Positions 1-29,423 of a stretch of 29,423 nucleotides of DNA are shown here, in pieces. Made by a program: the position numbers and the translations under genes. The first letter of the stretch is position 1. Each line of letters opens with the position of its first letter. Under the pieces are notes generated by a model. The model made no database searches and was not told where the DNA came from. It saw nothing but the letters and a program-made list of their open reading frames with translations. The stretch comes from a virus (Duplodnaviria; Caudoviricetes): IMG/VR virus record IMGVR_UViG_3300037311_000442, positions 1 through 29,423 of that record, one strand, 5' to 3'.

Positions 1-366
1 TTAATACTCAGTCGCGAGCATGATGGTCAGCACGCGGATGGTGACCTTTGGGTCAGCGGGGTTTTCTGATCCGAAAGTCAGGGTGTGGTCATAGTAGTCA
101 ATCTTCCAAAAGAAGTCGCGCCCTTCGACGACTACCTTGCCGAAGTCATGCTCGCCGTATGGGTCGTTGTCCTCGGTGAAGTTGTCGTAGTGCATGACGG
201 CGGCGAACAGTGCGGCGCGTGTATCATCGCTTAATTGATTCACGCCGCTGGTCGTCATGACCTTGCCTCCCCAGTATGTCTGGCGGAATCGGTCGTTCAA
301 AGCGGCGATGATCGGGCTTTGGTTGTCATGTTGGGGTGTTTCGGTGACATTTTCGGTGGTTTGCAT
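1..366 (-). CDS. DUF3768 family protein
   Basis: Motifs LNDRFR, DNDPYGEHDFG, FWKIDYYD, RVLTIMLAxEY. ATG at 366 is preceded by AAGGA; the ORF could start at 381. Confidence 0.85.
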   Translation of the reverse strand: MQTTENVTETPQHDNQSPIIAALNDRFRQTYWGGKVMTTSGVNQLSDDTRAALFAAVMHYDNFTEDNDPYGEHDFGKVVVEGRDFFWKIDYYDHTLTFGSENPADPKVTIRVLTIMLATEY

Positions 367-468
367 AGCATTTTCCTTCATTTGCTGGGGTTAAACCTTC
401 TATCGGATAACACCCTGCCACCTGCAATCAAGGCTCTTTTGCCTTTAATAACAATTGGTTGACCTTCT

Positions 469-520
469 GGGTCCTTCCCAAGCCGAACCTATACGGGGAC
501 GCTTGGCGTGGCATTTCGCC
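469..520 (+). other. Putative lambda-like cos site (cosQ 469-475, cosN-like 491-511)
   Basis: GGGTCCT is identical to lambda cosQ. It is followed by ATACG-GGGACGCTTGG-CGTGG-CATTTCGC, versus lambda TTACG-GGGCGGCGACCT-CGCGG-GTTTTCGC, upstream of a gpA-type terminase. Confidence 0.7.
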
Positions 521-576
521 AGCGACACGTTCCAGAAGTCCATTTCGTTTCGTTTTTTTCAAACATGGAGAACCCT

Positions 577-1170
577 ATGAAAGTCGAATTACTCGACCTC
601 AAAAAACTTGTGCCTTACGCCCGAAACCCAAGGATTACCGCGCACGCGGTGGACAAGGTGGCGGCCTCCATCAAGGAGTTCGGATTCCGCCAGCCGATTG
701 TCGTGGATTCCGAAATGGTCATCATCGCGGGGCATACACGCTATCAGGCAGCGCAGAAGCTGGGCTTGAAGAAAGTGCCTGTGCATGTGGCGCAGGGTTT
801 GTCCGCCGAACAGGTGAAGGCATATCGCATTGCTGACAACCGCACTGGTGAGGAAGCGCAGTGGGATAACGAAATGCTCTCCCTCGAATTGGCTGATCTC
901 GACAACATGTCATTCGACAAAGCGGTGCTTGGCTTTGAAGCGGCGGAATTGGAGCAGCTGCAGAAAAGCCTCGAAAGCCTACTGACCGACGGCATTGATG
1001 ACGACGAGGAAAAGCCCATCGACGAAGCCGACACCCGCGCAACCATCGGACCCTACAGCTTTGAGATTCCCCGCGAACGATACCTCGCATGGATTGAGGA
1101 AGTGAAACAGGAAGTCGGCTTCGACAAGGAAGCCATTGTCCACGAACTGAAAAAGAGGCTCAGCTTATGA
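577..1170 (+). CDS. ParB/Srx N-terminal domain protein (phage packaging-associated type)
   Basis: LVPYARNPR, SIKEFGFRQPIVVD, IIAGHTR, YRIADNR. SD GGAG (567-570) precedes ATG 577. No methyltransferase domain follows, only an acidic linker and short C-terminal domain. Confidence 0.88.
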   Translation: MKVELLDLKKLVPYARNPRITAHAVDKVAASIKEFGFRQPIVVDSEMVIIAGHTRYQAAQKLGLKKVPVHVAQGLSAEQVKAYRIADNRTGEEAQWDNEMLSLELADLDNMSFDKAVLGFEAAELEQLQKSLESLLTDGIDDDEEKPIDEADTRATIGPYSFEIPRERYLAWIEEVKQEVGFDKEAIVHELKKRLSL

Positions 1171-2681
1171 AACTGATCGACATTGATAGCCTGAACCCGT
1201 CCACCTACAACCCGCGCACCGCAGATCCTCGCCGCCTCGATTTGATTGAGCTGTCGCTTCGCAAGCTGGGCTTTCTCCTGCCCATCTATGCCACGCCCGA
1301 CGGCGAAATCATCTCTGGTCACCAGCGGCATCATGTGGCGAAGCGGCTGGGCGTGAAACAAGTGCCAGTGGAGTTCACCAGGGCGATGGATTTGGAGGAG
1401 CGCAAAGGCGTGAACGTCGCCTTCAACCGCGCCACCAATGATTTGCGCCCGAAGGATACGCCCGAGAATATCACCGATGCGCTGGCGCGGGTGGATGTGA
1501 AGGCGATTGCGGCGGCAATTCCTGACAAAACGCCTGACACGCCCGAGTTCTACCCGTGCCTGAAGGCGCAGGTGATGCCGATTGCGCCATTGCTCAAAGC
1601 CAACAAAGGCCGCTGGATCACCTATGCCACCAGCATTTCCAAGACGCTTTACCTCAAAGGCGTGCTGATGCCCGTGGTTGCCACCAAAGACCTGCGCGTG
1701 GTGAACGGCATTGGCCGCTTGCAGATGCAGGCGGAATCCAAACGCTCTGATGTGGCGGTGGTATTGGTGACCGAGGACGAAGCGCGGCTGGCCGATGCCA
1801 TGCTGAACCTGCTCTCGATGGATTTTGACATTCATAATCGTTACCGCGACCTGCTGCGCTACAATTCATTCCGCCGCCTGCGCCGCGTGCGCGAGGATCT
1901 GGGGCGTGGGTTTATTTTCGCGGTGGCTGGCAACAGCACGTCAAAGGATTTTGATGTGACCGAGCCGAAGAACCGCGACAAGTGGATGAAGGAACACGGC
2001 AAGTCGGTGCTGGATTTCGGCGCGGGGCATTTGCATGAAACGCAAATCCTGCGTTCCATCGGCGTGCGCGTCACTTCGTTTGAGCCATACCGCGTGAATG
2101 AGTCGGAGGAAATCGACAAGGCGGAATCGCTCCGCGTGGTGGATGAGTTCCTTGCCGATGTTGGTGATCGCAAAATCCCCTACAATTCGGTGTTCATCTC
2201 AAGCGTGCTGAATAGCGTGCCGTTTGAGGAAGATCGCAAGCACATCATTTGTCTGTGCGCCGCGCTCTGTTCTCCGCAAACGAAACTCTACGCGGTCGCC
2301 TCAAGTATCAACCACATCAACATTCGCCAGCTGAAAGGTTATAATTCCTTGAACGAACGGCAATCGACGGGGCGTGCCTTCCTGCTCGAATATGAATCGG
2401 GCATCACGCTGGGCGATATGACCAGCAGCCCGAAGGTGCAGAAGTACCATAGCCAGAACGAGTTCTATTGCCTGTTCAAAGAGTTTTTCGAGATCGTCCA
2501 GGTATCGGAGAGCAACAGCAACGTGCAGGCGGTATGTGCGAGGCCGAAACCGATTGATTACAAAAAGTTGAACGCAGCACTCGAGTTTGAATTCGATTTA
2601 CCCTATCCTGATGGCAGCAGGATGGGGCGTGTAATTGATGCAAAACGCGCTTTCTCCGAGCGAACGGGACTTGTGCTATGA
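1167..2681 (+). CDS. Tandem ParB-like domains fused to a class I SAM-dependent transferase domain
   Basis: ParB1 (YNPR, LGFLLPIY, IISGHQR), ParB2 (GVLMPVVA, VVNGIGR), then VLDFGAG, FEPY, SSVLNSV, QKYHSQ. ATGA overlap with the upstream gene. Confidence 0.75.
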   Translation: MKLIDIDSLNPSTYNPRTADPRRLDLIELSLRKLGFLLPIYATPDGEIISGHQRHHVAKRLGVKQVPVEFTRAMDLEERKGVNVAFNRATNDLRPKDTPENITDALARVDVKAIAAAIPDKTPDTPEFYPCLKAQVMPIAPLLKANKGRWITYATSISKTLYLKGVLMPVVATKDLRVVNGIGRLQMQAESKRSDVAVVLVTEDEARLADAMLNLLSMDFDIHNRYRDLLRYNSFRRLRRVREDLGRGFIFAVAGNSTSKDFDVTEPKNRDKWMKEHGKSVLDFGAGHLHETQILRSIGVRVTSFEPYRVNESEEIDKAESLRVVDEFLADVGDRKIPYNSVFISSVLNSVPFEEDRKHIICLCAALCSPQTKLYAVASSINHINIRQLKGYNSLNERQSTGRAFLLEYESGITLGDMTSSPKVQKYHSQNEFYCLFKEFFEIVQVSESNSNVQAVCARPKPIDYKKLNAALEFEFDLPYPDGSRMGRVIDAKRAFSERTGLVL

Positions 2682-3106
2682 TACTTTTGCTCGATCTTAA
2701 CTACACGCTGGTGGAAAACAGCGATGATAAACGCCGCCCTTTCATAAAACAGATCGAGGCAGAGCAATATCGTCGCTGGCTGGTGGAGTTAATCAGGCCG
2801 CATCACGTCATCATGATGACAGCGCGGCCTGCGATGCACCGAGAAGCAACACTTGCGAGCATTAGCGCAAAAACCGCCTGGTTACCCCAGGAAGCGCATT
2901 TCAATGTTTACGGGCTTACACCCCCGTTGGCAAAGGAACGGATGCTTGCGGAGCATGTGCTGCCTAAACATGGTCAAAGTATTGGCGGCGGGGCAACATT
3001 CCTCGCTATCGAAAGCAACCCAAGAACCCACGCAATGTATGCACGCTATGGCATTCGGTCGGTGAAGATCGAACCAGGTGAGCGTTGGGACGCATTACCC
3101 GAGTAA
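2678..3106 (+). CDS. Divergent HAD-superfamily protein resembling the T4 PNKP 3'-phosphatase domain
   Basis: Motif I LLDLNYTL, motif II MTAR, motif III K (LAKERML), motif IV LAIESNP. ATGA overlap with the upstream gene. Confidence 0.7.
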   Translation: MILLLDLNYTLVENSDDKRRPFIKQIEAEQYRRWLVELIRPHHVIMMTARPAMHREATLASISAKTAWLPQEAHFNVYGLTPPLAKERMLAEHVLPKHGQSIGGGATFLAIESNPRTHAMYARYGIRSVKIEPGERWDALPE

Positions 3107-3111
3107 ACATC

Positions 3112-3759
3112 ATGGATATTCCCCGCGAGTGGACGTTCGAGAACACGAAAGTGGCCTCGGGCTTCGATAGGCATGTGCGCGAGCAACTGCCTTGGTATGA
3201 TTTGGTCACTGGTGCGGTGGCGCATATCGCCCGTCATTACATCCCCAAAAATGGGCTGGTGTATGACATCGGCGCGTCCACTGGCAACATTGGCCAAGCG
3301 ATTGAAGAAACGATAGTTGAGCGCAAAGCCAAGCTGGTGGGTATCGAATCCAGCGCGGAAATGTGCGCGAGGTATAAAGCCCCTGGTGATTTGGTGCAGA
3401 TCGACGCGCTTGATTATCGCTTCCAGCCTTATGACTTGGCGATTTGCTATCTGGTGTTGATGTTTCTGCCCGTCGGCAAACGGCAGGAGTTTATCGACTA
3501 TCTGAAATCCCTCATCAAGCCAGGTGGTGCGCTGCTGATTGTAGATAAATGCGAAGCGGCCACGGGCTATGAAGCGACCGTGTTCTGGCGGCTGACACTG
3601 GCAGGAAAGATTGCCGCTGGTGTGGATGCACAAAGCGTCATCGCTAAAGAACTGAGTCTATCAGGCGTACAACGACCGCTCGACCCCGCCATGCTGGGTG
3701 ACGATGCAGTGCAATGGTTCCGCTTCGGCGATTTCGCTGGGTGGATCGTGACTAAATGA
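3112..3759 (+). CDS. CmoA-like SAM-dependent enzyme (carboxy-SAM synthase family, divergent)
   Basis: EWTFENTKVASGFDRHVREQLPWY, VYDIGASTG, IESSAEM, KPGGALLIVDK and WFRFGDF align by eye with E. coli CmoA [50 protein letters not shown] and WFQCFNF. Confidence 0.82.
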   Translation: MDIPREWTFENTKVASGFDRHVREQLPWYDLVTGAVAHIARHYIPKNGLVYDIGASTGNIGQAIEETIVERKAKLVGIESSAEMCARYKAPGDLVQIDALDYRFQPYDLAICYLVLMFLPVGKRQEFIDYLKSLIKPGGALLIVDKCEAATGYEATVFWRLTLAGKIAAGVDAQSVIAKELSLSGVQRPLDPAMLGDDAVQWFRFGDFAGWIVTK

Positions 3760-3769
3760 GAAAAATATC

Positions 3770-4315
3770 ATGCAACTTTTATACAAAGTCGCCGTCATTG
3801 CGCGGTTCTTGAACTTGACGGAACGGCGCGTGCAGCAGCTCGCTCGTGATGGCATCATCCCGAAACCAGAAAAGGGAAAATACGATCTGGTGGGATGTGT
3901 TCAAGGTTATATCGGCTACCTGCAAGCCCGTGCTTTTGGCAAGGACACTGGCACGGTGGATATGTACGCCGAACGCGGCAGGCTTCTCAGGCTGCAAGCC
4001 GATAGAGCGCAAATGGAACTGGATATGATGCGTGCAAGGCTCATTTCCGCAGATGAAGCGGAGGAACTTTGGGCAAGTCTGCTGGCCACCTTTCGCGCAC
4101 GAATGCTCGCTGTACCAACCCGTGCGGCGCACCTGGTGCTTCATCTCAAGGAGTTTTACGCGATCGAACAGAGCCTGCGCGATCTGGTGTGCGACGCATT
4201 AACGGAACTCGCACGCTATGACCCAGAGCAACAAATCAGGCCAGAAGGCGTTGAAACGCGCACTGAAACACTTGAAGCCCCCGCCGAGGCTGAAGGTGAG
4301 CCAGTGGGCGGATGA
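3770..4315 (+). CDS. Terminase small subunit (Nu1-like)
   Basis: N-terminal winged HTH (IARFLNLTERRVQQL...GKYDL), coiled coil (ERGRLLRLQADRAQM), position directly before gpA. Confidence 0.88.
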   Translation: MQLLYKVAVIARFLNLTERRVQQLARDGIIPKPEKGKYDLVGCVQGYIGYLQARAFGKDTGTVDMYAERGRLLRLQADRAQMELDMMRARLISADEAEELWASLLATFRARMLAVPTRAAHLVLHLKEFYAIEQSLRDLVCDALTELARYDPEQQIRPEGVETRTETLEAPAEAEGEPVGG

Positions 4316-6080
4316 ATACCGCTTTCTAAGCAGCGAAGCCAGCGCAGAACCTGGCAAATGGCACACCGACCGCGCCCCGTACCAGCGGGAAATGATGGAT
4401 GCAGTGAACGACCCCCGCACCGAGATGGTGGTCATCATGTCATCGGCGCAGGTGGGCAAAACGGAGATTATTAACAACATCATCGGTTACAACGTCCATC
4501 TCGACCCGTCGCCGATTCTACTGTTACAGCCAACGCTTGAGATGGCGGAAGCATGGAGCAAAGACCGCTTCGCGCCCATGCTGCGGGACACTTACGTTTT
4601 GAAAGGATTGGTGAAAGACCCGCGCACTCGGGATTCTGGCAACACGTTACTGCATAAGCGTTTCCCTGGTGGCCACATCACGATGGCGGGGGCGAATTCG
4701 CCTGCATCACTGGCCTCGCGCCCAATTCGGCTAGTGCTGTGTGATGAAGTGGATCGCTATCCTGTGTCAGCAGGCACGGAAGGTGACCCCGTTAGCTTGG
4801 CAAAAAAGCGCACCACGACCTTTTGGAATCGCAAGATTCTGCTGACTTCCACCCCCACCATTAAGGGGGCAAGCAGGATTGAAGCGGCATTCGAGCAAAG
4901 CGATCAGCGGCGGTTTTATGTGCCTTGCCCTCATTGCGGGGAAACGCAAACGCTGAAATGGCAACAGGTTAGATGGGAGCAAACCGAAAAGAAGGATGGT
5001 GAGGAAAAGCACCAGCCTGAAACCGCTGCCTATGTCTGCGAGCATAACGGCTGCATCATCACCGATGCAGAAAAAGCCGACATGCTGGTGAAGGGCGAAT
5101 GGATTGCCGAAGCTCAGTTTAACGGCGTAGCGGGGTTTCACCTCAACGAGCTTTACAGCCCGTGGGTGACCTTCACGCAGATGGTGGCGGAGTTCTTAAA
5201 AGCCAAGAAGCTGCCTGAAACCCTCAAAACATGGGTGAATACCTCGCTTGGTGAAACGTGGGAGGAAAGCGGCGAAAGCGTGGAAGCAGATGTGCTTCTT
5301 CAGCGCAAAGAAAGTTGGGGCAATGACGCGCCCGAACCTGTGGTGCTGGTCACTGCTGGGGTGGACGTACAAGGTGACCGACTGGAGATTGAAGTCAAAG
5401 GCTGGGGCTTGGGTGAAGAATGCTGGTCACTGGATTACCGCGTGTTTTACGGTGATCCAGCGCAAAGCATGGTGTGGCAGGAACTGGATGCGTATCTGCT
5501 GCAACCTATCCGCAGCAAGCTGGGCGTGAATCTGAATATCGCCTGCGTGTGCGTGGACTCTGGCGGTCACCATACGCAAGCGGTGTATGAGTTTTGTGGT
5601 GCGCGTGCGGTGCGCGGCGTGTTCGCTATCAAAGGGATCAGCCAAACGGCGAAACCTCTGGTGGGACGGCCGAGCAAAAACAACCGCTACAAGCTCAGGC
5701 TCTATCCTATCGGCACGGATACGGCGAAGGAAGTCATCTTCAGCCGCCTTCGGCTCACCGAGCCTGGGGCGGGTTACTTCCATTTTCCGCTGGAACGTGA
5801 CCGCGAGTATTTCTTGCAGCTGACGGGTGAGAAGCAAGTCACGCGCTTTGCAAAAGGTGTTTCAAAACGGGAATGGATTAAAACCCGCGCCCGAAATGAG
5901 GTGCTGGACTGCACGGTGTATGCGCTCGCGGCCTTCAAGCTACTCAATCCAAACCTCGCCAAGCTCGCCGAGGATTTGGAAAACGCGCCGCGCATCGTGG
6001 CAGAGCCGACGGATCAGGACAGTAAAAACCAACCAAACCAAGCGTGGATTCCACGCATGGACAACTGGCTATCGAGGTAA
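4218..6080 (+). CDS. Terminase large subunit (lambda gpA family)
   Basis: PPRLKVSQWAD, RAPYQRE, Walker A SAQVGKT, Walker B VLCDEVD, TSTPT, CPHC zinc motif, nuclease GVDVQ / VDSGG / NEVLDC. Confidence 0.97.
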   Translation: MTQSNKSGQKALKRALKHLKPPPRLKVSQWADEYRFLSSEASAEPGKWHTDRAPYQREMMDAVNDPRTEMVVIMSSAQVGKTEIINNIIGYNVHLDPSPILLLQPTLEMAEAWSKDRFAPMLRDTYVLKGLVKDPRTRDSGNTLLHKRFPGGHITMAGANSPASLASRPIRLVLCDEVDRYPVSAGTEGDPVSLAKKRTTTFWNRKILLTSTPTIKGASRIEAAFEQSDQRRFYVPCPHCGETQTLKWQQVRWEQTEKKDGEEKHQPETAAYVCEHNGCIITDAEKADMLVKGEWIAEAQFNGVAGFHLNELYSPWVTFTQMVAEFLKAKKLPETLKTWVNTSLGETWEESGESVEADVLLQRKESWGNDAPEPVVLVTAGVDVQGDRLEIEVKGWGLGEECWSLDYRVFYGDPAQSMVWQELDAYLLQPIRSKLGVNLNIACVCVDSGGHHTQAVYEFCGARAVRGVFAIKGISQTAKPLVGRPSKNNRYKLRLYPIGTDTAKEVIFSRLRLTEPGAGYFHFPLERDREYFLQLTGEKQVTRFAKGVSKREWIKTRARNEVLDCTVYALAAFKLLNPNLAKLAEDLENAPRIVAEPTDQDSKNQPNQAWIPRMDNWLSR

Positions 6081-6083
6081 AAA

Positions 6084-6287
6084 ATGGCATTTACGCAATC
6101 ACAATTGGACGCACTGGAAGCGGCAATCGCCTCTGGCACGCTTGAGGTACGCACGGGCGATAAGTCGGTGCGCTACCACTCGCTCGACGAGATGATAAAG
6201 CTCCGCGACGTAATCCGTAACCAACTGAATGCTGACGCGCAAACACCGACCAGCCGCGCCAGCTTCGCCAGTTTTGTGAGGTATTAG
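6084..6287 (+). CDS. Head-tail joining protein gpW-like
   Basis: 67 aa, LDALEAAIASG...VRYHSLDEM, between terminase and portal as in lambda. Confidence 0.88.
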   Translation: MAFTQSQLDALEAAIASGTLEVRTGDKSVRYHSLDEMIKLRDVIRNQLNADAQTPTSRASFASFVRY

Positions 6288-6289
6288 CC

Positions 6290-7816
6290 ATGTGGATTGA
6301 TGACATCATCGGGGTGTTTTCCCCACAATCGGCGTTCAAGCGGAAACAAGCCAGAATCGCAATGGATATGCTGGCGCGTGGCTATGAAGGCGCGAAAACT
6401 GGCAGGCGGATTGATGACTGGATCACCAGCGGCACTTCGGCCAATGCGGAAATCAGTAGTGCTGGCAACCGCCTGCGCGAGCGTTCCCGCGATTTGGTGC
6501 GAAATAATTGCTATGGCAGCAAGGCGGTGGAGATTTTCGTCGGCAATGCTATCGGCACAGGCATCACCGCGCAGGCTCGCACCAGTTCGGAACGGCTGAA
6601 TAAGCAGATCATGGCGGCATGGAATGAATGGTGCCAGTTCTGTGATGCGGATGGTGATTTGGATTTCTACGGGCTTCAGGCACTCGCTGCCCGTGCCATG
6701 TACGAAAGCGGCGAATGTTTTATCCTGTTCCGTGATCGCGGCTTGAGCAGCACCATGGGCGTGCCGCTTCAGTTGCAGATCCTGGAAGCGGATTTCCTCG
6801 ACACGGCAAAATCCACCGTGGGTGAGAACGGCAACACCATTCGCCAAGGCATTGAGTTCGACAAGCAAAACCGCCGTGTGGCTTATTGGATGTGGCCGCA
6901 ACACCCTGGCGAAATGATTGTTGGCTCGGCGCGTTTCCAAAGCGTGCGCGTGCCTGCCGATATGGTAGTGCATGTGTTCCGCAAACTCCGCCCTGGTCAG
7001 ACACGCGGTGTCACCGCTTATGCCCCCTCGATGGTGCGGATGCGTGACCTTGACGGTTATGATGACGCGGAATTGTGGCGCAAAAAGATTGAAGCCTGCT
7101 TTGCCGCCTTCGTGGTGCAGAATAACGGCTCGGATGGACCCATCGTCGGCAATGTTGTGAACAAAGCCGCCAGCGGTGGTGCGAGTGGTGAACCGCAGCG
7201 GGTGGAGCAATTCCGACCTGGTATGATCGAGTATTTGCACCCTGGTGAGGATATACGCTTCGGCAATCCCACCAGCGACGGGAACTATGAATCCTACGAA
7301 CGGGTGCAGCTGCACGCCATAGCCGCAGGGCTTGGCATTACTTACGAGCAACTGACGGGCGACCTCTCGCAAGTGAATTACAGTTCGCTTCGGGCTGGGT
7401 TGCTTGAGTTCCGCAGCCTGATCGAGATGCTGCGCTGGCAGGTATTCATCCCGAAAGTGTGCGCTCCCGTGTGGCGGCGGTTTATCGAACGCGCCTTCAT
7501 CGCAGGGGAAATCAGCAAAATCGACTACGCGGTGACATGGACACCGCCCAAGTTCGAGATGATCGACCCGCTGAAAGACGCGCAGGCCGACACCATGATG
7601 ATGCGTAACGGCACGCTGACGCTCAAAGAAGCGATTGCCCGTCATGGATTCGACCCCGAGCAGCAGCTGCAAGAAATCGCCGACACCGCGCAGAAACTCG
7701 ATGCGTTTGGCTTGGTGTTGGATAGCGATCCACGCACCACAGCGAAAAGCGGCGTGGTGCAAACCCCTAACGATGGAGCAAGTAATGACCAAACCACCAA
7801 ACCTTCAAACGAGTAA
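6290..7816 (+). CDS. Portal protein, lambda family
   Basis: LRERSRDLVRNN, DFYGLQAL, LQILEAD, GIEFD, RPGQTRG, LTGDLSQVNYSSLR, IDPLKD. Confidence 0.97.
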   Translation: MWIDDIIGVFSPQSAFKRKQARIAMDMLARGYEGAKTGRRIDDWITSGTSANAEISSAGNRLRERSRDLVRNNCYGSKAVEIFVGNAIGTGITAQARTSSERLNKQIMAAWNEWCQFCDADGDLDFYGLQALAARAMYESGECFILFRDRGLSSTMGVPLQLQILEADFLDTAKSTVGENGNTIRQGIEFDKQNRRVAYWMWPQHPGEMIVGSARFQSVRVPADMVVHVFRKLRPGQTRGVTAYAPSMVRMRDLDGYDDAELWRKKIEACFAAFVVQNNGSDGPIVGNVVNKAASGGASGEPQRVEQFRPGMIEYLHPGEDIRFGNPTSDGNYESYERVQLHAIAAGLGITYEQLTGDLSQVNYSSLRAGLLEFRSLIEMLRWQVFIPKVCAPVWRRFIERAFIAGEISKIDYAVTWTPPKFEMIDPLKDAQADTMMMRNGTLTLKEAIARHGFDPEQQLQEIADTAQKLDAFGLVLDSDPRTTAKSGVVQTPNDGASNDQTTKPSNE

Positions 7817-9782
7817 TCTGCCACTGCAAACGCGGCTGGCGACACTGGACGCGGAATCAGAAGACCGCGTGTTCAATGTCATCTTCACCACGGGCGCGGT
7901 GGTGCGGCGTTACAATTTCATGGCCGATGAGATGTATGACGAGGAACTGGTGGTGAACCCCACCTCCGTGCGCCTCGGCAGGCTCAATTCAGGTGCTGCC
8001 CCCGTACTCGATACCCATAGCGACTTCGCGCTTGAGAATATCAAGGGCGTGGTGGTGGGTGGCAGCGCACGCATCGAGGACGGGCTTGGCTATGCCAGCC
8101 TGAAGATCGACGGCGGTCAGGAAAGCGAACCCATACTTCGCAAGATTCGGGATGGCATCATCCGCAACGTCAGCGTTGGCTACCGTGTCCACCGATACGA
8201 GGTCATTCGCAGTGATGGCGCGGTGCCGCTTTACCGTGCCGTCGATTGGGAGCCATACGAAATTTCGCTGGTTCCTATCGGCGCGGATGCAGGTGCTGGC
8301 ATCCGTTCCAACCCTCACACATTCCCGTGTGAGATTTTTAACTACCAACCCCCAAAGGAGAACCGCTCTATGACGTACAATGAAACCCAGCCGACTGATT
8401 TCCCCGATCACACGGAGAATCCGTCGGCAACCGCCACCGCTGAAACACAGGCAGTTGTGGCGGATACTTCGCAACCCGACCAGCTGCGTGCCGAAGGCGC
8501 GTTGGTGGAACGGAGCCGCGTAGCAGAAATCACCAAAATCACGCGTGCAGCCATGTTGCCCGATACCTTCGCGCAAAAGCTGGTGAATGATGGCACTGCC
8601 GTCACTCAGGCACGCAAGCTGGTATTGGATGAACTGGAACGCCGCAGTAGCCCCGCCAATGAAATCCGTCCGCATGTGTCTATCGTGCGCGATGAGATGG
8701 ATTCGGCGCGTGCGATGGTGGAAAATGCGCTGCTACACCGCCATGATCCGCAAAAATATAAGCTGGATGATGGTGCGCGTGAGTATCGCGGCATGTCGCT
8801 GATGGAAATTGGACGCGATATGCTCGAACGTCGCGGCATTCGTGCGCGTGGCCTTTCCAAATCGGAAGTGGCAGGCATGATGCTGGGGCTGGAAACTCGC
8901 GGTGGATTACACTCCAACAGCGATTTTCCGTTCATTCTGGCAAACGTGGCGAATAAAACCCTCCGCAATGCCTATGAAGCGGCACCGCAAACCTTCAAAG
9001 GGTTTTCCCGCCAAACCACCAATCCCGATTTCAAGACCATCGCACGCACACAGCTGGGTGATGCGCCTTCGTTGGATAAGGTGAACGAGTCGGGCGAATT
9101 CAAACGCGGCACGGTGGGTGAAGCACGAGAACAATACGCACTTGCTACCTATGGCAAGGTCGTGGCTGTCACCCGTCAGACCATCATCAACGATGATCTG
9201 GGGGCATTCACTCGCTTGCCTGAAATGTTTGGCCGTGCCGCCGCTGACTTAGAGAGCGATACGGTATGGGGCATCATCACCAGCAACCCGACGATGGGTG
9301 ATGGAACAGCATTGTTCCACGTCAACCACGGCAATCTTGCAGGTGCTGGCGCAGTCATCAGCGTGGCAACGCTGGGTGATGGCCGTGCGGGTATGCGGAA
9401 ACAGAAAGGCTTGAACGGACGCTTTATCAACGTCATGGCCAAGTATCTGCTGGTGCCTGCTGCCATTGAAACCGTTGCCGAGCAGTTCGTGACGCAGACC
9501 AACATCATCTACACCAAGAGCAGCGATTACAATCCGTTTGCTAACAAGTTGCAGGTGATCGCAGAACCGCGCCTCGATGCAGCTTCGGCAACGTCTTGGT
9601 ATCTCGCCGCAGACCCTGCTCAGATTGATACGATTGAGTATGCGTATCTTGAAGGTCAGGAAGGCGTGTACCTCGAAAGTCGTGTTGGCTTTGATGTCGA
9701 TGGTGTGGAACTGAAAGCACGCCTCGATTTCGCGGCTAAAGCGATTGACTGGCGTGGCTTCTGGAGAAACCCAGGCGCGTAA
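7785..9782 (+). CDS. Prohead protease / major capsid protein fusion
   Basis: Protease motifs VLDTHS, NVSVGYR, WEPYEISLVPIGAD. C-terminal capsid domain (SDFPFILANVANK, TYGKVVAVTRQTIINDDLGAF, IEYAYLEG, AIDWRG). SD GGAG before ATG 7785. Confidence 0.95.
   Translation: MTKPPNLQTSNLPLQTRLATLDAESEDRVFNVIFTTGAVVRRYNFMADEMYDEELVVNPTSVRLGRLNSGAAPVLDTHSDFALENIKGVVVGGSARIEDGLGYASLKIDGGQESEPILRKIRDGIIRNVSVGYRVHRYEVIRSDGAVPLYRAVDWEPYEISLVPIGADAGAGIRSNPHTFPCEIFNYQPPKENRSMTYNETQPTDFPDHTENPSATATAETQAVVADTSQPDQLRAEGALVERSRVAEITKITRAAMLPDTFAQKLVNDGTAVTQARKLVLDELERRSSPANEIRPHVSIVRDEMDSARAMVENALLHRHDPQKYKLDDGAREYRGMSLMEIGRDMLERRGIRARGLSKSEVAGMMLGLETRGGLHSNSDFPFILANVANKTLRNAYEAAPQTFKGFSRQTTNPDFKTIARTQLGDAPSLDKVNESGEFKRGTVGEAREQYALATYGKVVAVTRQTIINDDLGAFTRLPEMFGRAAADLESDTVWGIITSNPTMGDGTALFHVNHGNLAGAGAVISVATLGDGRAGMRKQKGLNGRFINVMAKYLLVPAAIETVAEQFVTQTNIIYTKSSDYNPFANKLQVIAEPRLDAASATSWYLAADPAQIDTIEYAYLEGQEGVYLESRVGFDVDGVELKARLDFAAKAIDWRGFWRNPGA
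8354..8372 (+). promoter_or_regulatory. Internal ribosome-binding site and in-frame ATG (8370)
   Basis: AAAGGAG at 8354-8360, 9-nt spacer, ATG in the capsid frame just after the protease domain. Confidence 0.65.
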
Positions 9783-9810
9783 TCTTTTACCAAACTGACG
9801 ACGTAACGTG

Positions 9811-9833
9811 AGCGGCTTCAAGCCGCTTTTTTT
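9811..9833 (+). terminator. Intrinsic terminator after the capsid gene
   Basis: AGCGGCT-TCA-AGCCGCT hairpin running into a T-tract. Confidence 0.8.
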
Positions 9834-9855
9834 GTATCTAAAAAAGGAGAATCCT

Positions 9856-10191
9856 ATGAAGAACTTCGTAATGGAGGGTAAAACTCTTACCCTCACAGCC
9901 CCGTATGCCCTGACTGCTGGTCAAGGCTTGCTGGTTGGTTCCCTCTTTGGTGTGGCATCAGGTGATGCCGCTATCAGCACCGAGGTGGAAGCAATCACTG
10001 ATGGTGTATTCACATTGACCAAAGCAACAGGTGCCGCATGGACAGTCGGTGCGCTGATCTACTGGGACAATGCGGCGCGTAACTGCACCACCACGGTTGC
10101 CACCAACAAGCTGATCGGGGTTGCCACTGCTGCCGCTGCTTCGGGCGACACGGTGGGCAATGTGCGCCTGAACTCGGCTTACATCAGCTAA
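9856..10191 (+). CDS. DUF2190 family head accessory protein
   Basis: MKNFVMEG...GVFTLTK...IYWDN...LIGVA...VRLN. Strong SD AAGGAG, position after the capsid gene. Confidence 0.88.
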   Translation: MKNFVMEGKTLTLTAPYALTAGQGLLVGSLFGVASGDAAISTEVEAITDGVFTLTKATGAAWTVGALIYWDNAARNCTTTVATNKLIGVATAAAASGDTVGNVRLNSAYIS

Positions 10192-10502
10192 TGACAGCTT
10201 TTGACACAGCGATTCAGGCTCTTTTCAACGACCGCAATTTGTCAAAGCCAGCCTTTTTCTTGCCCATGTTAGGTGCGAACCGTTCGGTGCGCGTGATTAC
10301 TCGTGCGCCAGATGTGTTTCAGGATGTTGGGGGTTCGGTGATCGAAACACCCACCCTTGTGGTGGAGGTTCAGGTTTCTGAATGCCCCAACATCGTGCCT
10401 GGTGACCAGTTCATGATCGACGGCATCACCTACAAAACGCAAGCAAGGCCGCGCCGCGACCCAGAGCGGTTAATCTGGCAGGTCGATTGTTATGCGGATT
10501 GA
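10191..10502 (+). CDS. Head-tail joining protein (gpFII-like)
   Basis: MTAF..AI.ALF.D.N, VRVI..APD, PGD...IDG, PRRDPERLIW; synteny. Confidence 0.75.
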   Translation: MTAFDTAIQALFNDRNLSKPAFFLPMLGANRSVRVITRAPDVFQDVGGSVIETPTLVVEVQVSECPNIVPGDQFMIDGITYKTQARPRRDPERLIWQVDCYAD

Positions 10503-11157
10503 AGCAGCCATCACGGGTAACCTTCACAAGTTCATGGAGCAGCAAAAGGCGGCGGCGAAAGCCGCTGTCACTGCTGGCGTGGCGGAGGTTACCGAACGCA
10601 TAAAGAACGACCTGCGGGGGCAAGTGACGGGTGCAGGATTAGGCAATAAGCTCGCCAAAAGCTGGCAAGCCAAGCTCTATCCCAAAGGCCAGAAATCTAT
10701 TTCAGCGGCGGGCTGGGTATTTTCCAAAGCCCCGAAGCTGATCCGCGCTTTCAACGAAGGTGCGCTCATCAAAAGCAAAGATGGGTTCTTTCTGGCAATC
10801 CCCACCGAAGCCGCTCCGAAGCGCGGCGTGGGTGGCAAGCGGATTACCCCGTCAAACTTTCCCGAGCATTCGCTGGGGCGGCTTCGCTTTGTCTATCGCC
10901 CAGGGAAAATCTCCCTGCTGGTGGTGGACAATCTGCGTGCCAGCACAGGCAAGCGCGGTGGTTTTCGCAAAGCCAGTGACTCCGCGCTCAAGTCAGGGCG
11001 TGGGGTCACCACCGTGGTGATGTTTCTGCTCGTGCCACAAGTGAAGCTGAAGAAACGCTTGGATTATCAATCCGTGGTGAACCGCTGGGAAAGCCAGCTG
11101 CCACAAACCATTTTGAAGAACTGGAAAGAGGTATCCCCCAATGCCGAGCAAACGTGA
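10492..11157 (+). CDS. Neck / tail completion protein (DUF6441-like)
   Basis: RGQVTGAGLG.KLA, YPKG, GFFLAIPT, LRFVYR, FLLVPQVKL.KRLD; basic protein in the gpZ position. Confidence 0.75.
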   Translation: MRIEAAITGNLHKFMEQQKAAAKAAVTAGVAEVTERIKNDLRGQVTGAGLGNKLAKSWQAKLYPKGQKSISAAGWVFSKAPKLIRAFNEGALIKSKDGFFLAIPTEAAPKRGVGGKRITPSNFPEHSLGRLRFVYRPGKISLLVVDNLRASTGKRGGFRKASDSALKSGRGVTTVVMFLLVPQVKLKKRLDYQSVVNRWESQLPQTILKNWKEVSPNAEQT

Positions 11158-11578
11158 ACAGGTGCTGGATCGGCTGGCAACCAAACTCAAAACCTTGGAA
11201 AGCACAAGCCTCAAGGTTTACCGCAATCTTGATAAACCCCAGCAGATTCCATCGGGCGGCATGATTGTGCTGCGTGATGGTGTGGCGGGAGAACCTGAAG
11301 TGCTGCTCTCGCCACTGACTTATATTTATGAGCAGCTGGTGACGGTGGAAGTGATGGTGCAAAACCCTGACCCCGCCGCCCGTGACGCGCTGCTTGATGT
11401 GCTGCTGGTGGCGTTGAGCGGAGTGATTACAGGAAACCGCACACTGGATGGGCTTGCCGAATGGATGGAAGCCCGATCACCAGAGTTTCAAGACGAACCG
11501 ATTGAAGGAGCAGCCAGCATCCGCGCCGCCACGGTGCAGGTGATGGTGCGCTTTTTCACATCCGACCCACTCAATTAA
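11141..11578 (+). CDS. Tail terminator protein (gpU-like)
   Basis: MPSKREQVL, LRDG..GEPEVLLSPL.Y.YE, RTLDGLAEW, TSDPL; directly before the tail tube gene. Confidence 0.72.
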   Translation: MPSKREQVLDRLATKLKTLESTSLKVYRNLDKPQQIPSGGMIVLRDGVAGEPEVLLSPLTYIYEQLVTVEVMVQNPDPAARDALLDVLLVALSGVITGNRTLDGLAEWMEARSPEFQDEPIEGAASIRAATVQVMVRFFTSDPLN

Positions 11579-11602
11579 CCAACCAAAACAGGAGTAAATC
11601 TT

Positions 11603-12877
11603 ATGGCTCGATCCTATGGCTCGGCAGCGACGTTGCTTGCCTTGAAAGAATCCACTTACGGGGTAAAACCCACAGGTAACTGGGAGAAGTTCGCATTTGT
11701 GTCTTCGGACTTAAGCGCGGAACAAAACCTGCTTTCCTCTGACCTTCTCGGGCAAGGCCGCGAACCGCGTGCGCCGTTTCGGGATGTGATTAACGATGAA
11801 GGCAATCTGGTTGTGCCAGTGGAAGGCCGTGACTTTGGTCGCTGGCTGCAACTGCTGCTTGGTAACCCCGTATCGGCTGGCGTTGCGGCGACGGGTGACA
11901 TCACCTTCACCGCAAACCCAAGCGTGAGCCATACCATCACCATTAACGGCGTGGTGTGGACGTTCGTTGCCTCGGGTGCGACGGGTACGCAAACCAATAT
12001 CGGCGCGAACCTTGCCGCCACACTCACGCAGCTGGCAACTGACCTTAATGCCTCCGTCAATGCCAGCATCACGCCTGCTACTTATTCCAACGGCGGCGGC
12101 ACCAAGCTCAACATCGTGCATGATACACTGGGGGCAACGGGCAATAACTTCACGCTGGCTTCTGGCAATGCCAACGGGGTGGTCAGTGGTGCGACGCTCT
12201 CAGGCGGCGGCTTCACGCACACTTTTATCAGCGGCGCGGCAAGCCTTCCATCCTTTGCAGCGGAAATCGGCCATGCCAACGTGCCAGCCTATTTCGTGCA
12301 TACGGGCTGTATGCTGGGCAGTATGGCATTGAATTTCCAGCGTTCGGGTGCAGCGAACGCTACCCTTAACATCATCGCTCAAGGGGAAACGCGCTTTGCA
12401 TCCACGCAAGGCGGCACGCCCACCAGCCGTGTCTATAAGCCATTCAGCCAGTTCAACGGCTCGATCAAGCGCAATGGCACATCTCTGGCCAATATCACTG
12501 GCGCACAGTTTACCTATTCGAACGGATTGCAGGCAGTGCCGACCATCCGCAATGATGGGCTGATTGAAGCGGTTGATCCCACCATCATCAATGTGAATGG
12601 CAGCATAGACGTGCGCTTTGCCGACACCACGCTGGTGGATGACGCGATCAACAACAACGCCATTGAACTGGAGCTTGCCTACAAGCTGGCGGGGTTGGAC
12701 GGGAACAACTTCTCACTCACCTGGACATTCCACGAAGTCTATCTGCCACGACCGCGCATCCCCGTATCGGGACCAGGCGGCGTGCAGGCCAGCTTCAACT
12801 GGCAGGCCGTCTATGACGACGCACTCAGTAAATCCGTCACCGTCGTTTTGAAGAACGATGTCACCAGCTACCCATAA
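11603..12877 (+). CDS. Major tail tube protein with inserted domain
   Basis: MARSYG, EQNLLSSDLLGQGREP, EVYLPRPRIPVSGPGGVQASFNWQA; SD AGGAG. Confidence 0.9.
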   Translation: MARSYGSAATLLALKESTYGVKPTGNWEKFAFVSSDLSAEQNLLSSDLLGQGREPRAPFRDVINDEGNLVVPVEGRDFGRWLQLLLGNPVSAGVAATGDITFTANPSVSHTITINGVVWTFVASGATGTQTNIGANLAATLTQLATDLNASVNASITPATYSNGGGTKLNIVHDTLGATGNNFTLASGNANGVVSGATLSGGGFTHTFISGAASLPSFAAEIGHANVPAYFVHTGCMLGSMALNFQRSGAANATLNIIAQGETRFASTQGGTPTSRVYKPFSQFNGSIKRNGTSLANITGAQFTYSNGLQAVPTIRNDGLIEAVDPTIINVNGSIDVRFADTTLVDDAINNNAIELELAYKLAGLDGNNFSLTWTFHEVYLPRPRIPVSGPGGVQASFNWQAVYDDALSKSVTVVLKNDVTSYP

Positions 12878-12886
12878 GGAGGCGTT

Positions 12887-13399
12887 ATGCTACGATTAAA
12901 TCTGAAAAAAGAACCGTACTGGCTCGATTTGCCTGCCGATGTGAAGCTCAAGGTGCGGCCACTTTCCACCGCTATCATGAGTGCGGCGCAATCTTCCGTC
13001 ATCAAGACAATCACCGACTGGCGGCAAGAGCGTAAATCCCGCACGGAAGTCGGCGCGGATGTCTCTGATTTGCCCGATGTGGATGATGAAGAAACCCGCC
13101 ACGGGCTTTCGGAAGCGTTGCTTATCAAGGCAATGGCACGCGGCGCGGTGATCGAGTGGCAAGGCGTATTGAACAGCGCAGGTGATGCGCCTGCGGTGGT
13201 GAATGACCAAGCCGTGAACGACCTCATGGATATTTGGTTCATCGCGCAGGATTTCTGGAAAAAATACACTGCTTCACTTTCCCTGCTGGATGCGGAGGGA
13301 AACGGATACAGGCTCGCTGCAAATGGCACTTCGGCGGCGGGTCTGGATATTGCAGAACCTGCCACGACGAAGCCCTCCCGTGCAGCAAAGGCGAGTTAA
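12887..13399 (+). CDS. Tail assembly chaperone (gpG-like)
   Basis: MLRLNLKKEPYWLDL..VKLKVRPL, EWQGV; SD AAGGAGG; between tube and tape measure; carries a slippery heptamer. Confidence 0.85.
   Translation: MLRLNLKKEPYWLDLPADVKLKVRPLSTAIMSAAQSSVIKTITDWRQERKSRTEVGADVSDLPDVDDEETRHGLSEALLIKAMARGAVIEWQGVLNSAGDAPAVVNDQAVNDLMDIWFIAQDFWKKYTASLSLLDAEGNGYRLAANGTSAAGLDIAEPATTKPSRAAKAS
13297..13303 (+). other. -1 programmed frameshift site G GGA AAC
   Basis: X XXY YYZ heptamer correctly phased in the 12887 frame; the -1 frame stays open to 13692. Confidence 0.82.
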
Positions 13400-13692
13400 G
13401 CCCTAGCACGGGCGAGCCGTTATGCCCCTACATCAAAAGCGAACCGCATTCGATGGAGGGGTTCGAGACATGGGAAGTGCTGCTTCGGTGTAGCGGCCAG
13501 TTCAAACTTTATCCCAGCGGTAAAATCGCAGGGTTCGACATTCCAACCATTTTAAGTGTGACCGACGTACTCGGCTATGACCGACAGGCATTATTGCGCC
13601 TGCTGGATTATGCCGAGGCTGGGTTGCACGAGGCAATTCGCGATCATGGCAACAGCAACGCAGAACATTTCAATCAGGATAGCGGTTCTTGA
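13303..13692 (+). CDS. gpT-like C-terminal extension of the tail chaperone (gpGT, 268 aa total, via -1 frameshift)
   Basis: RIQARCKWHFGGGSGYCRTC...CPY...EGFETWEVL...EAGL; no convincing own start upstream of the Cys-rich part. Confidence 0.78.
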   Translation, partial: RIQARCKWHFGGGSGYCRTCHDEALPCSKGELSPSTGEPLCPYIKSEPHSMEGFETWEVLLRCSGQFKLYPSGKIAGFDIPTILSVTDVLGYDRQALLRLLDYAEAGLHEAIRDHGNSNAEHFNQDSGS

Positions 13693-15838
13693 CGGCGATA
13701 AAACGCGCCGTGAATTAACCCTCACTGGTGAAGCGGGACAACGTGCGCTCGCCAAAATCAAGGAAGCCACAGCTCCCGCCAGCAAGTCGCTGGTGGCGGT
13801 GAATGTGGTCAGCGAGCAAGTGCGCTATGGCATGGAAAACCTTGCAGGCGGCACAGGTTCGCTCGGGGCAAGCCTCACGCGGCTTGGTCCCGTAGGGCTT
13901 GCCGCCGCTGCTGTCATTGGCACGCTCGGCCTTGCGGTTGCTGGTGGGATCAAAGAGTTTAAGGAAGCCGAGCAAGCCCTTAACCAATTAAACGCTGCCC
14001 TTAAAGCAACCGATTTCACCGCCGGTGTGACCGCACAGGAAATCACCGCGCTTGGTGAGGCGGTGGAAGGCAACACGCTCTTTAAGAAAGAGGATATTCA
14101 GCAAGCTGCCTCCTCGCTGGTATCTTTCCAAAACGTCGCTGGTGAAACTTTCACCCGTGCGCTGCGGCTCTCCGCAGACCTTGCGGTACGTTTGGGAACC
14201 GATGTGCCTTCCGCTGCCGATATGTTGGGCAAAGCGTTAGAGTCACCCGAAGAAGGGCTTGGCAGGCTGGCGCGGAAGTTTTCCGACCTGTCACCCACCC
14301 AGAAAGAGGTGATCGAGAACTTCGTTAAACAGGGTGATATTGCTTCGGCGCAGGCCGTCATCCTTGAACATTTGGAAGAAAAAACCAAAGGGCTGGCGGA
14401 CGCGCAGGCGCAAGGCTTAACGGGTGCAGCTAACCAGCTGGGGGATGCGTGGGATGATTTGCTTGAATCATTCGGGCGCACCATCAGTGAATCGGGCGCA
14501 GCACAAGTTAGCCTGAATCTGCTCACCAAAGCGGTGCGCGGTTTGCAAGAAGCGTTAAACCCCACCCGCGATCAGCAAAAAAGCCAGCTTGAAAAAGAAA
14601 TAGCCGACCTGCAGGACAGCTTCGGCACCAAGCTCGACATTGCCGTGTTGGGCAGTGCGCCTGGGCTTGAAGCTAAAAAGCGCGAACTGCAAAAGATTAA
14701 CGACGAGATCGCCGCCGAACAGAAGAAAGCTGATGAAGATACTCAGAACGCACGCACGGCCGCTGAGAAAGCAGCTGCAGAGCGGCGCAATAATCAGCTG
14801 CTTGAACTTCAAAAGAAATATTTGAAGGAATATGAGGACGTAACGCTCACCTCGCAGCAAAAAATCCTGCGAGACGCAGAAGAACGCCGCAAGCAGATCC
14901 TCGCGCTCAATAAAGGGGATGCAAATAGCGAATCTGCACAGAAAGCACTGGCTGCGCTCAATGCTTCCACCAAGGCAAAGCTGGCTGATGCCAACAAACA
15001 GGATGCAAAATCAGCCCCGAAAGATGAAGCGGGTGAAAATCGTAAACGTGCGATTGAAGAAGTAAACCGTGCGCTATTGCAGACCAAGCCTTCCTACGAT
15101 TTGGCGAAGCAGGCACTGGATGAGTGGAAAGAAAAGCTGATCGAAAATCTCGGCGGCGCAACCGAAGCCAACCAGGAATATATCGACAAAATCGAGCAGA
15201 TTTACTCGGTAAAACTCAAGGAGATTTACAACAAGTCCTTGCTCGATAGCGATAAATGGGAGGACGGCGCAAGTCGCGCTCTCAAACGCTATGCCGACGA
15301 AGCCACCAATGCGGCGAAAAACGCGGAGGATTTATTCGGCAGCGCAGCCAGCAAGGTGGAGGACACGCTGGTGGATATGGTCACCAGTGGCGAGTTTTCC
15401 TTCAAAAAGCTAGGTGATCTGGTGCAGTCCATCGAGCAGGACATTTTGCGGATGTTTATTCGTCAGCAAATCACGGGACCGATTGCGGGTGCGTTGGGTG
15501 ATTTTGCCAAGGGCAGCGGTGGCGACATTTTTGGCAGTATCTTCGGCAGCCTGTTCCATGATGGGGGTGTTGTCGGTGTTTCGGGTGTTTCCCGCCGCGC
15601 TGTGCCTGCTTATGCGTTCGCGGGTGCGCCGCGCTTCCATAATGGCCTGATGCCCGACGAGTTCCCCGCCATTTTGCAAAAGGGTGAAACCGTCCTGCCC
15701 AAAAACACAAAAATGGGCGGCAACAACATCACCTTCAACATCACCACCCCGAACGCGCAGAGCTTCATGGAAAGCCAAGGGCAAATCATGAGTAAGCTCG
15801 CCGCGCAGATGGGGCGGCATAAAGCGAGGAACGGATAA
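13646..15838 (+). CDS. Tail tape measure protein (730 aa)
   Basis: Ala/Leu/Glu-rich helical protein; ISIRIAVLDG, LGKALESP, C-terminal FHDGGVVG, APRFHNG, DEFPAILQKGE, FMESQGQI. Confidence 0.93.
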   Translation: MATATQNISIRIAVLDGDKTRRELTLTGEAGQRALAKIKEATAPASKSLVAVNVVSEQVRYGMENLAGGTGSLGASLTRLGPVGLAAAAVIGTLGLAVAGGIKEFKEAEQALNQLNAALKATDFTAGVTAQEITALGEAVEGNTLFKKEDIQQAASSLVSFQNVAGETFTRALRLSADLAVRLGTDVPSAADMLGKALESPEEGLGRLARKFSDLSPTQKEVIENFVKQGDIASAQAVILEHLEEKTKGLADAQAQGLTGAANQLGDAWDDLLESFGRTISESGAAQVSLNLLTKAVRGLQEALNPTRDQQKSQLEKEIADLQDSFGTKLDIAVLGSAPGLEAKKRELQKINDEIAAEQKKADEDTQNARTAAEKAAAERRNNQLLELQKKYLKEYEDVTLTSQQKILRDAEERRKQILALNKGDANSESAQKALAALNASTKAKLADANKQDAKSAPKDEAGENRKRAIEEVNRALLQTKPSYDLAKQALDEWKEKLIENLGGATEANQEYIDKIEQIYSVKLKEIYNKSLLDSDKWEDGASRALKRYADEATNAAKNAEDLFGSAASKVEDTLVDMVTSGEFSFKKLGDLVQSIEQDILRMFIRQQITGPIAGALGDFAKGSGGDIFGSIFGSLFHDGGVVGVSGVSRRAVPAYAFAGAPRFHNGLMPDEFPAILQKGETVLPKNTKMGGNNITFNITTPNAQSFMESQGQIMSKLAAQMGRHKARNG

Positions 15839-16440
15839 TGCCGACATTTCATGAAGTGCAGTTCCCGCCGAAAATCGCTTATGGCGCAAGCGGCGGGGCG
15901 GAGTTTAACACCAGCATCACCACCACTTTCTCAGGGTTCGAGCAGCGCAATGTGAATTGGCAAAAGGCGCGTGGCCGCTGGGATGTATCGACGGGCTTGA
16001 AAAGCAAAACCGATATGGATGCGCTGCAAGCCTTCTTCCGCGCACGTTTCGGCAAAGCCTATGGTTTCCGCTTCAAAGATTGGAGCGATTACCAAGCGGT
16101 GGGGCAAACGCTCGGCACGGGCAACGGTTCGCTGACTACCTTTCAGCTGAACAAAACCTATACCAGCGGCGGCAACAGCTATGTGCGGGAAATTAAGAAG
16201 CCCGTGTCAGGCACGGTTAAAATCTACCTTAACAGCGTGCTGCAAGGCTCGGGTTATTCGGTGGATCACACCACGGGCGTGGTGACATTCACCGCCGCGC
16301 CTGGTGCGGGTGTGATTGTAAGCAGCGACTTCGACTTTGATGTGCCTGTGCGTTTCGACACTGACACGCTTGCCGTGCGTGCCGACGGACCAGGCTTTTT
16401 TGTGTGGGATGCAATCCCGATTGTGGAGATACGCTTATGA
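15838..16440 (+). CDS. Distal tail protein (DUF2460, GTA-like)
   Basis: FHEVQFP, GFEQRN, FFRARFGKAYGFRFKDWSD, FDFDVPVRFDTD, IPIVEIR. Confidence 0.95.
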   Translation: MPTFHEVQFPPKIAYGASGGAEFNTSITTTFSGFEQRNVNWQKARGRWDVSTGLKSKTDMDALQAFFRARFGKAYGFRFKDWSDYQAVGQTLGTGNGSLTTFQLNKTYTSGGNSYVREIKKPVSGTVKIYLNSVLQGSGYSVDHTTGVVTFTAAPGAGVIVSSDFDFDVPVRFDTDTLAVRADGPGFFVWDAIPIVEIRL

Positions 16441-17297
16441 GAACCGCTTCAAGCAATATGGCCGCGCATCTGGCAGGTGAAGTCACCAGCCTTGCCGTCT
16501 GCTGGAAACTCACGCTGGTGGGTGGCACGGTGATGGGCTTCACCGATCACACCTCCGACCTCACGGTGAGCAGCCAGCTTTACAAGGCCGCGACGGGCTT
16601 TTCCCCCACGAGTGTGGAAACCAAAGACAAGTTCAGCGTCGATAACCTCGATGTGGCGGGAATACTGGATGCAGCGGCAATCACCGAAGCCGACATTATG
16701 GCGGGGAAATATGACTTTGCCGAGATTGAAATCTTCATGGTGAACGTCACTGACCTAAGCCAAGGCATCATCACGCATCGCCGTGGGTGGCTTGGGGAAG
16801 TGACACTCAAGAACGGGCAGTTTATCGCCGAAGTGCGTGGGCTGGCGCAGAAACTGAGCCAGAACATTGTGGAACTCTATAGCCCCACATGCCGCGCCAT
16901 CTTCGGCGATGGACGCTGCAAAGCCAGCCTTGCCAGCTACACGGTGGGCGGGAGTGTCAATACTGTCAGTAGCAGGCAGGTGTTTATCAGCAATTCGATG
17001 ACGCAGGCGGCGGGGTATTTCTCGGGCGGCGAAGTGGTGTGGCTGACGGGTGCAAACGCTGGGCGGCGTATGGAAATCAAAGAGTTTTCAAACAAGCAAT
17101 TCACACTGGTGCTGCCCATGCCCAACAACGTGACGGTGGGCGATACCTTCAACGCCATTGCAGGCTGCGACAAAACCATCAGCACCTGCGTGGCAAAGTT
17201 TAACAATGCCGTGAACTTTCGCGGCGAGCCTTACGTTCCTGGCATGGACAAAATGCTCGCCACCGCAGCCACGGCCAACGATTTGCAGCGCGTATGA
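16437..17297 (+). CDS. Baseplate hub protein (DUF2163, GTA-like)
   Basis: CWKLT, GFTDH, CRAIFGDGRC, AGCDK...C..KFNNAVNFRGEPYVPG; ATGA overlap with Dit. Confidence 0.95.
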   Translation: MRTASSNMAAHLAGEVTSLAVCWKLTLVGGTVMGFTDHTSDLTVSSQLYKAATGFSPTSVETKDKFSVDNLDVAGILDAAAITEADIMAGKYDFAEIEIFMVNVTDLSQGIITHRRGWLGEVTLKNGQFIAEVRGLAQKLSQNIVELYSPTCRAIFGDGRCKASLASYTVGGSVNTVSSRQVFISNSMTQAAGYFSGGEVVWLTGANAGRRMEIKEFSNKQFTLVLPMPNNVTVGDTFNAIAGCDKTISTCVAKFNNAVNFRGEPYVPGMDKMLATAATANDLQRV

Positions 17298-17349
17298 TGA
17301 TAAAAGGGCAGCAAGGATTAAAATAGATATTTATCAGATGATTGACCGC

Positions 17350-17392
17350 CTTCCTTGCAATTCCGAACTTCAAGTTGTGAATTGCAAGGAAG
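17350..17392. repeat. Perfect 14-bp inverted repeat with inner 5-bp repeat
   Basis: CTTCCTTGCAATTC-N15-GAATTGCAAGGAAG; the spacer contains AACTT-C-AAGTT. Confidence 0.9.
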
Positions 17393-17408
17393 ATATGAGA
17401 TGTTTCTC

Positions 17409-17470
17409 TATAATCCCCACTTTATTGCATAAAGTGCTTTATTATCCCCGAATTATTGCGTATAATGGGG
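17409..17470 (+). promoter_or_regulatory. Putative fic promoter/operator region
   Basis: TATAAT at 17409-17414 and 17461-17466; palindrome CACTTTAT-TGC-ATAAAGTG at 17418-17436. No well-spaced consensus -35. Confidence 0.5.
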
Positions 17471-17485
17471 TATGGAGTGAGGTTT

Positions 17486-18997
17486 ATGCCCGAATTGTCG
17501 CCAAAGCTGCCCGAGGTGATTGTTTCCGACGCGACGACGACGGAGATGGTGTCGCGCAGCGTGAAAAGTGGAAAGCTGCGAAAGCTGGCTTCCCGTCTTT
17601 ATACGACGAATTTGACCGATGCACCAGAAGCGATTGTGAAACGTAATCTCTGGCAAATCATCGGGCAGTTTGTGCCAGAAGCCTTGATTGCAGATCGCAC
17701 CGCCTTGGAATTGAAGCCTGCGCCAGATGGTTCGATATTTATTATCTCGGATCGCAAGCGCGACATTGAACTGCCTGGTGTCACTATCAGGTCGCGCAAA
17801 GGCGTTGCGCCATTGCCAGATGACAAGCCGTTCATGGATGGCCTGCGCCTTTGTTCTCAGGCTCGGGCGTATCTAGAAAATATGCGTATCTCACGCCCAC
17901 GCGAGGGCAGCGCACCGCGCACGCTTTCAAGGCAGGAGATTGAAGAAAAACTGGATGTGATTCTTAGGCGTTCTGGCGATACCGCCATAAAACAACTGCG
18001 TGACGAAGCGCGAAAACTTTCGCGCACGCTGGAGTTGGAGAAAGAATTCAAGCAGCTGGATGATTTGATAGGCACATTACTCGGCACACGAGATGAACCT
18101 GTAGTGTCAAAAACTGGTATCGCACGCAAAAAGGGAGAGCCTTACGACCCTGACCGCCTACAATTGTTTGAAGTCCTACACCGCGCCTTGCATGAAACAC
18201 CACCGATCACGCGGCCTGCGCCTGTGGTCACAGAAACGCTCGCGTTTTACGAAGCCTATTTCTCAAACTTCATTGAAGGCACCGAGTTTGCCGTGAGTGA
18301 AGCGGAAGAAATTGTCTTTGAAGGCAAAGTGCCAAACGACCGTCCTGCTGACGCGCATGACGTTCTGGGAACCTATCAGATTGTTGCCGATACCAAAGAA
18401 ATGCAGAGAATACCGAAGCGTTTTGAGGATTTCCTGACGCTATTGAAGCAGCGTCACGCGGTTATCATGGCGAAGCGGCCTGAGAAATTACCAGGGCGGT
18501 TTAAGGTGGAAGGCAACCGCGCAGGCAGCACATTGTTTGTTGCGCCTGAACTGGTGGAAGGTACGCTGAAAAAAGGATTCGAACTTTATCAAAGCCTTGA
18601 TGCGCCGTTTCATCGCGCAGTTTTTATGATGTTTCTGGTGGCCGAGGTGCATCCGTTCGCGGATGGTAACGGACGTATCGCACGCATTATGATGAACGCC
18701 GAATTAGTGGCAGGAAACGAGCAGCGTATTATCGTGCCAACGGTTTATCGAAACAATTATCTGGTGGCACTCAAGGCACTGACACATAATCAGCAGCCGC
18801 AAGCCCTAGTACGCACGCTCGATTTCGCGCAGCGTTACACGGGGAAAGTGGATTGGAGCGACAAACATATCAGCCAGCGCATTCTGGAAGCTACCTATGC
18901 GTTTGTTGATCCGACAGAAGCAGATTTGCAGGGCATACGATTGACATTGCCCGATGACACCCTGATTGCCGACATCAAGGCTAGGCATGATTTATAA
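17486..18997 (+). CDS. Fic family protein with N-terminal extension (class II-type, inhibitory motif present)
   Basis: Canonical HPFADGNGRIAR; upstream SNFIEG fits (S/T)xxxE(G/N). GGAG/GAGG precedes ATG 17486. Confidence 0.93.
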   Translation: MPELSPKLPEVIVSDATTTEMVSRSVKSGKLRKLASRLYTTNLTDAPEAIVKRNLWQIIGQFVPEALIADRTALELKPAPDGSIFIISDRKRDIELPGVTIRSRKGVAPLPDDKPFMDGLRLCSQARAYLENMRISRPREGSAPRTLSRQEIEEKLDVILRRSGDTAIKQLRDEARKLSRTLELEKEFKQLDDLIGTLLGTRDEPVVSKTGIARKKGEPYDPDRLQLFEVLHRALHETPPITRPAPVVTETLAFYEAYFSNFIEGTEFAVSEAEEIVFEGKVPNDRPADAHDVLGTYQIVADTKEMQRIPKRFEDFLTLLKQRHAVIMAKRPEKLPGRFKVEGNRAGSTLFVAPELVEGTLKKGFELYQSLDAPFHRAVFMMFLVAEVHPFADGNGRIARIMMNAELVAGNEQRIIVPTVYRNNYLVALKALTHNQQPQALVRTLDFAQRYTGKVDWSDKHISQRILEATYAFVDPTEADLQGIRLTLPDDTLIADIKARHDL

Positions 18998-20140
18998 AGA
19001 TGCAAGAATCACTCCCAGCAATCCGCTGGTTAAAATGACCAAGGGAATACCCCATCTTTTCTTGATGAGATAAAGTGCGGTCAGTGCTGCGATAAACAAT
19101 ACAGCTTGCTGCCAGCCCGTAACCACATGGCGGAAAATATCAAGCGCAGTGATTGCTAGCAGTCCAACAACAGCAGCGGAAACACCATCGAGCGCACCGT
19201 GAAGTGCACGATTCTCGATGATTCTTTCAAGGTAGTTATGTCCCACTAGCGTAAAGGCAAAGGCAGGAAGAAAAATGCCTAATGTCATCAAGAGTGCGCC
19301 AGTCAAACCATCGGTGATGTAGCCGAGGTAAGTGCCAAAAATAATCAATGGCGCGGGAATGACGCTGCCAAGGGCAATACCATCGAGAAATGTTTGCTGC
19401 GTGATTCCAGGATATACGCCGACCATGCTGTGCTGAAGAAATGGAATTGCAGTGTAGGCACCGCCGAAGGAAAGCAATCCCGCCTTCAACCCTTCGATAA
19501 GCAAACCGCCGCCGCCAGCTACGGAGGGGGCGGATGATAATGGCAACAATGTAGTAACGGCAAATGCCGCAAGGCTTGCTGTTACAAGTACGCCCACAGC
19601 CAAATGCTTACGACCCGCTGCCCATAATGATTGCCAAGCAGCGCAGATCAAGAACACAAATAAGAAATGTACGCCTAGCAGCGTCAGTAGAATGGAACTG
19701 CCAGCAGCCACCCAAAGTGAAGTGCCAGTCAGAACATGGCTACCGATGCGATGTGCCGCACGCACAATCAAGGCGGTAACGGCTGGCGCGATACCAACAA
19801 AAAGCGGCAACAAAACGGCTGCACCGAAAGAAACATACGCCCATGAGAGCAGGAGCATGAATAATAATCCAGGCAACATAAAACCAAGACCAGCAAGAAA
19901 ACCGCCCCATCGGCCTGCGCGGATCATACCAAAATAGACACAAAGTTCATGCGCCTCTGGACCAGGCAATGCTTGGTAAACAGCAAGTGCGCGACGGAAT
20001 TTCTCTGGAGTAATCCAGCGTTGATTATCTACGAGTTCATCTTTCAGCATGGAAATTTGTGCGACGGGACCACCCCAGGCAAGCAAGCCAAACCTTAGAA
20101 AAATTACAAAAATGGAAAACAGAGATTCTTCTTTTTTCAT
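18992..20140 (-). CDS. chrA: Chromate transporter, long-chain CHR family
   Basis: Two homologous hydrophobic halves: FGLLAWGGPVAQ...QALPGP and GLLSFGGAY...VIPAP. Start at 20140 (alternatively 20152). Confidence 0.92.
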   Translation of the reverse strand: MKKEESLFSIFVIFLRFGLLAWGGPVAQISMLKDELVDNQRWITPEKFRRALAVYQALPGPEAHELCVYFGMIRAGRWGGFLAGLGFMLPGLLFMLLLSWAYVSFGAAVLLPLFVGIAPAVTALIVRAAHRIGSHVLTGTSLWVAAGSSILLTLLGVHFLFVFLICAAWQSLWAAGRKHLAVGVLVTASLAAFAVTTLLPLSSAPSVAGGGGLLIEGLKAGLLSFGGAYTAIPFLQHSMVGVYPGITQQTFLDGIALGSVIPAPLIIFGTYLGYITDGLTGALLMTLGIFLPAFAFTLVGHNYLERIIENRALHGALDGVSAAVVGLLAITALDIFRHVVTGWQQAVLFIAALTALYLIKKRWGIPLVILTSGLLGVILASL

Positions 20141-20152
20141 AAGGACAAGCAT

Positions 20153-20605
20153 ATGGCAGATCGAACAAAAAACAACATAGTAATCCAAGCCCGAACATGG
20201 ATCGGCACACCGTTTCACCACCAGGCACGATTGAAGGGCAAAGGCTGTGACTGCCTCGGCCTGATTGTCGGCGTGGTGGATGAGTTGAGCTTGAAGGATA
20301 AGCACGGCCAGCCGCTCGCGGGTTATGACGAGGTGACCTATTCCAAAGAGCCAGACGGTGCGTATCTCACCGAGAAGCTCACGGCGTTGCTGGATGAAGT
20401 GCCGATAGCCGAGGCGCAGGCAGGTGATCTGGCCTTGTTCAAGGTGCGCGAGAACCCACAGCACATGGCATTTCTCACCGATTATGAAAACACGCTGGGG
20501 ATGGTTCATTCCTACGCGCCAGCCCGTCGGGTGGTGGAACACCGCCTCGATGATGACTGGAAACAACGACTTGTGAAGGTATTCAGATGGCAGCCATCGT
20601 TCTAG
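20153..20605 (+). CDS. NlpC/P60 cell-wall peptidase (GTA-like tail gene)
   Basis: ARTWIGTPFHHQ, GCDCLGL, QHMAF, MVHSY; SD AAGGA at 20141-20145. Confidence 0.95.
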   Translation: MADRTKNNIVIQARTWIGTPFHHQARLKGKGCDCLGLIVGVVDELSLKDKHGQPLAGYDEVTYSKEPDGAYLTEKLTALLDEVPIAEAQAGDLALFKVRENPQHMAFLTDYENTLGMVHSYAPARRVVEHRLDDDWKQRLVKVFRWQPSF

Positions 20606-23600
20606 CAGCCGCCGCAAGTTCTGCGGCCTCATCTATCGGCGCGGGGGCATTTGCCGCAGCGTTGGCGGGTGGTGTAGGTGGATATTTGGGCGGGTTTATT
20701 GACCGTTCCATTTTCGGCAGCAAGGCACGCATCAATCAGGAAGGTTCGCGCCTGACGGATTTGATGGTGCAGGCTTCCACCTATGGCAAGTCGATTCCCG
20801 TAGTCTATGGCAACGCCCGTATTGCGGGAAACGTGATCTGGTCGCGCCCGATTCAGGAGCATGTCACCACCACAACGCAATCCTCGGGCGGTGGTAAAGG
20901 CGGCGGTGGTAGTGGCGGCGTGGAAACCACCACCACGACCTACACCTACACGGCAAGCCTTGCGGTGGCGATTTGTGAAGGTGCGATCAGCGAAGTGGTA
21001 CGCGTATGGGCAGATGCAAAGCAGCTTGACCTAACGGCTGGCAGCTATTCGCTCTATCTCGGTGACGAAACGCAGCTGCCCGACACGTTTATGTCGTCTT
21101 TCTATCCTGCTGGGCAAACGCCAGCCTATCGCGGCACGGCCTATGTGGTGATTAAGGATTTCCCGCTGGGGGATTTTGGCAACCGCATTCCGAATTTTAC
21201 CTTTGAGGTGCGTCGCACGCTGAAAAAGCCCTTCGACCTTGAGGACAAAATCAAGGACATCACCATCATCCCAGGGGCGGGTGAGAATGTGTATGACACG
21301 GTGGTGCAGGAGAAAACCAGCGGCCAGCAAGATGTATCAGGCAATTTCATTCAAGGTGGCAAGGTCACCAAAATGAACCTGAATAACCTCAATAATAAAG
21401 CCGATGCGCTGGTGGCACTCGATAACCTGAAAGCCAACCTGCCCAATGTGGAATGGGTGTCGGTGGTGGTGAACTGGTTTTCGGATTCCGCAGATCCTGC
21501 GGTGAGCATTATCAAGCCAGCGGCGGAGTTTAACAGCCAAGGCGCACGGGTCGCGCCCGATGACTGGGCGGTGGCAGGATTTAACCGCAACAACGCGCAT
21601 GTGATTTTAACTTTTCCTGATGGTTCGCCCACTTATGGCGGCACGCCGACGGATAAAAGCATCATCCGCTTGTGCCAGGAATTGAAGGCGCGTGGCTACA
21701 AGGTGCTGTTTTACCCGATGGTGCAAGTGGACACCATCACGCCACAGCCAAAACCGTGGCGCGGCAGGATTACACCGACCAATGCCACGGATGCGGCCAA
21801 CTTCTTCACCCGCACCAATGGCTACAATGCGTTCATCAACTGGTATGCCAGCCTGAATGTGGGCGGCGTGCTGCTTAAGAACAATATCGACGCTTTCATG
21901 ATCGGCTCGGAGTTGGTGGGTTTAACCACCTACATGAGCAGCGCAGGCGTATTCCCAGCGGTGACGCAGCTTAAGAACCTCGCGGCCTCGGTGAAAACTG
22001 CCGTCGGCGCAGGCGTAAAAGTCATGTATGGCGCGGATTGGAGCGAGTACCACTCGGTGAATGGCTGGTATCATCTCGATCCGCTGTGGTCGGATTCCAA
22101 TATCGACGTGGTGGCGATTGATTGCTATTTCCCCCTCACGCCTGATTTGCCACAAAGCCAGATTGACTATGCCGCTGTGTATGCTGGCTGGACGAAAGAC
22201 GAAGGCTGGGATTATTATTGGGACGGCACACGCACCACGAAAACCTTCTATTCAGGCGCAACATTCGCCTGGAAGAACGTAAAGAACTGGTGGAATAGCA
22301 CTCACACGAATCCTGATGCCAGCGGCACGGCGTGGACGGCCAAGATGAAACCCGTGTGGTTTTCGGAGATTGGCTTTCCTTCGGTGGATGGATGCGCCAA
22401 CCAGCCCAACGTGTTCGTTGACCCTGACTCGGTAGAAAGTTTCTATCCTCGGGGTTCGCGCTCGCGTGTGGATTTTCTGGCGCAGCGCACCGCGCTCGAT
22501 GCCTCGATTGACTATCTCAATGCGGAGAACGCGCTGGAAGCCAATTTCATTCCGCGCAAATTCGTGTGGACATGGGATGCACGGCCGTTCCCATTTTTCC
22601 CCGATCTCGGTTCGGTATGGGCAGACGGGAGCAACTGGAAAACAGGCCACTGGGTGCAAGGCAAGCTGGGGCTTTCGAGCCTCGGCCAGATCGTCGCCGA
22701 CCTGCTGAAAAAGGTGGGTTACGACAACACCATGTATGACACCAGCCGTCTGACGGATATTGTGTCGGGCTTTATCGTGAGCAACAGGCAAACGGTGCGT
22801 GCGTGTTTGGAGCAATTAACCTCGGCTTATTTCTTCGACATGGTGGAATCGGACGGGCTGCTGAAGTTCATCAAGCGGGGCAAAGTTTCCAACACCACGC
22901 TGGATTTTTCGGAACTTGTGCCGCGTGATGATGCGATTGAAACCTTCACCATCACCCGCACGCAGGAACTGGAATTGCCGCGCCAGGTGGATGTCATTTA
23001 TCTGAACCGCACGGCGGATTATCAGGCTGGCACGCAATCCTCGCAGCGGCAAACCGTCAAAGCGGTGGATTATGCCACAGTGAACCTGCCAATTGTGCTT
23101 TCCGATCAGGAAGCCAAGGTGGTGGCGGATGTGACGCTCTACAATGTTTGGGTGGGGCGCGTGCAGTACCAGTTCACCGTGCCGCCAAAATATGCGCTGC
23201 TTGAGCCGACCGACGTGATTACCATCACGAAGGATGGCGCGTCGTATGTCATGCGGATCAATTCCACGAAGCTGGTGCGAAACGGGATGCAGGAACTCAC
23301 AGCGGTGGCTGAAGATGTGTCATCCTATGATTTCTACAATCCCGCAGGCACTGGCACGCCGAACATTCAACCGCCGACGAGCATTTCCGCCACGCGGCTG
23401 GAATTGCTCGACTTGCCTGCATTCCCCATCGATGCGGTGACGGATGCGTATTTGCGCTATGGCGTGGTGGGTTTGGGTGGTGACTGGACGGGTTCGGCGG
23501 TTTACCGTTCGGATGATGGCGGGGCAAACTATGCCTTGATGCAAACGCTCACGGCGCAGGCCACTATCGGCGCGGTGCTGAATATCATCCCTGCGGGGAC

Positions 23601-24306
23601 GGTTTACACTTGGGATAACAGCACGACCATTGATGTGCTTTTAACATTCGGCCAGCTGCAGAGCGTGACCGACATCGCCGTGCTGAATGGCGCGAATGTG
23701 TGCGTCATCGGCGATGAAGTCATCCAGTTCCAAACCGCGACACTGCTCGACACGAATAAATATCGTTTGTCTGGGCTTTTGCGGGGGCGGCTGGGTACGG
23801 AATGGGCTGTAGGTAGCCACATAGCGGGTGAACGCTTCATCATGCTGACAAACGCGCTGGTGCGGGAACTGATGGCATCTTCTGGCTGGGGTATCGCCAA
23901 GAAGTTCAAGCCCGTGACGGTTGGCTCCACACTCGGGGCGACCACCACGCAGGATTTTACCTATGCGGCAAAGGCTCTGAAACCTTATTCGCCCGTGCAT
24001 ATTGAGGGCAGCCGAAACGTGGGTGGTGATCTGACCATCAACTGGAAGCGGCGCACGCGCATCGGCGGCGACTGGCGGGACGCGGTGGATATTCCGCTTT
24101 CTGAAGAAGCCGAACGCTACGAGGTGGAAATCATGCAGGGGGTGACGCTGAAACGCACCATCATCGGCCTGACTTCACCCACAACCATCTACACCGCCGC
24201 GCAGCAAGTGACGGACTTCGGTTCGGCGCAAAGCAGCGTGCTGGTGAATGTGTACCAGCTTTCCGCAGCCGTCGGGCGTGGATACGCGGGAATCGCAACG
24301 ATCTAA
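20587..24306 (+). CDS. Baseplate multidomain protein (megatron / host-specificity J-like) with GTA TIM-barrel domain
   Basis: STYGKSIPVVYG, PAYRGTAYVV, FGNRIPNFTFEV, YGGTPTD, PWRGRIT, IGSEL, YGADWSEY, WTWDARPFP, LLRGRLGTE, PLSEEAERYEV. Confidence 0.95.
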   Translation: MAAIVLAAAASSAASSIGAGAFAAALAGGVGGYLGGFIDRSIFGSKARINQEGSRLTDLMVQASTYGKSIPVVYGNARIAGNVIWSRPIQEHVTTTTQSSGGGKGGGGSGGVETTTTTYTYTASLAVAICEGAISEVVRVWADAKQLDLTAGSYSLYLGDETQLPDTFMSSFYPAGQTPAYRGTAYVVIKDFPLGDFGNRIPNFTFEVRRTLKKPFDLEDKIKDITIIPGAGENVYDTVVQEKTSGQQDVSGNFIQGGKVTKMNLNNLNNKADALVALDNLKANLPNVEWVSVVVNWFSDSADPAVSIIKPAAEFNSQGARVAPDDWAVAGFNRNNAHVILTFPDGSPTYGGTPTDKSIIRLCQELKARGYKVLFYPMVQVDTITPQPKPWRGRITPTNATDAANFFTRTNGYNAFINWYASLNVGGVLLKNNIDAFMIGSELVGLTTYMSSAGVFPAVTQLKNLAASVKTAVGAGVKVMYGADWSEYHSVNGWYHLDPLWSDSNIDVVAIDCYFPLTPDLPQSQIDYAAVYAGWTKDEGWDYYWDGTRTTKTFYSGATFAWKNVKNWWNSTHTNPDASGTAWTAKMKPVWFSEIGFPSVDGCANQPNVFVDPDSVESFYPRGSRSRVDFLAQRTALDASIDYLNAENALEANFIPRKFVWTWDARPFPFFPDLGSVWADGSNWKTGHWVQGKLGLSSLGQIVADLLKKVGYDNTMYDTSRLTDIVSGFIVSNRQTVRACLEQLTSAYFFDMVESDGLLKFIKRGKVSNTTLDFSELVPRDDAIETFTITRTQELELPRQVDVIYLNRTADYQAGTQSSQRQTVKAVDYATVNLPIVLSDQEAKVVADVTLYNVWVGRVQYQFTVPPKYALLEPTDVITITKDGASYVMRINSTKLVRNGMQELTAVAEDVSSYDFYNPAGTGTPNIQPPTSISATRLELLDLPAFPIDAVTDAYLRYGVVGLGGDWTGSAVYRSDDGGANYALMQTLTAQATIGAVLNIIPAGTVYTWDNSTTIDVLLTFGQLQSVTDIAVLNGANVCVIGDEVIQFQTATLLDTNKYRLSGLLRGRLGTEWAVGSHIAGERFIMLTNALVRELMASSGWGIAKKFKPVTVGSTLGATTTQDFTYAAKALKPYSPVHIEGSRNVGGDLTINWKRRTRIGGDWRDAVDIPLSEEAERYEVEIMQGVTLKRTIIGLTSPTTIYTAAQQVTDFGSAQSSVLVNVYQLSAAVGRGYAGIATI

Positions 24307-24328
24307 CCTTCAAACAACGGATAGTCTT

Positions 24329-25267
24329 ATGCCAAACACCACTAATCGGGTGAAGCTGCCCTATATTCTGCAATCGCAGTCGCAGAAGGAAGTGACGCAC
24401 AACGCATCACTCGACTTGATCGACGCGCTATTGCAGGCGGCAATGGTGAGTGTGGGGGTGAATACGCCTCCAGGCTCGCCCGTCGCGGGGGATAGCTACA
24501 TCGTGGGTGCTTCGCCCACAGGTGCATGGGTGGGGCAAGCCAAAGCCCTCGCATTCTACACCACCGCATGGAACTTCATTGCTCCGTGGGAGGGGCTGAC
24601 GGTATGGGCGAATGATGTAAACACACTTTACACTTACGACGGCGCGGCATGGGTGCTGACGGTGAACACCACATCGTTTCAGAACCTCACCATGCTGGGC
24701 GTGAATACTTCCGCGGATAACACCAACAAGTTCGCGGTAGCGAGCGCGGCAATCCTGTTCAATCACATCGGCACGGATATGCAGGTGAAGATTAACAAGA
24801 ATGCAGTGGGTGATAAGGCCAGCTTTCTTTTCCAAACAGGGTTTTCAGGGCGTGCCGAGTTCGGCCTGCTCGGAGATGATAACTTCACCCTTAAAGTATC
24901 GGCGGATGGCTCGACGTTTTTTGATGCCCTGAAAATGCTGGCAGCAAATGGTCGTGTGGCTCTGAAATCGAACGCCTCGGGGTTAAGCGGTGCAGGCACA
25001 ACGCAAGGCACAGCAACGGCGATCACCAAGCAAACGAATGAGTTCACCACAGTGGCCGCTTCTTCGGGTGCAAGGTTGCCGTCACCCGAGCAAGGCGAGT
25101 TTATTTGTGTAGCGAACGCTGGGGCGAACGCTCTAGCGGTGTACCCCGCAAGTGGCCATAGCATTAACGCCCTAGCAGCCAATGCCGCTTTCTCACTGGC
25201 GGCTGGCAAGAACGCCATGTTTTGGGCGGCAACCGCAACCAAATGGTACGCAAACTTGAGCGCATAG
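24329..25267 (+). CDS. DUF2793 domain tail fibre protein
   Basis: QSQKEVTHN, PPGSP..GDSYIV, FQTGFSGRAEFGLLGDDNFTLKVSADG; Ala/Thr-rich C-terminal beta domain. Confidence 0.88.
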   Translation: MPNTTNRVKLPYILQSQSQKEVTHNASLDLIDALLQAAMVSVGVNTPPGSPVAGDSYIVGASPTGAWVGQAKALAFYTTAWNFIAPWEGLTVWANDVNTLYTYDGAAWVLTVNTTSFQNLTMLGVNTSADNTNKFAVASAAILFNHIGTDMQVKINKNAVGDKASFLFQTGFSGRAEFGLLGDDNFTLKVSADGSTFFDALKMLAANGRVALKSNASGLSGAGTTQGTATAITKQTNEFTTVAASSGARLPSPEQGEFICVANAGANALAVYPASGHSINALAANAAFSLAAGKNAMFWAATATKWYANLSA

Positions 25268-25276
25268 GAGAAAATC

Positions 25277-25636
25277 ATGACTACTAATCCAGGCAAATAC
25301 ACTATGCGCGTTTATCGAGGGGCGACATTCAGAAAAGTCGTCACCTGGAAAGACGAAAGCAATACCATCGTGAATGTAACGGGCTTCAAAGCTCGGCTTC
25401 ACATGCGCGAAACGGTAGAATCTTCAACACCTTTTCTCACACTTACTACGGAAAACGGCGGCATCACGCTAGGCGGCGCGGCTGGCACTATCACACTACA
25501 GGCATCGGCCACAGCAACCGCTGCTCTCACAGTTTTAGAGGGAGTCTATGATCTTGAGATGGTTGCTCAAGATAACGTAACCGTCACCCGTTTGCTTGAA
25601 GGATTAGTATTTGTCAGCCCAGAGGTAACGCGATGA
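25277..25636 (+). CDS. Virion structural / fibre adaptor protein (BppU-like Ig fold)
   Basis: YRGATF, VTGFKARLHMR, GTITL, VYDLEM, RLLEG..VSPEVTR: a pattern typical of genes preceding phage fibres. SD AGGAG. Confidence 0.65.
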   Translation: MTTNPGKYTMRVYRGATFRKVVTWKDESNTIVNVTGFKARLHMRETVESSTPFLTLTTENGGITLGGAAGTITLQASATATAALTVLEGVYDLEMVAQDNVTVTRLLEGLVFVSPEVTR

Positions 25637-25839
25637 GCAACATAGAAATTCAAGAAGTCACGCAAGTCATCGAGATTGATGATGTGAATGTTACTGTGAT
25701 TACAGTGGGAACTCAGGGACCGCCTGGTGTGGTTATGGGCTTCACTGGAAGCGTCAACGTGCCGCTGCAATACGGCGGGATTTTTAACATTACCACGCAA
25801 AATGGTTTGGTCATTAGCATGGGCATTTACGGGATGTAG
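25633..25839 (+). CDS. Very short fibre-like protein
   Basis: Val/Ile/Thr-rich N-terminus ending VGTQGPPG; ATGA overlap with the upstream gene. Confidence 0.55.
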   Translation: MSNIEIQEVTQVIEIDDVNVTVITVGTQGPPGVVMGFTGSVNVPLQYGGIFNITTQNGLVISMGIYGM

Positions 25840-25841
25840 TT

Positions 25842-26402
25842 ATGACTGAAGAAACGACAATTATTCCAGTTCCTGATGATCTGATTCAAAACTGGCCAGA
25901 GGATGTGTGTCGTGAGTTAATGACTGCAATCAACCAGTCACTGGCAACTACATCCTACCTTGCCAACAAACAGCCAGTCACATGTGGTGATGTGGTTGTG
26001 TGTGGCAGCCGTGTATGCGGGGGTTATACTCCCACGTCCGATTTGGATGTAGTGGTGTATATCAACGATTACGTCCCACCAGAATTACCAGGGCGCAGCT
26101 ATTACCGACACCGCCTGGTCGTCAAATTCCGCAATCTGAAAATGGATTTATGGCTACGCTGCAACGACGATAAAGAGCTTGGCATATTCCCAGGACATCC
26201 TGATGCACCGACACCGCTGGGCTGGCGGCTACCCTATTATTCGCTCGTCAATAAGACAGTCAATCAAGTCTATGCCGACGAGATAGAGGACTATCTTCGA
26301 TTTATGTACAGCATGAAGCCCAGGCTCAATTCGCCTGAGCGACGATGGGATAAACTCATAGTCCCCATAACCCTGCCATTTCAACCAACCACCGCCCTTT
26401 GA
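25842..26402 (+). CDS. Nucleotidyltransferase (DNA pol-beta superfamily, MNT-like)
   Basis: VVCGSRVCGGYTPTSDLDVVV fits hG[GS]-x-DhD; third Asp candidate in KMDLW. Confidence 0.78.
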   Translation: MTEETTIIPVPDDLIQNWPEDVCRELMTAINQSLATTSYLANKQPVTCGDVVVCGSRVCGGYTPTSDLDVVVYINDYVPPELPGRSYYRHRLVVKFRNLKMDLWLRCNDDKELGIFPGHPDAPTPLGWRLPYYSLVNKTVNQVYADEIEDYLRFMYSMKPRLNSPERRWDKLIVPITLPFQPTTAL

Positions 26403-26414
26403 GGCGGTTTTTTT
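26391..26414 (+). terminator. Intrinsic terminator before the lysis cassette
   Basis: ACCGCC-CTTTGA-GGCGGT plus T-run; the loop contains the NTase stop codon. Confidence 0.8.
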
Positions 26415-26438
26415 ATGTCCAAAACCCAAGGAGGAACC

Positions 26439-26666
26439 ATGTCACCACCCGACGATATTGATGTGCGCTCACAGCTGGCTGTGATGAACGCGCAAATCCA
26501 AACACTCACCAAAACAGTCGATGTGCTGGCCGAGGAAGTCAAAACCCTCACAGCACTGGCAAATCAGGGCAAAGGGAGCCTTCGCACCCTCCTGATAGTC
26601 GGCGGCCTATGGACGGGCTTGGTGGCCTTTCTCAGCTTCGCCGCTGGTCATCTTTCTTGGAAATAA
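26439..26666 (+). CDS. Small coiled-coil protein with one C-terminal TM helix (lysis-associated)
   Basis: SD AAGGAGG; heptad region, then ANQGKG and a hydrophobic tail. Confidence 0.7.
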   Translation: MSPPDDIDVRSQLAVMNAQIQTLTKTVDVLAEEVKTLTALANQGKGSLRTLLIVGGLWTGLVAFLSFAAGHLSWK

Positions 26667-26677
26667 TGGAGGTTCTT

Positions 26678-27103
26678 ATGATTACGCTACTCGGTTCTTT
26701 ACTCGGCTTCCTGTCGGCGGCCTTTCCTGATTTCTTAAAACTGTTCCGCGATGCGCAGGATCGCAAGCACGAGCTTAAAATCCTTGAAATGCAGATGGAG
26801 CAGCAGAAGCTCGGGGCTTCCCAGCGTTTGGAAGAAATCCAGGTGAACGCTGACATCGCCGAATCCCAAGCCCTCTATCGGACGTACAACACAGGCATTC
26901 GCTGGGTGGATGCGCTCAACGGCACGGTGCGTCCCGTCATCGCATACAGCTTCTTCATTCTCTATGCGCTGGTGAAGGTGATGCAGTTTTCTGCAGATCT
27001 TCCGTGGTTGCTATGGACGGCGGAAGACCAGGCGATTTTCGCAGGCATCATCAGCTTTTATTTCGGCCAACGCGCCATGAGTAAATTGCGGAGCGGAAAA
27101 TGA
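26678..27103 (+). CDS. Putative holin
   Basis: MITLLGSLLGF, DRKHEL, VRPVIAY, IISFYFGQR, basic C-terminus; SD GGAGG; coupled to the endolysin. Confidence 0.7.
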   Translation: MITLLGSLLGFLSAAFPDFLKLFRDAQDRKHELKILEMQMEQQKLGASQRLEEIQVNADIAESQALYRTYNTGIRWVDALNGTVRPVIAYSFFILYALVKVMQFSADLPWLLWTAEDQAIFAGIISFYFGQRAMSKLRSGK

Positions 27104-27540
27104 GACACATTTCCCAGCAAGGACTTGATCTGATTTGCCGCTTCGAGGGCTTTTCGCCGATCATTTACATGTGTCCAGCTGGGTATCCCACGATTGGTTA
27201 TGGTCACCTGATTACCGAAGCCAACAAAGAGCAGTTCTTGGACGGGATTGACGAGGATGAAGCCCTCGATCTGCTACGACAGGATGTCGCAGTGGCAGAA
27301 CGTGCTGTGCTGCGCTTGATTAGCGTACCACTCACTCAAGGGAAGTTCGACGCACTGGTATCGTTTACCTTCAACCTTGGTGCGGGTGCGCTTCAACGCT
27401 CCACGCTCCGCCGCAAGGTCAACCGCGAAGAACATGCCGACGTGCCTGCTGAACTCATGAAATGGGTGTGGGCTGGTGGCAGGAAACTACGCGGGTTGGT
27501 CAAACGGCGCGAGACGGAAACTATGCTTTACAAAACCTAA
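27100..27540 (+). CDS. Endolysin, GH24 lysozyme
   Basis: E16-x8-C25-x5-T31 triad (FEG...C...TIGYGH), FDALVSFTFNLG, GLVKRR. Confidence 0.95.
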   Translation: MRHISQQGLDLICRFEGFSPIIYMCPAGYPTIGYGHLITEANKEQFLDGIDEDEALDLLRQDVAVAERAVLRLISVPLTQGKFDALVSFTFNLGAGALQRSTLRRKVNREEHADVPAELMKWVWAGGRKLRGLVKRRETETMLYKT

Positions 27541-29423
27541 ATCTCTAAGCCTTTCGAGACCTCAGTATATTTTCTACAAATTTGCCGATATGCCTCGACT
27601 AGATCTGGCAGGGTTGGAATTTTCTCAAGATTCTTTGGGTCAAGAAAATCTGTATCTAGCTCGATGCCCTTCTTCTCAGCAAGCCTGCCCAACTCCTGCC
27701 TCATATGCTTAAGTAACGTCGGACCATGCTCTGGTAAGAAAGAATAGTCTGGCTCTTTTCCTTCCTCTGCCAAATCCTTCCGTAATTGCTCATCGAACTT
27801 TGAGCCTGGCAGGAATATAATCGACGATGATTCCATCGGGAGCAAGCTGCGATAATAGATATGCGCGGTATTGATGTTATCGTCGCTGATCTGCGCTGTA
27901 ATTGAAACAGGGCTTGCATAACCTTCTGCGCTGGCAACATGTGGATTCTGATAAGTGATGGAGTGCCGCTCCGGAATGATGCTCCCGTAGGTGTGATAAT
28001 GTGCGCTACCTCCCACAATATCTTTTCCTGCTTCATGGATTGGTTCATAAAGCATGGATGATAATCCTCTGGCCGAGCGCACAATACAGACAGGAACAGA
28101 ATCTTTGTGATTCTCTTCAAGGTTTTTCATGATGCTTTTTTTGACATTCGTAGGAATCAGGCTGGCGATGTAGAGTATATCGGTAGGGATGTATCTCACA
28201 TCCTCGTTATCACGAGACTGGAATTCACCATCAGCAAAAGTGTAGTGAGAGTGCCCTAGCTTAAAATTCTGACCACGGTGCTTCAGTCGTTCCGCTTCAT
28301 TTTTTCGTGGTCCGCCATAATGCACTTGGTTGCCGTCTTCAATATAAATGCTTACGGCCTCCCGTTTTAGGACACCCAAAAGCTCAAGGTGATTTCTCAA
28401 CTTCCGAGATAGCTCAACCGCTTCTGGATCGGAGTCGATTAGATTAACTTTGCAGCCAGAAATAATGTGGTTCACAAAACCTGTTAAAGGAAGCGCACCG
28501 CTTCCAACAAACGTCATATATTTTTCCTTAAGGTCTTCTACCCCGAAAATGTCTGGATTAATTGCTTTAATCTGTTTGCCTCTTTTTGTTATTCCTTCAG
28601 GATCGTTCGGCGGCAATGTGACTTTTTGTAAGTTTGTTTGCAAACTCTTGGGAAAGTTTCCGTGACCAGCTGGATTTTCAATCAGATGTTTTTCACCATA
28701 AGCTAGATGTTCATAGTTGTGAGTATAGGGAAATGGCTTGATGGCTTCATCTAGTCGGAACAGTCGTCGTGCTGTCTTAATATCATCCGCAAGTGCTTTA
28801 TCAGCTGTATCCGCTGGAACAATCAGCTTCATTTTTTCATGTTCATCATAACGCTCTGTGAATCGTTTCCCTGATTTCTCGAGATAGTCTTTTACCCGTC
28901 CTTCAGCATCATGCTTGATTTCTGATATTGCCTGCTCCGATATTCTTACAGAACCGTTATAGCGTTCTTCGATGCGCTCTAATGCTTTACGGGCATAGAA
29001 CTTTTCCATTTCACCTTCTGAATACGCGCTGATTAACGGGATGCTCTTTAGTTTCTCACGGTAGTCAGGATTTGCATTTGCAATGTCAAAGAAACTTTTA
29101 ACTACTCCCTCATCATAAGATTGAAGGCATATCTCCACCAACTCGGACAGTGCTTTATTGACCGTAGGGCATGGATCAAGTGCTCTGGCGCCGCTTATTT
29201 TGTGACCTTCTTCATCTGTGAAAAATGGCTCCTCCCCACGAGTTACGGTATCCATGAACGCATCATCCCACTTCTTATGTTTGGTGTAAGCGTTCCAGCG
29301 TTCTTCAATTTGCGCGTATATGCCTTCAGGTGCGAATACCCGATTCACAAGCTCTTGTGCTGTAAGTTGGCTTTTCTCGTTTTTTCGATAGGGTTTAAGT
29401 AGCGGTGATTTACGGTTAGTCAT
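27537..29423 (-). CDS. Nicotianamine synthase-like SAM-dependent aminocarboxypropyl transferase with insertions
   Basis: FPYTHNYEHL, FVGSGALPLT, IDSDPEA, DILYIASL and VRSARGLSSMLY match NAS motifs FPYxxNY, FIGSGPLPLT, D.D..A, DVVFLAAL and RSAHGxRxFLY. Confidence 0.78.
   Translation of the reverse strand: MTNRKSPLLKPYRKNEKSQLTAQELVNRVFAPEGIYAQIEERWNAYTKHKKWDDAFMDTVTRGEEPFFTDEEGHKISGARALDPCPTVNKALSELVEICLQSYDEGVVKSFFDIANANPDYREKLKSIPLISAYSEGEMEKFYARKALERIEERYNGSVRISEQAISEIKHDAEGRVKDYLEKSGKRFTERYDEHEKMKLIVPADTADKALADDIKTARRLFRLDEAIKPFPYTHNYEHLAYGEKHLIENPAGHGNFPKSLQTNLQKVTLPPNDPEGITKRGKQIKAINPDIFGVEDLKEKYMTFVGSGALPLTGFVNHIISGCKVNLIDSDPEAVELSRKLRNHLELLGVLKREAVSIYIEDGNQVHYGGPRKNEAERLKHRGQNFKLGHSHYTFADGEFQSRDNEDVRYIPTDILYIASLIPTNVKKSIMKNLEENHKDSVPVCIVRSARGLSSMLYEPIHEAGKDIVGGSAHYHTYGSIIPERHSITYQNPHVASAEGYASPVSITAQISDDNINTAHIYYRSLLPMESSSIIFLPGSKFDEQLRKDLAEEGKEPDYSFLPEHGPTLLKHMRQELGRLAEKKGIELDTDFLDPKNLEKIPTLPDLVEAYRQICRKYTEVSKGLEI

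Follow-up and report, generated by a model that had tools for sequence, protein, structure and literature searches.

A phage ParB-transferase-CmoA cassette beside the terminase as a candidate second family of DNA carboxymethyltransferases

Described relatives and the locus

The closest described counterpart of the locus analyzed here is the CmoA-CmoX-CmoY pathway of Synechococcus phage S-B43, reported in December 2025, which leads to 5-carboxymethylcytosine and its glycine amide (PMC12783734). In this pathway, CmoX is a cytosine-C5 carboxymethyltransferase that uses the carboxy-SAM made by the phage CmoA. According to that report, no candidate N6-adenine or N4-cytosine carboxymethyltransferases were found with CmoA, and such activities were left to engineering (PMC12783734). 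In tRNA, the class I enzyme CmoB moves the carboxymethyl group of carboxy-SAM to a heteroatom (cmo5U; PMC4482062). In ParB-terminase methylase loci, a ParB protein and a ParB-fused methyltransferase adjoin the terminase, and DNA modification during packaging has been predicted (PMC4738411). ParB proteins are also described as activators of phage DNA-modifying enzymes, namely thymine dioxygenases (PMC13229309).

The window, that is, the whole stretch of 29,423 nucleotides, is a complete IMG/VR provirus record with an estimated completeness of 65%. The features relevant to the cassette are the following:

469..508, + strand, cos-like site with a cosQ/cosN-like layout, recognized by its likeness to lambda genome ends
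577..1170, + strand, gene 1, ORF of 197 aa
1167..2681, + strand, gene 2, ORF of 504 aa
2678..3106, + strand, gene 3, ORF of 142 aa
3112..3759, + strand, gene 4, ORF of 215 aa
3770..6080, + strand, context: terS (3770-4315) and terL (4218-6080) of the lambda gpNu1/gpA type (phrog_57, E 8e-28; PF05876, PF20454)

ATGA overlaps at 1167 and 2678 join genes 1/2 and 2/3, and spacers of 5 nt (3107-3111) and 10 nt (3760-3769) separate gene 3 from gene 4 and gene 4 from terS. The ORF and site coordinates thus bear out the original prediction, which had described four tightly coupled genes filling the interval from the cos-like site to the small terminase. The site at 469-508 would mark the left end of the packaged genome. 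A cos pattern was found upstream in 26 of 127 loci, which belong to 4 clusters, whereas a control inside gene 2 gave it in 1 of 127. The profile search found terL in 98 of 123 gene-2 loci, and further clusters carry other terminase types; in Pseudomonas phage SM1, no annotated terminase lies within 6 kb of the cassette. The gene order suggests that modification may be coupled to packaging.

The window shares with the S-B43-type pathway a phage CmoA of the short clade, a nearby ParB, and the frame ParB-transferase-cmoA-terminase (PMC12783734). It differs in its transferase, which is not of the C5 type, in an additional ParB tail domain, and in a Pnkp-like gene; CmoY was not found among the 123 gene-2 loci. 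The original prediction had regarded the four-gene combination as undescribed. This holds for the transferase, which is the new part, whereas DNA carboxymethylation fed by a phage CmoA is already published (PMC12783734). Gene 2 as proposed would resemble CmoB in fold, donor, and type of acceptor (PMC4482062), but it is phage-encoded, ParB-fused, and not an orthologue. The window also has the arrangement that marks a ParB-terminase DNA-modification locus, a ParB and a putative modifying enzyme adjoining the terminase; unlike the methylases of such loci (PMC4738411), gene 2 lacks [DNSH]PP[YFW] and is coupled to cmoA. The gene-2 family motifs were not found in the accessible supplement of PMC4738411. 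Gene 1 resembles the ParB of the thymine dioxygenase system in having nucleotide-binding and C-terminal domains and no DNA-binding domain, whereas the enzyme and chemistry of that system are different, and activation by gene 1 would follow only by comparison (PMC13229309). The literature search found no paper on the gene-2 family; the 2013 survey by Iyer et al. in NAR, which lay outside the search, may mention it.

The transferase and its ParB and Pnkp-like partners

Gene 2 consists of a ParB domain, a ParB-like domain, and a class I SAM-dependent transferase domain. It matches phrog_5475 (E 2e-111), together with ParB_N (E 1e-4) and Methyltransf_23 (E 8e-4), both below the cut-off. The second ParB-like domain (~135-215) is recognized by its predicted secondary structure and by VNGxxR, a conserved motif, its profile match being weak (E 0.14). 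The transferase domain (AF2 model of gene 2, pLDDT 91.5) has the class I methyltransferase fold, a seven-stranded Rossmann-like domain with a DxGxG motif I and an acidic strand-2 end; D283/G285/G287 and E306 are conserved, and the motifs are DFGAG, FEPY, SSVLNSVP, and PKVQK. The absence of a DPPY/NPPY or C5-type PC motif, claimed at the outset, was confirmed. SSVLNSVP stands where [DNSH]PP[YFW] would follow strand 4, with Asn349 in 102 of 108 sequences and Pro352 in all 108, and the domain has no SPPC motif, no Arg350, and no catalytic cysteine conserved among family members. Since gene 2 is a class I enzyme lacking both the C5 cysteine and the DPPY motif, its product is probably not 5-carboxymethylcytosine.

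Profile comparison revealed no similarity to CmoX (probability 0.08%). The comparison with CmoB gave 11.6% over 69 columns, in which the aligned part runs only from motif I to strand 4 and Asn349 is set against Tyr200; the orthology and the residues Lys91, Tyr200, and Arg315 that characterize CmoB are not found in gene 2. A PDB sequence search with the domain returned 0 matches at E 10, and NCBIfam yielded a faint TIGR04096 match (E 0.097) in only 1 of 26 members. PADLOC gave nothing useful for gene 2, the ESM Atlas only unnamed methyltransferases, and BFVD no close match. The nearest folds to the whole 504-aa model are generic class I methyltransferases of small molecules and RNA, whose scores are tied; METTL6 (Z 13.5, rmsd 3.6, 195 aligned) is one of them. 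The best 50 structural matches of this model include no DNA amino-methyltransferase, which does not exclude such kinship. The family comprises 195 clusters at 50% identity (E under 1e-30) and represents a candidate that searches for known methylase motifs would miss.

A sister clade within phrog_5475, likewise uncharacterized, includes proteins of E. coli phage 613R2, Bacteroides phage BS-TP3, and Brochothrix phage BtpYZU02. Its members share with gene 2 a ParB domain, a degenerate ParB domain, and a class I domain with xSVLNSV, QKxH, and EFxLP. Unlike the cassette of the window, they are accompanied by cmoA, gene 3, or the gene-1 tail domain in 0 of 92 loci, a control of approximately five distinct types in which 81 of the 92 loci are near-identical. 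Strand 4 ends in Asp in the sister clade (6/6) and in Ser, Asn, or Ala in the cmoA-linked clade, which has also gained Arg236, Arg237, and Lys423. These basic residues could bind DNA instead of the carboxylate.

Gene 1 (ParB_N PF02195, E 3.7e-10) is composed of a ParB nucleotide-binding domain, an acidic linker, and a C-terminal domain (~aa 150-197). The latter occurs in 147 of 155 gene-2 loci and in neither the 72 other short-CmoA loci nor the sister clade, and it is exchanged together with the transferase in the contig discussed below. Gene 1 is likely an activator or recruiter of gene 2.

Gene 3 adopts a capless HAD fold like that of the T4 Pnkp 3'-phosphatase (Foldseek 5uj0, E 7.6e-6, TM 0.74), with motif I DLNYT and motif IV ESN; compared with its close relatives, the copy in the window has 15 nt inserted in a loop near 2971. 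The nucleophile D6, T48, and K86 are invariant in 22 of 22 sequences. The general-acid Asp of DxDxT is replaced by Asn8 in 109 of 110 sequences and by His in one. Asn8 is the natural equivalent of the T4 Pnkp mutation D167N, which abolishes the monoesterase activity and leaves the 3'-phosphate end trapped (PMC3592404). The HAD protein had been thought perhaps to help the CmoA-like enzyme. Gene 3 is present in 113 of 123 gene-2 loci and in 0 of 69 CmoX-cmoA loci; consequently, it belongs with gene 2, and a role as CmoA helper was rejected.

The CmoA homologue and exchange with CmoX

Gene 4 matches the CmoA model TIGR00740 with E 3.7e-14 and 53 bits, far under the cut-off of 193.3 bits. It belongs to the short CmoA clade, groups with a CmoX-linked CmoA in the tree (100/100), and shares 41-61% identity with 70 CmoX-linked CmoAs. 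Y39, K165, and K198 occur in 58 of 58 short-clade sequences, and the SAM-binding and CmoA-specific residues, including DxGxSxG, are in place. At the position of E. coli Arg199, which we take to be a carboxylate ligand, gene 4 has Glu, as do the validated S-B43 enzyme and 70 of 70 CmoX-linked short CmoAs. Arg199 therefore does not define phage CmoA, and its loss was rejected as an argument against gene 4 being one. The partners of gene 2 also include canonical CmoAs, Arg199 being kept in 46 of 61 non-short sequences. Orthology and partners make gene 4 most likely a carboxy-SAM synthase.

The neighborhood check suggested with the original prediction showed that the four genes travel together: of 123 related loci, 118 have a cmoA-like gene next to gene 2, as do 29 of the 30 clusters formed at 80% identity, across several phyla. 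The cassette occurs in cultured phages, namely Gordonia phage Evaa, Pseudomonas phage SM1 and its relatives, and Aeromonas phage HJ05. An intact cmoA is missing in 5 of 123 loci; two of these (L004 and L057) are clean deletions with gene 2 motifs unchanged, and the genome bin of one cmoA-deleted locus holds a canonical cmoA above the cut-off. Prephenate-pathway genes adjoin gene 2 in two lineages, as a DAHP synthase-chorismate mutase (7 loci, one cluster) and as a DAHP synthase (phage HJ05). For all four genes, dN/dS is 0.02-0.05 in 6 scorable pairwise comparisons, with dS near saturation and 2 further pairs unscorable.

Among 80 other viral loci with short-clade CmoA, 69 carry a true CmoX (Arg350), 8 carry gene 2, and none carries both. 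No true CmoX occurs in the 123 gene-2 loci either; the 8 C5 enzymes present there represent 5 distinct sequences, each with Asn in place of Arg350, and a nearby CmoX was rejected on this ground as the reason for cmoA. The CmoAs of Evaa (gene 2) and TurkishDelight (CmoX) are sisters with support of 100/100. At the DNA level, the swap is known from one 4.4-kb metagenomic contig, possibly chimeric (L280), in which the ParB head, cmoA, and terminase are those of CmoX phages and the middle consists of the ParB tail, gene 2, and gene 3. Its CmoA is 98.6% identical to the CmoAs of three CmoX loci, and its flanking DNA is 88-94% identical to that of CmoX loci. Because gene 2 occupies the CmoX slot beside the same cmoA, it most likely uses carboxy-SAM. 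As to the earlier proposals, the CmoA-like enzyme thus remains the probable supplier of the SAM analogue and the ParB-fused protein the likely acceptor-modifying enzyme.

Proposed mechanism and competing explanations

The preferred reading, to which a probability of about 0.62 is assigned, is that gene 4 supplies carboxy-SAM and gene 2 carboxymethylates N or O atoms of phage DNA, probably as a guard against host nucleases. Gene 4 would convert SAM and prephenate to carboxy-SAM, a step strongly suggested by orthology and partners. Gene 2, likely a carboxy-SAM-dependent carboxymethyltransferase, would bind this cofactor and move CH2-COO- by direct SN2 without a covalent cysteine. Its acceptor would be, by analogy, a heteroatom of DNA: gene 2 sits in the slot of the only enzyme known to carboxymethylate DNA, which makes an undescribed carboxymethyl mark its probable product. 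The tentative best guess, at somewhat less than even odds, is an exocyclic amine, with N6-carboxymethyladenine or N4-carboxymethylcytosine as the product. The C-terminal domain of gene 1 co-segregates with gene 2, which suggests that this cognate domain may activate or recruit gene 2. Gene 3 would be an accessory phosphate-binding or phosphotransfer subunit, neither a standard phosphatase nor essential. The broader proposal, a second, independently evolved family of carboxy-SAM DNA alkyltransferases that swaps through the CmoX slot, makes a new N-/O-carboxymethyl base or phosphotriester, and works with a ParB activator and a disarmed Pnkp-like helper, appears somewhat probable. If true, this would be a natural DNA modification of a new kind, and its carboxyl group would offer a handle at a new site for DNA labeling. 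A widespread clade of uncharacterized transferases would gain its first function, and ideas about ParB activators could be tested on it.

A use of carboxy-SAM by gene 2 on an acceptor that is not DNA is unlikely; such an acceptor could be a tRNA of the host or phage, a virion protein or one involved in packaging, or a small molecule. Methyltransferases of RNA and of small molecules lead the structural matches of gene 2, with METTL6 tied among them, and the weak CmoB alignment places Asn349 opposite Tyr200; nevertheless, the one-for-one exchange with a proven DNA enzyme within the same ParB-cmoA-terminase frame argues for DNA, as does the ParB fusion, known from phage DNA-modifying enzymes (PMC4738411, PMC13229309). 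Slightly less likely, gene 2 is an ordinary SAM-dependent methylase, and cmoA is a passenger or serves another purpose, e.g., draining SAM. The retention of cmoA in 29 of 30 clusters and from several CmoA lineages under purifying selection, the lack of true CmoX in all 123 loci, and the nearby prephenate-pathway genes speak against this explanation, which can point to the sister clade having the same architecture without cmoA, to the two cmoA losses with gene 2 intact, and to the L280 swap, which may have inherited cmoA passively.

Use of carboxy-SAM on the phosphate backbone or a DNA end, giving a carboxymethyl phosphotriester or an end cap with gene 3 holding the terminal phosphate near cos, is a sub-case of DNA carboxymethylation at another atom and is considered improbable. 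The Pnkp-like fold with its natural D167N equivalent (PMC3592404), the position of the cassette immediately after cos, and the missing amino-methyltransferase motif would fit it, but gene 3 is absent from 10 of 123 gene-2 loci, including SM1 and HJ05. A phage-encoded CmoA also suggests a bulk demand greater than two ends would need, an argument taken from PMC12783734. The lack of a conserved catalytic cysteine, the lack of similarity to CmoX, and the absence of hydroxylases and glycosyltransferases from 46 scanned neighbor proteins make it very improbable that gene 2 forms 5-carboxymethylcytosine by another mechanism or alkylates a modified base, e.g., a 5-hydroxypyrimidine, in the manner of CmoB, despite its interchangeability with CmoX and the class I precedent of CmoB, which acts in tRNA (PMC4482062). 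To our knowledge, no natural enzymic DNA phosphotriester exists, which counts against a backbone target.

Contigs from RNA runs span parts of the cassette, which is not proof of transcription. A search of E. coli genomes with the cassette of a relative gave no DNA match. As a clue to the target, motif depletion showed no 3- or 4-mer pattern peculiar to 28 gene-2 loci compared with 20 CmoX and 6 sister loci. Many palindromes are still avoided in the window, so any protection by the cassette would not be general; CCGG, for example, is observed 4 times against 251 expected, and its avoidance is lineage-specific.

Conservation of the four-gene cassette

The arrangement of four genes proposed in the original prediction, with two ATGA overlaps and gaps of 5 and 10 nt, was confirmed on the window sequence:

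469-508, cos-like site upstream of the four-gene cassette, in the layout of lambda ends
577-1170, gene 1, ParB
1167-2681, gene 2, ParB, ParB-like and class I transferase domains
2678-3106, gene 3, capless HAD/Pnkp-like protein
3112-3759, gene 4, short-clade CmoA homologue

A lambda-type terminase, identified by profile matches, lies on the far side of the cassette from the cos-like site, and a cos-like pattern occurs upstream in 26/127 loci versus 1/127 control stretches. A DUF3768 gene (1-381, minus strand) diverges from the cassette and holds the same position in many close relatives. The window is a provirus record of 65% completeness. Its nearest relatives (gene 2 identity 97-100%) come mainly from bins labelled Alphaproteobacteria or Rickettsiales, and the DNA runs containing the window stretch are mainly from freshwater and wastewater. 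Six pairwise comparisons could be scored and give dN/dS ratios of 0.02-0.05 for all four genes, with dS values close to saturation.

Homologues of gene 2 with a length of 440 aa or more were present in 147 loci, of which 123 with at least 2.5 kb downstream were kept and 24 dropped. The expected neighbourhood conservation was borne out, with a cmoA-like gene in 118, gene 3 in 113 and a terminase (own profile) in 98 of these 123 loci; a C5 methyltransferase occurs in eight and CmoY in none. Since the loci are redundant, cluster counts are preferable: of the 30 clusters formed at 80% identity, 29 contain cmoA. Of the five exceptions, L004 and L057 are clean deletions, L058 is a fragment, and L086 and L092 show no match to the terminase. 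The L057 bin contains a canonical cmoA elsewhere; none was found at E 1e-8 in the records of the other four. The gene-2 family forms 195 clusters at 50% identity (E under 1e-30) and includes the cultured phages Evaa, SM1 with its relatives, and HJ05. No published description of the family or the cassette was found in a search covering older surveys and the CmoX supplements incompletely.

Gene 4 and the exchange of its partners

In the published system, phage CmoA makes carboxy-SAM, the C5-type CmoX (SPPC, Arg350) produces 5-carboxymethylcytosine, and CmoY adds glycine (PMC12783734). The authors report that no candidate carboxymethyltransferase for N6-adenine or N4-cytosine turned up next to cmoA. 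The present cassette would follow the CmoA-CmoX scheme yet falls outside that system, with a non-homologous transferase as the replacement.

Gene 4 is shortened and scores far below the CmoA cut-off. It carries Glu at the position of E. coli Arg199, as does the validated S-B43 CmoA. In a maximum-likelihood tree it groups at 100/100 with the CmoA from Moraxella phage Mcat8, next to which lies a protein with SPPC and Arg350. Among the best 80 of 525 viral stretches from a short-CmoA alignment search, CmoX with Arg350 occurs in 69 (SPPC visible in 68), gene 2 in eight, both together in none, and no visible transferase in three; the 69:8 ratio is shaped by the query, of which the Mcat8 protein was a part, and of the gene-2 stretches six duplicate contigs already in the data. 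CmoY is found in 36 of the 80; gene 3 is found in four, each of which has gene 2. Gene 4 is 41-61% identical to CmoX-linked CmoAs and has their signature. Judged by clade, CmoX-linked partners, identity and signature, gene 4 most likely makes carboxy-SAM. A Staphylococcus SPbeta-like phage (L045, 4989-6688) combines cmoA with a C5 methyltransferase in which SPPC is absent and no Arg350 aligns clearly; this may be a third kind of cmoA partner.

The gene-2-type contig L280 encodes homologues of genes 1-4 at 42, 49, 56 and 62% identity, respectively; between its CmoA and the CmoAs of three CmoX loci, identity is 98.6%. Its DNA matches CmoX loci L287, L294, L291 and L278 in the ParB head (88-92%) and in cmoA plus terminase (89-94%), while between these two stretches it has a ParB tail plus genes 2 and 3 where the CmoX loci have their own ParB tail, CmoX and, in some, CmoY; as a single short contig, it could be chimeric. 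The CmoA tree requires four partner changes, two of them forced by supported branches, and the CmoAs of Evaa (gene 2) and TurkishDelight (CmoX) pair at 100/100. By the L280 exchange and these partner changes, gene 2 therefore takes the place that a proven DNA enzyme dependent on carboxy-SAM holds in CmoX loci. This exchange is the strongest argument for the inferred cofactor and the inferred substrate of gene 2 alike.

Gene 2 and its candidate reaction

The most probable reading, at about 0.6, is a carboxy-SAM-dependent DNA modification at a position other than cytosine C5. In the predicted structure (pLDDT 91.5), residues 224-463 of gene 2 form a class I methyltransferase domain. Among solved structures, the nearest folds belong to RNA and small-molecule enzymes, whose scores are tied; use of carboxy-SAM on a non-DNA acceptor is nevertheless unlikely. 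Comparison finds gene 2 unrelated to CmoX, and the transferase domain has no conserved cysteine; that gene 2 makes the CmoX product, or acts on a base already modified, is highly improbable. The alignment with CmoB is faint and places Asn349 opposite Tyr200, which contacts the carboxymethyl group in CmoB (PMC4482062). Gene 2 also contains no [DNSH]PP[YFW], described as a hallmark motif in PMC4738411.

A sister clade built from the same domains lacks both cmoA and gene 3 in its 92 loci (about five distinct types); it is a natural control enzyme and probably uses SAM. Position 345 is Asp in all six sister-clade sequences; in the cmoA-linked clade (n=108) it is Ser in 64, Asn in 21 and Ala in 10, and Arg236 (94), Arg237 (85) and Lys423 (95) are gained relative to the sister clade. 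The lost acid and gained bases would fit a carboxylated cofactor. As an overall reading of gene 2, a plain methylase is distinctly unlikely. Sister-clade genes (motif DSVLNSV) lie without cmoA at L161 1269-2642, L162 4998-6419 and L163 3320-4654; one such protein is named 'nuclease' in E. coli phage 613R2, and the clade is very common in gut Bacteroides phages.

As to the acceptor, an exocyclic amine of DNA is the tentative first choice, and a ring N or O is improbable, as is the DNA backbone or an end. Gene order alone suggests that modification may be coupled to packaging; in SM1, no annotated terminase lies within 6 kb. Across the window (1-29,423, both strands) CCGG occurs 4 times against 251 expected, and several 6-bp palindromes are avoided, including GCGCGC (0/48 expected) and AAGCTT (0/23 expected). 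This avoidance is common to close relatives L001, L050 and L056 but not to most gene-2 loci. Its strength in the window suggests restriction pressure, but also that the mark gives no general protection. Motif counts revealed no bias peculiar to the cassette.

Accessory and neighbouring genes

Of 155 loci that match gene 2, 147 have the C-terminal domain of gene 1 (one of these domain hits, in L044, aligns poorly); it is missing from SM1 and from seven loci that are truncated or broken. In the short-CmoA set it is present in 8/8 gene-2 loci and 0/72 others, and it is absent from all 92 sister-clade loci. One homologue, P0259, is an apparent gene 1-gene 2 fusion. By analogy with a phage two-domain ParB that activates its cognate dioxygenase (PMC13229309), gene 1 is a putative activator of gene 2, which it would bind.

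Gene 3 has the fold of the T4 Pnkp 3'-phosphatase (TM 0.74, predicted structure) and retains the Asp, Thr and Lys motifs, with the general-acid Asp replaced by Asn in 109/110 sequences. In T4 Pnkp, the equivalent change kills monoesterase activity and traps a 3'-phosphate end (PMC3592404). Gene 3 probably serves gene 2 as an accessory that binds phosphate or carries out phosphotransfer, and it is dispensable in the 10/123 gene-2 loci that lack it. In L093, L094 and L096 the gene-3 family is duplicated, with one copy 5' of gene 1 and one 3' of gene 2.

A DAHP synthase-chorismate mutase gene lies near gene 2 in seven loci (one cluster), a nucleosidase-family gene in three, and a DAHP synthase gene in HJ05; these genes point to prephenate supply. 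In loci L033, L036 and L038, the 6 kb preceding gene 2 contain an additional cmoA together with a nucleosidase-family gene and a fusion of DAHP synthase and chorismate mutase. After cmoA, SM1 and HJ05 (L043 8271-11041, L044 3389-6321) have two genes in common, for an HTH protein and a 643-652 aa protein without a Pfam match, which could extend the modification.

Further genes of the window are as follows:

17456-18997, Fic-domain gene (PF02661), inside the tail module (17338-20632)
18992-20632, minus strand, chromate transporter gene (PF02417), inside the tail module
25842-26402, plus strand, nucleotidyltransferase gene (PF01909), among late genes
27537-29423, minus strand, nicotianamine-synthase-like ORF (PF03059, E 3.6e-8), after the lysozyme gene

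The match of 20153-20605 to a minor tail protein profile is partial, which may point to an interrupted tail gene and a defective provirus.
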